Positions 1 to 64,000 of a stretch of DNA of 64,000 nucleotides are shown here, one piece after another. A program made the position numbers and the translations under genes. A model generated the notes under the pieces. The model did no database searches and was not told the origin of the DNA. It was given only the letters and a program-made list of their open reading frames with translations. This DNA comes from a virus: positions 12,916 to 76,915 of IMG/VR virus record IMGVR_UViG_3300009408_000002. One strand, 5' to 3'. Positions within the stretch are counted from its first letter, which is position 1. Each line of letters begins with the position of its first letter.

Positions 1-8397: not shown

Positions 8398-8781
8398 ATG
8401 TCCGACTCTCTGACGGACCCTGGGATTTTCCGGGCCGGGGAAGCTCTTGCGCTCGGGAACATCCTGACGATCGACATCACGCCTTCAGCCAAGACGGTCA
8501 AGCTGGCTGACGGTGCAGTGGATGAGCCGTTTGCCCTGGCAAAGGGTGTCAGCCTCAAGGATGCAGAGGCCAAGATTGCAACCGGTGACGGGAAGATGGT
8601 CAGATTTCTCCTGGGGGGCACTGTCACTAAGGGTGACACCCTCCAGCCTGGAACTGCGGCATCCAAAGGCAAGGCGGTCAAGGCTGCAACTTCCGGCAAG
8701 CTGGTGTTCGGGCGTGCCTTCGAATCCGGTGTAGACGGCGATATCGTCCTGGGCGAGATCGTTCGGTTCATTCTCCCCTAG
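8398..8781 (+). CDS. Capsid decoration/cement protein (DUF2190-like)
   Basis: 127 aa Gly/Ala-rich, 'FRAGEAL...GGTVTKGD...GKAV...GRAFESGVDGDIV', just before the capsid gene; strong SD. Confidence 0.7.
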   Translation: MSDSLTDPGIFRAGEALALGNILTIDITPSAKTVKLADGAVDEPFALAKGVSLKDAEAKIATGDGKMVRFLLGGTVTKGDTLQPGTAASKGKAVKAATSGKLVFGRAFESGVDGDIVLGEIVRFILP

Positions 8782-8803
8782 CCACCCAGGAAAGGAGTAA
8801 ATT

Positions 8804-9730
8804 ATGCCGATTCTGGACCGGAGCGAAGTCCACGTTGACGTACCGCTCACCAACCTGGCGATCCAACTCGCAGTGCCAGGGTTCGTGGCCGAGCAGATCG
8901 CGCCCATCGTGCCCGTCAAGAAGGAGTCCGATGTCTATTACGAGTTCAATCGTGAAGAGATCCGGGCCATCGATGACGGCGAAGGCGACCTCAAGGCCGA
9001 TGGTGATGTCGCAGGGACGTTCCACTGGAAGCCGAAAGGCACTGTGCCATACGTGTGCGTCAAGCGCGCACAGAAAGACCTGATCACCGATCGCCTCGTC
9101 GCAAATGAGGATGCACCGATCAAGGCTCGCCAGCGCACGATGAACAAGCTGGTGCTGTTCCTGCGAACGCAGCAGGAGATTCGTGTCACCAAGCTGATGA
9201 CGGACATCGCGACTGTCGCATTCACGCCAGCCCCGCTGATTTGGACTGACCCCAGTGCAGAGATCGAGGAGGACGTGAAAGCCGCCAAGGAGGCGATCCG
9301 ATCCGTCATCGGCGTCGAGCCCAACATGTTCGTCATGGGCAAGGCGGCAGAGAACGCCGTTGTCGATTTCCTGAAGGCGACCTCGGAGATCTCGATCGCA
9401 GAGCGCAGTCGTATCACCACGATCCCCGACACACTTTGGGGCATGAAGACTGTGGTCAGTGGTTCGATCAAGGACACGTCGGCTCGCGGCGCAACCGTCG
9501 AGGCGCTGTCCGATATCTGGCCATCGACCATCGCATTGCTGGCCTGGGTGAATCCGAGTCCTCCTGGACTGGAAGACATGTCTTTCGCATACATCCTTCG
9601 TCAGCAGGCCATGAAGGTTCGGACATGGCGTGATGAGGAGCGAGAGGCGAGCTGGATCGAGCCCGGATGGATCCAGACCGAGAAGTTGATCGAGCCTCGT
9701 GCCGGACACCTGATCACTGGCATCCTGTAG
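8804..9730 (+). CDS. Major capsid protein
   Basis: 'HVDVPLTNLA...VAEQIAPIVPVKKESDVYYEF' typical of lambda-E-like capsids; position; strong SD AAGGAG. Confidence 0.9.
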   Translation: MPILDRSEVHVDVPLTNLAIQLAVPGFVAEQIAPIVPVKKESDVYYEFNREEIRAIDDGEGDLKADGDVAGTFHWKPKGTVPYVCVKRAQKDLITDRLVANEDAPIKARQRTMNKLVLFLRTQQEIRVTKLMTDIATVAFTPAPLIWTDPSAEIEEDVKAAKEAIRSVIGVEPNMFVMGKAAENAVVDFLKATSEISIAERSRITTIPDTLWGMKTVVSGSIKDTSARGATVEALSDIWPSTIALLAWVNPSPPGLEDMSFAYILRQQAMKVRTWRDEEREASWIEPGWIQTEKLIEPRAGHLITGIL

Positions 9731-9748
9731 TATCGAGACGGCGAATTC

Positions 9749-10297
9749 GTGGGCCGCTATGTGACGATTGCCGCAGACTCCTTCCTGATCAAGTCGTTCT
9801 TGATTGATGAGGGGTCTGACGGCAAGACGCATGTTACTTCTGCAGAGGTTGCGTTCGCAGAGGAATGGGCATCAGATCACATAGATGAAGCACTCGGAAA
9901 AACATTTCCGAAGCTCACGGATGTACCGGCAACACCAACACTGATAAAGCAGATCGCCCTGCTTCTTGCGTCGAGTTTTATCCGCCTCATGGTGCTTGCA
10001 GGAAACGCACCGAATGAGGACGAACACACAGACAAGATGCAGGCAATGGGCGACGGGATGCTCAGCAGCCTCGTCAAGGGAAAGATCGGAATCCGGCTCG
10101 CTGACGGAACATTCGACCCAGACTTTCCTGGTCCGACCTTTCTTCAAGTTGATGATGCACCAGAAGAATCTGAACGTAGATTTTTCATACAACTGAATCG
10201 GACCTTCGAAGAGATGGAGCATCTCAATCAGATCGAAGCGCCTGAGACAGATGTGTTTACTGACAGCCTCTACATCGAGGACGGATCAAGGAGCTAA
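9749..10297 (+). CDS. Head-tail adaptor (Mu gp36-like)
   Basis: 'YVT...ASDHIDEALG...P..IKQIALLLA' pattern; follows the capsid gene. Confidence 0.65.
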   Translation: MGRYVTIAADSFLIKSFLIDEGSDGKTHVTSAEVAFAEEWASDHIDEALGKTFPKLTDVPATPTLIKQIALLLASSFIRLMVLAGNAPNEDEHTDKMQAMGDGMLSSLVKGKIGIRLADGTFDPDFPGPTFLQVDDAPEESERRFFIQLNRTFEEMEHLNQIEAPETDVFTDSLYIEDGSRS

Positions 10298-10299
10298 CC

Positions 10300-10755
10300 A
10301 TGGCCGGACCAGTATCCAGAGAAGACCTCCTGCGCAAGTACGGTCGGTTCGGAGCCAACAAGTTTGCGCTCTCAGACCTGATCGATCACTTCATCGACAG
10401 GCGAAAGAAGATGATCTTCCTGCCGACTGTTCCGGTCGGCCCTGTAGCCTCTGGCACAGAGGTGACGTTCACCCTTCAGATCGCAGATGCGAACAGCGAT
10501 CCGATCCACTTCCTGGACAAAGCCGAGTCCCTGAGCGTCACCTTCGTGCTAGATGGAGGATCGCTTGCAGGAACCATCGTCACGCCTCAGCCCGTGTCTT
10601 TCGTGCAGAAGCGCGTTGGCACGCTGCTGCTGCTTGAAGCCGTGTGCAAGGCCATGCCAGATGTCGCTGGCCCTGGGTCGCTGATCCTTGGCCTGACTGA
10701 CACTGGCGCAACTGGCCTGGATGTGACGGCACTTGGCTCCGTCGTGGTGAGCTAA
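10300..10755 (+). CDS. Putative virion structural protein
   Basis: Beta-rich, in the structural operon, strong SD. Confidence 0.55.
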   Translation: MAGPVSREDLLRKYGRFGANKFALSDLIDHFIDRRKKMIFLPTVPVGPVASGTEVTFTLQIADANSDPIHFLDKAESLSVTFVLDGGSLAGTIVTPQPVSFVQKRVGTLLLLEAVCKAMPDVAGPGSLILGLTDTGATGLDVTALGSVVVS

Positions 10756-10760
10756 CAGAT

Positions 10761-12332
10761 ATGTCTGGCTTCGTTCAGTACCTGAAGCGTTATCTCGGGG
10801 ACCTGCACAACCGGAAAGCTCTTGTCGATACGTTTGTGGATGTGGCCGGAGATTCCATGCTTGGGTTTTTCCAGCTTGAGGCCCTCGCTACTGATCCGAC
10901 ACCGGGCAAGGTTGGTCGCATCTGGCTCAACTCGACGACCGATTCCATCAAATATGACGATGGCACGGCGGTGAAGGATCTTCTCACGTTCGTTGCGCCT
11001 CACACTCACACCTCTGACGAGGTGACGAATCTCAGCGGGGTTGCTGGGCCGACAGTTACCTCCGCTCTGGACACCCTGGCTGGACTTGTCCCTCCGGCTG
11101 CACCAGTGTCTTCAGTGTTTGGGCGAACTGGTGCGGTGGCATCGGTGCTTGGTGACTACGCTGCGTCGCTGGTGTCCAATGACAGCACTGTGGCAGGTGC
11201 GACAGTCAAGGCTGCTCTGGACTCACTGGCTGGTAGTTCTGGAACGCCGGGCGGCGTTGACACGAATGTGCAGTTCAATAGCGCAGGTTCCTTTGCTGGA
11301 GACTCTGGACTGACATATGCCGGATCGGGAGGAAGGTTCAGTATAGTCAACGACGGGTTGAATACGGAGATCGTAATCAGGTCATTCAATAGCATATCTC
11401 CTGGAGCAGCAGTCAGATTCCGGGGGGACAGATCAAGGGGTTCCCTAGCGGCTCCTCTTGACCTTCTGTCAGGCGATGCAATCCTTTTCATTGATGGGGC
11501 TCCGTATAGTTCTGCGGGCGGCGGTTTCGTGACCGGGGCGGCCATCATCGCTGAACAAGACGGCCCGAGCGCACTTGTCCCGCCAACTCGATGGAGATTT
11601 ACGACAGGCAATGGAGCCACAACTCTAGAGGCCCTGCGAATCAACTCCAGTCAGCAGATCCTGGCCTCGACGCTGGGGTCTGCAGCGCTTCCTGCCATTG
11701 CAAACCTGTCCTTCCCGACAACCGGCCTGTACTGGTCTGCTGGTCCAGAGATCCTGATGTCTATTGCGGGACTGTCAGTCGCAAGGTTTTACGCCAATGG
11801 AATTTCAATCGGAACGGCCTCCCCGTTCATTGGTTTTAGTCCCGATTCCGTCCTGGAGCTGAACAGCCTGCGTAACACTAGGATAGCTAATTACCCCACT
11901 GGTGGAGGTCAGGGTCTGTATCAGGCATTCGTATCCAACGGGACGCCAACCGCAAGAACTAATGTTATTGCCGGCCAGGAACTCATGACTTTCAATTTAC
12001 TTGGATGGTTTGGAGGTTCTTACAGGGTAGCCGTCAATGTGATAACAAAGGTTGGAACAGGGGCTGTCAGTGCCACCTCAATGCCGGGGCGCTGGCAGGT
12101 TCTCACGAGTCCTGACGGATCCATCTCTCCATCGCTCATGATTGATGTTGACGGATCAAAGATCGGACTTCACGGTTCTACTCCAGTGGCACAAAATACA
12201 GGCTGGTCTGTCACGTCGCTGACACCACTAAAGACTTATGATCAGGCCACAGCGTCTCTCGTTGTCGTCAAGAAGGTGCTCGGGACGCTCATTGAAGGCG
12301 TCTTGAAACTGAGAGGGGACATAGCGGCATGA
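10761..12332 (+). CDS. Fibre/whisker-like virion protein
   Basis: G/S/T-rich; 'VSSVFGRTGAV', 'PGGVDTNVQFN' fibre motifs; duplicated 'V.N.S.VAG.TV..ALD.LAG'. Confidence 0.7.
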   Translation: MSGFVQYLKRYLGDLHNRKALVDTFVDVAGDSMLGFFQLEALATDPTPGKVGRIWLNSTTDSIKYDDGTAVKDLLTFVAPHTHTSDEVTNLSGVAGPTVTSALDTLAGLVPPAAPVSSVFGRTGAVASVLGDYAASLVSNDSTVAGATVKAALDSLAGSSGTPGGVDTNVQFNSAGSFAGDSGLTYAGSGGRFSIVNDGLNTEIVIRSFNSISPGAAVRFRGDRSRGSLAAPLDLLSGDAILFIDGAPYSSAGGGFVTGAAIIAEQDGPSALVPPTRWRFTTGNGATTLEALRINSSQQILASTLGSAALPAIANLSFPTTGLYWSAGPEILMSIAGLSVARFYANGISIGTASPFIGFSPDSVLELNSLRNTRIANYPTGGGQGLYQAFVSNGTPTARTNVIAGQELMTFNLLGWFGGSYRVAVNVITKVGTGAVSATSMPGRWQVLTSPDGSISPSLMIDVDGSKIGLHGSTPVAQNTGWSVTSLTPLKTYDQATASLVVVKKVLGTLIEGVLKLRGDIAA

Positions 12333-12841
12333 GCTGGCATGACATAGCAGGAAGTAGGCCGGCCCCGATTCATTCCTGGTTTGCAAATGATGCATTCCTT
12401 CCATCAGCCGCTCCTGCTGGGTCTGTTTCGAGGAACGAGCGGGTTCTCCTGGCCTTCGACCAGTCCATTGCTGAATCTGCCGTCTTTTCTGGCAGGATGC
12501 CAGCGCATTACATGAGCGGAGGACTCAGCGTAGAAATCGCGTGGGTAGCCAGTGGAGCAATCGTTGGCGATGCAGTCTGGAGCGTGGCGATCGAGCGAAT
12601 CGACGCGGGCATACAGAATCTCGACGCTGATGGTTTCGCGGCCTCTCAGTCTGTTACAACGACAACGCCGGGTACTGACGGCGTGACAGTAAGATCTGTG
12701 ATTGCATTTACGCAGGCTCAGGCGGACGGCCTTGTGGCTGGCGATGCGTTTAGGCTAAAGGTTACTCGTGACGCCCCGAACGCTTCGGACACCCTGGCTG
12801 CTGATGCACAGATCCTCTTAGTCGCAATGGAGGAGGTCTAA
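12329..12841 (+). CDS. Putative virion protein (beta-sandwich)
   Basis: Coupled to the fibre gene; composition. Confidence 0.55.
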   Translation: MSWHDIAGSRPAPIHSWFANDAFLPSAAPAGSVSRNERVLLAFDQSIAESAVFSGRMPAHYMSGGLSVEIAWVASGAIVGDAVWSVAIERIDAGIQNLDADGFAASQSVTTTTPGTDGVTVRSVIAFTQAQADGLVAGDAFRLKVTRDAPNASDTLAADAQILLVAMEEV

Positions 12842-13347
12842 TGGGTCGTTCCGCACAACTCTGGCAACCGCCTGACCTAAACCTCGGTCAGTGGATCGGC
12901 AATGGCGCCGGACTGTTCGCTAACGCTGGATCAGGATTTGAGCGTGGCTTTTCGCCCGTTGCAAACGATGAGCTTCTGGCACAGGTAGCACTGAGCTGGG
13001 CTGGAATTCCGTATGACGGTTCGTCTACGCGACTCAGACTGTTTAGTGAGCCATTTCAAACGGCTCCTGGCGCAGGAGACAATGTAATCTGGGAAGTTGA
13101 TTACGCGCTGATTCCTGCAGATGGAACAGTGGACGCGGAGACAATAGTGACAGGCACCCTCTCGGACACAATAGATATCTCTGCCAGGACAGCGAACAGG
13201 CTCTACCAAGACGCACTTTCGTCAATCCCTGGCGTAATCGGCGCAGAGATCCTGAATCTGACACTCAGAAGAAAATCAAGCGGTGGTGGTTCGGACACGT
13301 TCTCCGACTTCATTGACATTCATGCTATTGCGCTGGAGCGAGTCTAA
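12841..13347 (+). CDS. Putative virion protein, similar size and pattern to the upstream gene
   Basis: Shared 'G..VW.V...I', 'L.L.R', 'SDT' pattern with 12329-12841. Confidence 0.5.
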   Translation: MGRSAQLWQPPDLNLGQWIGNGAGLFANAGSGFERGFSPVANDELLAQVALSWAGIPYDGSSTRLRLFSEPFQTAPGAGDNVIWEVDYALIPADGTVDAETIVTGTLSDTIDISARTANRLYQDALSSIPGVIGAEILNLTLRRKSSGGGSDTFSDFIDIHAIALERV

Positions 13348-13622
13348 TGGCCAAGAATCCGGTGGGCCTGCCTGGAACAAAGAGGAGCTTCTGGTTTGAC
13401 ACTGGGCTTACCGACGGTAACGGGAACGTCTCCTTCACAACCCCAGCAAACCAGAAAGATCCAGCGATAGTATATCTTCAGGCCCACCATGCAACGCTAG
13501 CCTTATTTGGTGTCGTTCAGTCTGTGGCCGGCAACACTATCACTGCAATCGTCTACGATCATTCAGGCGTTATCGCCCCGGTCGGGACTCGTCTGGATGT
13601 TTTCACGATCACAATCGAATAA
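13347..13622 (+). CDS. Small virion protein
   Basis: Coupled start/stop; beta-rich. Confidence 0.55.
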   Translation: MAKNPVGLPGTKRSFWFDTGLTDGNGNVSFTTPANQKDPAIVYLQAHHATLALFGVVQSVAGNTITAIVYDHSGVIAPVGTRLDVFTITIE

Positions 13623-13725
13623 GGCGGGAGTGAAATAGACGTCAGAGCGAAAACGCTTCATCGCAGCAGGCGAGGTTTCATCTTCCGTTCGACAAGCCTA
13701 AACGAAAACACCGGAGAGCACATCA

Positions 13726-14283
13726 ATGGTTCACAGAGAGCACTTATTCGCAGCCGGGCAGGAATACTATGACGGTAACACCGGCGTGCAGGACGTGAAT
13801 CTTGCTCGCATCGCATCGGGCAGTGACAATCCAAGCGAAAAGGTCTGCTCCTTCATGGTGGTTCGTGGGAAGTTGGTTGCCGGAGTCTTTGAAGCTCACC
13901 TTGCTCCAATCAATGTCGCATACGTCAACAGGGGAGGAGGGGCATTGTCTTCGATTCAAGGTGATGGCCTGACACCGAATACAGTAACGGTGACAGCCAC
14001 CAGTCATGGCCTTGCAACGGGTTATCGAATCGATGTGACTGGAACCACAAACTACAATGGCGCGGATCTTCAAGTGACCGTTGTCGATCAGGACACCTTT
14101 ACGTATCAGACTTCGCTACACACACAGTCTGGTCAAGAGATGGCGGGGACTATCGCCGGCAAAAATTATGATCACCTGATGGGTGATGCCGCAAAGACTC
14201 GCGTCCAGATAGAGGATCAAATCTATCAGGATCTTGTTCTGACTGGTAAGGTCAATCCCGGAACGCAGCAAGATGTCGTCTAG
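13726..14283 (+). CDS. Virion protein with small beta-barrel (E1 FCCH-like) repeat
   Basis: 'TVTVTATSHGLATGYRIDVTG..YNG...VTVVDQDTFTY' motif common in phage tail proteins. Confidence 0.6.
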   Translation: MVHREHLFAAGQEYYDGNTGVQDVNLARIASGSDNPSEKVCSFMVVRGKLVAGVFEAHLAPINVAYVNRGGGALSSIQGDGLTPNTVTVTATSHGLATGYRIDVTGTTNYNGADLQVTVVDQDTFTYQTSLHTQSGQEMAGTIAGKNYDHLMGDAAKTRVQIEDQIYQDLVLTGKVNPGTQQDVV

Positions 14284-14337
14284 GGGCTAGCGTACACTCC
14301 GATCACACAGGCGACCAGTCTAAGAGGAGGATGGAAG

Positions 14338-14853
14338 ATGGAAAATCACGATGAGGAAATTCGAATCCCCGCAGTTCTCATTTCCAAGAGAAAAGCGCTT
14401 CTTCGCAGGAACACAAGGGCCATGACGCGGCTTGACAAACTCAAGTTACAGCAGCACAAGACCGTCATTCAGCCGTCAGAGGAAGCCTTCAACATCGCCA
14501 AGGATGCGCTTGAGGACTTCGAGGACCAGGAATTCATCAACACTGGTCGCCACCCATCGAAGATCGACGTGTCGGAACGATCCCCTCTGGACGTGCAACA
14601 GCACCGGGCGCTAGGTCGTGACTTCCGCGAAGCCCTGAAGCGCCTAGAACAGTCCCGGCTAGAAGTCCACGCAGCCATCATGCAGTCTGACGAATATACT
14701 CAGTCCCTTCGTTGCGCCGAGGCACTCGACGACTGGTCCGAGCAATTCGAGTTGCACTATGAAACGTGTGAGCGCGACATCGACTGGGAGAAGGGCCTTT
14801 TCACTCGTCGCGCATCCGACATCGAGGGGATCCCGCAAGAACTCCTTGCGTGA
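14338..14853 (+). CDS. Hypothetical coiled-coil protein
   Basis: Strong SD GAGGAGG; helical, charged. Confidence 0.65.
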   Translation: MENHDEEIRIPAVLISKRKALLRRNTRAMTRLDKLKLQQHKTVIQPSEEAFNIAKDALEDFEDQEFINTGRHPSKIDVSERSPLDVQQHRALGRDFREALKRLEQSRLEVHAAIMQSDEYTQSLRCAEALDDWSEQFELHYETCERDIDWEKGLFTRRASDIEGIPQELLA

Positions 14854-14856
14854 GCC

Positions 14857-15378
14857 ATGGTCAAACGGCGAATTGGGTTCATCACGCTTGTTCCAGACCA
14901 AGCAAGGCTTGAACTAACCAAGAAGCGGTTCTCGCTGCTGACAAAAAAGTTCCTCGCAAACTTCGCTGCACAAGAAGAGGTGGAGCAAATTGTTGCCGAT
15001 GAGTATCAGGCGCAGTTTGAGTCCAAGGGCGCAAGGTTTGGGGAGCGATGGGTAGGTGCAATCAGTCGCAGAAACCTTTCGCTTGTGGAAACTGGAGCGT
15101 TTAGGTCGAGCTTTAGCGTTTCGGCTCCATCGTGGATGGCTACGCGAGTAGGATCCGAAAACAACTTCACGCTTCGAATCAGAAATTCGTTCAAACAGAT
15201 AGGCCCAAGAACCAAGCTGATTGATAAACCGCTCGTTAGTTTTTTCGAAGACTGGAAAACAGGGCTCAGAATCACAGGCTTGAAGTTCGGCGGCATCAGC
15301 GAGATTGGGGCGAGGCGCATTACGCAGGTATGGCTCAAATCGTTCAGTTCCATCTTGCGCGAAGTAGGGTTCCAGTAG
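14857..15378 (+). CDS. Neck/tail completion (virion morphogenesis) protein
   Basis: 'QFESKG...W...LVETGAFRSS' resembles Mu gpG/tail-S motif; position. Confidence 0.55.
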   Translation: MVKRRIGFITLVPDQARLELTKKRFSLLTKKFLANFAAQEEVEQIVADEYQAQFESKGARFGERWVGAISRRNLSLVETGAFRSSFSVSAPSWMATRVGSENNFTLRIRNSFKQIGPRTKLIDKPLVSFFEDWKTGLRITGLKFGGISEIGARRITQVWLKSFSSILREVGFQ

Positions 15379-15888
15379 ATGGCGACCGGGCTGGAGCACA
15401 TGATCGACGTGATGCGAGAGATCATCTTTCGCAAGTGGTCCACGGAGAAAGCAAAGGACCCTGTCCTCGATTTGATCACTCCGATCACCAAGAAGCAGAT
15501 CCACTTCGGCCTTGTCACGATAGAGCCCAACGACATCGCTGTTTCGGTGATCGGAGCAGATGAGTTTCCAGAGGTCATCCCTGGTTGCGACGACAACTGG
15601 CAGATCCCGACCCTGGTCATCCTGAAGTGGTGGATATTTCAGCCAGACATCGAGGGGGCTCACCGTGGAATCATCAGGATGGGCACAATCCTCAGAAGGA
15701 TATTTCAGCGGAACAAGAGGCTCGTACTTGATTCGCTGGCGAACGCAAACGACATCATCTTCCCTGGTCCGATTGAATACAGTCCAGGGGTAGAGCAGGC
15801 TTTTGTTGGTTCAAGGGTCTACATGGCAGAGGGAACAATGCTGCTTAGTGTGCTCAGTTGTGATATACTGACGCCCGAGACGGCATAA
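15379..15888 (+). CDS. Tail terminator-like protein
   Basis: Size and position before the tail tube. Confidence 0.45.
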   Translation: MATGLEHMIDVMREIIFRKWSTEKAKDPVLDLITPITKKQIHFGLVTIEPNDIAVSVIGADEFPEVIPGCDDNWQIPTLVILKWWIFQPDIEGAHRGIIRMGTILRRIFQRNKRLVLDSLANANDIIFPGPIEYSPGVEQAFVGSRVYMAEGTMLLSVLSCDILTPETA

Positions 15889-15912
15889 CAACGCACCGAA
15901 AGGAACGCTGAA

Positions 15913-16305
15913 ATGGGCGACTTCGGAAGTTCGCTGGTTTTCGCAACTGGAAGCGAGACCAAAACAGTCAATGTGGTCAGGACGATTGACCGCTTGCGAA
16001 TCGATCGAGCGACATTCGATTTCCTGAACCGGGCGATCAGCGTCAGGATCTCGAAAGGTTTCATCAACCCAGTCTCGCTCATCGAAGAGTTCATCACAAT
16101 CGTAGACAACTATCCGATTGATGATGTCTCTGCTCCACTGGCAAGAGCCATCGATGGCAAGTCGTTCACGGTGCCGAGTGGCACTCACTTCACAGACGCA
16201 GAGACCGATTTCTCGGCAGAGAACCTGCTGGAGCACATCGAGGACTACATCTTCGCCAAGTTCGAGGCGATGACCTACTTCAGTGGAACTGAGATTCCTG
16301 CGTAA
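15913..16305 (+). CDS. Hypothetical structural-region protein
   Basis: SD AAAGGA; in operon. Confidence 0.6.
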   Translation: MGDFGSSLVFATGSETKTVNVVRTIDRLRIDRATFDFLNRAISVRISKGFINPVSLIEEFITIVDNYPIDDVSAPLARAIDGKSFTVPSGTHFTDAETDFSAENLLEHIEDYIFAKFEAMTYFSGTEIPA

Positions 16306-16320
16306 GGGAAGGAGCTAATC

Positions 16321-17199
16321 ATGGGCGGATCGCTATTCAGGGACGTGGGGCCGGTCACATTCGGAGGCTCCGCGTTCAAATGCGTCAATACGGCTACGAT
16401 TGCATTTGGGTCAGATGTGCTTCGCGGGAAATGCGGAGCGGCTGTCTCTGAACGATACCAGGGCCTCACGAACCTCTCCGTCGAGATCACTCTTGAGAAC
16501 TCGAATCCATTCAGGAAGGTCCATCCTGGGGATACAGGTGAACTCTCAATCGGGATCCCTTTTGCCATTCCAGGGATTGGTGTGCCATCTGCTGGTCGGA
16601 CATTGAGTTTCGCCAGCACAACTCTCACGGGGCGTAGCGGACGGATCACGAAGGATGAACTGGCTTCCGGCACGTATACGTTTCGTGCACGCTCTTCTGA
16701 CGGCCTGACGATCCCCGTAGTTGTCGGGGGAGCCGGCGCTCCGTTTGAGCCTGCAGACGCAACGACATTTATCAGAGACATCAAGTCGTTTGCATTCAGC
16801 GGAGACCCTGGGATCTCTCCCGGCGATGTATGCGTAAGGAGTTTCGAGTTCTCAGAGAACGCTGAGCTTCTTGAGAATCAATGTCAGGGCGAACTCTTCC
16901 CGACATATGTCGGCATAACGGGTCTCAACCTGGAAGCGACAGCAGTCTTCAGAGATGTGGTTGTTCAATCTCCTGCGGGCGGACTGACGTTGGGTTCGAA
17001 GGGGACGATTACAATGTCTGCGCTGGCTGGATCCACAACATCCTGCATCGATCTCACTCCGTCTGGCTCCGTCAAGATGGAGAACATGAACATCAACGAA
17101 TCAACAATCACTGCTCGGCATGGTGACTTCGCAGAAGTTTCTGTTTCGTGGACTGGTCACGGCACGGCAGATAAGGAAGCTATCGCAATCATCACTTAG
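16321..17199 (+). CDS. Tail tube protein with internal duplication
   Basis: Upstream of chaperone/tape measure; two similar halves (FRDV..CV..C..Y.GLT.L / IRDI..CV..C..YVGITGL). Confidence 0.7.
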   Translation: MGGSLFRDVGPVTFGGSAFKCVNTATIAFGSDVLRGKCGAAVSERYQGLTNLSVEITLENSNPFRKVHPGDTGELSIGIPFAIPGIGVPSAGRTLSFASTTLTGRSGRITKDELASGTYTFRARSSDGLTIPVVVGGAGAPFEPADATTFIRDIKSFAFSGDPGISPGDVCVRSFEFSENAELLENQCQGELFPTYVGITGLNLEATAVFRDVVVQSPAGGLTLGSKGTITMSALAGSTTSCIDLTPSGSVKMENMNINESTITARHGDFAEVSVSWTGHGTADKEAIAIIT

Positions 17200-17230
17200 G
17201 CATCTCGCAACCACTGAGGAGGGTAATACG

Positions 17231-17746
17231 ATGCTACAACAAGGACAGGCAGCAAGCAGGCTGAAGCCGGGAGCCATGAACGGGAAGTCGTTCGTGCTGA
17301 ACAACGGCGACCCGTTCGTCATCCCAACGCTCCCGCTAGGGCCGAGCGGTGAACGATTCCTCGGCTTTCTGGAAAGGTCCGAGCAGCAGGAAGACACCTC
17401 GCTGACTCGCGATATGTTCAGGGAGTTCTTCGGCCTTGTGGTGGACATCCTCAAGCTGAATTACGAGATCACGGAGGAGGAATGCGACGGACTGATTGGG
17501 ATGCAGCAGTTCCAGGACATCCTGTCGCACTTCTTCGGGATGTCGCAGGAGAACGCAGGTGCCCCTCCTACGAAGGCCCCAGCGAAAGTCGAGGATCTGG
17601 GGCACTACCACGCAGACGGGTCGCTGGGGGCGAAACTCAAGGCGGCGTCGGCTCAGAACGCACGGTCGCCTCAGTACGCCGACTTCTCCGCTGGGTCCGA
17701 GCCAACTGCGGCACAACCGGAAGAGACCCCAGTGGCATCGGCCTAG
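17231..17746 (+). CDS. Tail assembly chaperone (G-like); probable -1 frameshift extension to 17949
   Basis: SD GAGGAGG before ATG 17231; between tube and tape measure; overlapping -1 ORF runs to 17949. Confidence 0.7.
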   Translation: MLQQGQAASRLKPGAMNGKSFVLNNGDPFVIPTLPLGPSGERFLGFLERSEQQEDTSLTRDMFREFFGLVVDILKLNYEITEEECDGLIGMQQFQDILSHFFGMSQENAGAPPTKAPAKVEDLGHYHADGSLGAKLKAASAQNARSPQYADFSAGSEPTAAQPEETPVASA

Positions 17747-17935
17747 CCGAAGGGCTGGACATCTGCATGGTGCTCCAGTCCACTTCTCGTGGAGTCTCTT
17801 ACAATGACTTCATGCGGTGGGCAGAACCAGCCGGCGAGGGGCGAAAGATCTCTGCAGGAGAGAACCAGGCTGCGTTCGACAACCTGGTTCGCAACCCTCT
17901 GTTCAGCGTAACACAGGCAGAGCCAGGGGCCTCAG

Positions 17936-20900
17936 ATGGCGGCATTTGAAGACCTGATCTTCAAGATGAAGACCCAGGGCCAGCAACTGGCCTCGGGCCT
18001 TCAGTCTGCTGTCGCGTCGATCGCTAAGACGCAGATCAAGATTCCCCTGAATGTGATCATCAATAAGAATGAGATCACAAAAGCGCTAAAGGCTGCTGCG
18101 ACAGGACTTCCTCCAGTAACAGTCAGCATCAAAGCCGGCATCACGCAGGGTTTTGCTTCGGCAGCAGCAGCACAAAGAGGTTTAGCTGCGAGGCAGGGTC
18201 CGACAATCACGCCGCCTTCCCAGTTGCCCGTCCTTGCGCCACCAACGCTGAAGGCAGCGGGCATAAGGTCGCAGGCTAGGTCGCTCGGCAAAGACATCAT
18301 CGGCATTCTGAGGGCGTCCGTAACAAGAAGGAAGATTCGATCGCCCTCGATCAACATCGGTGCTGAAAGAAAACGAATAGCTTCCCAGATACGCATACTT
18401 GTTTCGAGCGACATCCCTGCTGCGCTCAGCGGAATGGTTTCTTCGTTTAGGTCCGGTTTCAGCCGAGCTTCGACTTTTGTTGGGTCAATCGCCTCTCCAA
18501 TCAAAAGACTTAGCCCGTTGCTCCGGCTGGCTGGTCGCGCTGCAAGAGGCGCTGGCGGTGCATTCAGGGGAATCGTGCGTGGTGCCAATCGCGCAAGACG
18601 CGCAGTCTCCGGGCTAACACGTGCTGCAGCGGTCCTGGTAGGCGGACGATTCATCATAGGCGGGCCGCTATTCCTTCCCCTTGCAGCCCTCACGATAGCA
18701 CAACGCGCATTCGAGCAGACCGCGCAGTCAGGCGATCAGGTTCGGCAATCGATTGCCCTGTTCTCTAACGAACTGTCGAATCTCAAGGGGGCTGATCGCT
18801 TAGAACGAGTAAATCAACTTTTCGGCGAGCTTCGAGACCAGGTATTCGAGACTGCTTCAGCCACTGGCCTTTCTACCAAGCAGGTTGCTCTAGGGCTGCA
18901 AGACATCCTGTCCGCCGGCTTCGGCTTGAAGGATACGTCAGAACGATTTGCCGCCCTGAAGGCCGCAACGAATGTAGCAGTGGGCGGTGTAACGGATGTC
19001 CGATCAGCCTTCCGTGGGCTTGTGGCGATTGCTCGACCCTTCAATGTTGGCTTCGCCAAGGCGGCAGACGTACTGTTCGCCATCCAGCGGCTAGGCATCG
19101 CGCCGATTGCACAGTTGGCCCCAAACCTCGGTCGTGCATCTGCTGTTGCCGCGCAGGCGGGCGTCTCCCTGGATCAGTTTGCTGCAGGCATTGCGACTGC
19201 AACAAAGGCGGGCATCCCTCTTTCCTCTGTCGTGACTGGCTTCAGGCAGATTTTTTCGGAGTTCACAAAGGGTGGCAGTGGTCCGGCCCGCAAGGCCCTA
19301 GAAGAGCTAAAGAAGACTCTGCCCGGACTAAACCTCAATCTGAGCATTTCTTCACTGAGGCATCTCCAGCTAACCGGACTCGTCAAGGAGCTTGCTAGGG
19401 CTGACCAGCAGGTAGTGGGTCAGATCTTTCGTCGCGTTCGCGGGCTTGTCCCGCTGCTAGCGCTACTGCAGAATCAGGCGCTGTTTCAGGATGCAGTAAA
19501 CCAGGTCACCAACGCATCAGGCGAAGCTGCAGCGGCTTCTCAGGTCCGACAGCAGGGGCTCCTGTTTACAGTCAATAGGTTGAAGGTTACGTTTGACACG
19601 CTGCTTGCTTCGCTGGGCGATCAGATTGCGAAGTTTGCAAACATAGCTGGGATCATCGATTCGGTTACGTCGCGCATGCGGGATCTCGGAGAAACGATCC
19701 GTGCTATTCCGAAGGGTGACGTGAAGAAATTCTTCGATTCATTCAAGGGGCAGCAGGGAATCGACAAGGTTTTGGACTTCATCGCTAGGAAGGCGATCTC
19801 AACTGTAGCAACCTTCACGAGGGCCTTCTTCAAGATTCTGCCCAGCGTCCTCAAGACATTTGCAGGCGTCCTGGCCATCGCAAAAAGACTTGGCATCAAG
19901 ATAGGACTGTTACTTGCCAGGGGGATTGCATCTGCATTCAGCAAGGAATTTGGTGGATTCCTGAAGAAAGCAGGGAAACTGTTCCTGGCACTTGGCTCCA
20001 TAGGGGCTGCATTTGGTTTCGCAACGACGATCGGCGATAAATTCAAGGCAGAGGGCGAAAAGCTCGATCTGGTGGGCGCACTCACTGACAACATTGATGA
20101 ACAGAAAGAAGAAGTAATAAAAGCGATTGATAAAGTGTTCAGTAAAGATGTCAATAGGAGGATACAGGAGGGCATTACCAGCGTCGAAGATGCCTTCAAT
20201 CAGACGGTAGCCGCGACCCTCAAGATCAAGACGACCGTCGAACAAGAGGTGACTGGTGTTCTGCAGGCCGGAAAACAAAACAGGCTGGTGCTGGGGCTGA
20301 AGAAACTGGGCGAGACTGTTGCGTCAATAGCACCGCGCGCTTCCATGCAGCTTCTTTCACTGTCTGAGCAGTTGAGGATCCTTTCGGCCAGGGGTTCAAG
20401 GCCATTCAAGATGGAGTTCATCCGCAAGCAGAACAGGGCTATCCCGGTGATCGGCAAGCAGATCGGATTGGTAGAGAAGGAGCTGTCGAAGTTTCAGAAT
20501 CGCATTGCTGCAATCAACGCCCTCGGCGGCCCCATTGACAAGAAGGAGGCCCTGCAACTGGTGCGTGCGAAGGGCGCTGTATCAGTCTTGTCAAACGAAC
20601 TCGTCAGGCTCAAGATCAAATTTGCGGCGGTCCAGAACCTTGCGTTTCGCGTGGTTGTCGGTGAAACAGGGAAGGAGGCAGCACGTCAACTAATAGGTAG
20701 AATCACTAAAATCCCGGATGATATAAGAAAGGCAAGGGCCGAACTCAGGCTTCAGATTCTCCGTCTCAAGGAAGATCTCGCGATCTTTACAGAGAACAAA
20801 AAAGCAGCCTCTATCGGATTTACACTTGCGTTGGCGCGGGGCAATCAAAGACAGGTCGAGAGTTTCAAGTCTGAAATCGAAATAGCCTCGAAGGGCATCG

Positions 20901-21835
20901 AAATCTTCTCCTCGCGATTGATAAATGCGAAGATTAAATTGCAAAAATTGGCCGTTGGTTTAAGGCAAACCAATCCGATCGTTGATGGCATCGGTGCATC
21001 TTTCAGGAAGTTCATCAAGTCGGCAACCGGCATAGAATTCCCTGCTGACATATTTGACAGGGCGTTTGCGGGATCGGAAGAATTCAAGAAGAGAATCGAA
21101 TTACTTCCCGGCATCGTTGCTAGTTCATTCCGGCAATCCGAAAGGTTCAGCCCCGCACCGCTGCTCAAGACACGAGCGACCATTGAATCGGTTGATGAAC
21201 TGGAGACACGATTCAAGCGAGCAGCCTTTAATATTTCACAGGGGATCCAGATAAGCCGAAGAAGGAGAGCGATCCTTCCCGGTTTCAAGAAGGCCCTAGT
21301 TGGCCTGCGGAACCGAACGCTGAAATTGATAGAACTGCTATCGCGAGCGGGCAAGGCTTTCAGGAACGACGATGCGATAAACAGGCTCAAGAAGCAAGCC
21401 GACACGATTCGGAAAACTATCGATGAAACAAACAAGCTGACAGGCGCAGTCGAGAGACTAAAGAAGGCACAGATACCAAGCGGTGCGTCTGTGTTCGAAG
21501 CCGTAGCGCTCAACAGAAAGGCAACAGAGGCATTCGTGAAGGCCGGACTTGAACTCGCCATCAAGCCAATCCAGCCTTCTGACAACGCCACAAAGCTGCT
21601 TGAGAAGATCGTGAAGGCGGTCAGCTTACTGGAGGGAAGCCTTGGAAACATCGACGAGTCGATCAAGGGGCAGCAAAAAGTCGCCGCCCTCCTCAACAAC
21701 TCACAGGTCCAGATCAATCACGTTGGTTCTGCTTCTTCTGATACCATCAGGCTGGGGGAAGAAGCTGCTGCACTCGATTTCGTTATCGATGTGGTCGCCG
21801 ATCCTTCAGAGGCGTTAAGGACAAAGGGTAGGTAA
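17936..21835 (+). CDS. Tape measure protein
   Basis: 1299 aa, Ala/Gly/Lys-rich helical; TP901-type core 'SATGLSTKQVALGLQDILSAGF'. Confidence 0.9.
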   Translation: MAAFEDLIFKMKTQGQQLASGLQSAVASIAKTQIKIPLNVIINKNEITKALKAAATGLPPVTVSIKAGITQGFASAAAAQRGLAARQGPTITPPSQLPVLAPPTLKAAGIRSQARSLGKDIIGILRASVTRRKIRSPSINIGAERKRIASQIRILVSSDIPAALSGMVSSFRSGFSRASTFVGSIASPIKRLSPLLRLAGRAARGAGGAFRGIVRGANRARRAVSGLTRAAAVLVGGRFIIGGPLFLPLAALTIAQRAFEQTAQSGDQVRQSIALFSNELSNLKGADRLERVNQLFGELRDQVFETASATGLSTKQVALGLQDILSAGFGLKDTSERFAALKAATNVAVGGVTDVRSAFRGLVAIARPFNVGFAKAADVLFAIQRLGIAPIAQLAPNLGRASAVAAQAGVSLDQFAAGIATATKAGIPLSSVVTGFRQIFSEFTKGGSGPARKALEELKKTLPGLNLNLSISSLRHLQLTGLVKELARADQQVVGQIFRRVRGLVPLLALLQNQALFQDAVNQVTNASGEAAAASQVRQQGLLFTVNRLKVTFDTLLASLGDQIAKFANIAGIIDSVTSRMRDLGETIRAIPKGDVKKFFDSFKGQQGIDKVLDFIARKAISTVATFTRAFFKILPSVLKTFAGVLAIAKRLGIKIGLLLARGIASAFSKEFGGFLKKAGKLFLALGSIGAAFGFATTIGDKFKAEGEKLDLVGALTDNIDEQKEEVIKAIDKVFSKDVNRRIQEGITSVEDAFNQTVAATLKIKTTVEQEVTGVLQAGKQNRLVLGLKKLGETVASIAPRASMQLLSLSEQLRILSARGSRPFKMEFIRKQNRAIPVIGKQIGLVEKELSKFQNRIAAINALGGPIDKKEALQLVRAKGAVSVLSNELVRLKIKFAAVQNLAFRVVVGETGKEAARQLIGRITKIPDDIRKARAELRLQILRLKEDLAIFTENKKAASIGFTLALARGNQRQVESFKSEIEIASKGIEIFSSRLINAKIKLQKLAVGLRQTNPIVDGIGASFRKFIKSATGIEFPADIFDRAFAGSEEFKKRIELLPGIVASSFRQSERFSPAPLLKTRATIESVDELETRFKRAAFNISQGIQISRRRRAILPGFKKALVGLRNRTLKLIELLSRAGKAFRNDDAINRLKKQADTIRKTIDETNKLTGAVERLKKAQIPSGASVFEAVALNRKATEAFVKAGLELAIKPIQPSDNATKLLEKIVKAVSLLEGSLGNIDESIKGQQKVAALLNNSQVQINHVGSASSDTIRLGEEAAALDFVIDVVADPSEALRTKGR

Positions 21836-21838
21836 GCC

Positions 21839-22234
21839 ATGTCAAGCGACTGCCCAATCTACGGAGAGTTGGAATTCGACAACGGCAACGTCGAGCCATG
21901 GGAGTCTTTCAACAGGCTAGTGCAGGAGATCCACCCGCCAGGCTTCGACGGGACGCTCCTCAAGCACATGGGCAAGTCCAAGCGCCCGTTCACGATCAAC
22001 GGGATCCTTGAGTCAGTAACGCCGGGTGCTGCCCCGATCAAGAAAATCAAGGACTTTGAGGCGGCTGCCAACACCAGCGTGAAGACCCTGAAATTCGCAG
22101 GCTTCACGTTCAAGAAGGTCCGGCTGATCAAGATGAACTGGAAAGGTGTTCGCGCCGTCCTCCGAGATGGTAAGATGTTCCTTGATGTCGAGTACGAAGC
22201 CAAGCTGGAACAACTTTCAGACGACACAACCTGA
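21839..22234 (+). CDS. Tail protein (distal tail-like)
   Basis: Immediately after the tape measure gene. Confidence 0.5.
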   Translation: MSSDCPIYGELEFDNGNVEPWESFNRLVQEIHPPGFDGTLLKHMGKSKRPFTINGILESVTPGAAPIKKIKDFEAAANTSVKTLKFAGFTFKKVRLIKMNWKGVRAVLRDGKMFLDVEYEAKLEQLSDDTT

Positions 22235-23259
22235 TGCCCGCTGATTTTCCTGACTCAATCCCAATCTTCTCAGTCAAGAAAGAGGAACGGGACGCAGTCT
22301 CGCCCGACCATGACGAGGCGAAGTTCATCAATGGTCGCGACATCAATGCGATCCAAGACGAGATCACAGCCCTGTCGCGCAATCTGGGGGATCAGCGCAA
22401 GGGCGAGGCGACGCTCTCGGGGACACAAATCACGCTGCTGGACGGTAGATCTCAGGTCCAAGGCAACGTGGTCCCATTCCCCGGCGCATTGTTCTCCGCT
22501 GGCCCGGATCCATTTGTCGTATATGTCAGCCCCTCGGGATTGATCGTCTCGGGGACTTCATTCCCGACCACGAAGCACATCCCCCTGTTCAGCTATGATC
22601 CAGTTGGACCATCGATAACCGATGAAAGGATCTTCATTGACTCTGTCCAGCCGGGTGTAGGCACGGCGTCTGGGACCGAGTTTGCACCAGGAGTCCCATC
22701 GGACTGGGATGCACCTATCCCATCGGAATCTGGAAGCGCCCTGGACCAGTTGGCTGAGCGACTGAACGAGATTGAACATTCGACCGCACTGCTTTCGGGC
22801 ACATCGATCAGGATCCATCCAAGATACCCAAATTCTGTAGAGTCCTTTGCTGCAGGATCTGATGTGTCGATCGGTTACGATGTTGAACCCGCTGGCGGAA
22901 GGCGTCAATTTGCTGGCTTCTCAACCACATCCCTGGTCCCAGGGACAACCAAGATAGCATTCAAGCAATCTCTGGCGAAGCATACAGGACTCAGCAAGGT
23001 GCGCATCGAGGTGTTCAGGTCCGGGACTGGTCTGGACTCTCTGACCCTCTCGGTGTTCAAGGAGGACGGAACGCCAGACCCCGCCGTCAGTGGCCTCAGC
23101 ATAATCCCGTCCGGCGTCGAGGCATTTGAATCCATCGAGGCTATCCCGGCGCTTGCTTACGACTCGCAAGAAACAATTTCTGTCGAGATAGCAGCGACCC
23201 TCTCAAGTCCGTCCGGGACATTCAGGACAGGTAAAGTGGAGTTTGATTTGCTGCCATGA
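22234..23259 (+). CDS. Tail/baseplate-associated protein
   Basis: 'DINAIQDEITAL' motif; beta-rich C-terminus; position. Confidence 0.55.
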   Translation: MPADFPDSIPIFSVKKEERDAVSPDHDEAKFINGRDINAIQDEITALSRNLGDQRKGEATLSGTQITLLDGRSQVQGNVVPFPGALFSAGPDPFVVYVSPSGLIVSGTSFPTTKHIPLFSYDPVGPSITDERIFIDSVQPGVGTASGTEFAPGVPSDWDAPIPSESGSALDQLAERLNEIEHSTALLSGTSIRIHPRYPNSVESFAAGSDVSIGYDVEPAGGRRQFAGFSTTSLVPGTTKIAFKQSLAKHTGLSKVRIEVFRSGTGLDSLTLSVFKEDGTPDPAVSGLSIIPSGVEAFESIEAIPALAYDSQETISVEIAATLSSPSGTFRTGKVEFDLLP

Positions 23260-23405
23260 CCCAGCCAGGTGTTGTATACAAATTCGGAGAAGACAAGATC
23301 GGTGGTACGGTCCTTGAGGCGGGGACGATCTTCAGGATCAAATACACAAACACCAATCCAACGACAGACGCGCTTGTCGCCTTCCGGCTCTTCTACATGT
23401 ATTAG
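23256..23405 (+). CDS. Small 49-aa protein (not in ORF track)
   Basis: ATGA overlap with upstream stop; MTQPGVVYKFG...RLFYMY*; fills the gap to the next gene. Confidence 0.5.
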   Translation: MTQPGVVYKFGEDKIGGTVLEAGTIFRIKYTNTNPTTDALVAFRLFYMY

Positions 23406-23407
23406 CA

Positions 23408-24637
23408 ATGGTTGAGCTAGGAAGAGCACTCGGGAACTTCCTCGGTGACGGCAGACCGGACTTAATCCAAGACATCCTCGATCTCCCATTCGGGCAGGTA
23501 AAGGTTTTCTGGAGAGATCTAGAGCGGACAGGCTTCGGCACCAATCACCATTTCTACCTGAACAGACAGCGCGTCGATGTGTCTGGACTCGATCGTTCAG
23601 AGAACATCGTGCAGGCCCTCACGGATTCGCGTCAGGTCATCGAACTTCTGACCAGCGGGCCGTTCAACTCTGACGAGCCAGACGAGATACTCCAGCAGTT
23701 CCTGATCGAGAAGATCGGCGGCAGGGTTTTTCTGTCCTGGGATGATCCGCTGGATCCTTCGGACGTGTCCAAGTTCAACGTCTACGGATCACCATCAGGC
23801 CCGCTTCTGATGCTCGGGTCGGTGCTTGGCGGTGAACGATCTTTTCTGGCCGAGAGTCTCATCGGTGGCACTTGGTCATTTCGCGTCAATCCGGTTGATC
23901 GCGCTGGCAATGAACTGACCTCGATCGTCACGGCATCAGCAGTTGTTCCAGACTCCATCTCGCTGCCAAATAGTCCTGTGGCATTCCAATTGATCACACC
24001 AACCATTGGCAAGGTCACTTGGGCTGGCGCATCGGGATCAGTTGACTCTTATCGCGTCTATGCCAATAATGGATCGGGATTCGTCAACCAGACAACTCCG
24101 TGGGCCGAAGTGCCCTCTTCGCAGACATTCGCTCAGTCAGCAATCAATGCAGGGCAATGGATCTTCATCGTCAGGTCCGTGAAGTCTGGCGTTGAAACGA
24201 TCAATTTTGATAGGCGCGTCGAGGTCGTCCTCGGAGGATCGACGCTAACAGTTCTGTCAGGATTGCCTAACCAGGTATCGTTCCTGTCTGCGGGAGCATT
24301 GGCCAGTGGTTCGATCAGGATCAACGTCAGCTATAACGCGCACCAGGAAGCAAGCCTCGGAAAGCTCATCAACATCTACATGTCAGAGCTTCCGTCAGGC
24401 CCCGACTTCACTGCTCCACCAACAATTGCAATCCCGATCCCAACCCACGCACTTGCTTCGGGAGATGTCTTTGATCTGACCGTAGACATTGGCCCATTCG
24501 CAGAAGGCGTATTTGCAGTCGTCGCAAGGGTGGAGGACGACAATTCCAATGAGGAGCTAATTGGTGCGAGGGTTGTCGTGACCACTGACACAATACCCCC
24601 AGCAGACATTACGGGCCTGACTGCGGAGGTGCTCTGA
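23408..24637 (+). CDS. Tail protein with fibronectin type III-like domains
   Basis: 'LSWDDP...FNVY...WSFRVNPVDRAGNE', 'VTW...SYRVY', 'DTIPPADITGL'. Confidence 0.7.
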   Translation: MVELGRALGNFLGDGRPDLIQDILDLPFGQVKVFWRDLERTGFGTNHHFYLNRQRVDVSGLDRSENIVQALTDSRQVIELLTSGPFNSDEPDEILQQFLIEKIGGRVFLSWDDPLDPSDVSKFNVYGSPSGPLLMLGSVLGGERSFLAESLIGGTWSFRVNPVDRAGNELTSIVTASAVVPDSISLPNSPVAFQLITPTIGKVTWAGASGSVDSYRVYANNGSGFVNQTTPWAEVPSSQTFAQSAINAGQWIFIVRSVKSGVETINFDRRVEVVLGGSTLTVLSGLPNQVSFLSAGALASGSIRINVSYNAHQEASLGKLINIYMSELPSGPDFTAPPTIAIPIPTHALASGDVFDLTVDIGPFAEGVFAVVARVEDDNSNEELIGARVVVTTDTIPPADITGLTAEVL

Positions 24638-26820
24638 TGCCCGGTGGGTCAATAAAGGGCGATGCAGCGGTTGTCCCGATCGACAAGGCAGACTGCAGGA
24701 TTCCGTTCGATCTCCCAGAAGTCCGCATCTCAAAGGGTGAGACATCAACCAGCGTTTCTGCGGCGCGGGTAATCAAGGTCGAGTGGAACAGGAATTCCCA
24801 GTTCTCGAAAGCCGTGCTCCGCTGGGATGTCGGGCGATTCGGATCATCCGTCCACGCAGAAGAAGACGACGAAGTTGTAATAACAGTCGGCGGCGCTGAA
24901 AAGAAGTTCACCATCTTTCGAGGCGTCATCAAATCCATCTCGCATCGGATGTCTCAGCCCAGTACGGAGTTCGTTGAGGCAATCGCCGTAGACCTGAAGT
25001 ACCACTTATTCAAGGAGGTGATCTTCGGTCAAATCGGGACGGGGGTGACGGCAACCGGGAAGGATTCGGAAGTCGAGGACTTCTTTACTGGGCTTCCCAC
25101 GCACTTCAATCCTCGCGACGGGCAGAAGGGGAAGACGAATAAAGATACAGGGAACCAGAAAGGTAAGGGTTCTCTGCTATTCGGCGGAAATACCAAGGAT
25201 CCATGGACAGCCAAGGATGGGGTGTCGTATATCAAGAAGTTCGTCTCCAAGCACCCGATGGGGATCGCGTCCGCGATTGCTGGCAAGGACATCGATTTCG
25301 GAGACCTGACAGATCTCGCAGACATTCGCATGGGTGACATGAATGTCAACGGCAACAACTGTCTAGCTGCACTGACGACAATCACTCGCAAGGCTGGCGT
25401 CTCCTACTGGTACAACCCCGAGACAAAACTCCTGGAGTTCTGGCGCAATCGTAAAGGGCGAAAACTCAAGAAGCTGGTGTTTGCATCTGTGCCAGACGGA
25501 CTGTCGCCTGGAGTGGCAGTGACCCTGAAGTCAATCCTCATCGACCCCTGGAACATCACGGCTGCCGACGTGAATTTCGATTTTCTCAACACCTACAAGT
25601 CATTCGTGGGGGCGACAGAGCGTTGCATAATCCAATCCTTCTTCCCGTTGCGTAAGGGCTGGGCCGATGCATTCCAGAAAGAAATCCTGGACCTGGCCGG
25701 AAAGTTTCCGTCGCTCAGGAGGGCGGATGGAACGACGAAGTTGTTCCCAAAGGTAGACAAGAAGTTTCTCAAATTCTTCAATGCAGAAGGCAAAATTCTG
25801 AGCATGCTTGTCCCGGATGATCAGCACGATGAGTTTGCCAGGACATTCGGTCGCCTGTGGGTGACCGACGAAGCGGGCAAACTGAAAGATCTTAGCGGAA
25901 ATCCGAGGGGACCATATCCTTATGCATTGCTGGGGCTCAGCAAAATTGATGGACGCAGCTACATGATCAAGGAGCGGCCATTCATGGCCAGACTCCTCGA
26001 TCTTGACGCATCGGGTGAACCACTCAAGCCAATGCCTGGGTTCGCAAAGTTCGCTCCGGGGGTTCGAGGAAGGGATGCGGCTGATCAGATTGCAAAGAAG
26101 AACGTGCCACTGCAGCAGCGTAGCGGAATATTTGTTGGGCTGTCGGAGACCGGAAAGTTTCCGTTCTCCGTGAAGGGCGGGAAGGTCAGGATTCTCAAGA
26201 AGATCGGAGGTCTTTCGATTGATGGGGGTCAGCTTCACTGGCGAGTGTTCTCTTTTACTCCGGGCGATTCAAAAGGCAAGCCGCCAACGATGACCGCTTT
26301 TCCTCCCGTAATCATCGCTGCAATCCAGCACGACCAAGCCAAGCTAGTGAAGTTGCCAGGCGCAGCCTTGCCGTTCCCCAGAAGATTCTTCGATGGCAAC
26401 CGTTTCAAGTTCAGGAAGAAGCTGGTTTCAGGAAAGGTTCCAGGAGGCAAGAAGGCACTCGATGCGAGAGAGACCGCATATTCGAAAACAGTTCACCCTC
26501 CAGGAAAGGGAGAGGGAACAGCGAAGGCGTTCAGCATCGACGATGTGATCGAGGAACCAGTTGACGAATCCCCTGCGATGGCAGAGAAGATGACCGCCCT
26601 GTTGGCTGACAACGCAAAGCCAGCCGTCAGGGGCAGCTTTACGATCCCGGTCATCACCACGGTGTATCAGCCGGGCGACAGAATTACTGGTGTTGAAGGT
26701 CGCCTGCCTAATGCGCTCCTGGGATTCCGTGGCACTGTCGTATCTGTCACATTCGACTTCGTTGCGATGACCACCCAGTTCTCGGTCGAGTCTGAATCCT
26801 TCAAGTCTGGAGGCGTATAA
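24637..26820 (+). CDS. Tail tip/hub-like protein
   Basis: 'IFRGVIKSI...AIAVDLK...' and C-terminal 'YQPGDRI...V.SVTFDF' typical of hub proteins. Confidence 0.55.
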   Translation: MPGGSIKGDAAVVPIDKADCRIPFDLPEVRISKGETSTSVSAARVIKVEWNRNSQFSKAVLRWDVGRFGSSVHAEEDDEVVITVGGAEKKFTIFRGVIKSISHRMSQPSTEFVEAIAVDLKYHLFKEVIFGQIGTGVTATGKDSEVEDFFTGLPTHFNPRDGQKGKTNKDTGNQKGKGSLLFGGNTKDPWTAKDGVSYIKKFVSKHPMGIASAIAGKDIDFGDLTDLADIRMGDMNVNGNNCLAALTTITRKAGVSYWYNPETKLLEFWRNRKGRKLKKLVFASVPDGLSPGVAVTLKSILIDPWNITAADVNFDFLNTYKSFVGATERCIIQSFFPLRKGWADAFQKEILDLAGKFPSLRRADGTTKLFPKVDKKFLKFFNAEGKILSMLVPDDQHDEFARTFGRLWVTDEAGKLKDLSGNPRGPYPYALLGLSKIDGRSYMIKERPFMARLLDLDASGEPLKPMPGFAKFAPGVRGRDAADQIAKKNVPLQQRSGIFVGLSETGKFPFSVKGGKVRILKKIGGLSIDGGQLHWRVFSFTPGDSKGKPPTMTAFPPVIIAAIQHDQAKLVKLPGAALPFPRRFFDGNRFKFRKKLVSGKVPGGKKALDARETAYSKTVHPPGKGEGTAKAFSIDDVIEEPVDESPAMAEKMTALLADNAKPAVRGSFTIPVITTVYQPGDRITGVEGRLPNALLGFRGTVVSVTFDFVAMTTQFSVESESFKSGGV

Positions 26821-27041
26821 TGGTTGACCTGAACACGCTGGCTGATCTCATGGATGAGATCACAGAACTCAGAATGGAGGACAGTGCTGACGGGTTGCAT
26901 CGTACCTTCATTCAGATCGATTGGTTTGACTGGCAGCCCCAGCCGGACCCGACTGCAGTCGCATTGCTTGCGCTGTCCTTCTCCGACAAGACACCAGAGG
27001 AGCTAGAAGTGCCGGTTCCGCCTCCCGTCGTGATAGCTTAG
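26820..27041 (+). CDS. Hypothetical protein
   Basis: Coupled to upstream gene. Confidence 0.55.
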   Translation: MVDLNTLADLMDEITELRMEDSADGLHRTFIQIDWFDWQPQPDPTAVALLALSFSDKTPEELEVPVPPPVVIA

Positions 27042-27043
27042 CT

Positions 27044-28081
27044 ATGGGTCTCTACGAAACAGAGTTCATGAATTCGATCATGTCTAACTATGGTCGGGCT
27101 CATGACTTGTTCCAGCTCAGGGACACGTCGATCAAAATTACGACCGACTCCAACCAGGTGCCGGACCTGGACCTTTCCCTGGCCGAGTCCGAACTTGAGC
27201 GAGTCTTCCGCCTGTGTCTGTCGCTGGATCATGGGTATGTGACGATGGTATCTCATGATCCTCGCATGTCAGGACGGCCAGTTCCGTTTGTCAAAGAGAC
27301 AGAGCTTCGTCCCTCGCCGGCGTTGCCAGAAGAAACCAACATGTCCTACCTGGGATCTGTTGGAAAGCTAAGCGATGCGTTTCACATCTCGGTCAGCGAG
27401 GGCGAGATCATCGATCCTGCCGCCACTAAAGGCGACGGCACCCCGTTGGCCATCAAGAGCTTTGGCGACAGGTTTGGGGAATCACCCGATCCATCCGGTG
27501 AAGAATCCGTCAGGCCGAAGCTACTATTCGGCAGGATGGAACTCCGCATAGGTGTGCATTTCTATGCCGACGACAGGCTCAGCGGCCCGCTGCTCTTCAC
27601 AAGGAACAAGTGGCCACTAGACATCGATACAAAGTCGATCCCGACTGTCGAGACGCCCCGCCGACCCGTCAAAGACGAGACAACTTTTGACAAGACGATC
27701 GAGTTGAGGCCCGAGCTTCTTGTCGGCGACGTAAGAATGTCTCCAGACCTGAGAGCCTTCGGTCCAGTGGTCACCATTCAGCCACAGCGCTGCCTACCTC
27801 TCCTGCCCGTTGTGGATGAGGGGGCTCGCGAGAAGTGTGATGGCATTGCCGATCCCGCAGGCACGAAGAAGAAGCGCGACTGCTTCACCGATTGTGTTTT
27901 CATTGAGTGTGATGAGCTGGCAGAGAAAAGCACAAACGAGAGAATCCTGATGATCTCTGATCGGATCAACTGTATCATGGAGAGCCTCGATACACTTTTC
28001 TGCCACATCGCACACATAGAACTATGCCTGGGGGATGCAGGAATCACATGCGACCTATGCAAGCCGAAGGCCGGGCCGTAA
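27044..28081 (+). CDS. Hypothetical protein with Cys-rich C-terminus
   Basis: 345-aa ORF in operon; Cys cluster in the last ~100 aa. Confidence 0.65.
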   Translation: MGLYETEFMNSIMSNYGRAHDLFQLRDTSIKITTDSNQVPDLDLSLAESELERVFRLCLSLDHGYVTMVSHDPRMSGRPVPFVKETELRPSPALPEETNMSYLGSVGKLSDAFHISVSEGEIIDPAATKGDGTPLAIKSFGDRFGESPDPSGEESVRPKLLFGRMELRIGVHFYADDRLSGPLLFTRNKWPLDIDTKSIPTVETPRRPVKDETTFDKTIELRPELLVGDVRMSPDLRAFGPVVTIQPQRCLPLLPVVDEGAREKCDGIADPAGTKKKRDCFTDCVFIECDELAEKSTNERILMISDRINCIMESLDTLFCHIAHIELCLGDAGITCDLCKPKAGP

Positions 28082-28098
28082 ACTTCAATCTGGCCACG

Positions 28099-28365
28099 AT
28101 GATTCAGGTGGTCTTAAGGGCGCACGAGATCTCCGAGTCGTCCTCCAGCCAGAGGCCGCTCTCGCCCCATGAGATAGCCGTGCTCGCAGAGCTTCGGTCC
28201 TTTATCTCCAGTGTCGAGAAGAAATCCCTGCGATCATGCTGGGATGGGTCGGCGTACTGCCGCTTCAATAATCGCGGCATCTGCTGCTTCGAGGTCGAGG
28301 ATCTCCGGGCTGACTCCTCTCAGATTCTTTCGTGCAAGTGGCGTGGTGCCTCAGTCAAGAAGTGA
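28099..28365 (+). CDS. Small Cys-containing hypothetical protein
   Basis: ORF; start uncertain. Confidence 0.4.
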   Translation: MIQVVLRAHEISESSSSQRPLSPHEIAVLAELRSFISSVEKKSLRSCWDGSAYCRFNNRGICCFEVEDLRADSSQILSCKWRGASVKK

Positions 28366-28433
28366 GGCAAGAGAAAGAGACCGGCCTTGCGTGACTTGGC
28401 CATGTGCATGGGGGTGAAACTGGAGCCAGATGA

Positions 28434-28994
28434 ATGAAACAATTTTTGCTAATCCTGATCTCGTCCGTCTCGCTGACTGGCTGTGGAATCTTCCAGGCCC
28501 CGCCAGAGATCCAGGTCCTCCGACCGGTCGCGTCCTCGGAGATGAGGCAGTTCCAGCGGAAGATGGTGGGCATTGCCCGCTCGACAACAAGGGCGTGGGC
28601 CAAGTCTGAATCGGCACGCATCAAGGCTGATCATTGGTGGGCGTTGGCGCGTTTCGCCGCTGCATCACCGAAGAAGTTCACGCCCTTGTATGTGCGCGCA
28701 CAGACAGCCATCTTGATCACCAAGCTTTACGAGATAGATCAATCAGCAAGGGACGTTGACGAAGCGCTCATGCGCGCAGATGTCCATCTCGACAGGGCGC
28801 TCAAGATCCTAGAGATGTTTGATGACTGGATGTCAACCGGGCTGACGAAGAGCGATGCGGAATCTATCAAGCGGTTCTTCGAGGAGTCGTCTCAGAAGTG
28901 GATAAAGGCCGAAAAGAACAAGTTGATCAAAGATCTTGAAGCAAAAGTCAGCAGGCTAGAGCGGACAACGGAGAAGATCGATGCCAACAAGTAA
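28434..28994 (+). CDS. Lipoprotein
   Basis: Signal peptide with lipobox 'LTG-C'. Confidence 0.7.
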   Translation: MKQFLLILISSVSLTGCGIFQAPPEIQVLRPVASSEMRQFQRKMVGIARSTTRAWAKSESARIKADHWWALARFAAASPKKFTPLYVRAQTAILITKLYEIDQSARDVDEALMRADVHLDRALKILEMFDDWMSTGLTKSDAESIKRFFEESSQKWIKAEKNKLIKDLEAKVSRLERTTEKIDANK

Positions 28995-29313
28995 GACCGA
29001 AGACCAGTTGAGAGCGATCCTCAAGGCAGAAGGCTTGACCGACGAAGAGATCGCCAAACTAGGCAATGACGACGAAACATGGGCGAGCCTCAAGGAGCAG
29101 CAGGCCAAGAAGGTGATGAGCATTGAGATTGAGATCCCTGCCGGAACAGACAGGGAGATCTCAGCTCAGGAATTCGAAGACCTCATGCACGATGCAGCAA
29201 GCGCCGTATCGACAAAGATGTGGCTCTCAACAGCCCTGAGCTTTGCGGGAACAGCCCTCAAGGTTGCCATGCAAAAGATGATCCAGTCGCAGACAGGTGG
29301 AATTGTAGGTTGA
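28981..29313 (+). CDS. Hypothetical protein
   Basis: Overlaps lipoprotein gene; SD GGAG. Confidence 0.65.
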   Translation: MPTSKTEDQLRAILKAEGLTDEEIAKLGNDDETWASLKEQQAKKVMSIEIEIPAGTDREISAQEFEDLMHDAASAVSTKMWLSTALSFAGTALKVAMQKMIQSQTGGIVG

Positions 29314-29400
29314 TGTTTCTGTGATGTCATGGTAGAAGCAGACGTGAAGATCAAGCAGCCCAACCGCTAGCTTCCCTAGCACCTCCCTTGCATCAGGCTA

Positions 29401-29441
29401 GACGGCCCGCAGACTCCAGCTCTGCGGGCCGTCCGTCTTTT
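29401..29441 (+). terminator. Intrinsic terminator ending the structural operon
   Basis: 13-bp perfect stem GACGGCCCGCAGA/TCTGCGGGCCGTC followed by T-rich tract. Confidence 0.7.
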
Positions 29442-29443
29442 AC

Positions 29444-29471
29444 TTGACTTTGTTTTTCTTGCATGTATCAT
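29444..29471 (+). promoter_or_regulatory. Sigma70-like promoter for the recombination/replication operon
   Basis: TTGACT-N16-TATCAT upstream of YqaJ. Confidence 0.45.
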
Positions 29472-29541
29472 ACCTAAGCCTTGCCTGGTCTTGATGCGAC
29501 CACGCAAGACAAGCAAGAATGCAATGGGAGCTTTCGCTAAC

Positions 29542-30441
29542 ATGGAACCCGTGACTGATCGGAGCACGGGTCTCGGAGGGACCGATCTCGCCGCCATTCT
29601 CGGCGTCCATCCTTACGTTACGCCCATGGAAGTATGGGCCAGAAAACGTGGACTCATGGACGACATCGAGATGAACGACCCCATGTACTGGGGCCTTCAG
29701 CTTGAGCCCGTCATAGCCGAGGAATATGCTTTCAGGTCTGGAGCGAAGCTCATTGACCTAAAAGATGTGACAGGCGGCTCAACAGCGTTCAGGCACCCGA
29801 AGAATGATTTCATGTTTGGTTCTCCAGATAGGCTGGTGCCGCAAGACAGGAAGGTGCTTGAGGTCAAGACCGCTGGTCAGTTCCAGTCAAAGAACTGGGG
29901 CCATGAACTCGATGGTCCTGACGGAATCCCCGAACATTACGTCTTGCAGGTCAGATGGTATCTTGCGTTCCCCTGGTTTAATGACGGCGCGTCTCTCCCT
30001 TTGTCTGCAGATCTTGCGGTGCTGATTGGTGGGAGGGATTTTCGGTGCTATGAGATTGCAAGAAATGAGCAGATCGAGTCAGAATTGATCGAGACCGCAA
30101 GAGTTTTTTGGAGCAATCATATCGTAACGGGGATCCCCCCCGAAGAATCATCCGATCCATCAGACAGGGACATCCTGTCGAAGCATTACAGTGAAGATGC
30201 AAGCGACATGATTGTCGCCACGCCAGAGATCGAGAAGATCATCGGGAAGCTTGTCTTCTTCAAGTCAATAGGGGATTCTGCCCAGAAGATGATCGATGAG
30301 TGCAAGAACGCAATCTGTGCCTTCATCGGCTGCAGGACCGGTGTTGAGTCCCAGCATGGAACAATCTATTGGAAGGAGCGACCATCTGGAAAGAGGTCGT
30401 TTATCTGTCGATTCATCAAGGAAAGGAAGGATCACGAATGA
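29542..30441 (+). CDS. YqaJ-like viral recombinase exonuclease
   Basis: 'GLGGTDLAAILG...WG..LEPVI...GSPD..LEVKT...QVRWY'. Confidence 0.9.
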   Translation: MEPVTDRSTGLGGTDLAAILGVHPYVTPMEVWARKRGLMDDIEMNDPMYWGLQLEPVIAEEYAFRSGAKLIDLKDVTGGSTAFRHPKNDFMFGSPDRLVPQDRKVLEVKTAGQFQSKNWGHELDGPDGIPEHYVLQVRWYLAFPWFNDGASLPLSADLAVLIGGRDFRCYEIARNEQIESELIETARVFWSNHIVTGIPPEESSDPSDRDILSKHYSEDASDMIVATPEIEKIIGKLVFFKSIGDSAQKMIDECKNAICAFIGCRTGVESQHGTIYWKERPSGKRSFICRFIKERKDHE

Positions 30442-31694
30442 GTACAGCAGCGCCAGCACAGACAGCGGTCACGCCGTACCAGAAGCGAGTCACAACGCTG
30501 AGAGGGGTTCTGGAGAGCAGTCAGCAGGCCATGGCTGCAATTGCGCCAACAGGATGGGATGTAGTGCGCGCCGCACGCATTGCGCTCTCTGAAGTGAAGA
30601 AGAACCCCAAGCTCCTGGAATGCGACCCCTATTCGATTGTCAAGTCGGTCAGCCTAGCCAATCAGCTTGGCCTGGAGGTCGGGAATGGGCTGGGTCAATT
30701 CCATCTTGTTCCGTTCAGGGATAAGCGGCGCGGCATGATCTGCCAGCACATCATTGGATACAAGGGGCTGATTGAGCTTGCGCTTAGGCACGACCTTGTA
30801 TCCGGGATGGACTTTGGTGCAATCTACTCTCACGATCACTTCATGCACAGGGCAGGAACCGATCCGGTCCTGGAACACACCCGCTGGCTCCCCATGGGCC
30901 AGACCAAGCACGAAGACCGTGGAGGCTTCGTCGGGGTGTATGCACTTGCCCACATGAAGGATGGACCAATCATCTTCGATATCATGGATCTCGGAGAGGT
31001 GAATTCCATCAGGAAGCGTTCGAGGGCGCGTGACGATGGCCCATGGAAAACAGATTACGAGGCCATGGCAATCAAGACGGTCGTGCGCCGGATGTGCAAC
31101 CGCAAACTGCCCAAGTCTACCGGCCTCTCAATTGCGTTGTCGTCAGAGGTTGTTGATGATGCAGCTATCGAAGTCATTGACAGGTCAGCGATTCTTGCTG
31201 ACGATTTTGCTATTCCTGATGATAGCGATCGGCCCGCTGAGATCGTCAAGATCGATAAGCCAAAAACAGTTTCCGTCGATTCGCCAGTCGGATTCGGAAA
31301 ACATGCCGACAAAACCTGGCTCGAAGTCGCCAGGATCGACAGGGAGTGGCTCAAGCGGTATGTCATCGATTCAGACAAGAGGACGGAGCCCGAGAAGAAG
31401 GCCGCCAGGATCGCCATTCAGGCTGCAGAGGTGGCCCCAAAGAAGCAGCAGCCATCCGCAACCATCGACGATGAATCCGAGCGCCAGGGACTGCTTGACT
31501 CGATCAATGAAATGCAGGCGATGGTCGGAATTGGCGACGATGCCCTGAGGCAAATCGCAGAGAGCCAGATCGGTGACGATGTTCTCCAATCGGCGAAGCA
31601 TCTCACGGACGACCTGTTCTGGGCGGAAGCATCAATCGATTCGCTGAAGGCGACACTCATTAATCTCAGGGAGGAGATGGACAGGCAAGCGTAG
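30438..31694 (+). CDS. recT: RecT-like single-strand annealing protein with C-terminal extension
   Basis: 'LGLE...LVPF...IGYKG...PWKTDYEAMAIKTVVRR'; C-terminal 'FGKH' module. Confidence 0.9.
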   Translation: MSTAAPAQTAVTPYQKRVTTLRGVLESSQQAMAAIAPTGWDVVRAARIALSEVKKNPKLLECDPYSIVKSVSLANQLGLEVGNGLGQFHLVPFRDKRRGMICQHIIGYKGLIELALRHDLVSGMDFGAIYSHDHFMHRAGTDPVLEHTRWLPMGQTKHEDRGGFVGVYALAHMKDGPIIFDIMDLGEVNSIRKRSRARDDGPWKTDYEAMAIKTVVRRMCNRKLPKSTGLSIALSSEVVDDAAIEVIDRSAILADDFAIPDDSDRPAEIVKIDKPKTVSVDSPVGFGKHADKTWLEVARIDREWLKRYVIDSDKRTEPEKKAARIAIQAAEVAPKKQQPSATIDDESERQGLLDSINEMQAMVGIGDDALRQIAESQIGDDVLQSAKHLTDDLFWAEASIDSLKATLINLREEMDRQA

Positions 31695-31733
31695 GCTGAC
31701 CCCGACCTCGGACAACACCTAGCTGGAGGTCGA

Positions 31734-34196
31734 ATGCTGACGCCCGACCACGTACTACCACTTCTCAAGGGCGTCGTGAAATCGGGAGAGGGCTGGAAGG
31801 CCCTCTGCCCGTTTCACGACGATGATAAGCCGTCGCTATCAATCAAGGAGGGCAGTGACGGCAGGGTTCTTCTTCACTGCTTCACTGGCTGTTCGTTCAC
31901 CCAGATTCTTAGCGCACTTGGCCTGAAGCTACCCAAGCAGGGGTCAGGCGGATTTCTTGCAACCTATGATTATGTAGACCAAGACGGAAAGCTTCTGTTC
32001 CAGGTCTGCAGGACCGTAGACAAGAAATTCTTTCAGCGCAGGAAAGATGAATACGGCGACATTATCTGGGGATTGGCAGCCGGCTTCTACCAGAAAAACA
32101 AGAGTGGCAACTGGGTTCGGATTTCCCCAAAAGAAGCCAAGGACAATCCTGCCGCCAAGGAGTTTCCTGAATGCGAAAAGCATCTCTATCGGCTCCCCGA
32201 CATTCTTCATGGCATAGCAGACCAGCAGACCGTCTTCCTGGTTGAAGGCGAAAAGGATGCTGATCGGCTGGCGTCTGCCGGCCTGATCGCAACATGCAAC
32301 CCTGGCGGCGCAACTGGCGGCAAGCCGGGCGAGAAATGGATTAGCAAATACACCAACGTCCTTGTGAAGGCCAAGGAAGTTATTGTCATCCCAGACAATG
32401 ATGATGTGGGCAAGGAGTTCGCCCTTAGGGTGTCTAGGATAATCTGCAAGGCGGGCGGCAACTCCAAGATCCTCTCTCTCCCGTCTCTTCCGCCGAAAGG
32501 TGACGTGTCCGATTGGCTGAAATCACCAGACAACTCTGTGACAGATCTGACAGAGCTTGCTGCATTCGCCTCAAAGCCTCCGCTGCCCAAGGTGAACTCC
32601 GCATCCGACATCCCCTTGCTGATGACAGAAATGATCGAGAAGGGAGACTGGCTTCTAGCAATGGAGCTTTGCTTCTCGACAGAGGCGATGGACGCGCTGG
32701 CATCTATCGAGATCCCCGAGCTTGCAGTTCTCCGGTCACAGATCAAGCAGCTTCTCCCAAAGAAGATCAACCTCAAGGATCTCAACGCGGCAATTTCTGT
32801 CGCTCGCAAGCGGATCAAGAAGAAGTCAGTTCAGGCAGACCTCGCCAGTGATCCGATCGGTGCATTCTTTGAAGCGACCGATAGCGGGGCGCAGCGGTTC
32901 GTTCCATCGAAACTGGGCAGATGGATTGCCCAATCGGGAGACTACCTGTTCGTTGCGGGCAAACTAAAGGTCTACAAGGATGGATACTATCAGGATGACG
33001 CAGGTCGCGTAGAGAAGCTGATCGTCGAGGCGCTTGGCGAGTCATGGGACATGTATCACTGTCGGCAAGTCATCACTTGGATGAAGCAGCAGTTCTTTAT
33101 TGACGCAAAATCTCTCCCTGTCAATCACGGGCTCCTCTGCCTCAAAAACGGCGTTTATGACATCAAGACGTCGAAGCTATACAAGCACAACAAGAAGTAT
33201 CGATTCTTGGTGCAGCACCCAATCAAATATGACCCCGATGCGAAGAGCGACTCTCTCGACAAGTTCGTGAACGATGTCTTCGAGTCGTCATGCATTCCTG
33301 TCATCTGGGAGTTCGCGGGCTATTGCCTCCTGCCTCAATCTGTCGAGATGAAGAAATTGATCATCCTGACGGGGCGGCGGAATAACGGAAAGTCAACGTG
33401 GCTGTCCTTCCTGGAAAAGTGTCTCGGCGAGGAGAACTGCTCACACGAATCCCTGCAGTCACTCGCCGAGGACAAATATTCTGTGGCCGAGCTATTCGGG
33501 AAGGTCGCCAATATCGTCAGCGATCTTGATGCCAGCTTGGTCCGCAGGACAGATGTGATCAAGCAGTTGACCGGCGGTGATACAGTACGTGGAGAGCGGA
33601 AGTATCAGGACCCGTTCTATTTCCAGAATCGCGCTCGAATGATCTTCAGCGCCAATGAGCTGCCGTCTATCTCGGACTACAACGAGGCATTCTTTGATCG
33701 CCTTCTGATCGTTCACTGTCCTAACATCTTTGAGCTAGGGAAGAACGCTGATCCGTCCCTGGCTGCAAAGCTCAACACCGAGCAGTGCAAGAGCGCATGG
33801 CTCAATGGGGCGCTCCAGGGGGCCGTCAGGCTGCTTCAGAATCGATGCTTCTCGCAGAGCCCGGACATCGAGGCGATGATCGGTGCCTACATGAGGGAAT
33901 GCGATTCCGTGACTGAGTTTATTCACGAATGCTGCATCCGTGAAGCAGAAGGCTTCACTCCCAAACGCGAGTTGTACAAGGCTTATACAGATTGGTGTCG
34001 CCCTAACAACAGACCGGCTGTCAGTTCGATACGATTCAGCAAGCGTGTTCAACAGCGACCCAACAACCTAACGACTACCCGCAGGTTCGTAGCGGCTGAC
34101 TCCAAACAAGTCTGGTCGTGGCTCGGAGTCAGGCTGTCGGGTAACATCACCCTTATTCGTCAAGAAGCACAAGAGCACTGGTATGACAAAATCTGA
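31734..34196 (+). CDS. Primase-helicase (CHC2 Zn finger, TOPRIM, D5/P4-type SF3 helicase)
   Basis: CPFHDD..C; VEGEKD; PDND; GDVSDW; Walker A 'GRRNNGKS'; 'LTGGD', 'FSANELP'. Confidence 0.93.
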   Translation: MLTPDHVLPLLKGVVKSGEGWKALCPFHDDDKPSLSIKEGSDGRVLLHCFTGCSFTQILSALGLKLPKQGSGGFLATYDYVDQDGKLLFQVCRTVDKKFFQRRKDEYGDIIWGLAAGFYQKNKSGNWVRISPKEAKDNPAAKEFPECEKHLYRLPDILHGIADQQTVFLVEGEKDADRLASAGLIATCNPGGATGGKPGEKWISKYTNVLVKAKEVIVIPDNDDVGKEFALRVSRIICKAGGNSKILSLPSLPPKGDVSDWLKSPDNSVTDLTELAAFASKPPLPKVNSASDIPLLMTEMIEKGDWLLAMELCFSTEAMDALASIEIPELAVLRSQIKQLLPKKINLKDLNAAISVARKRIKKKSVQADLASDPIGAFFEATDSGAQRFVPSKLGRWIAQSGDYLFVAGKLKVYKDGYYQDDAGRVEKLIVEALGESWDMYHCRQVITWMKQQFFIDAKSLPVNHGLLCLKNGVYDIKTSKLYKHNKKYRFLVQHPIKYDPDAKSDSLDKFVNDVFESSCIPVIWEFAGYCLLPQSVEMKKLIILTGRRNNGKSTWLSFLEKCLGEENCSHESLQSLAEDKYSVAELFGKVANIVSDLDASLVRRTDVIKQLTGGDTVRGERKYQDPFYFQNRARMIFSANELPSISDYNEAFFDRLLIVHCPNIFELGKNADPSLAAKLNTEQCKSAWLNGALQGAVRLLQNRCFSQSPDIEAMIGAYMRECDSVTEFIHECCIREAEGFTPKRELYKAYTDWCRPNNRPAVSSIRFSKRVQQRPNNLTTTRRFVAADSKQVWSWLGVRLSGNITLIRQEAQEHWYDKI

Positions 34197-34251
34197 CATC
34201 TTCTCAAGATCGCATGGCTCGACATGGGAGAAGCCCATCTTGTCTCATCGA

Positions 34252-34570
34252 CTATCCATGGATATCCAGGAAGAATCCAAGGTTTGCCTCGCAAAGTCAA
34301 AATGCAAGTGCTGCACGGGCGGCAGGTTGCGACCCGGAATCCAGAGAATCCAAACTATCCAGGGATACTCTTTAACTAGTATCTGTGTCAAACGAAAACG
34401 CCTCACAGAAAATGAATTCATCATCTCTTCTTTTTGTCGCGCACGCTTTAAGATGGTTAACCTGGATAGTTTGGATTCTCTGGATAGCAAACAGAACGGC
34501 GCCTCTACTATCAAAATTATGCACTTCCACTATCCAGGGTCTGGATATAAGGGGTCAAAAGTCTGGATAG
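34252..34570. repeat. Origin-like region: 25-bp perfect inverted repeat plus WATCCA iterons
   Basis: ATCCAGAGAATCCAAACTATCCAGG at 34339-34363 and its reverse complement at 34461-34485; further (A/T)ATCCA copies in both orientations; AT-rich. Confidence 0.7.
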
Positions 34571-34776
34571 TAAGGGCCAGATTTATAGATTGTAATCAAG
34601 ATGTAAGTAGTTTGTGGATTTCTTGTTATGCTTTGCACCAGCAATAACCGGCAGTTTTCTCTGACGCAGTGCATTACTAGACAATTATTCTAGATATCCC
34701 AGGGTCAGATAAGGCGGGTCACTTACAAAGTGACCCTTATTCAGGTACATGTAAGGATCGAACGGCAGGAACAGGA

Positions 34777-35292
34777 GTGGACATCAGAGCAGTGGCAATG
34801 ACCAGCACAGACATGCAGCCAGAATCAACAGTAGCCCGCCTCACTTCGCCGCTGCTGCGTCCAGATACCAAAGTAGTGCCAGGACATCAAGAGACACCAG
34901 AAAGGCAACACGGGCAATATTCTCAACAGATTTCAAGCAGACCTGAAACAATGAATTCATGCGATTACAAATATTACAGAACAGACAAAGCCTCCATTTA
35001 CTTCGGAATGGGACCAATCGCGATCGAAATGAGAACTGGCTTCGCCTGCCAGCTCACCGAAGACCGAACGATGTACATCCTCTGGCTCGGAGTGGCACCG
35101 CACGAGCGGCGAAGGGGGATCGGGACCTCGATCGTCAACCAGATAATCGCAATGGCGCTGATGCTCGGAGCAGAGCGCCTAGTCACAACACCATCGGGCG
35201 AAGGAATTCACTTCTGGCCGAAGATGGGTTTTGTCGAGACAAAGCCAGACGCCATCGATTCGGAGTTCCCACTCAAGGGGTTGATCCAGTGA
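34777..35292 (+). CDS. GNAT-family acetyltransferase
   Basis: 'LGVAPHERRRGIGT' (R-x-x-G-x-G) and 'FWPKMGF'; true start may be downstream. Confidence 0.75.
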   Translation: MDIRAVAMTSTDMQPESTVARLTSPLLRPDTKVVPGHQETPERQHGQYSQQISSRPETMNSCDYKYYRTDKASIYFGMGPIAIEMRTGFACQLTEDRTMYILWLGVAPHERRRGIGTSIVNQIIAMALMLGAERLVTTPSGEGIHFWPKMGFVETKPDAIDSEFPLKGLIQ

Positions 35293-35579
35293 CAGATCTG
35301 TTTGAGCACTTCGCACCAGAACAGCCTGCTGTCGCAGAGCAGGAGCCGTTGCAGGAAAATATGCTGCCACGACTGGCAGGCGACTGGGACGAACCATTCA
35401 AATGCGTGCTGCAGTCATACGAAAATCGTGGCTTGTCTAGCGATTTGGCAGAGCGCCTAGTCAGGACCGAATGGGAACGATACTGCAGAGACGGACACCC
35501 CGAATACAGACTAGAGATTTATCGAAGAACTAAATCGGAAAGCGAGAAGCCATGCTCGGGCACTCGACGCCATGGCTGA
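35289..35579 (+). CDS. Hypothetical protein
   Basis: GTGA overlap with GNAT stop. Confidence 0.5.
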   Translation: MTDLFEHFAPEQPAVAEQEPLQENMLPRLAGDWDEPFKCVLQSYENRGLSSDLAERLVRTEWERYCRDGHPEYRLEIYRRTKSESEKPCSGTRRHG

Positions 35580-35611
35580 ACTCAAGACGATAGCCGAGGA
35601 GGGCATGAGTC

Positions 35612-35893
35612 ATGAAGAAACGAGGCAAGCAAGCGCAGAAGAACCCCGCCAAGAATCCGCCTCATAAGCGGGCGTGGCGCGGCTTCTTCATGGTCGCAAC
35701 GGCAGAGATCTCTGACGGTGAGGTCAAGAGCCTGAACGTAATCTCACCGCACCTCAGATCACACAAGCACGCAAGGGACTGGCTGGAGGAGAATTTCCTG
35801 GAACATGGAAATGTAGGAAAAGAATTTGCTATCATTCGGTGGGCAGAAGCCGTTTCCATAAAGATGACTCCGATGGTAGAGTATCGGTCATGA
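35612..35893 (+). CDS. Hypothetical protein
   Basis: SD GAGGAGG; ORF. Confidence 0.6.
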   Translation: MKKRGKQAQKNPAKNPPHKRAWRGFFMVATAEISDGEVKSLNVISPHLRSHKHARDWLEENFLEHGNVGKEFAIIRWAEAVSIKMTPMVEYRS

Positions 35894-36306
35894 ATCAATC
35901 ACCGGCTGAAGCAGTCCCAGAACAGATTGACCACATAATCGAATCGATCGGCGAGATTCGAGCGCTACTTGCATGCTCGATCTGCGATCAAGTTATTCTG
36001 GAAGCAGACCTGGATCCGAGGGACGGCTACACGATAAAGCGAATGTGGCTCGGTGATTGTGATGGGTCCAAAACTATCGGCGTGACGTATGTGGTCCAGC
36101 ATCACCTGACGGACAAGGACAAGGAGATATTCCGTCCACTCGTGAGGGCTCCAATACAGGTAATCCTCAGATGCATTACGTCATGTTTCCTTAGTAAGCT
36201 AATCGACCTCATTCTCGATCGAGAAGAATCAATTCGGAAGGCAGCATCCAAGGCCAGCGGGATGCTCGACCACTTAATCTATAGGGCTGGTACAGCGGGA
36301 GAATAA
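35890..36306 (+). CDS. Hypothetical protein
   Basis: ATGA overlap. Confidence 0.55.
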   Translation: MNQSPAEAVPEQIDHIIESIGEIRALLACSICDQVILEADLDPRDGYTIKRMWLGDCDGSKTIGVTYVVQHHLTDKDKEIFRPLVRAPIQVILRCITSCFLSKLIDLILDREESIRKAASKASGMLDHLIYRAGTAGE

Positions 36307-36307
36307 G

Positions 36308-36724
36308 ATGGAGAGCAGAGGATCGAAGACGAAAGGGCGGAAAGAGAAGGCGCAGGCTAGAGGTCGCAGGGATCCTCGGCATCTCCGACTGAGATGCTAT
36401 TCCTGCGATCGCACTCACGTAGAGACGCCCATGACGCGGGTTGACTTTGCAATGGGTCGCTTGCGGAAATACGTGTATGTCTGCATGGAGTGCAGGTTCG
36501 GAAAGAAAATGCTGGAACATCCGGTAGTAGCCAACGTGATGCAGTCGATCCAAGACCAGCACGCCGCCGCTGCAGAGCGCAGACGGATCCAGCACGAGAA
36601 GCTTCACGGGCTCAAGCAGGAACCCCAACAGGAGCAACAACAGGAGCAACAACAGCAGAACGCTGACGAGAAGCCAAAAATGAAAGGTCGCCAAGAAGAG
36701 GTTGTTGCTCCCTCAAAGAACTAA
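36308..36724 (+). CDS. Zn-ribbon protein with Gln-rich tract
   Basis: CxxC...CxxC; QEPQQEQQQEQQQQ. Confidence 0.55.
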   Translation: MESRGSKTKGRKEKAQARGRRDPRHLRLRCYSCDRTHVETPMTRVDFAMGRLRKYVYVCMECRFGKKMLEHPVVANVMQSIQDQHAAAAERRRIQHEKLHGLKQEPQQEQQQEQQQQNADEKPKMKGRQEEVVAPSKN

Positions 36725-36751
36725 TCCCCGCGAGACGAGGAGGGTCTACGC

Positions 36752-38014
36752 ATGAAGCATTCCATCCTATGGTTCGGGGATTCTCCGACCGGTCCAACCG
36801 GATTCGGAAACGTCAGCAGGGGCCTGCTGACAAATATGTCACACGCCTTCGACTTCGTGGTGTGGGGCATCAACGAAAACGGCGAGCCACACGACTTCCC
36901 ATTCAAGATCATCCCTGCATTCAACAGGCTTTCGGGGGGCGACATCCTGGGGCGACTGGCCTTCCTCCTGTTCCTGAGAAAGAATCCCAGAAGGTTCTCT
37001 GCAGTGTTCATGCTGCAGGACAGCTTCGTTCTGTCGCGAGAGATGGCTGAGGCAGGAGGAAGGCCCTTCATCGAGGCGGTCCATGCCGAGTGCCAAAACC
37101 AGAACATCCCGCTGATCGTATACTTCCCGATCGATGCAGCGCCCCTCACAGAATGGGTTGAACCACTATCCGAGGTTGATTGCGCTGTCACCTACACCCC
37201 TTGGGGTCAGCAAGCATGCCTGAAGGCAACCCATGGAGATTTCGAGCCACATGTGATCCCTCACGGTGTTGCAACTCAAGATTTCTATCCGCTCGATGTT
37301 CAGCAGCGGCATGCGGCCAGGGCTCGGCTCACCGAAAAGTACGACCTGGCACCAGACACGTTTGTCACGCTTTATGTGGGGACGAATCAGCGCAGGAAGA
37401 TTATCGACTGGCTGATGATCACTTGGCGCGAGCTGCTCAAGCACAGGCCGAATTCATTTCTGGTCATGCACACCACGTTGCAGTCTCCCAACTGCGGCTG
37501 GAACATGCATCAGATGACTCGGCAGCTTGGGCTTGAACGAGGTCGCCACTGGGGCACGACTTTGGAGTCGAGATTCATGGAGACGTTCGAGATGAACGAA
37601 CTCTACAGCTCGGCTGACTGCTTAATCCTGCCATCTGCAGAAGGGTGGGGACTGCCGGCCACAGAGGCAATGGCTTGCAAGCTGCCTGTCATCTTGGGCG
37701 ACCATGCCGCACTGTCACACATCGGCGGTGCATCAAGCCGCGCCCTCATGATTGAGTGCCCAGAAGACCCTAACTTCATACGGATCTTTGCGTGCGACAA
37801 TGATGTCATCCGTCGAATGCCGTGCGTCCATTCGGGCGTCAAGAATCTTGTGCGGATGAGCGACGAGGGATATCCAGATGAGCTTGATCGGATCGACAAA
37901 GCGTTTCGCTGGGCAACCAACCTAGACTGGTCACTGATAGCAGAGCAGTGGATCGCACTGATCGATGGTCAGATTAGGGCCAAACTAGCAAACCCGATTT
38001 CAATCTACCACTGA
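36752..38014 (+). CDS. GT-B (GT4-like) glycosyltransferase
   Basis: 'GDSP..PTGFG', 'VIPHGV', 'NQRRK', 'EGWGLPATEAMAC'. Confidence 0.9.
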   Translation: MKHSILWFGDSPTGPTGFGNVSRGLLTNMSHAFDFVVWGINENGEPHDFPFKIIPAFNRLSGGDILGRLAFLLFLRKNPRRFSAVFMLQDSFVLSREMAEAGGRPFIEAVHAECQNQNIPLIVYFPIDAAPLTEWVEPLSEVDCAVTYTPWGQQACLKATHGDFEPHVIPHGVATQDFYPLDVQQRHAARARLTEKYDLAPDTFVTLYVGTNQRRKIIDWLMITWRELLKHRPNSFLVMHTTLQSPNCGWNMHQMTRQLGLERGRHWGTTLESRFMETFEMNELYSSADCLILPSAEGWGLPATEAMACKLPVILGDHAALSHIGGASSRALMIECPEDPNFIRIFACDNDVIRRMPCVHSGVKNLVRMSDEGYPDELDRIDKAFRWATNLDWSLIAEQWIALIDGQIRAKLANPISIYH

Positions 38015-38026
38015 CGGAGATTTCAA

Positions 38027-38344
38027 GTGCCACTCAAGCAGACGCAGTTCTCTTCTCTCGACACAAGCTCTGGCGTGGATCTTACACCCCTGCCGGATGT
38101 TGGGCAGAAGATCGCAATCAGACAGATTGTGATTTCTGTCGGTGCGGCCATGGATGTTACGCTCAGGACCAACGGTGCATCGCCGGTGACGCTGCTGAAG
38201 ATGGGCATGACACCAGGCTCCCCTGTCGAGATGAGATTTCCCGACTGGCTCAGATCGACTGTCTCCGACAAGGCAATCCAGGTTCTCGGTAGCATTGCTG
38301 GAGCGGTTGACATTACCGTCTGGAGCAATGATCTGAAGGCATGA
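38027..38344 (+). CDS. Small beta-rich hypothetical protein
   Basis: ORF between glycosyltransferases. Confidence 0.55.
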   Translation: MPLKQTQFSSLDTSSGVDLTPLPDVGQKIAIRQIVISVGAAMDVTLRTNGASPVTLLKMGMTPGSPVEMRFPDWLRSTVSDKAIQVLGSIAGAVDITVWSNDLKA

Positions 38345-39105
38345 TCCATCAACCTGATTTTACGCTCGTCATCCCTACAATTGTCGCGAAGAACCTCGTG
38401 TTCGACTGCCTCAATTCGATAAGGACAAGGCACCGCTATCGATTGATCGTCAATGCTTCCCGATCAGATTGCCTAGCCAGCAAGTGGAACCAAGGAATCA
38501 ACATCGGAATCAAGCAGTGTAACCGGCCAGCCCTCTTCGCCAATGACGACATACTCTTTTGGCCCAAATGCCTGGACGAGATCATTGTCGCGTGCCACCA
38601 GAACCCAGGATCAATCATAACTGCCAGGCAGTCTTCAACCCCGCCAGCGATCAATGCAAAGCCAGAACCGGCGATCAACTCGGACGGGAACCCCATCGAA
38701 GGTGGTTTTTGCCTGTTCGCAATCGAGCCTGCTGGGCACAAGAAGCTAGTCCAATATGAACAGCAAGATCTACGTCGATACATCGGCCACAAGCCAGGGA
38801 TGTTCGATGAAAACTTTGTCCCGGCCTATTTCGAGGACGGTGACTTCTACAGGAGGTTCATCCACTGCGCAGGGATGTCAGAGGTCCTGGCCGAGTCGGC
38901 ATGGTACTACCACCAAGAGCTAACTGACCAGCACGGGAATAAATTGCGAGGATCCTGCTCTGTCAGATCTGACAGTGAAAGACGGGCAACGGCGAACGAG
39001 TCTTTCGAGAGAAACAAGGCGCGTTACGTCGCAAAATGGGGCAGTGATTCGCAGGGACGAGAAGTGTACGAGCTACCATTCAATGGGGACGTATCATGCG
39101 GCTAG
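38341..39105 (+). CDS. GT-A (GT2-like) glycosyltransferase
   Basis: 'LVIPT', 'WNQG', 'ANDDI', 'FDENFVPAYFEDGDF'. Confidence 0.85.
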   Translation: MIHQPDFTLVIPTIVAKNLVFDCLNSIRTRHRYRLIVNASRSDCLASKWNQGINIGIKQCNRPALFANDDILFWPKCLDEIIVACHQNPGSIITARQSSTPPAINAKPEPAINSDGNPIEGGFCLFAIEPAGHKKLVQYEQQDLRRYIGHKPGMFDENFVPAYFEDGDFYRRFIHCAGMSEVLAESAWYYHQELTDQHGNKLRGSCSVRSDSERRATANESFERNKARYVAKWGSDSQGREVYELPFNGDVSCG

Positions 39106-40454
39106 AGTTAATAGTTCCAGCATCAGACAATACAGTCATGACACAACACTGCGTCAAGCGTGCTCGTGATCTTGCAGCCAGTCGCTCAACGTCGGTCATG
39201 ATCTATGACAATGGAGTCGGGATTGCAGATTCCCTGGGCGACGGAGAGAACAGGGGTGTGTACCCCGTGTTCTTCGATGTCGCCAACAACAGTCACGCCG
39301 ACATCGTGATGTTCATTCACTCTGACTTGATGATCCATGAATACGGCTGGGATATGCGAGTCATCGAGATGTTTCGAGACAACCCCAAGCTAGGACTAAT
39401 AGGATTCGTTGGATCGGATGAGATCAACACCAACGGTGGTCGCGGCCTGGGAACACGATCAAACTTCTCTGGCAAGGAAGAGCACTCAGCCCCCGCCGAG
39501 GTCCATGGTGCGAGATCCAATGGTGAATGCATCGTTGCACAGGTTGACGGATGCGTGATGGCCATGCGCCGATCCGCCCTGCTTGAGATCCCCTTCAGAG
39601 ACGACTTTCCAATTCACCACTTTTATGATCGCCTGCTGTCATGCGAGATGTTGTGGCGAGAATGGCAGGTGGGATATATCGGTGTTCAGTGTGATCACTT
39701 GGGCGGTCAAACTGCATGCGCCTCTGAGAAGTACAGGACTTCTTCAGTTGCGTGGCTTGAGAATCGCGGTCACAAACTGCTCGATGACAACCCGGACATG
39801 ACGAACTACAGGATCGCTGAAAGCATATTCCTACACGAATGGCGAGATCAGCGGAGATTCATCCCGCTCAAAGTCATGCCTAGCGGAACAACGGTACATG
39901 CTTCCCCCCCGCCCAGAAGTCCTGGTCCTATCTGTGGGAAGTTCAGGGACGGAACCGCCGACTCGGACATCCACGAACACATGGACACCCTGCACGATCT
40001 GGTGCTGAGGGTCAACGCCAGAAACGTATGGGAGCTAGGGGTACATCTGGGGAACAGCACGCTAGCTTTTCTCGAAGCGTGCAGAAAGGTAGGCGGGATT
40101 CTCTCGTCAGTCGATCTCATGCCCTGTGAAGTAGCGCATGAGCGAGTGAAGAAGAACAGGTTGGAGGGCAGGTGGAGATTCACAAAGGCCAATGATCTCG
40201 ACATCAAGATCACAACGCCAATTGATGTCCTTCTAATAGACTCAGATCACTCCTACGAACACACAGCAAAAGAACTCAAGAAATATGCAGGCATGGTAAT
40301 GCCAAGGGGATTTATCGCGCTCCATGACACGAAATCGTTTCCGGGGGTGTGGCAAGCAATCGAGGAATTCCTCGCAGAGAACCTGCAGTTCTATCTGTGG
40401 GCGCATCACGAAAACAATCACGGCATGGGAATCTTGAGGAGGAGAGACGCATGA
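39096..40454 (+). CDS. GT2-like glycosyltransferase fused to class I SAM methyltransferase
   Basis: 'FIHSD', 'VDGC', 'HFYD' then 'ELGVHLGNS', 'IDSDHSYE', 'GFIALHD'. Confidence 0.85.
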   Translation: MRLELIVPASDNTVMTQHCVKRARDLAASRSTSVMIYDNGVGIADSLGDGENRGVYPVFFDVANNSHADIVMFIHSDLMIHEYGWDMRVIEMFRDNPKLGLIGFVGSDEINTNGGRGLGTRSNFSGKEEHSAPAEVHGARSNGECIVAQVDGCVMAMRRSALLEIPFRDDFPIHHFYDRLLSCEMLWREWQVGYIGVQCDHLGGQTACASEKYRTSSVAWLENRGHKLLDDNPDMTNYRIAESIFLHEWRDQRRFIPLKVMPSGTTVHASPPPRSPGPICGKFRDGTADSDIHEHMDTLHDLVLRVNARNVWELGVHLGNSTLAFLEACRKVGGILSSVDLMPCEVAHERVKKNRLEGRWRFTKANDLDIKITTPIDVLLIDSDHSYEHTAKELKKYAGMVMPRGFIALHDTKSFPGVWQAIEEFLAENLQFYLWAHHENNHGMGILRRRDA

Positions 40455-40780
40455 CGATCGACGAATACGAGAACGTCGCCCTGCAAACAGCGTTCTATCC
40501 CGACAGAGGGTCAAACATGAGCTATCCCGCACTGGGTCTGTGCGGCGAAGCAGGAGAAGTTGCCGAGAAGGTCAAGAAGTGCATGAGGGATCATGCTGGA
40601 TATCTTGACAAGCAACAGAGAGACCAACTCATCAAGGAGCTAGGAGATGTTCTCTGGTATGTGGCAGCCATGGCTTACGAGATCGATTGCCCCATGACGG
40701 AGATCGCAGAGAGGAACATCAAGAAACTGGCAAGCAGGAATCTGAGAGGGACTCTCTCTGGTGACGGAGACAACCGATGA
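40451..40780 (+). CDS. MazG-like nucleotide pyrophosphohydrolase
   Basis: 'GLCGEAGEVAEKVKK...ELGDVLWY...NIKKL..R'. Confidence 0.92.
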   Translation: MTIDEYENVALQTAFYPDRGSNMSYPALGLCGEAGEVAEKVKKCMRDHAGYLDKQQRDQLIKELGDVLWYVAAMAYEIDCPMTEIAERNIKKLASRNLRGTLSGDGDNR

Positions 40781-41160
40781 CGGATATTTCAGGGAAGAGG
40801 CCCCAGCACGATTGGCTATGGACAGCCGAGGTGGTCAGGTGGCTGGACGGAGACACTGTGGTCGTCTTGATAGATCGTGGCTTCAAGGACAGAAGCCTGC
40901 GTCACATCCGGCTGCTGGGGATTGATACTCCTGAGACCAGGAGCAAACTCAGGTGGGGCACCAGAGAGCTAGCAAAGCAGGCGACTGAGAGGGCAATCGC
41001 GCTGTCGCCAGTTGGCTCAGAGGTGATGGTGAGGAGTTACAAACCAGGCAAGTACGGCGGCAGATGGCTTGGTGAGATATGGCCGGCAGACAAATCAGAA
41101 GAAAGATCTGTCAACCAGATCATGCTCGATGAAGGGCTGGCCAGATCCTATCCCAAATGA
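40777..41160 (+). CDS. Thermonuclease (SNase-like)
   Basis: 'DGDT...IRLLGIDTPE...KYGGRWL...NQIMLDEGLA'. Confidence 0.9.
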   Translation: MTDISGKRPQHDWLWTAEVVRWLDGDTVVVLIDRGFKDRSLRHIRLLGIDTPETRSKLRWGTRELAKQATERAIALSPVGSEVMVRSYKPGKYGGRWLGEIWPADKSEERSVNQIMLDEGLARSYPK

Positions 41161-41498
41161 AACAGAACGAGGAGCTACTTCCTCGATCCTTCCAGTGGAT
41201 CATGAGGGACCCAAGTGGCAGGCCGATAGCCGAGCTACCAGCCTACCACCTGGGCATCAGGGGCCTTGTTGTTCATCGCTCAGTGACCGATCCCGTGACA
41301 TGGACGATTAGTCACTGGAGCGGGCTGCACATCGGCGGAATCTTCACCAGCCTAGAGCAAGCGTTTGATCTTGCAAGTGACTTCTTTCGCAACACGAAGG
41401 TCAACTGGACCCTTGGCCCAGCGGATCTTCGAAGTGTGGTTCAGGCCGAGATCGAATCTCGTGGATTCAAGCTGAGGTTCTCTAGTCGCAACAGCTAG
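41157..41498 (+). CDS. Hypothetical protein (last + strand gene)
   Basis: ATGA overlap. Confidence 0.6.
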   Translation: MKQNEELLPRSFQWIMRDPSGRPIAELPAYHLGIRGLVVHRSVTDPVTWTISHWSGLHIGGIFTSLEQAFDLASDFFRNTKVNWTLGPADLRSVVQAEIESRGFKLRFSSRNS

Positions 41499-41563
41499 CC
41501 CCGCGACGGCTCCCGCCGCCGCGCGCACCTGCACCTCAGCGCCACCTGCACCCCGCGCCGGGC

Positions 41564-41860
41564 TCACCAGGAACCCCGCGTGTCTGCGGCAGCGATCGCG
41601 AATTCTTCGCAGATGGCGCGAACCATGGGGTCGGGGCTGAGAGAATCAAACTCCACGATCAGGCCGTAGCTGATCGCGCTGGCCGGGATGCGATCCCATC
41701 CGCTCCCACTCCCACGCAGCGCCCACAATTCCCGCCCCACTCGCAGGGCCCGGCCCCGCATGTGACCGCGCCAGTCCAGGGGCGGGGGGCAGTAGCAATC
41801 CCCCAGCGGACCGTCCGGTGGCTCGAAACCACAATCCGGGCAGCGGTACCCCCCGATCAT
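41564..41860 (-). CDS. Hypothetical protein with CxxC motif
   Basis: ORF coupled to 41857-42057. Confidence 0.5.
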   Translation of the reverse strand: MIGGYRCPDCGFEPPDGPLGDCYCPPPLDWRGHMRGRALRVGRELWALRGSGSGWDRIPASAISYGLIVEFDSLSPDPMVRAICEEFAIAAADTRGSW

Positions 41861-42225
41861 GATTGCACCCCGCGAGCCAGCGCCACCAGCGCGGCCCGAG
41901 TTTGTCCGTGACCCATTGCGGGAAGCTGGTGGCCCCCTCCGGATGCCCCGATCGGTGGCGGCCCGGCGGATGGCCTCGCTGGCAACTGATTGCCAAGATC
42001 CCTGGCCACGCCTGACTCGACGATGAAGAAATTGTCAAACTTCTTTCTTACTATCATTCGCCTTCCCCTGTTTGGTAGTGGATCGTCCAGTCGTGCAGTC
42101 GAAGCAACGATTCAGAGTGTCCCATGCAGCGAAGCACTGAATACACAGACCCAGCTCAAGAATGCCATTCAGACCACATCTCCTGCATGATCCAGGACTG
42201 CATGGATAAATACGATCACGGCTCA

Positions 42226-42477
42226 TTACACGGGCTCCTCGTTCTCCATTAGATCAGCCATATCTCGCAGCACCTCCAGTGTGTTCGCCTTGTTCATGTT
42301 ACTACCAAAGGATTGGTAGCAGACCTCTGGCTCTTCTGGCAACTCCATGCCATCGGGTGTTGCGCCATTCGTCATGACAAGCACGAATGCCACCCCCTTG
42401 TTCTTGACCCTGTGATTGATAAGTCTCGTGAAGTCGATGCACAATGCTTCGACATATTCTCCGCTTGCTGCTGACAT
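42226..42477 (-). CDS. Hypothetical protein
   Basis: SD AAGGAG before ATG 42477. Confidence 0.6.
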   Translation of the reverse strand: MSAASGEYVEALCIDFTRLINHRVKNKGVAFVLVMTNGATPDGMELPEEPEVCYQSFGSNMNKANTLEVLRDMADLMENEEPV

Positions 42478-42490
42478 TGCCGCTCCTTGA

Positions 42491-43759
42491 TCAAACAAAG
42501 TCCTTGTCCTGAATCGCACTCGCAAACAACTCGTCCTTGTCGTGGCACAGCTCAAACATTCTTCTGTCGAGCGGATGGTCCACAACAAGATAGATGTAGG
42601 AGCATGCGTTCTTCTGCGTCATTCGATAGATCCGATCCTCAGCCTGCGTGTTGTAGGCGGCAACCCAGTTAGGATCAACGATCAGCATGTTCGATGCACG
42701 TTCCAGGTTGAGCCCTTCTTTATGGGCCATGATGGTTAGTCCCAGCCCGTCGATATCCCCGCCCTGGAAAGCCTTTATTCGGCGGACCCTTTCTCCATTC
42801 GCCACTGAGCCATTCGAGTAGGCCCAGTGCTTCCTTCCGCCCAGTCGCTCGACAGGCAGCTTGTGATCGCTGAATGCAACCAATGGGACGCCATCAAACG
42901 AGTCTGCGATATCCATGGCGAATGGAATCTTCCTCTCAGCCAACAGCCTTCGTACTGTCGCGAGTTCAAACATCAGTGGGCAGGTACCGGTCCTGATCGC
43001 CCCCTGGACATCGAGGTACAGGTCGAGCTTCGAGTTCGCCTCACCAAGCAACTTCAACTGTGAGGCACTGAACTTCGGATCAACCATGATTGTCTGCCAT
43101 CTCTTTGGCGGCAACTGAGGAAGCACGTCCTCTCTTTCGCGCCTCAGCATTATTTTCGAGATGGTAGGATAGAGACTCTTTTCGATATGCCACCGCCCAT
43201 CGATGCAGATGAAGTGACGCATGAATGTGGTCATCGACCCCCACGTCTCCTCCATCATCCGGGTGACCATCAAGATCGCCCCCAGTTCGGACGGTCTATT
43301 GAGCAGCGGTGTCCCCGTAAGCGTCACCAACTTCCCATGAGGAATCACGCAGTCAACCAGATCCATGACGCACATCGATCTAATTGAGTCGGGATTCTTG
43401 CAGGCATGGACTTCATCAATGATTAGGGCGACGCCTTCTCCATCAGCCATCTCAAGCCCATGCCTGGGCAAGATGTCATAGTTGAAGATCAGAGCTTCGC
43501 CGGACTGTGGCCACCGAAACGACTTCCGACCAAACATCGCCTGCGCTGAAATATCTGATCGCCAGATCTCGAACTCATCGACCCAGTTACGCTTCAGCGA
43601 AGCAGGGCAGATGACCATGATCTTCTCGAAGTCAGATGTCCCGCAGATTGCCTGAGCGGTCTTGCCAAGGCCGGGCGGATCGGCGATGAGGGACTTGGTT
43701 CGTCGCTTGATAAAACTTACGCCGGCTGACTGGTAGGGGTATAGTCTCAACTCACTCAT
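42491..43759 (-). CDS. SNF2-family helicase
   Basis: 'LYPYQ', 'GLGKT', 'DEVH', 'TGTP', 'EGLNL', 'QAEDRIYR'. Confidence 0.92.
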   Translation of the reverse strand: MSELRLYPYQSAGVSFIKRRTKSLIADPPGLGKTAQAICGTSDFEKIMVICPASLKRNWVDEFEIWRSDISAQAMFGRKSFRWPQSGEALIFNYDILPRHGLEMADGEGVALIIDEVHACKNPDSIRSMCVMDLVDCVIPHGKLVTLTGTPLLNRPSELGAILMVTRMMEETWGSMTTFMRHFICIDGRWHIEKSLYPTISKIMLRREREDVLPQLPPKRWQTIMVDPKFSASQLKLLGEANSKLDLYLDVQGAIRTGTCPLMFELATVRRLLAERKIPFAMDIADSFDGVPLVAFSDHKLPVERLGGRKHWAYSNGSVANGERVRRIKAFQGGDIDGLGLTIMAHKEGLNLERASNMLIVDPNWVAAYNTQAEDRIYRMTQKNACSYIYLVVDHPLDRRMFELCHDKDELFASAIQDKDFV

Positions 43760-44299
43760 CGAGTTTGACTGGCGTCTCGGAATACTTGCCATCACGATCG
43801 ATGTGAGTTTCTGCGTCGGCCCTCATCTGATCGATGAGCTGCTCGGGGGGCGTTTCCTGCCGATCGCAGATTGCAGGATAAACTCCATCAGCAAGTGATC
43901 AAACTGAGCACCCAGATCGTCACGAATCGTTTTCATCGGTAACACCTCCGTTCAACCTCTTCCTCGATCACTTCGAGCAGCCAGTGGAGCCAGAATGCAG
44001 CCCGTTCAATAGGACGAGCAGAATCCTTCTGGCACCATGATTGCGACACTCCGTGCTTCAGGTTGAGCGACCGGAGCTTCCTCCCGACAACAAAACCAAG
44101 TAGCCTGACCTCCAGGTCGCTACTCCTCGAAACCCTATTGCACTGCCTGTCTATTTTCTTGAGCGTCCTCTTTCTCAAGGTTCCTGGTCCTCCTCTCCGT
44201 GTCCCATGATCGAGGCGTAGGCCCACAACAGGGCAAGCATGCTCATCGCCCCAGCTAGGTACCACACGATCCATGCCGGCATCTCTATTGTTGAACCCA

Positions 44300-44548
44300 T
44301 CACTCAGCCCCGTCTCGAACGATCTCGTTATCTTCTGAAATAAGCGACAGGATTGCCTTTCTCGTGTATCTGAGGTTCTTCTTGCCAGCCAGCCGGACTG
44401 GCTTTACCCGCCCCGCAAATTCATAGTTCCGCAGAGTTCTGTCAGAGATATTGAGAAGATTGCAGACCTCGCGTCTGGTGTACAAACGATCTTCGAGATC
44501 AAGTATCGGTTCTTCGCTGTTCGTGTCTTCCATGCCTCGCCCCTTCAT
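44300..44548 (-). CDS. MerR/excisionase-type HTH protein
   Basis: 'LYTRREVCNLLNISDRTLRNYE..G...RY'. Confidence 0.85.
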   Translation of the reverse strand: MKGRGMEDTNSEEPILDLEDRLYTRREVCNLLNISDRTLRNYEFAGRVKPVRLAGKKNLRYTRKAILSLISEDNEIVRDGAE

Positions 44549-46425
44549 GACAATCGTTGACTGACAAAAGCCTGCTCAAGTCCCTCAAGGCTGCATATAT
44601 CGTCTGCAACAAGATCCGCCCTGACGCATTCAAATCTTGCCCCACGCATGAACACGGTTCCCTCCCCACTTCTCGATAGCGTCTCGAATGCTACATCGAT
44701 GACAATGCAGGGCTTGATTGCAAACCCGGATCTCTTTCCGCCAGACGAGTCACGTTGAATTCGTGGACCCATGATCAGCCCGTCCCCAGTGACCTGTTGC
44801 ATCAGGGCCATAGTAGACTCACGGTCAGGGGCGCTAATCACGCACACTTCGCGCATCCTGCTGCTCCCGCACACAGATAGACCCAGAGCACCGATAGAAG
44901 ATCGATCAGACTCTGACGACCAATAGGCCGATGTGAGACACAGGCTCACTGTCGATTCCCGCTTCTTCTTCAGCCAGTCATTTGATGCTCGATCCATGAG
45001 GTACTTGGCCTTAAGATCCTTGACGATCAGCCCCTCGTAACCCTGATCGACAAAGCCTGAGTAGACAGAGTTCAGGTCCACTCCACTGACAACCGACTGT
45101 CCCTTAGCAATCTCGATTCCTTCTGGCAACGCAAGTGACTTTAGCATTGCTCGCCTTCCGACAAGCTTGACGCCAGTGAAGTCTCGACCATTGAGATACA
45201 GAAGATCGAACACCGAGTAGATTAGCCTTACGCGATCATCCCCCGTCCTAATCTTTCTATATACCTCGTGGACCTTGGCATTCCTGAAGCCATCATCATC
45301 AGCGATCACTCCATGAAGTTCGCCATCAAGGATCGCAGACCCTACAGTCCGACCCAGCTTCCTGATTCGACTAGCAAGCCAGGGAATCGCAGTTGTCCAG
45401 TTGTTCTTCTTGCGGGTGAACAGTCCAACCAGGACATTCCCATCTGCGTCCGTCTTGATGTGTGAATGAATTCGAATGCCGTCGTATTTGCATTCAACCC
45501 ATACAGGGAACTTCTTCTTGAGCACGCCAACTGGTTTCGGTGCGCACAGCATTGGCCTAACAGGACACAGGGGCCTGAGCGTGATTCTCTTGAGCCCATC
45601 CCCGCCATGATTCTCAATGATTACTCCAAGATCAATCGGATCAACCAGCCTTGTTGCATCGATGATCTTTCGGACATCACACGAATACCGCTTGGCAGCA
45701 TTGAGCCAGACAGACGAGAGGATCTTCTTGGAGAACCGAGACCGGTTACCAGAAATCAGCTTGTAGATGTAATGCCGCTCCAGCCTCCCCGCTTGGCGCA
45801 TCAGATCAAAGACAACTCGCTCCCTGTTCTTGAGAGAAATGTCCTGCAGTCCTCTCATCGAAGATAGCACCTCGCATGATGTGAGCGCAGGCTTGGAACG
45901 AATCCTACTTGTCGAGATCGTAAACAGCCGACCCAGGCCAGACGCACCAGCAACACTATCCAGCACCTCATCCTTGGTGCAGAAGTTCAGTCGGCAAAGC
46001 ACATTGACCAATGTATCGAAGCCAAGCCCGCTGCCCTTGTTCTCCCCGAACGGGTCTCCAATCAAGACCCCAATCTTCTCTGCCAGCGTCAAGCCAACGT
46101 CAGCTTTCACGAGCTCCCCGATCGCCTGATCCGCTGGAGGAAGATCCTCGATCCTGAAGCCAAACGAGTGGGCCATCTCTGCTGGTCGGTAGCCAGATAG
46201 CGGAAGCAGCGCCCCTCTGCACAATGAATGAAATGGGATGCTGTCTAGCGATCGGCCCTCCTTGACAGATACGTCAGCAGCCAGGCTCAGTGCGGGACCA
46301 AGCCCGATGATGTCACACGCATCTCGATGCGATATGCCGAGAGTCTCCTTCATGCGCTTGAAAGACTCGACTGCCCCTCCGCCGAGGACCCATTTACGGA
46401 ATTGCTTTTCCTTGATGATGTTCAC
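44545..46425 (-). CDS. Second ATP-dependent DNA ligase
   Basis: 'ECKYDGIR', 'ILDGEL', 'VFDLL', 'EGLIVKD', 'WLKKK', OB domain; helical N-terminal domain. Confidence 0.92.
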   Translation of the reverse strand: MNIIKEKQFRKWVLGGGAVESFKRMKETLGISHRDACDIIGLGPALSLAADVSVKEGRSLDSIPFHSLCRGALLPLSGYRPAEMAHSFGFRIEDLPPADQAIGELVKADVGLTLAEKIGVLIGDPFGENKGSGLGFDTLVNVLCRLNFCTKDEVLDSVAGASGLGRLFTISTSRIRSKPALTSCEVLSSMRGLQDISLKNRERVVFDLMRQAGRLERHYIYKLISGNRSRFSKKILSSVWLNAAKRYSCDVRKIIDATRLVDPIDLGVIIENHGGDGLKRITLRPLCPVRPMLCAPKPVGVLKKKFPVWVECKYDGIRIHSHIKTDADGNVLVGLFTRKKNNWTTAIPWLASRIRKLGRTVGSAILDGELHGVIADDDGFRNAKVHEVYRKIRTGDDRVRLIYSVFDLLYLNGRDFTGVKLVGRRAMLKSLALPEGIEIAKGQSVVSGVDLNSVYSGFVDQGYEGLIVKDLKAKYLMDRASNDWLKKKRESTVSLCLTSAYWSSESDRSSIGALGLSVCGSSRMREVCVISAPDRESTMALMQQVTGDGLIMGPRIQRDSSGGKRSGFAIKPCIVIDVAFETLSRSGEGTVFMRGARFECVRADLVADDICSLEGLEQAFVSQRLS

Positions 46426-47450
46426 TTCTTGGCCCTCACGACCCTCTTCTTCGACTTCTTCTTTGCCGGAGGCACGGGGTAGGACATCTCCGGGTGATCG
46501 GGATGAAGCTGCAAGACGCCAGCGTCAGCGCTCTGGACAAGTCGCAACTGGTATCCGAGCGTTGGAGTCGAGACCGACTTGACGCACCGAAGGGTCAGGA
46601 TCTTCTCGCGGTATTCCCCGCCCCACTCAAGAGCCATATCCTTGGTCGAGAGAGACATCCACTCTGCGAGGAACACGACATCAGCCGTGTGCATCAGGCA
46701 CTCGCCGCCAGCCGGTGAACCGGTATCCCGGATCTGACCAACTGTCAGACATGTCACCCCAGCATCATGGTTGTACGTCTTCAGGACAGCCAAGTTGTCA
46801 GCAGTCCGAGTCTTCGACGGATCAAGGGCGTTCAGGGAATCGACCACCACAAACTGAATGCCTTCTTCCTCAACCAAGTATCGATAGTGAGTGACGAAAT
46901 CAGCCCACGTCTTGCCCCGATGATACTGGCTCAGCAAGACCCAGATGTTGGGAGCGATCTTGTCCTTGAACTGCTTGAGCGTGACGCCCTCGGTTTGCAT
47001 GATGATCTTCGTCATGCGGCTCGCCAGGTCATCGCGACCCGAACCAACCGGATCACGGAAGCCCTCTTCTGCCACAACATATGCGACCTTCTTGCCAGCA
47101 GAGGCGATCCTTCCGATTGCTGCAATTGCTGTCCTCGACTTCCCCTTTCCCGGAGGACCACAGAATGCAATCGTGGTCCCAGCAGGAACGCCACCAATCC
47201 TGTGTTGTCCGTCTTGCAAGAGACACAACAGGTCAAGTGCAGTGCCCGTCTCGATCGCCTGTTGTTCTTTGATGATGTCCTTGATATCGGCTGGACGAAT
47301 GATATCGGCCTTGAGGCCGGCATCTTCATCCCCGCCCCCATCTGGATCTTGAGCAAATGGGTCAGAAGCCGGATCGAGATTTCCGATCTGACTCATCATC
47401 ATCTGCATCATCTGCATCATCTGGTCGCCATCGACTTTCTTTTTTGCCAT
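46422..47450 (-). CDS. RecA/KaiC-superfamily ATPase
   Basis: 'TGTALD..GGVP', Walker A 'GPPGKGKS', 'AEE', Walker B 'VVVDS', 'HTADVV'. Confidence 0.85.
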   Translation of the reverse strand: MAKKKVDGDQMMQMMQMMMSQIGNLDPASDPFAQDPDGGGDEDAGLKADIIRPADIKDIIKEQQAIETGTALDLLCLLQDGQHRIGGVPAGTTIAFCGPPGKGKSRTAIAAIGRIASAGKKVAYVVAEEGFRDPVGSGRDDLASRMTKIIMQTEGVTLKQFKDKIAPNIWVLLSQYHRGKTWADFVTHYRYLVEEEGIQFVVVDSLNALDPSKTRTADNLAVLKTYNHDAGVTCLTVGQIRDTGSPAGGECLMHTADVVFLAEWMSLSTKDMALEWGGEYREKILTLRCVKSVSTPTLGYQLRLVQSADAGVLQLHPDHPEMSYPVPPAKKKSKKRVVRAKK

Positions 47451-47602
47451 TATCGGACTCTCCTCATTTGATCTCCGTTTGGATCAAGCGCTTCTTTGAT
47501 GTCATATATTTCCACTCTGTCAGGATCCAATGATAAGGTGACCCGACACCTACTTATGCTGTCAGAACTCCTTCGCAGCAGATGACCCGTATGTGACCAC
47601 TC

Positions 47603-47800
47603 TCATTTCCCGCCTCCAAGACTCTGATCGTGAGTTGTATTCGATTGGTACTCGGGCTTCTTTTTGCCGGAGACCTTCTTGCCTAGCGCCTTCTCCAGGA
47701 ACTTCATGCCAGCATCACACGACTTGCCCTTGAAGCCGATTGCTTCGGCCTCAACGCTTCCGTCCTGAAGTATCTTTATCTCGATCTGCTTGCGTGCCAT
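47603..47800 (-). CDS. DUF2997-like protein
   Basis: 'I.IKI..DGSV..EAIGFKGKSC...LEKALG...KPEY'. Confidence 0.8.
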   Translation of the reverse strand: MARKQIEIKILQDGSVEAEAIGFKGKSCDAGMKFLEKALGKKVSGKKKPEYQSNTTHDQSLGGGK

Positions 47801-48214
47801 CTACCATTTCTCCAGCGTGAGTTGGACTACATCGTTGACCACATTCTCGGACTTCACCTTGTAGCCCGCTTTCTGTGCGCACTTCACCGCACGATGTCTT
47901 GCGTACCTTTGCCTCAGCTTGTCGAGCCAACTATCGTTGTGTTTCCGCCGGTCGTAGTTGGAGATCACGGCCCGATACTCTCCATCAACAAGCTTGAAGC
48001 CAAGATCATTACTGACGCCTCCAACGAATCGCCTCTCGACAGAAATGTCAGCAGTCATGAGATTATCGTTTGCATCCTTGCGAGGACGACCGTTGTATCC
48101 GATGAGCACCCGGCCATTCTCTCTAAGCACAGTTCCATACCCCACATCAGCAAGTGCTGCGCACAGTGCATCAGGATCAGAGAACGCTGTCTTGTAGACT
48201 GCATACTGACTCAT
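47801..48214 (-). CDS. DUF1257/Ycf35-like protein
   Basis: 'MSQY...T.F.D..AL..AL...NDLGF...Y..V.S.YD...QRYA...GY'. Confidence 0.8.
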   Translation of the reverse strand: MSQYAVYKTAFSDPDALCAALADVGYGTVLRENGRVLIGYNGRPRKDANDNLMTADISVERRFVGGVSNDLGFKLVDGEYRAVISNYDRRKHNDSWLDKLRQRYARHRAVKCAQKAGYKVKSENVVNDVVQLTLEKW

Positions 48215-48489
48215 TGATTCCTCCCGCTGACCAGCCGATCAACAGACCCAGGTTCGTGTTTCATGCGAGCCTCAAGAAGCTCAACCTCGAATGCAAGAGC
48301 TTCCGATCTGAACTTGAATCCGCCCCACTCCTCTCCTGTCTGGATCACCTTCACACACCAGGCTTGATCCTGATTGTCCCATTCGACATGGGACGCTCTC
48401 CGCATTCGAGCCCTGCAATCGAAGGCTTCATGCATCACCTCATTATGCAGACACTCGACAGTCCCATCAGGCAAGACGTTGACTAGCAT
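48211..48489 (-). CDS. Conserved small protein ('RRASHVE') of the Ycf46 module
   Basis: 'PDGTV...RRASHVEW...F..RSEAL..EV'. Confidence 0.6.
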   Translation of the reverse strand: MLVNVLPDGTVECLHNEVMHEAFDCRARMRRASHVEWDNQDQAWCVKVIQTGEEWGGFKFRSEALAFEVELLEARMKHEPGSVDRLVSGRNQ

Positions 48490-48926
48490 CAGTTTGTCTC
48501 CGCAGAAGTCTTCCTCATTTCGCAGATCGCTTCCTTGACACAGAAGGTCATGTATACTCCGATTGCTTCGTGGTTTATCCTCAGACACAGATCGCACACA
48601 CGAGAGACTGCAAGGTAGAACTTGCCCGCAGAGTTCCATGGTGGACACTGGATAAATAGATATTTCATCACAAGCTCAGGATGTTTCGATGCGATGATAC
48701 GAGGCACATAAGCATCACACATGAGGCACGAGTCCATTGCGCCACCAATAATTGCAATGGGCTTCATGCCAACGACATGATAGATCTGCTCCATGTTCAT
48801 GGTCGGGTGAAGACCATTCGCTGACGAAAGCACAAGACACCCATGAACACGATCCTTGCCCAGGTCATTCAGGTCGCCACACATCGAATAACTGACAGAC
48901 ATGCTGTTCTCCTTGACTAGATGCAC
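48489..48926 (-). CDS. Hypothetical protein
   Basis: ORF in operon. Confidence 0.5.
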   Translation of the reverse strand: MHLVKENSMSVSYSMCGDLNDLGKDRVHGCLVLSSANGLHPTMNMEQIYHVVGMKPIAIIGGAMDSCLMCDAYVPRIIASKHPELVMKYLFIQCPPWNSAGKFYLAVSRVCDLCLRINHEAIGVYMTFCVKEAICEMRKTSAETN

Positions 48927-49225
48927 GCAGAGCCCCAGGCCCAGACCGTCTTGATGCCGAGTCGCTTTGGCTCTCTCTTTAGCTTGTATCCATTGCCACC
49001 ATAAGAGGGCCAGATGTTGAACAGGTAGGCGGCTTCACAACCGAACTTCCCTACGTAGTTATAGGCATCATCAACAACAACCTCCGCCCCAAGCCTCTCG
49101 CATAGTTCGAATCCGTACCACTTCATGAGATCAAGACTCTTCTCGACTACGATGACTCGATCAACTGATCGTTTCTTCGTGACTTGATGCAGCAGCCGTC
49201 GTCGAACAACAGGGGCGGATTCCAT
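48917..49225 (-). CDS. Hypothetical protein
   Basis: ORF in operon. Confidence 0.5.
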   Translation of the reverse strand: MESAPVVRRRLLHQVTKKRSVDRVIVVEKSLDLMKWYGFELCERLGAEVVVDDAYNYVGKFGCEAAYLFNIWPSYGGNGYKLKREPKRLGIKTVWAWGSACI

Positions 49226-49398
49226 GTCGATGCGTCGATCTTCATCCAGTTGTCGAAGGGAAGATCATCACGCCAAGCCACAGCGGGTCGCCGCTCCATG
49301 ATATTTTTCGAGAGGCTCCTAACGAAACTGATCATTTGTTCCACGGCTCGACAAGTTCCCGATAACCAACAAGCATAATGACATCAGTCCACTCCGTC

Positions 49399-50997
49399 TC
49401 ATCGCACCCTCCGCCTGCCCATCTTCCCGTTCACCCGTTTCGATCCTTCCGGGATGCTGGCCCGCTTGGCACGATTCTCACCCCACTCCCTCAGCACCTC
49501 AATCCTGTCGCCCATTGTCTTGCTCAGCGGGACGATCTCCTTGAAGCCCCGTTCAAGAAACTTCTGCCCAAGCTCCTTGCCCTCATCGAAGGCGAAGAAC
49601 ATGCCCTGGGTGATCGCTTCCTGAATGTCCCCGCCAGTGAATCCCTCAGAAAGATCCGACAGTTTGCCAAGATTGAAACGTCCGGGATCTCTGAACTTCT
49701 CGATGTGAATGCGGCAGATCTCCTTGCGCTCAGCCGCATTCGGCAGATCGATAAAGAAGATCTCATCGAAGCGACCGCCCTTTCTCAGCAACTCAGGCGG
49801 CAGACAGGAGATATCGTTTGCCGTGGCGATGACGAAGACCGGCTTCTTGCGTTCTTGCATCCAGGTCAAGAACGTCCCGAAGACGCGCCTGCTTGTTCCG
49901 CCGTCATGATCCCCGCCCCCGCCGACGCCAGCAAACCCCTTATCGATCTCATCCAAGAACAGGATGCATGGCGCAACAGCTTCAGCGGTCTCGATGACGG
50001 TCCTCATGTTGCGTTCCGACTCGCCAACCAACGAACCGAACACCGCCCCCACATCACACCGGATAAGAGGCAGCCCCCACAACGAGGCAGCAGCCTTGGC
50101 CGAAAGACTCTTGCCACAACCAGGAACACCCAGCATCAAGATCCCTCTCGGAGCGGGCAGCCCGAACTCACGTGCCTCTGGCATGAAAGCCTTCTGCCTG
50201 ATCTTGAGCCACTTCTTGAATAGCTCCAGCCCGCCAACGTCTTCCATGGTTTCCTGCGGCTCCATCAACTCCAGGAGACCAGACTTCTTGATAGCCTGCG
50301 CCTTGTGTCGCGTTATGACTTGTGTGTCGAGCTTGCCCTCCTCGACCAGGCTCAGGGCCAGGACGTTCTCCGTCTCGAAAGAAGTCAGCCCTGATGCCGC
50401 ATCAAGGATGTGCTCCTTCTCGTCTTCGTCCTCACTGATCTCGTTAGACTTGCAGAACTCATCGAGGATCTGACCCAGGCATTCACGATCTGGGAGCGAG
50501 TAGTCAATGACCACGACCTCCTTCTCGATCTCATGAGGGAGCTTGAGCACCGGAGAGATGAACACCATCATGCCGCCGATCATCTTGAGAACGGCAATCG
50601 TGTCCCTTGTCTGACGCACGAGTTCAGGATCGTCCCAGTAGGGATGCATGTCGTTGAAGACGAATAGCAGATTGCCAGACTCGCCCTCTCCATTCGGCTG
50701 CATCGAGCATGCCTTCTCGACCGCATCAATCGGGCTGACAGATCCGTCAACCGCTGTTGGCTCTGGCCAAGCCTGCTGTAGTCCGCGAGTGATTGACCAC
50801 TCGATGAGACCCCCGCATTCCAGCCCATCACCTGGGATCTCATCGCCGGGCTTGAGTCCATTGATCTTTCGAACAGCAGAGATCAGGTCATGCTTGGCTC
50901 GCTGTTCCTCATGGGTGACGAGCATGAGGGCCGGGAAGCTGGCGTTGTAGTGGTTGACGATCTGCTTGCAGAAGCTAGGCATCGTAATCTGCTCCAC
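49399..50997 (-). CDS. Ycf46-family AAA+ ATPase
   Basis: 'THEEQR', '[11 protein letters not shown]', 'GVPGCGKS', 'GESERNMR', 'LDEIDK', '[17 protein letters not shown]'. Confidence 0.92.
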
Positions 50998-51523
50998 AGC
51001 GAGGACATTCGTCTAGGTCCCTTGCTAGCTCTGCCCCATGTTCTTCGCAGTATGAGCATGATTCGTTCTGCTTCTTTTGCCTGTCAGCAAATCTGGCAAG
51101 CCCCTGAATCGACTGTGGCTTACTATAGGACTTGATGATTTCCACTTCGGCCTTCTTCGCCCAGAAGCTGGAACTCCCATCATGAAAGATGAGCAGGAAC
51201 TTCTCGCCGTCTCTGGTTTCAACCGGAGAGACTCGATCATCCCAGTGGGTTGACCCTCTCTCCACTCTGCCGCCGAGGTAGTATGTCCGCCCCTCATACC
51301 GAGCACGACCTGCAACAATCTGTCGCTCGGCCCCACTGCCGCCACCATTATTGCCTTTCTTCTCTCCCGCGTTTGCAAGTGCTTGTTCTGCAATGGCGGC
51401 CTTCCCGGTCCACCACATCTTCTTTTCAGGATCCCATCGGCACCCTAGATTCTTCGCAATGTGTCGATCTCCATAGGACAGACCGCTGAGATAGTGTCGT
51501 CTTCCGATCTTCTCAATTGTCAT
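50975..51523 (-). CDS. Hypothetical protein (N-terminal 'GCRWDP..K.WW' module, C-terminal Zn ribbon)
   Basis: Motifs as stated. Confidence 0.65.
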   Translation of the reverse strand: MTIEKIGRRHYLSGLSYGDRHIAKNLGCRWDPEKKMWWTGKAAIAEQALANAGEKKGNNGGGSGAERQIVAGRARYEGRTYYLGGRVERGSTHWDDRVSPVETRDGEKFLLIFHDGSSSFWAKKAEVEIIKSYSKPQSIQGLARFADRQKKQNESCSYCEEHGAELARDLDECPRCGADYDA

Positions 51524-51738
51524 TCCCTGCCCCCTCTTCTTTCTTCAACCAACTGATCGAAGTCGCTCCGACAGAATGGAGGTGAATCCTGCAACAGATC
51601 GGCGAGTGCTTGACCCGCAGCCATGATCTGATCGACAGAGAACTCGCAGTTATCAATCAGGTAGGACCTCATGGCGGGCCAGCTTCCGATTGGTGCATTG
51701 ATAATCGCCATTAGGACTTCGGCATCTTGCGGGTCCAT
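51520..51738 (-). CDS. Hypothetical protein
   Basis: Coupled ORF. Confidence 0.6.
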   Translation of the reverse strand: MDPQDAEVLMAIINAPIGSWPAMRSYLIDNCEFSVDQIMAAGQALADLLQDSPPFCRSDFDQLVEERRGGRE

Positions 51739-52800
51739 TTACTCGCCCTCCTTCTTGGGCTCCAGCTTCTTCACCTTGCGCTTGCCCATCGACCCGAAGT
51801 TCTTGACAAGCTGATCCACCTCTTCATCGAGGTTGTCCAGCATGGCATCCTTCACCTTCTGCAACTGATTGCCCAGGCCCTTCTTCATTGCCGGGCTGTA
51901 GTCCCCTCCCTCGTGTTGTCCAATAGCCTCCTTGGCCTTGACGATCATCTCGTCTAGTTTGGCGTAGCCCAGAAAGTTCTTCCCATTCAAGGCGTCGAGC
52001 TTCCTCTCAAGCGCCTTGAGGCTTCTACCAGTGAACTTCTTTTTCCCATCACTCAGGAGATCGACAAGGTTGCCCACTGCCTCACCGAACTCTTGAGCCA
52101 GTTGCTTGCCGGCATCCTCCATGAAGCTTGTGACGTGCTTCTTCATCTCCTGTTGCCAGTGTTGCTGTACAGCGATCTTGCTTTCGATATCAGCCTCGAC
52201 CTCCCCCGCCCCCACTTCATCTACCTGAGGGCTGGAGATAGTAAAGACCCGGTATTCAATGCTGAACTTCTTGCGGATCTTCTCGGCAGGTGGGTAGCAG
52301 GCTTCCATCTTCTCGCGGAACTCACCGACTGCCATTACGTCTGCCAGATTGTCTCTGGCGTACTGAGAGAACTTGTCCAGTTGCTCGTCCCGCTGCTTGA
52401 CGTATGTCTCCTCGAAGGCATCGGCCAGGTCGGCATATTGCTGACACAGCGAGTCCAGCAGTTTCTTGAGGGAGAAGAAGCTCTTGGCTGTCACATACTT
52501 CACACTGCGAAGAATCTTGAACTCGATGCCGAGGTGATCCATTGCTGCCCTGGCACGATTCTCCAGATTGACAAAACCCTTGAGTGATTCAGCCGGCAGC
52601 AACTTCTTGGTGCCCGGCCTGAACAGTTCCAGGAACTCTGCCTCCTTCTCCGGGTTGTCGAATTCGATCCCCAGTTCACGCAGCGATAGCAGCTTCCTCG
52701 CCCCCCATCGGGAGGCAGTAAGGGAAACCAGATATCCGTGCTTCCACAGGTCATCGAGCCCCACTTCTTGATCGACTTTGCTGTCAGATTCGTCAGCCAT
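51739..52800 (-). CDS. DUF3150-like protein
   Basis: 'LVSL..SRWG.RK.L..ELG...PG.KKLLP...F..LE.RAR...YPP.E.IR.KF'. Confidence 0.6.
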   Translation of the reverse strand: MADESDSKVDQEVGLDDLWKHGYLVSLTASRWGARKLLSLRELGIEFDNPEKEAEFLELFRPGTKKLLPAESLKGFVNLENRARAAMDHLGIEFKILRSVKYVTAKSFFSLKKLLDSLCQQYADLADAFEETYVKQRDEQLDKFSQYARDNLADVMAVGEFREKMEACYPPAEKIRKKFSIEYRVFTISSPQVDEVGAGEVEADIESKIAVQQHWQQEMKKHVTSFMEDAGKQLAQEFGEAVGNLVDLLSDGKKKFTGRSLKALERKLDALNGKNFLGYAKLDEMIVKAKEAIGQHEGGDYSPAMKKGLGNQLQKVKDAMLDNLDEEVDQLVKNFGSMGKRKVKKLEPKKEGE

Positions 52801-52820
52801 TTCGTCCATCCTCCAGGGAA

Positions 52821-52862
52821 TAAAAGAGGGCGTCACGAAGCCTTGACCGTCGTGACGCCCTC
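52821..52862 (-). terminator. Intrinsic terminator/attenuator after the ParB-like gene
   Basis: 13-bp stem GAGGGCGTCACGA/TCGTGACGCCCTC followed by TTTTA on - strand. Confidence 0.6.
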
Positions 52863-52885
52863 ACCACCACTTCAGGGGATGCTGT

Positions 52886-53749
52886 TTACTTCTTCGGGAG
52901 AAGTCGCTCCTTGCTCAGGAAGTTTCTGACGGTGGCCCAACTGGCCCCGTAGGGGTCACCCTTGAAACCACAGACGCGAGCCATGCCAGCCACGACCGCC
53001 TTCCCGTAATCGTCGATCTTCCCGCCCTCACAAGCCTCGAAGACATCCTGGACCTGAACCTTGATGGCCTTCCGCCCCAGGTAGCTCAGTGGCTTGTGGC
53101 CGCCCTCCTCGTCCTTCACGTCCTTGATGGCCTTGTTGGGGGACTTGCCCCCCTTGACCTTCTGCACCACCTTGGACTGTCCTTCCTTCGACAGGCGGCT
53201 CGCCTCCACTGCCGCACTGTTGGGGATCTCCCCTCCCTTGCTCGCCTCTTTCAGATCCTCGCCGGCTTGCTTGGCGAACTGGCAGGCGTGGTTGATGAAC
53301 TGCATGGGTCGGCCCAGTTTCTTCGCGGCCTGCTTGCGAGTCATCTTGAACTGCTTCATCAGGGCGACAACTGCATCAGCGATCTCTGCCTCGGTCAGGT
53401 CCTCTCGGTTGAGATTCTCCTGGAGGTTGACGAGGTGCAGTTCGTCATCACTCGCGTTGTCCAGGTAGGACACGATAACCATGCTCTGAAAGGTGGGCCG
53501 CTTCTTGCGGATCTCAGAGATTGCCGCATAGCGGCGAAAGCCGCTGACCAGGTTGTACTTGATGCTTGCCCCCCGCCCCGTACGATTTACCACAAGTGGT
53601 GGCAACGGTGCTCCGGCCTTGTAATCGTGGATCAGGACCGACAGGTCGCCGAGGTCCTTGCGACAGTTGAAGTCTTCGGGAACTAGGACGCTCTCGAATG
53701 GGATGCTAACCATCTGCTGGCCAGCGGTCTTCAGCGTTGCGGTTGCCAT
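52886..53749 (-). CDS. ParB-like protein
   Basis: 'FNCR', 'PLVV', 'SGFRRYAA', 'ENLNREDL', HTH. Confidence 0.88.
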   Translation of the reverse strand: MATATLKTAGQQMVSIPFESVLVPEDFNCRKDLGDLSVLIHDYKAGAPLPPLVVNRTGRGASIKYNLVSGFRRYAAISEIRKKRPTFQSMVIVSYLDNASDDELHLVNLQENLNREDLTEAEIADAVVALMKQFKMTRKQAAKKLGRPMQFINHACQFAKQAGEDLKEASKGGEIPNSAAVEASRLSKEGQSKVVQKVKGGKSPNKAIKDVKDEEGGHKPLSYLGRKAIKVQVQDVFEACEGGKIDDYGKAVVAGMARVCGFKGDPYGASWATVRNFLSKERLLPKK

Positions 53750-53782
53750 GATTCCTCCTCTTTCAATTGGATTGACGACCCG

Positions 53783-53810
53783 AATCTACAGCGGATCGAC
53801 TGCTTGTCAA
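53783..53810 (-). promoter_or_regulatory. Sigma70-like promoter for the ParB-Ycf46 operon
   Basis: TTGACA-N16-TAGATT on - strand upstream of SD GAGGAGG. Confidence 0.55.
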
Positions 53811-53861
53811 GAAACTGTATTGCTTGTTTTTGCCACGACTCTAGGCGTCGGGCCTTACTGT

Positions 53862-54104
53862 TCACGAGATGACAACTGCCTCTTGGATATCGTCATCATC
53901 GTCCAGGAACTCTTCGTCATCAACAACCGTTCTTTGCTTCCAGCCCTCGCTTCCGCCGCTGAAGACCTTCCCCACTTCGACGCTAGGGAAAACGGCTTCT
54001 GTTGTTGACGTATAGTCTCGGCGAGGGTGGCCAACCACCACCTGCAAGTCGGGAGGGTATTGGCCAAGCTTCCTGATTAGATCACGCACTGTCATGCCTG
54101 CCAT
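53862..54104 (-). CDS. Small phage protein ('MTVRDLI..L..YPPD')
   Basis: Common phage small-protein N-terminus; acidic tail. Confidence 0.65.
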   Translation of the reverse strand: MAGMTVRDLIRKLGQYPPDLQVVVGHPRRDYTSTTEAVFPSVEVGKVFSGGSEGWKQRTVVDDEEFLDDDDDIQEAVVIS

Positions 54105-54116
54105 TTATTCTGCCCC

Positions 54117-54689
54117 CTAGTAGGGGTCTCGGTAACTCTCGTAATCGATGTCTGGTTCTCCGGGTATCTCCTCCCAGTCGTCTGGCTCGACAATGAACAC
54201 TGCGCCTTCACGCCCACCGTCCCATGCGATAACATTTGCGATCCCGTCTACTAGGCCGACCTTCTCCCCGGAAAGGTATTCGGTAATCACCTCCCGGAGA
54301 CCGGCCTCGTTTTGCCGGATTAGGCCCGAGGGAATACCGGGAAATTCGATTCTTACTTGCCCGTGAACAGTGACGGACTCCCTCGGAGGTAGAGGCCGGG
54401 ACGCGATGTTGTTGGGGTAGTCTCCAGGATCATCCCAGTGCTCGACCTCGGCTGACAGATCATTCTGTGTGACCCTGATTGCTCCGTAGAAATTCCGATC
54501 AGCGTCGCAGAATCCAGTCAGGTCGCAGACTGGGCACCCAGTATAGTCTGGCATTCGCCCCCTTCCATCGCACCATTCGCAGGTCTCGATCTTATGTCTT
54601 ATGGCAAGCGTGGCCAGCCTTGCCCGGCAAGGGGTTGCCCCGCTTTCCTCTAGGCAAAGCATCGCCAGCCTCAGCGCCAAGGTGCTCAT
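54117..54689 (-). CDS. Hypothetical protein with CxxCxG motifs
   Basis: 'CEWCDGRG...CPVCDLTG'. Confidence 0.6.
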   Translation of the reverse strand: MSTLALRLAMLCLEESGATPCRARLATLAIRHKIETCEWCDGRGRMPDYTGCPVCDLTGFCDADRNFYGAIRVTQNDLSAEVEHWDDPGDYPNNIASRPLPPRESVTVHGQVRIEFPGIPSGLIRQNEAGLREVITEYLSGEKVGLVDGIANVIAWDGGREGAVFIVEPDDWEEIPGEPDIDYESYRDPY

Positions 54690-54881
54690 GAGATCACCAC
54701 GCCCCCCCCCCTCTCAAACTCCTCAATGATCGCATTGTTGTAGTATTCGATCACCTCTTCGTAGACTCCCGGAACCTTGAGGAGATCGCTTGGGCAGGCG
54801 CAGTCTAGATTCATGACCCGCTCCAGCATTTCTCTCCACTCCTCATAGGAGATCGCATCGAGATCCACCTTGCTCTTGCCC

Positions 54882-55391
54882 TCACTCATTTTCTTCCCTC
54901 TTGAGGATTCGACTAACCTCGAAAGACAACTCCCCGATAAGATCCCAACCGGACCCATTCTCTACGGCCTCCTTCGCCCGGCGAAACTCTTCCTTGGCGT
55001 AGCTGTATTCGCTCGATAACTTCGCGGCATTCTCAAGCCAGGCGTTCTTGCTGGCGAGGCGCACCCTCTTCTCGTTGCGCTTCTCTCTTGCGCCCAGGTA
55101 GCAGCAGGCAAATTGATCTCGCCACTGCTTGTGATCGAAGTGCATCTTGGTGCTGTCGTAGCCAATGAGGAACCGATACTCGTCGCACCCATGAGTCACG
55201 TTGAGATGGTACATCCCGTACTCGTATCGCCAGTAAATCTTGCATTCAGGCATTGCCTTCTCGACGGCAGTTGCCATCCGCTTGGAGATCCGCTTCCCAT
55301 CAAACTTCTTGAGGATCTTGGATACGGCATCGGGGATCTCCCCCGGCTCGATTTTATCCAGGATGAGATCCCTCAGCTTGTCGCTATTCAC
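54882..55391 (-). CDS. Hypothetical protein
   Basis: Coupled ORF. Confidence 0.65.
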   Translation of the reverse strand: MNSDKLRDLILDKIEPGEIPDAVSKILKKFDGKRISKRMATAVEKAMPECKIYWRYEYGMYHLNVTHGCDEYRFLIGYDSTKMHFDHKQWRDQFACCYLGAREKRNEKRVRLASKNAWLENAAKLSSEYSYAKEEFRRAKEAVENGSGWDLIGELSFEVSRILKREENE

Positions 55392-55608
55392 TAACTGCCC
55401 CCTCTCTGGATCTTCCTTAGAGCCGTGTCGATATGAGAATCATTCAGGTACAAGTAGCACTTCTTGAACCATGCCTGGACTGCTTCGCGATCTACGTGGC
55501 CATTGACTCGCCACACAGCATCCCAGCGATCACGCATTGTCTCGCCCAGGTCTTCTCCGCTCAACAGCCGTACCAATTCCCCGTAATCATCGTCTCGCAT
55601 CTTCATGG

Positions 55609-56169
55609 CTAAGTGTGGATACTCCAGAACCTCGGCTGATTCAGGCAGACCGAGAATGTCTCCTCGCCACCCGCCCCGTGATACAGCAATCCACCATTGA
55701 AGGCGAACTCGTAGTAGAACGTCTTTGTTCCAACTGCTGGGTCGTACCGACTCGCCGTGGTCGAATAGTTGTTCCAGAGATCGGGGTGAGAGCTGAGGCT
55801 CTTATCGGTGCTCTCCGTCCCAGACATCCTGAACCACCCGATGCTAAACCCGTGGCGAGTCCCATCATCATGGAGCATGATTTTGTAGGCTGGCACTGCC
55901 TTCTCAATCCCCGCCCCCAGACTGACCTCCTTCTCGCCCCCATAGTTGTCCAGATACTTCAGACGGTCGCTGAAGTCCTGGAGCATAGCTTCAGCGAACT
56001 CTGCCTTGCCGGCATCGCGAAGGCCATCGATGTACCCCAGAACAGCATAGAAGCGACTGCGCCCCATCTGGGAGAAACAGATATTTCTCAACTGCTCGTC
56101 GCAGTTGACGTACCCTGCCGTCAATGGGAACTGGAAAATCGCCTTGTCCGGCTTCGTGGTGGTCGGCAT
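55609..56169 (-). CDS. DUF4120-like protein
   Basis: C-terminal 'NGGLLYHG...FSV.L....WSIHT'. Confidence 0.65.
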   Translation of the reverse strand: MPTTTKPDKAIFQFPLTAGYVNCDEQLRNICFSQMGRSRFYAVLGYIDGLRDAGKAEFAEAMLQDFSDRLKYLDNYGGEKEVSLGAGIEKAVPAYKIMLHDDGTRHGFSIGWFRMSGTESTDKSLSSHPDLWNNYSTTASRYDPAVGTKTFYYEFAFNGGLLYHGAGGEETFSVCLNQPRFWSIHT

Positions 56170-56864
56170 TAGTTGTCATCTCCGCATGTGATAGAGAGAA
56201 TTTCCATCTTGGTCAGGCCGTAGGCCATTGCTTGCAGCGCCAGCATGGCCCCGAGTTGTTCCTTGGATTCCGCCTTGCGATGAATCGTAACCACCTCTGT
56301 TTCCGTCGTCACGAGTTGGCCCTGCTGGCGGATCGTCACTACGTAGTCGTGCATCCTTGTAGCCGTCAGATACTTGCTCACATCCTTGGGCAGTTTCTTG
56401 AGCGTGGTCATCGGGTCTCCCCGTTATGGTGGGGCCTTTTCGCATTCCGAAACTCACGGTACTTGGGCTTCCGAACGTCGATCAGGGGATCGCCCCTATG
56501 ATTCCGGCTTCGGCGATTCTTGCGCCTCCAGTCCTTGAGCTTCTGATCACGAGGCGAGATCATGCTATGCCGGCCTCCTTCCAGGCCAGATCCATCGGGC
56601 TCCCTTGTTCAGCGCAGTAATCATGTGATTTGAGGGCGCTGAGGTACTGCACCCACAAGTGCCAGAGGTAGAGTCCCCCCTCCAGGTTGACCCAATAGTT
56701 TAGGCCACCGACCCACGCCAAGATCAGGTGTTCATGACGCGAGTAGTCCCACTCGTCGTTACTTGCCCCTATGGTGGCTGCCATAAGGAGCCTCTTTATG
56801 GAATCGTAATCGTAATTCCCGGACCCATCACGATCAGACGCGAGGAGGTTTTCTCCGCGTGAAT

Positions 56865-57287
56865 TCATGCCTGCCCTCCCAGCACGGACCTCAGCCGCTT
56901 TATCTCCTTGTCGAGTTCTCCCGATGCTTGGCCAATGAGATCGCCGACTAGTTCTTCGCGATACTCCGGGGAGCAATCCGACTCCACACCAAAACAAGAA
57001 GCCTCACCCTTGATCCCTTGCCAGTCAACGACGATAGAGATTACCTCTGCGTACCACTCGCCCCGGTTGAACGACTCCATTCGTTCATAGGCTTCCTGGC
57101 CGAACTCAGGACTTGATGGCATGAAGAACTCGAACTCCCCCCTCCCTGGATTTTGCCTCGTGATACATCCTTCGCTCCACTTGCCGACGTATTCTCCGTA
57201 CATATCAGCAAGAAGCGGATAGATGTCCGTCTCGGTCTTGATGATGGCGATTCGGCCATCCCCCAGATCCCTCTTCTCGGTGCTCAT
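56865..57287 (-). CDS. Hypothetical early protein
   Basis: SD GGAGG; ORF. Confidence 0.65.
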   Translation of the reverse strand: MSTEKRDLGDGRIAIIKTETDIYPLLADMYGEYVGKWSEGCITRQNPGRGEFEFFMPSSPEFGQEAYERMESFNRGEWYAEVISIVVDWQGIKGEASCFGVESDCSPEYREELVGDLIGQASGELDKEIKRLRSVLGGQA

Positions 57288-57418
57288 CCTATGCCTCCAC
57301 CTTGATCGAATGAATCAGCTCGATCAGCAAACTGTCAGGTTCGCCGAGACCGCTGTTTGCTTGACACCCCTTTGTCTTGCGGGCCCAAGGACAATCTGGA
57401 CTGCTTGGCGAAGCGTCA

Positions 57419-58078
57419 TCAGAAACTCCTCAGTGCCATGACCACGATATAAACATCCTCGTCACTTGGCTTTAGAACGACAGCCTCAAAGCGAGGATGA
57501 CGGGCGGCTGCCAACGCCCCCCTGGTATTGAGATCCACATGGCGGATCCTCCGCGCGTCGAACTTCAGGCCCAACAAATCCATCTCTGGCATGTGAGGTT
57601 CTCGTATCATTTGATGACCGGCTCGCCATTCCCGGCCCGCCTCAAGGGCAGCGTGCTTCTTCTCCCCTCGCGGTGCCAGCTTGGAAGCGGCCTTCTCGCA
57701 GACCACCCTGTCGTGGTTCCACTTCTTCATTAGCCGGCCCCAAGACGCATGAGCTTCTCGCCACTCCTCCGAGAGTTGCTTGCTATCTTGACGTATCTGT
57801 TTGCCCAAGGTGGCGTCGAGAACAAGATCCCATGGAGCCCTGATCGTCTCCAGCTTTGTCACCCGAACTGGATAGGACTTCCAACTACAGTGCAGCGTCC
57901 CATCCTTCATGAGATACATGCCTTCTTCCAGGATCGTCTTGCAGTATGCAAGGCTTACCCCGTCCGTGGCATAAGCACATCCGCCCTTCACGAGCATGTA
58001 CTTATGGAGATCCTTCGCATGCTCAGACGACTGGACCCCGCCCCGGAGAAGTTTGTGTAGTGGTTTCTTGACCGTCAT
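57419..58078 (-). CDS. Hypothetical protein (beta-clamp-like fragments 'YATDG', 'IVVMALR')
   Basis: ORF; weak motif resemblance only. Confidence 0.45.
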   Translation of the reverse strand: MTVKKPLHKLLRGGVQSSEHAKDLHKYMLVKGGCAYATDGVSLAYCKTILEEGMYLMKDGTLHCSWKSYPVRVTKLETIRAPWDLVLDATLGKQIRQDSKQLSEEWREAHASWGRLMKKWNHDRVVCEKAASKLAPRGEKKHAALEAGREWRAGHQMIREPHMPEMDLLGLKFDARRIRHVDLNTRGALAAARHPRFEAVVLKPSDEDVYIVVMALRSF

Positions 58079-58647
58079 GGATTCATCCCCAGTGTTTTCT
58101 TGGCTTCGCGCCATATCTTGCCGCCCATGAACGGATGAACGATTGAATTCTCGTTGGGGTATACGCAACGAGGATCTACATTGCGATTCGTCTCGAAGGC
58201 CCACGCCACCAGGTAATCCCCAACCACTCTCAAGAATTCCTGCCTTTCCGGGTCCGTCTCGAAGGACCGATACCACCAAGGCCCTCCGGCCCTACGATGA
58301 TCCACCCCCTTGAACCAGAAGAACAGGCCGAATGGGCCATCATGTTTTTTAGCGAGGATCATTGCTGGCCTCGCCGCAGGTCACGCTAAGGAACTTATCC
58401 ACCGCCATCTTTGCTTGCCGGAGGATGCAGTTGCTTCTGCGATGTACCCGACCGATCGCATCAATTTTGCTGGCGAGAGCCTTACGTTCTTCATCTGGAG
58501 TCAGGACCGGAAGGTCAAGTAGATCCAGGATGGCGTCTAGCCTTTCAGGGAGGTGATATGAGGCTTCTGAACTTTCGAAGCCCTCCATGTACTGGTCCCC
58601 CTTCAAGACGGATGAGATGCAGGAGATAACCTCTATGATTCGCTCCA

Positions 58648-59055
58648 TCATCGCCGCCTCGTTTCGTATTCGTACTCCTCGACGAGACTGGTCAGTGCCT
58701 CCTGAAAGATGTCTCCGATATACTCCTTGATCTCGTTCCGGTCTCGTCCCTTCACCAGAAGGTCGATGCCGTATGCCAGGCTAGGACGCACGACTACTTC
58801 ATGGGAAGTCCACCCCGCATAACCAGCCTCGTTCATGTGGTGATACTCCGTGTGGAGCACCAACCGATCAGCAGTAGACTTCGCGACAATAAGAGTTGTT
58901 CCGCTATCGAAACCTGCCCCCGAAGGGAGATGGTTCTTGCAGAAGTATTCGACGGCGGCGAGATGTTTTGAGGCCCAGTCTTTTGACGCCGCCCCAAGGG
59001 ATCGGTGATAGGCCCCCACTTTCCTGGCCAATGCAACGTATAGCTTGATCTTCAT
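58648..59055 (-). CDS. Conserved phage hypothetical protein
   Basis: 'LPSGAGFDSG...HHMNE.GY.GWT.H...V.PSL'. Confidence 0.65.
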   Translation of the reverse strand: MKIKLYVALARKVGAYHRSLGAASKDWASKHLAAVEYFCKNHLPSGAGFDSGTTLIVAKSTADRLVLHTEYHHMNEAGYAGWTSHEVVVRPSLAYGIDLLVKGRDRNEIKEYIGDIFQEALTSLVEEYEYETRRR

Positions 59056-59501
59056 CTTGTATCTCCCTCGATCTCCTCCATCTTCCAGAACGGTGGGAGA
59101 GACTCAGTCACCATGACGGTGTACATCCGGTTGATAACCTTCAGAGGCACGTCATGTAGCTGTCTCTTGAGGGCCAGATTGGTGCCGCAATGCACCTGGA
59201 TGATTGTGGGGACGATCCCATACATGCTAGCAGCCAGCATGTATGGTCCGATTTCCCACGCATGGATGTTTGTGTTGTCCACGACAATGAGCCCCGGCCA
59301 TTCTTGCAGTAACCGGAGATACTTCTGGAAGCAAGCGGCATGGGCTTCGGAGAGCTTGGACGGGTCGAAGTTGTAGCCCCCATCTTCTGTCCTGAAATAA
59401 TCGTCAGCGGAACAGATCGCAGCCCCTTCTTGCGACCTTGCCCAGTGGGATTTTCCAGATCCCGGAATGCCTCTCATCACATAGACTCTTGTGATTGTCA
59501 T
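59052..59501 (-). CDS. P-loop kinase, N4BP2/polynucleotide-kinase-like (AAA_33)
   Basis: 'MRGIPGSGKS', 'SADDYF', 'AHAAC', 'VDNTN', 'R..HDVP'. Confidence 0.85.
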   Translation of the reverse strand: MTITRVYVMRGIPGSGKSHWARSQEGAAICSADDYFRTEDGGYNFDPSKLSEAHAACFQKYLRLLQEWPGLIVVDNTNIHAWEIGPYMLAASMYGIVPTIIQVHCGTNLALKRQLHDVPLKVINRMYTVMVTESLPPFWKMEEIEGDTR

Positions 59502-59772
59502 GATGCCTCCATGATCATCGTCTCTGTCGCGGCATCCCGCCCCCCGTATCCCCCGCACAGATCGCAAGCTGGGTTATCACAACACGGGATCAACGATCCG
59601 CCGCTCACTGCTTCGTGACGCTTGAGGTATGTCTTGACTGCGCCGATGCCGCGAAGGATTGCATACTTCGGGAACTTCACTTCATACAGGCCGTGCTCGA
59701 TCTGATGAACACGCCCCACACCGTCCCGACATCTAAACCAGAAACCGAAACCCCCCGTACCCCGCCCCCCAC

Positions 59773-60018
59773 TCATCGTTCACTCCGGTGGATGAAGGAG
59801 GTCCTGGACGACTCGGGGTCAGTGTTGCGCACCAGGCGTCGCTGATAGTCGAGCCGATCAATCTCGTACTCCTGATTCTCCTTGTTGCGCCGACTCGCCC
59901 GCTTCTGGAACTCGTTACGGCTGTGCTCCTGGCGCCGCTTCTTGCGACGGTACAGTTTGACTTCGGCGTTGTGCTGGATTCGAAGATACGCGATCTGCTG
60001 CTTGGTGAGATACTTCAT
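59773..60018 (-). CDS. Basic hypothetical protein
   Basis: SD GGAAGG; ORF. Confidence 0.55.
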   Translation of the reverse strand: MKYLTKQQIAYLRIQHNAEVKLYRRKKRRQEHSRNEFQKRASRRNKENQEYEIDRLDYQRRLVRNTDPESSRTSFIHRSER

Positions 60019-60092
60019 TGGACCTTCCCCTTGAAGGTGGTGATTACCGCCGGATACAAGCCCCCGGCGTAGGCTGCTGATTGATTGATTTG

Positions 60093-60311
60093 CTAGATGA
60101 TCTCCCCGTTCTTGCGAGCCTTTCTGACCTGCTTCTCCAGCTTCATGACCTTGCGATACTGCTCGTTGATGGCGCTATCAAGAGCCGACAACTCGCCCCA
60201 GTTCTTTGTGGAAGTGTGGACATAGGAATACGTCCGGCATAGCGAAGCCAGCCGATCCTTGCCCATACTGAGTTCACGAGATATGTCACGGGTCGGGAGT
60301 GTACGTGCCAT
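60093..60311 (-). CDS. Hypothetical protein
   Basis: SD GGAGG; ORF. Confidence 0.6.
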   Translation of the reverse strand: MARTLPTRDISRELSMGKDRLASLCRTYSYVHTSTKNWGELSALDSAINEQYRKVMKLEKQVRKARKNGEII

Positions 60312-60346
60312 AGTAGTTTAGCCTCCACAGGAAGATTGATTGATAA

Positions 60347-60419
60347 TCGGCCCCCTGGGAATCGAACCCAGCTATTACCGCTTATGAGGCGGCTGCTATC
60401 ACCAGATTGCTAGAGGCCG
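60347..60419 (-). tRNA. tRNA with CAT anticodon (probably tRNA-Ile2 rather than Met); CCA not encoded
   Basis: Cloverleaf: CGGCCTC/GGGGCCG-A acceptor, GCCGC-CTCATAA-GCGGT anticodon arm, CTGGG-TTCGATT-CCCAG T arm. Confidence 0.9.
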
Positions 60420-60424
60420 TGCTG

Positions 60425-60920
60425 CGCATCCAACTTCTTGAAAAGGACAGGTGAAACTTATGTCAGTTGAGTCTTGCGAATTGTCTTGGCCCACGTTGCA
60501 ATAACGTCAAGCCCTGTATGCAAGACTCACTTACCGTTCAGCCCCCGAACATCGTTATTTGCACCATGGATACCAGCCTCCGAAGGCGGAACCAATAGGT
60601 GCCATTTATGTGGGACCAATGAAAGGCAAGCCTGAACCTGTCACGGTACTCCAATCACGGCGGGAGAGTGTTGCCTTGATATACTCAAGACGCGCCGTCT
60701 GAACCATAGGGCCAGCCCCCATCATTGGACCAGTTACTAAGCGCTCAACACCAATAGCGTTGACTCACCGGCTTACTGATAAGTTAGGTAAACCTATCGC
60801 CCTGATTCTTTAGATTTATGCACGGCACAATATGCCAAGCTATTAGCCTGGCGCAGCCATGTAAATCAATGACAAGAGCTGACTGAGCCACCGTTGACTC
60901 ACTGACCGAGCTTTACATAT
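60425..60920 (-). ncRNA. Candidate large structured non-coding RNA
   Basis: No ORF of 60 aa or more in any frame; many nested helices; directly upstream of the tRNA; strand inferred. Confidence 0.5.
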
Positions 60921-61384
60921 CGCCATTGCTCAAGCCTTACTGCCAGGTTGCCATATTAGGTATGACCGCCGTACTAGGTGAGTTTCGGATCACCGTTCCA
61001 GCCAGCTTACTACTACCACCGGCCCAGCCGGCAGCCAGCCGCCTCAGCGCAACCGTCGTGCCGAACCCGGCAGATTCTTTTCAAGTCCAGCGCCAGCCTC
61101 GACTTGCGGAAGATCGGCCAGTCCGGCATGCCGCTTGCTAGGTGCAGCAGGAATGCTGCGATTTACCGGTTTTGGCGCAGAATTTCCGCTGCACCCCGGT
61201 AATCGACCGCCCGCTGGCGCGCGAAGCTGCGCTGGCTTGACTGCAACCACAATCTGCATATATGGTGTAAGTTATTGACACATTGACGCAGATCCCCGCC
61301 CCCCTCCTCCAGAATAATGCCATATACAGAGAAATATATTTCAGCCCAACCGAAGTAGTTAGTAGTTGCCTCGCGCAGCGAAAT

Positions 61385-61608
61385 CCCCCGCCCCATCCAC
61401 GCCCTAAGTTGGCTTTATATAGGAATCTAGCTAAAATGGCCTGATTACGCAGTTGCAGTCAAGCCTGACGCCAGTCATAGCGAACGCCGCCCCACCCCCC
61501 GCCCCTAATTCGTTCTATATAGGAATTTTCATAACGAGCCGTGATTTTTGTAGTCAAGCCTGACGCCAGTCATGCCAAACGCCGCCCCCCCCCCGCCCCC
61601 CCGCCCCT
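61385..61608. repeat. Imperfect ~95-100 bp tandem repeat with exact 22-bp core
   Basis: AGTCAAGCCTGACGCCAGTCAT at 61457-61478 and 61552-61573; TATATAGGAAT twice; C-rich tracts. Confidence 0.85.
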
Positions 61609-61703
61609 GTATCGGTTTTCTTAACGCGACGCATATATGTGCATATACGCGCGCGCGCGTGAAAACAGGCGCGAATGGACGCCAGGTATGAGCATGCGCA
61701 AAA

Positions 61704-61778
61704 GCTGGCGCCCACTTCGCGCGCCCGCATTGCTGGCGCCCACTTCGCGCACGCGCATTGCTGGCGCCCACTTCGCGC
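61704..61778. repeat. Three direct repeats, 28-bp period
   Basis: GCTGGCGCCCACTTCGCGC at 61704, 61732, 61760. Confidence 0.9.
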
Positions 61779-61847
61779 ACGCGACAACGGGCGCGCGAAA
61801 CCTGATAGCGCGCGGAAGCAAACGGCATGCCAGGTTCCGGAATGGGC

Positions 61848-61881
61848 AAAAAAAAAGCGTACACTCGGGAGTGTACGCTTT
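61848..61881 (-). terminator. Intrinsic terminator
   Basis: Stem GCGTACACT/AGTGTACGC followed by T9 on - strand just after the stop at 61894. Confidence 0.85.
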
Positions 61882-61893
61882 CGGTAAGGGCGG

Positions 61894-62292
61894 TTACTTG
61901 CTGTTGCTGGTCTTCGCCTTACGGGCCTTGCCCTTGCCTTCCTTTTCCTGCCGACGGCGGCGGCGGTACAGTTCCGCGAGAATGGGGTCTTCGGTGGCGG
62001 CCTTGCCCTTGCCCTTGCCCTTGCCCTTGGCTTCAGCGGCGGCGGGATTCGGAAGGAACACCTTGAGTTTCCATCCGGAGCCCTTAACAACCACCTTACC
62101 ATCGGCTTCCAGTTCCCTTACCATTTCTTCAGCCTGGGAGCGCCGTTCGGCAACACTTTCCGCAACCAGGAAACCGCACAATTTGTTGAGAAAGCAACCC
62201 TTCCACGGGCTTTTGACCTCGCCGGCAAGGTATGCGGCATTCGACATGCTCTCGCAAATCCCGATGTACTCCACTACCAAATCGAACAACAT
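61894..62292 (-). CDS. Small protein with Lys/Arg-rich tail (GK repeats)
   Basis: SD AGGAG before ATG 62292; (CCCTTG)n encoding GKGKGKGK; followed by terminator. Confidence 0.65.
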   Translation of the reverse strand: MLFDLVVEYIGICESMSNAAYLAGEVKSPWKGCFLNKLCGFLVAESVAERRSQAEEMVRELEADGKVVVKGSGWKLKVFLPNPAAAEAKGKGKGKGKAATEDPILAELYRRRRRQEKEGKGKARKAKTSNSK

Positions 62293-62893
62293 AGCGCTAT
62301 CTCCTATGTCACCTAAGATTGATAGATTGCACACAACGCACGGCGACAATGCGCTTTTGTGCACTTGGTACGGTTGATTCAATTGTCAAAAAACGGGGGT
62401 TTATGTTACTGCTAGAAGGTTTTGCCCTACTAGCAGTTATGGTGCTCACTCCCAGGAATTCGGCATGGGGATCCCCATCCGGGCGCTCACCGGATTGCGG
62501 TATAGCTGTCCCAGCACTGCCGCCTCGACGGCGCGCTTAGACCTCAGGACCCGGACCATTCCGCAATGGACGCCCATTTCATCATGGGCGGAAAGGATCA
62601 GTGTTGATGGCATTTCGGGTACAGAAATGATCCGCTCCAGCCTGTAAATCTTCATTCTTCTCCTCCAAGCGATTGTGAAAGATCCGTCACACACGTTCCC
62701 TGCTGCCACCGGCGGGTAGTCAACCCGCCGATAGCGCTTAATTCTTGCTAGCGCCAATACTTCCTCACGAGCATTTTCTGCCTCTCGCGGATGCGCCTAG
62801 CTAGCATCGGATTGCCGGATTCCTGTTGCCAAACCAGCCTACGCCATGACAGGGTTAGCGCCGATAGCGCTTTCTCTATCCGCTGTTGCTTGT

Positions 62894-63112
62894 TCATCTT
62901 GCTTGCCATTCGCCGGTCGAGAGATATCTCTCGTAGGCATCGTCATCGCCAAGGCTGATCAGTGCGCAGGCAATAAAGCCGAATAGCGACGATTGGTACG
63001 CGCAGTGTTCCGGGAAATCATTCACGTATTCGCTGTACTCTCCCGTGGCGTCTGCCGCATTCGCGGCTTCCAGAATCCTTCTCAGCTGTTGAATCGCTTC
63101 CTTCTTTCTCAT
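62894..63112 (-). CDS. Hypothetical early protein
   Basis: First - strand ORF after the non-coding end. Confidence 0.55.
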   Translation of the reverse strand: MRKKEAIQQLRRILEAANAADATGEYSEYVNDFPEHCAYQSSLFGFIACALISLGDDDAYERYLSTGEWQAR

Positions 63113-64000
63113 CGGTTCCCCTAGTTGTAAAAGAGTTTTTCTGACCGGGCCTTTCCCGGTCCCTTCCCTTCGATGCTACTGGCAAGCCCTACTGCATGCC
63201 ATGTGCCAAGCCCGGAAAATTCCGGTCAGATTCAGCAGGTACCAGCAACATAAACCCTCGACCGGCAAGAGCTTACGTAAAAATCATGAAATCCTGTATT
63301 CCAATTTCTGTATGGTCAAAGTAAGGATAATAACAATGAAAGGTCTAGCGTGAGTGTTCACGTTCGTGGACACTCAGTGTCCTAGTTCGGGGAATGGCGA
63401 TATAAACCATTGCTAGCACTAGACTTATGGGCATGCCTTGTGTCCACAAAAGCGGACACGTCTATCCAATTGACATAAACCCTTGCTACACATATACTTG
63501 CATCTTAGATATGAGAATCCCATTGTTAGGCATTGCGCGTTGCAAACGGTGTGCCAGCCAGGCCAGTCTCGGCATGAAATTCAGAAGAAAAACTAACATA
63601 TCTTTCATTGCACATAACGCACAGAATACGTTAGTTGCTATGTGGCGTATTCTGAAATATCTTTCTGGCATGGCGTTTGCTTGCGGCAAATCCTGGCAAG
63701 CCGTTTGCAGGAGGTAACGAAATGTTACTATGCGAAATGACGCAATATGACACATTGCGTTATCAATCGGATGTGACGCAATGTGTCACCTTGCAAGCGG
63801 CATGCCAAACCCTGGATGCTGAAAGATCTTTCAGCATCTTTTTTTGTAAGGCATGCTGTAAGGCGATCAGCAAATCCTGGCAAGGATATGTAAGGAAAGA
63901 CCTAATCGACGCAACACGTTGTCTGGTAAGGGTTTACATCAAATCATAGTTCCATGGTTTCATTCAAGGGTAAGAGTGATTTAAGGTATGAGGTAAGGGG

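Follow-up and report, generated by a model that had tools for sequence, protein, structure and literature searches.

An ordinary transcribed leader is the most likely identity of the block at 60425-60920, which is at best a candidate RNA. In the form that we tentatively prefer, it would be the portion of a long 5' leader that lies farthest from the promoter, on a leftward transcript that begins with tRNA-Met and continues into early genes. This leader would be 0.9-1.4 kb long, and the transcript would carry tRNA-Met and a ~19-kb array of early and replication genes. Transcription of the upstream gene would stop at a terminator at 61853-61882, restart at a promoter-like site in a repeat-rich hub (60950-61850) and then pass through the block at 60425-60920, and RNase P would remove the leader by cleaving at the 5' end of the tRNA. 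Stable local hairpin domains of the leader might influence processing, stability or read-through. The block would then not be a free-standing RNA gene. We infer its transcription, its start site and its release by RNase P.

Two other readings compete with a leader. The next in rank, which we consider unlikely, is that the block acts at the DNA level as a control element of the leftward operon (operators, binding sites), or is a spacer or the remnant of a decayed gene, with incidental hairpins. Less probable still is an independent structured ncRNA of ~0.5 kb, a member of an undescribed orphan class that is encoded on the minus strand, co-transcribed with tRNA-Met, cut from it and active in trans, a mode of action proposed for large phage RNAs such as ROOL and GOLLD. 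Most doubtful of all is the proposition that the block represents, as its first known example, a new class of large (~0.5 kb) structured phage RNAs, trans-acting and processed from tRNA-Met, in an orphan phage lineage of hydrothermal-vent and microbial-mat communities. If the block were a free-standing RNA, an orphan lineage would join the few large phage RNAs that neighbor tRNA genes.

Gene layout and the non-coding gap

The window, i.e., the whole 64,000-nt stretch analyzed here, comprises bases 12916-76915 of the 76.9-kb IMG/VR virus contig IMGVR_UViG_3300009408_000002. This source contig is classed as linear and ~58% complete, and its end is the right end of the window. Plus-strand genes fill 1-41500 and minus-strand genes run from ~63112 down to 41560. 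Every gene from 63112 to ~41560 lies on the minus strand together with tRNA-Met, which argues for a common leftward transcript with a leader. The tRNA-Met (anticodon CAT) is located at 60347-60419 on the minus strand (ARAGORN; Rfam RF00005, 46.3 bits), as expected from the first-pass annotation, which had placed the block next to a tRNA. It is of the elongator type, with C1-G72 paired and an anticodon stem that by eye does not contain the initiator GGG/CCC.

The first gene after the tRNA (60093-60311, minus strand, GGAGG before the ATG) encodes a 72-aa orphan protein that appears helix-turn-helix-like by eye, and heads the minus-strand gene array extending to ~41560. Upstream of the gap lies the gene of a 162-aa protein (61894-62382, minus strand), which is ended by the terminator at 61853-61882. 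Pfam and PHROG searches of these two flanking proteins matched no family, and among 5.8 billion proteins each matches itself only. For the primase-helicase, the closest relatives in IMG/VR are five proteins with 23-26% identity. The collections searched contain no relatives of this orphan phage lineage. On the minus strand, the motif ATCAATCAATC (ATCTATCAATC in one copy) occurs at 60079-60089, 60334-60344, and 62317-62327, in each case ~20-70 nt before the start codon of one of three consecutive genes of this strand that surround the tRNA; its count is within chance for the whole window and its placement is regular.

The block had been described as free of open reading frames. This is borne out, and the gap is about three times longer than described, extending from 60420 to ~61890. 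There is no ORF of at least 80 aa between 60311 and 61529, and the listed ORFs further right, up to 61890, cross tandem repeats and homopolymer tracts. All three stop codons are present in all six frames of 60420-61900, so that reassigning any one of them would leave every frame closed. Translated in six frames with X in place of stops, the gap matched no Pfam family (E up to 1). On these two results, a decayed gene and coding in a different genetic code were both rejected.

The strong intrinsic terminator that closes the 162-aa gene (61853-61882, minus strand) has a 13-bp stem and, after it, nine consecutive T. As it acts on the strand of the tRNA operon, this operon needs a promoter between the terminator and 60420, and the restart required by a leader becomes necessary. 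A promoter and terminator scan of the minus strand of 60420-60920 found neither a sigma70-type site nor a terminator. As a promoter of the block's own, only poor matches were seen by eye and these were rejected: TAATAT at 60952-60957 has no -35, and TGGCAG...TTGA at 60930-60946 is wrongly spaced. All promoter-like motifs on the minus strand, which are consensus matches only, lie to the right of the block, and the sole terminator between them and the tRNA is a weak terminator-like site at 61668-61683. Both the position of these motifs, with none seen inside 60420-60920, and the nearly free path to the tRNA suggest a leader. Against an independent RNA counts that neither a promoter nor a terminator of its own was found.

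The rest of the gap (60921-61852) is repeat-rich and presumably regulatory, as judged by repeats, promoter scan and motif searches. A motif search placed a sigma54-like motif on the plus strand (61124-61139), and a second one, TGGCATGCCGTTTGCT (TGGCA...TTGC), has the spacing of a sigma54 promoter on the minus strand (61817-61832). The promoter scan found a sigma70-like site at 61237-61266 on the plus strand. Repeat and motif searches found two 53-nt units (61453-61505 and 61548-61600) with G-tracts and with GGCTTGACT, which is promoter-like on the minus strand at 61453-61465 and 61548-61560; the -10 hexamers of these TTGACT units are poor.

Several stretches of this region fold strongly, with z-scores of -3.5 to -4.6 at 61050-61200 and 61550-61800. 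Directly after the plus-strand sigma54-like motif, a hairpin with the arms GGTGCAGC/GCTGCACC and inner pairs was identified by eye (~61141-61195), and 150-nt windows over it have a z of -3.5 on the plus and -4.35 on the minus strand. Three 28-nt tandem repeats (61704-61787), which the weak terminator-like site follows, are located just downstream of the minus-strand sigma54-like motif. The stretch around them (61660-61806, minus strand) forms long hairpins with z = -5.0 and might be either a small RNA or an array of the iteron or parS type; a ParB-like gene is found at 52886-53749. On the minus strand of 61293-61610, four G-rich tracts (runs of at least 4 G) recur every ~90-110 nt. A TATATA-like motif comes before every tract, and the unit ATGACTGGCGTCAGGCTTGACT before two of them. 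The tracts might be promoter modules or G-quadruplex-prone repeats, and assemblies of public runs break at 61293-61610.

TGGCA-N6-TTGC motifs occur six times, all in the last 3 kb (61124-61139, 61817-61832, 63541-63556, 63666-63681, 63694-63709, and 63792-63807), a count that no shuffle reaches. They come as inverted pairs: the copies at 61124 and 61817 form a 15-nt inverted repeat, 677 nt apart, and the four at 63.5-63.8 kb are arms of long helices in the fold of 63505-63850. The motifs may be helix arms or protein sites, instead of or besides promoters. This weakens the case for a leader, as its promoter assignments follow from consensus matches with poor -10s and from sigma54-like motifs that are perhaps inverted-repeat arms. 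Moreover, a promoter of a type outside the models of the scan could sit within the block or immediately ahead of the tRNA. For a phage with so dense a gene content, a leader of ~1 kb is also long; that 0.5 kb of unique non-coding sequence has been kept points to more than passive spacing.

Folding of the block

Ten helices had been listed in the block and all are found where they were placed. As elements of a nested structure they fare less well: CCAATGA/TCATTGG, ACGGCG/CGCCGT, and TAGGT/ACCTA are unused in the best fold of the minus strand, and most helices have only 5-7 bp, which is what any 500 nt offers. The single 10-bp stem of the block is not special, since the 64 kb contain 18 perfect inverted repeats of at least 10 bp whose loops do not exceed 100 nt. 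The best single-sequence fold of the block shows one multi-branch domain, and no GNRA-type loops were seen in it by eye.

Comparison with shuffled sequences, a check proposed in the first-pass annotation, gave a signal for one strand only. None of 100 dinucleotide shuffles folds as well as the minus strand of 60425-60920 (z = -3.52), whereas the plus strand reaches only z = -0.98. That the excess is confined to the minus strand is in line with a leader. For calibration, 424 natural 496-nt windows of the same genome were folded and the energy was regressed on base composition. On this scale, the block is at -1.86 sd on the minus strand (rank 14 of 424) and at -0.62 sd on the plus strand, and 300-nt windows over the block rank between 41 and 238 of 850 on the minus strand. 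The drop from z -3.5 against shuffles to -1.9 sd after calibration on the same genome illustrates the limits of single-sequence folding.

A scan with 150-nt windows (60 shuffles per window) gave z-scores of -0.55 to -2.0 throughout on the minus strand and of -1.65 to +0.44 on the plus strand for starts at 60400-60800, and mostly of 0 to +2 in the coding flanks. The fold signal spans ~60450-60950 and ends where the G+C content climbs from 0.49 to 0.58-0.63. The G+C content of the block is lower than that of its surroundings and than the genome level. Furthermore, its minus strand is rich in G+U while the coding flanks are purine-rich, a bias that fits a feature at the RNA rather than the DNA level. 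The minus-strand-specific excess of structure is real but modest, and comparable to the z-score of -2.5 of the tRNA's own sequence folded singly. Other stretches of the window show a clearly stronger one. Thus, of the original observation, the ORF-free block, the helix coordinates and the adjacent tRNA stand, and folding beyond chance is only modest.

These values bear differently on the three readings. A score of -1.9 sd relative to the genome, weaker than that of the tandem-repeat stretch and of the element at 63.5 kb, is what an ordinary structured leader would have. For an element that acts as DNA, an unremarkable genome-calibrated score is likewise expected. For an independent RNA, the shuffle z-score with 0 of 100 shuffles as good is favorable, as is the coincidence of the bounds of the signal (~60450-60950) with the change in composition at 60920. 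However, a mere -1.9 sd relative to natural windows of the genome, a G+C content under the genome level and the lack of GNRA-type loops in the predicted fold argue against it.

Four local domains are predicted on the minus strand. Domain A (60468-60529) is a 10-bp stem enclosing a hairpin of 5+5 bp, with pair probabilities of ~0.9. All of its pairs are Watson-Crick and it therefore folds equally on both strands (z -3.1 on the minus vs. -3.7 on the plus strand). Domain B (60561-60602) combines a GCACC/GGUGC stem with an inner GCCU-UCGG-AGGC hairpin (pair probabilities 0.7-0.99) and is also symmetric on the two strands (z -2.05 on the minus vs. -2.76 on the plus strand). Domain C (60653-60807) is a predicted multi-branch structure of four hairpins (pair probabilities 0.55-0.99) and is strand-specific, with z -3.09 on the minus vs. 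-0.49 on the plus strand. The same holds for domain D (60813-60867), a long irregular hairpin with an 8-bp tip (pair probabilities 0.35-0.92; z -3.61 on the minus vs. -1.38 on the plus strand). Hence, the strand-specific signal is confined to 60653-60807 and 60813-60867. All domain z-scores are flattered because the domain bounds were picked after folding. The equal folding of domains A and B on both strands is compatible with DNA sites; domains C and D, in contrast, are unlike a DNA site, and two strand-specific domains with high pair probabilities would suit an independent RNA.

Relatives, known RNA families and strain variants

The Rfam check proposed for the block assigned it to no family, in agreement with the earlier inability to place it. 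Rfam 15 (4227 models) was run at gathering thresholds on the whole window, where the tRNA alone passes, and again with permissive filters (E up to 10) for both strands of 59900-62000, where ROOL (RF03087) and GOLLD (RF01998) remain unmatched and nothing else is credible. The best sub-threshold match in the block is Chloroflexus-1 (16.8 bits, E = 0.22; threshold 181.5). The remainder of the contig is likewise without an Rfam match. A known RNA family is ruled out by Rfam at thresholds and at E up to 10.

Sequence searches returned no homologue of the block either. A blastn search of 50,697 phage records matched 56 nt of the tRNA and nothing else. No homologue was found in a plasmid collection, in IMG/VR by way of the flanking proteins and the AAA_33 kinase, or in the whole records of the five primase-helicase relatives (23-26% identity), which contain nothing resembling the block. 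Exact-word searches of IMG/VR with three of the hairpins found nothing. With the anticodon and T arms of the tRNA as anchors, IMG/VR and GTDB genomes yielded seven loci (five viral contigs and two Firmicutes MAGs), which are similar in the tRNA alone. The lack of a homologue in the collections searched, and hence of any covarying pair, argues against an independent RNA, as do the unmatched models of ROOL, GOLLD and all other Rfam families at E up to 10.

The first-pass annotation had stated that ROOL and GOLLD occur beside tRNAs. This agrees with the literature: both are often found near tRNAs and in phages or prophages, and ROOL RNA has a mean length of 581 nt (Weinberg et al. 2017, PMC5737381). 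The block resembles ROOL in its size class (~500 nt), in its phage origin and in the tRNA gene that adjoins it on the same strand, which makes co-transcription of block and tRNA plausible. It differs in that the ROOL covariance model is unmatched at E up to 10 and in that its folding signal is modest. GOLLD, of ~800 nt, would be longer than the block. As a large non-coding element of phages and prophages that is often near tRNAs, it offers a similar parallel, but its Rfam model is likewise unmatched at E up to 10. The genomic context of ROOL and GOLLD is thus present, with a virus contig and tRNA-Met directly downstream on the same strand; context alone does not establish membership. As the covariance models are unmatched, the block is not a member of either family, and the resemblance is limited to the size class and the tRNA and phage context.

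Long structured 5' leaders are also known from processive antitermination, as in lambda nut, HK022 put and the boxB-boxA-boxC of rrn operons. Similar to these, the block separates promoter-like sites from the first gene in a long operon headed by a stable RNA, and it contains local hairpins. A put-like double hairpin, however, is not recognizable in it. One GCUCUU core (60874-60879, minus strand) is located just after a hairpin and resembles boxA. At six bases plus context it is too short for a boxA-like antitermination signal and was rejected; having been found post hoc, it does not count as evidence.

Near-identical DNA was found in three DNA runs of two studies, one from a hydrothermal-vent and two from microbial-mat metagenomes, for the region 59700-62500; none of the listed runs that contain the stretch is an RNA run. 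One mat contig covers 59700-61294 with six differences, three in two protein genes, one in the tRNA and two in the block. The SNP at 60413 changes C7-G66 of the tRNA to U7-G66 (position mapped by eye), so that the pair 7-66 is kept. In the block, the SNP at 60515 lies in an internal loop of domain A. The one at 60732 (U to C on the minus strand) turns a predicted U-A pair of domain C into C-A and breaks it, which speaks against an independent structured RNA. The placement of the two SNPs is as expected by chance. With 2 in 496, the SNP density of the block equals that of the coding flank (3 in ~610), consistent with an element that acts as DNA or a spacer. In one metatranscriptome of the same mat sample, of 15 million letters, nothing aligned to the stretch, an outcome that weighs neither for nor against transcription. 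At 62041-62500, over the region of the 162-aa gene, mat variant contigs differ by 4-11% and are too short to extend to the block, while 59700-61294 differs by only 0.4%; this suggests that mosaic relatives of the phage may be present in those mats.

Alternatives to a leader and stronger fold outliers

For a control element at the DNA level, one argument is continuity: the block passes without a break into the 0.9-kb repeat region with its tandem 28-mers, inverted 15-mers and TTGACT units. Within the block itself, by contrast, only short motifs occur as repeats. The motif GTGAGTCAACG is present twice, 134 nt apart, with no other exact copy in the window, as a pair of protein sites might be. The pair is not beyond chance, however, as 11 of 100 shuffles reach three matches. 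A search of JGI metagenomes for the spaced GTGAGTCAACG pair matched 30 loci or contigs, none of them otherwise similar. A decayed protein gene left no trace in the six-frame Pfam search. Finally, a likelier replication origin lies elsewhere, at 34137-34632, the strongest 496-nt fold outlier on both strands (-4.1 and -4.0 sd).

For an independent ncRNA, the genomic setting is favorable. The phage genome is dense, yet a unique, ORF-free block of 496 nt immediately precedes a tRNA that is encoded on the same strand, and the frequent location of ROOL and GOLLD near tRNAs and in prophages (PMC5737381) makes this setting suggestive.

Far stronger candidates than the block are present in the same window, namely the repeat hub at 61050-61850 and the element at 63505-63850. 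The latter (346 nt, plus strand) has a fold z-score of -8.3 and is the most extreme outlier among 300-nt windows. It is preceded by a near-consensus sigma70 promoter (63470-63498, plus strand; TTGACA-17-TATACT) and contains a strong intrinsic terminator with an 11-bp stem and a T-run (63814-63839, plus strand). No match was found in Rfam or the phage database. Judged by its predicted fold, 63505-63850 would be a much stronger ncRNA candidate than 60425-60920. A 75-aa frame, which has a good AGGAGG site, opens at 63723 and crosses its terminator, so that the element may be coding. A further minus-strand outlier (41081-41576, -3.5 sd) coincides with the junction of the convergent gene blocks.

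Follow-up and report, generated by a model that had tools for sequence, protein, structure and literature searches.

Seven sigma-54-type promoter motifs in both orientations lie within a 2.7-kb control region that precedes the first genes of an uncultured hydrothermal-vent phage, known as an IMG/VR contig of 76,915 bp, on which no enhancer-binding ATPase is recognisable. (The window is the 64,000-nucleotide stretch of this contig that was analysed; positions below are window positions, followed by the strand.) The sigma-54 holoenzyme forms a stable closed complex that is fully silent until an ATPase fires initiation. The reading that we prefer, with a probability of about 55%, is that the sites are host sigma-54 promoters which gate early and regulatory transcription of the phage and which are fired by a host activator. 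Early expression would thereby be coupled to a physiological signal of the host.

The motif, its enrichment and the phage's transcription genes

A sequence-only reading of the window had listed seven 16-mers with GG-N10-GC spacing, and all of them are found with that spacing, at 61124+, 61817-, 63193-, 63541-, 63666+, 63694+ and 63792-. The core is TGGCAC-N5-TTGCW, in which exactly 10 nt separate GG from GC; five sites are exact and two have one mismatch each (C for T at position 1 of 61124+, A for T at position 12 of 63193-). The five perfect sites (61817-, 63541-, 63666+, 63694+ and 63792-) match TGGCANNNNNNTTGCW exactly and are the only copies of TGGCA-N6-TTGCW on the whole contig, confined to ~2 kb (61817-63807). 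The motif is enriched: shuffled sequence yields a mean of 0.38 perfect matches per 64 kb and none of 100 shuffles reached five, a sigma-54 weight matrix gave its six highest scores on the entire contig within the cluster, and the site region holds six of the seven window matches to a stricter motif, GGCAYGSCGYTTGC (expected, 0.18). A pyrimidine (C or T) stands immediately 5' of TGG in every one of the seven, which is where Barrios and colleagues are said to have placed one, in 1999, in the extended sigma-54 consensus. Beyond the 16-mer the flanks differ, so to speak leaving the 16-mer to recur alone; 61124+ and 63792- are identical at 19 of 20 nt, the 3' AGGTG included (repeat I1), and at least one duplication must therefore have happened. 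Judged as motifs, the seven are well supported as sigma-54-type sites.

The lack of an enhancer-binding ATPase, first remarked for the window, extends to the entire contig, which has no match to PF00158 and no GAFTGA-like motif. Nor does the contig carry a sigma-54 DNA-binding domain or a sigma-70 region 2, and a T7-type RNA polymerase was not matched on it either, in a search that is weak because its control also matched nowhere. Since the contig has no phage polymerase or sigma factor, transcription of this phage must depend on host RNA polymerase. Neither an integrase nor an HTH_3 repressor was found, so that a lysogeny switch cannot be argued. The cluster had been placed at the genome end; it is at the end of the contig, but that does not make it a physical terminus, the contig being classed as linear by IMG/VR, with an estimated completeness of 58%.

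No cultured phage matched at the DNA level, protein-pattern scans of viral contigs turned up no relative, the best AAA ATPase homologues are less than 50% identical, and the terminator word matched nothing in metagenome contigs. The best metagenome relative (L176) has only two genes in common with the phage and is devoid of the site cluster. The sites persist in diverged strain variants that come from a second habitat; one of the 40 variable positions listed lies inside a site, at a spacer base (too few for a test of selection), and variant contigs bear additional sigma-54-type boxes. A search for RNA runs that contain the region listed none, and the one metatranscriptome compared with it gave no cover.

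Anatomy of the control region

Six of the seven sites follow the local or expected direction of genes, and 63193-, 61817- and the pair 63666+/63694+ are clearly upstream of, and co-oriented with, a transcription unit. The leftward early operon (61894..63112, minus strand; ORFs and ribosome-binding sites as read from the sequence) consists of four small ORFs, encoding 72 (62894-63112), 53 (62748-62909), ~69 (62446-62655) and ~132 amino acids (61894-62292), the last with a tail rich in Lys, Gly and Arg. None of the four matched a PHROG or Pfam family, and in Atlas every score was below 0.8, with only weak winged-helix leads, including one for the 132-aa protein. The near-perfect site 63193- (63193..63208; 15.0 bits; predicted start ~63182) sits 81 nt 5' of the ATG at 63112, which has a ribosome-binding site, and is flanked on both sides by TCTGACCGG hairpin boxes (63140-63161 and 63211-63230; repeat I9). 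Two GTGTCC/GGACAC dyads (63366-63384 and 63440-63459; repeat I10) are located 185-275 nt upstream of it and are candidate regulator or enhancer sites; no recognisable enhancer element common to the sites was found. The perfect sites 63541- (63541..63556; predicted start ~63530) and 63792- (63792..63807; predicted start ~63781) also read leftward and are separated from the first early ORF by 430-680 nt, 63541- being 430 nt away. We propose that 63792-, 63541- and 63193- would jointly supply the operon.

The operon is closed by an intrinsic terminator (61853..61882, minus strand; 13-bp stem, T9), and the perfect site 61817- (61817..61832; predicted start ~61806) is located 15 nt past its T run. 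Here leftward transcription would be restarted, to pass through a repeat block towards a tRNA and replication genes. The repeat block (61280..61790; repeats D1, D2, D9, D13 and D15), which has no genes and lies between the convergent sites 61124+ and 61817-, contains four ~95-110-nt units, marked by a TATATAG-like box and by extended stretches of C that read as G on the minus strand, and includes three tandem 28-nt repeats (61704-61787). The first recognisable minus-strand gene downstream of 61817- is a tRNA-Met (60347..60419, minus strand; ARAGORN), which scores 46 bits as an Rfam tRNA, the sole family that the Rfam search recovered, with all remaining matches far under threshold. Site 61124+ (61124..61139; CGGCA...TTGCT) is weaker, at 13.3 bits in the weight matrix, is oriented opposite to the local genes, and is followed directly by a hairpin with 20-nt arms (61141-61195; repeat I5; RNA fold).

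The rightward sites form a perfect tandem pair (63666-63681 and 63694-63709), with predicted starts at ~63692 and ~63720, 28 nt apart. Site 63694+ adjoins a GGAGG and an ATG at 63722, the start codon being 13 nt away, and its predicted start would exclude the GGAGG box from the transcript. It coincides with the beginning of a candidate small RNA of ~125 nt (63720..63845, plus strand; hairpin 63742-63794, intrinsic terminator 63814-63845), with a fold z of -5.2 and none of 200 shuffles equally stable (repeat I6). Any transcript that started at 63792-, which faces 63694+ across a gap of 83 nt, would be complementary to that RNA over its first ~60 nt; the rightward pair would then direct a short structured antisense RNA against the leftward leader. 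A sigma-70-like promoter (63470..63498; TTGACA-17-TATACT, 11/12) reads rightward across the plus-strand sigma-54 sites. Five GTAAGG copies are found in the final 155 nt of the contig (63846..63998, plus strand; 15 plus-strand copies on the whole 77 kb), and the context of the -24 half-site is repeated at 63871: GCAAATCCTGGCAAG. The earlier remark that an adjacent gene is lacking at most sites is correct only in part; the exceptions are 63193-, 63694+ and 61817-, the last of which follows a terminator.

Site clusters in other phages and the function of the sites

At least 120 viral contigs carry tandem pairs of sigma-54 consensus sites; a reversed control pattern was matched in three. We speak of an array when a viral genome has, in a gap poor in genes, at least two consensus sites no more than ~35 nt from one another. 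The pair 63666+/63694+ is one by this measure, and its spacing of 28 nt belongs to the commonest class among viral arrays, 25-29 nt. Other phages have sites crowded at that interval or, with alternating orientation, at 18-26 nt, and similar arrays are also encountered deep within long viral contigs and between divergent operons. In prokaryote genomes the double-site pattern is rare, with 10 matches in 596 Gb, most of them on short MAG contigs; several of the 10 were rejected as hairpin repeats, GCAAGC-N-GCTTGC, with no promoter character. The sigma-54 gene is missing in two of five MAGs with similar arrays, though on contigs that are short and of doubtful binning. No relative of this phage turned up among 119 viral array loci, and the proteins flanking the arrays are shared neither with it nor among most of the others. 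At positions that the search left free, these 119 loci have T or C at -1 in 84% and a purine following TGGCAYG in 80%, preferences that reproduce the extended sigma-54 consensus. Because at least 120 contigs carry such pairs, mostly with no flanking proteins in common, and because the free positions match the consensus, the reader of the arrays is probably a conserved host protein. Such site clusters turn up in many phages with no relation to one another, and the one described here is a loosely built case. No account of them emerged from a literature search on sigma-54 site clusters of phages.

Among the three roles that the sequence-only reading had offered, host-signal-gated early transcription is the best anatomical fit, on account of the terminator junction at 61817-, the small-RNA-terminator unit behind 63666+/63694+, and site orientation; the position of 63193- ahead of its ATG is likewise that of a promoter. 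The host sigma-54 holoenzyme would bind all seven motifs, and most would serve as enhancer-dependent promoters of the early control region. The phage brings no activator along, so the opening of the complexes would fall to an enhancer-binding ATPase of the host or to a phage factor that has escaped recognition. Several observations count against our reading. A canonical activator is also missing from every one of 49 further viral records with arrays, of which 23 have a completeness of 90% or more, and from the complete genome G001. Sites 63541- and 63792- are distant from an ORF, 61124+ is counter-oriented, the GGAGG lies outside the predicted 63694+ transcript, and the lack of a common enhancer and of a sigma-54 gene in two of the five array MAGs must be added. 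So must the orientation of sites elsewhere: in the 119 loci 191 are co-oriented and 92 counter-oriented, and ~1/3 of intergenic viral sites face away from the next gene, in a bulk test that carries little weight because its crude ORF caller placed half of the sites in "genes".

Some of these observations fit a use of the sites that does not involve firing at all. They might bind sigma-54 or its holoenzyme as silent closed complexes, serving as a sponge that, with phage DNA multiplying, would deplete the limited supply of sigma-54 and shut down the host regulons that depend on it, as a roadblock or insulator against sigma-70 transcription (from the 63470 promoter, for example), or as a landing pad that concentrates polymerase. 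The missing activator, here and in the 49 other records, would then be no puzzle, nor would the several sites with no nearby ORF, the wrong-way 61124+, or a sigma-70-like promoter that reads through the plus-strand pair; the spacing in other phages, moreover, looks too tight for all promoters to be used simultaneously. In this phage, however, the sites are not packed but spread across 2.7 kb, seven per genome make a modest sponge, and placement after a terminator, ahead of an ORF and ahead of a small-RNA-terminator unit is a requirement for promoters but not for a sponge; six of the seven keep to gene direction. We consider silent binding unlikely as the main purpose of these sites. The third of the suggested roles, a protein shield for the first-injected DNA, is without support, because the contig end is not proven to be the genome end and because similar arrays lie deep inside other contigs. 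For the phages at large, a tentative proposal, which we hold with considerable doubt, is that landing sites for sigma-54 are a tool which many unrelated lineages, the present phage among them, deploy for their own ends: either as a sponge or dock that captures the scarce sigma-54 polymerase and thereby reprograms host regulons (motility, stress and RNA-repair, for example) or as promoters fired by a phage activator outside the AAA+ class, for which no enhancer-binding protein would be needed.

The resemblance to sigma-54 sites could also be just that, with the 16-mer acting as operator for a phage DNA-binding protein or a phage-modified polymerase. The spacers here (GCCGT, GGCGT, ACCGT) are more uniform than sigma-54 requires, four sites contain the palindrome GGCATGCC, other repeated boxes in the region must have their readers, and the 132-aa early protein, with its weak winged-helix leads, might be such a reader. 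But three sites lack the palindrome, whereas all seven preserve the -24 and -12 elements; this bipartite core, with other spacers, is found in many phages that have no neighbour protein in common; the unconstrained flanks fit the preferences of sigma-54; and no phage polymerase or sigma factor was found. An operator is improbable on this balance. That the cluster is a functionless product of chance or duplication, such as recent local copying of one box, is scarcely credible: the near-identity of 61124+ and 63792- is what such copying would leave, but the flanks of the remaining sites are unrelated, shuffling did not once produce five matches, diverged strains in a second habitat keep the sites, and unrelated phages show the pattern too, while its control stays almost empty.

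To our knowledge, phages are not regular users of sigma-54 transcription. If an early control region runs on sigma-54 sites with no phage activator, and if this is so in more than 100 unrelated contigs, there are two options: phages widely link infection to host signalling by way of host activators, or the stable closed complex is exploited for a purpose other than initiation. Either would be a new layer of phage-host transcription control, and synthetic biology would gain compact, naturally orthogonal promoter arrays. The window is a tractable case, with its separate sites, clear predicted starts and candidate antisense RNA.

Comparison with known systems

The phage sites have the TGGCAC-N5-TTGCW core of bacterial sigma-54 promoters (glnAp2, pspA, nifH), with the same 10 nt between GG and GC; like them, they have a pyrimidine before TGG, and several are located upstream of transcription units. 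Unlike the bacterial promoters, they are on a genome with no sigma-54, no activator and no recognised enhancer. They are also far denser: seven in 2.7 kb and in both orientations, against tens per several Mb in a bacterium. (Sigma-54 sites of Salmonella and E. coli have been mapped genome-wide; PMC3844500, PMC4591121.)

The nearest published case is Pseudomonas phage YuA, for which sigma-54-type promoters with promoter-trap activity and one mapped start are described (Ceyssens et al. 2008, as relayed in PMC10914365). YuA is likewise a host-polymerase-dependent phage with reported -24/-12 promoters and, by that account, no encoded activator. Its three annotated promoters (NC_010116) are single and dispersed in the late structural region on one strand, and none is a strong consensus match in a weight-matrix scan; the sites described here are, in contrast, perfect, clustered, bidirectional and in an early control region. 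Like the other viral arrays, this one occupies a gene-poor control gap with several consensus sites and is unaccompanied by a phage activator, but where arrays L007, L019 and L020 squeeze 6-12 sites into 150-200 bp, it has one tight pair and five scattered sites. Phage T7 has A1, A2 and A3, strong early host-polymerase promoters in tandem within the first kilobase at the leading end of its genome, from which small early genes are read inward. The layout here would match that of T7 if the contig stopped at a true terminus, with the difference that the T7 promoters are sigma-70 promoters and fire unaided.

A cluster of sigma-54-type sites

The seven 16-mers that the sequence-only reading had picked out (named here by first base and strand: 61124+, 61817-, 63193-, 63541-, 63666+, 63694+ and 63792-) are all present as it placed them. 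Exact matches to TGGCANNNNNNTTGCW account for five, which are also the only ones in the whole 76,915-bp IMG/VR viral contig (classed as linear, with completeness estimated at 58%); the window covers its bases 12916-76915. Sites 61124+ and 63193- have one mismatch each. The expectation is 0.38 exact matches per 64 kb (the mean of 100 dinucleotide shuffles, none of which reached five), and the top six scores of a simple sigma-54 weight matrix all fall within 61817-63807. The cluster is real and far beyond chance. The flanks are unrelated except in one pair, 61124+ being a near copy of 63792- with a likeness that extends five bases past the box. The recurring unit is thus the 16-mer itself. An origin of the cluster by chance or as a duplication artefact is very improbable. 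Every one of the seven has a pyrimidine (C or T) directly 5' of TGG, a preference that reportedly belongs to the extended sigma-54 consensus. The sigma-54 reading of the motif is well supported.

The contig encodes no sigma-54 DNA-binding domain and no sigma-70 region 2. The absence of an enhancer-binding ATPase, noted from the sequence alone, holds for the whole contig, in which neither a PF00158 activator nor a GAFTGA-like loop was found. A search of the contig for a T7-type RNA polymerase gave no match, a weak result since its control also gave none. No phage sigma factor or polymerase having been found, phage transcription must be carried out by the host polymerase.

Layout of the control region

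Gene direction is rightward in the contig's first 54 kb and leftward between ~63112 and 41564 of the window; six of the seven sites are oriented accordingly. On the minus strand, 63792- comes first from the right end and 63541- next. Two GTGTCC/GGACAC dyads separate 63541- from 63193-; they lie 185-275 nt upstream of the latter and are candidate enhancers. The gene 81 nt downstream of 63193- has a ribosome-binding site. The site is flanked by two TCTGACCGG hairpin boxes (63140-63161 and 63211-63230), spanning roughly -48 to -29 and +21 to +41, in what appears to be the layout of a looping repressor. Four small minus-strand ORFs of no known family follow, from 63112 to 61894, and then a strong intrinsic terminator (61882-61853, -), with 61817- only 15 nt past its T run. 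The early protein encoded at 61894-62292 (-) is 132 aa long, and its structural leads, all weak, are to winged-helix proteins (DsrD-, Mnd1- and SAMD1-like). Its tail is rich in Lys, Gly and Arg, with the runs KGKGKGKG and RRRRR, and the protein is possibly an early regulator that binds DNA. The convergent sites 61817- and 61124+ bracket a gene-free repeat block (61280-61790) of three 28-nt tandem repeats and four ~95-110-nt units, each unit with long minus-strand G runs and a TATATAG-like box, that could be a transcription-activated origin (of R-loop or G-quadruplex type) or an iteron set. Site 61124+, which is weak and counter-oriented, is accompanied by a large hairpin; leftward of it come ~700 gene-free nt, a tRNA-Met and the minus-strand replication genes.

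The plus strand has a sigma-70-like promoter at 63470-63498, upstream of 63666+ and 63694+. These two sites form a tandem pair with a distance of 28 nt between their starts, and GGAGG with an ATG at 63722 directly follows the pair. The ~125 nt at 63720-63845 (+) fold much more stably than shuffles do (z = -5.2), with a long hairpin, and end in an intrinsic terminator (63814-63845, +). Since the ORF from that ATG passes through the terminator and is Cys-rich, the unit is read as a candidate small RNA; no Rfam family was found for it. Sites 63694+ and 63792- are face to face with 83 nt between them, and any leftward transcript from 63792- would begin with a leader to which the candidate RNA is antisense.

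It is unproven that base 64000 is a physical genome end. The probable source run, when assembled independently, also breaks off exactly there, and two other assemblies stop within ~30 nt, which argues for a real end or for the boundary of a repeat. The contig's last 155 nt (63846-63998) contain five GTAAGG copies, which may be a repeat of terminal or iteron type. The left end of the contig has a sigma-70-like promoter and then an inward-reading gene at contig base 99: in L031, the stretch that covers this end, TTGACA-16-TACCAT (within 1-623) lies only ~8 nt ahead of the start codon (ATG) for an ERCC4-type nuclease, and a gene for a RusA resolvase is at L031 6453-7181. If the contig ends join, the sites would simply be part of a divergent control region of the usual kind. 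Long viral contigs can have similar arrays tens of kilobases in from their ends, and in G001, a complete 39-kb viral genome, the array is located between a portal-side and a DnaA-HTH-side operon. With the end itself unproven, the suggestion that the sites shield first-injected DNA finds no support.

The region was found in one hydrothermal-vent run and in two microbial-mat runs of another study. Many positions vary in the mat strains; among those listed, the only change inside a site is at spacer base 63198, and variant contigs have extra sigma-54-type boxes left of 63649, which points weakly to maintenance of the sites across strains. In one mat strain 316 nt with a small early ORF (62436-62753) are swapped for 336 unrelated letters, by all appearances a mosaic exchange of an early gene.

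Similar sites in other viruses

Other DNA was searched to tell a host factor from a phage-specific protein as the reader of the motif. A strict double-site pattern occurs in 25 viral contigs (none for the reversed pattern) and a general tandem pattern in at least 120 (three for the reversed control). In 596 Gb of prokaryote genomes the strict pattern occurs at only 10 places, most of them on short MAG contigs and some of them plain hairpin repeats. The 119 viral loci among the matches listed (1 Mb) hold 634 sites scoring 14 bits or more, as many as 11 of them within 400 nt, and spacing peaks at 25-29 nt (same strand), 22-26 nt (back to back) and 18-21 nt (face to face). At positions left free by the search, T or C precedes TGG in 84% and a purine follows TGGCAYG in 80%; the unconstrained positions thus reproduce known sigma-54 preferences. 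The spacer differs between lineages. The phages at the loci listed are unrelated to the one under study, and no neighbouring protein common to them and it was found there, so that sigma-54, as a conserved cellular reader, is the economical explanation. It is encoded in three of five MAGs bearing such arrays; in the other two, which belong to phyla that usually lack sigma-54, the arrays are on contigs of 2.6 and 6 kb whose binning is doubtful.

About 20 related viral contigs (~62% GC, one of them binned in an Acetobacteraceae MAG) have a tandem pair in which the starts are separated by 24 nt. Behind the pair comes a ~60-nt GC-rich element, conserved among these contigs, that may be a conserved sigma-54-driven RNA. 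The G001 array (L019/L041 11506-11700) consists of ten sites in 200 bp, alternating in orientation with a ~39-nt period, and two further sites lie 260-330 nt beyond it. Literature searches turned up no description of sigma-54 site clusters or arrays in phages. The cluster under study is a loose example of a phage feature that recurs and has apparently not been described.

Promoters or docking sites

The function of the sites is unproven. We favour real promoters, with a probability of roughly 0.55, on the grounds of placement: one site follows a terminator, one precedes a gene, and the tandem pair precedes a structured RNA with its own terminator, as promoters must and as a mere binding array need not. 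That argument weighs against non-firing docks (a sponge, roadblock or landing pad), a less probable reading to be taken seriously nonetheless: an activator is encoded in none of 49 array-bearing viral records (23 of them at least 90% complete), sites are very tightly spaced in other phages, two sites of the contig are far from any ORF, 61124+ is in the wrong orientation, and the sigma-70-like promoter reads through the tandem pair. An operator for a phage-specific protein is unlikely; the spacer is unusually uniform in the contig and GGCATGCC is present in four sites, but this palindrome is not conserved, whereas the -24 and -12 elements are.

As promoters, the sites would be fired by a host activator. 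Canonical geometry would put the minus-strand starts near 63182, 63530, 63781 and 61806 and the plus-strand starts near 63692 and 63720. The two facing sites and the candidate antisense RNA hint at a switch that selects either early transcription to the left or a regulatory RNA to the right.

The GenBank record of Pseudomonas phage YuA (NC_010116) marks three '-24/-12' promoters, none of them a strong consensus match in our scan; they are single, lie in the late region and are on the same strand. The sites of the contig have the same core as bacterial sigma-54 promoters.
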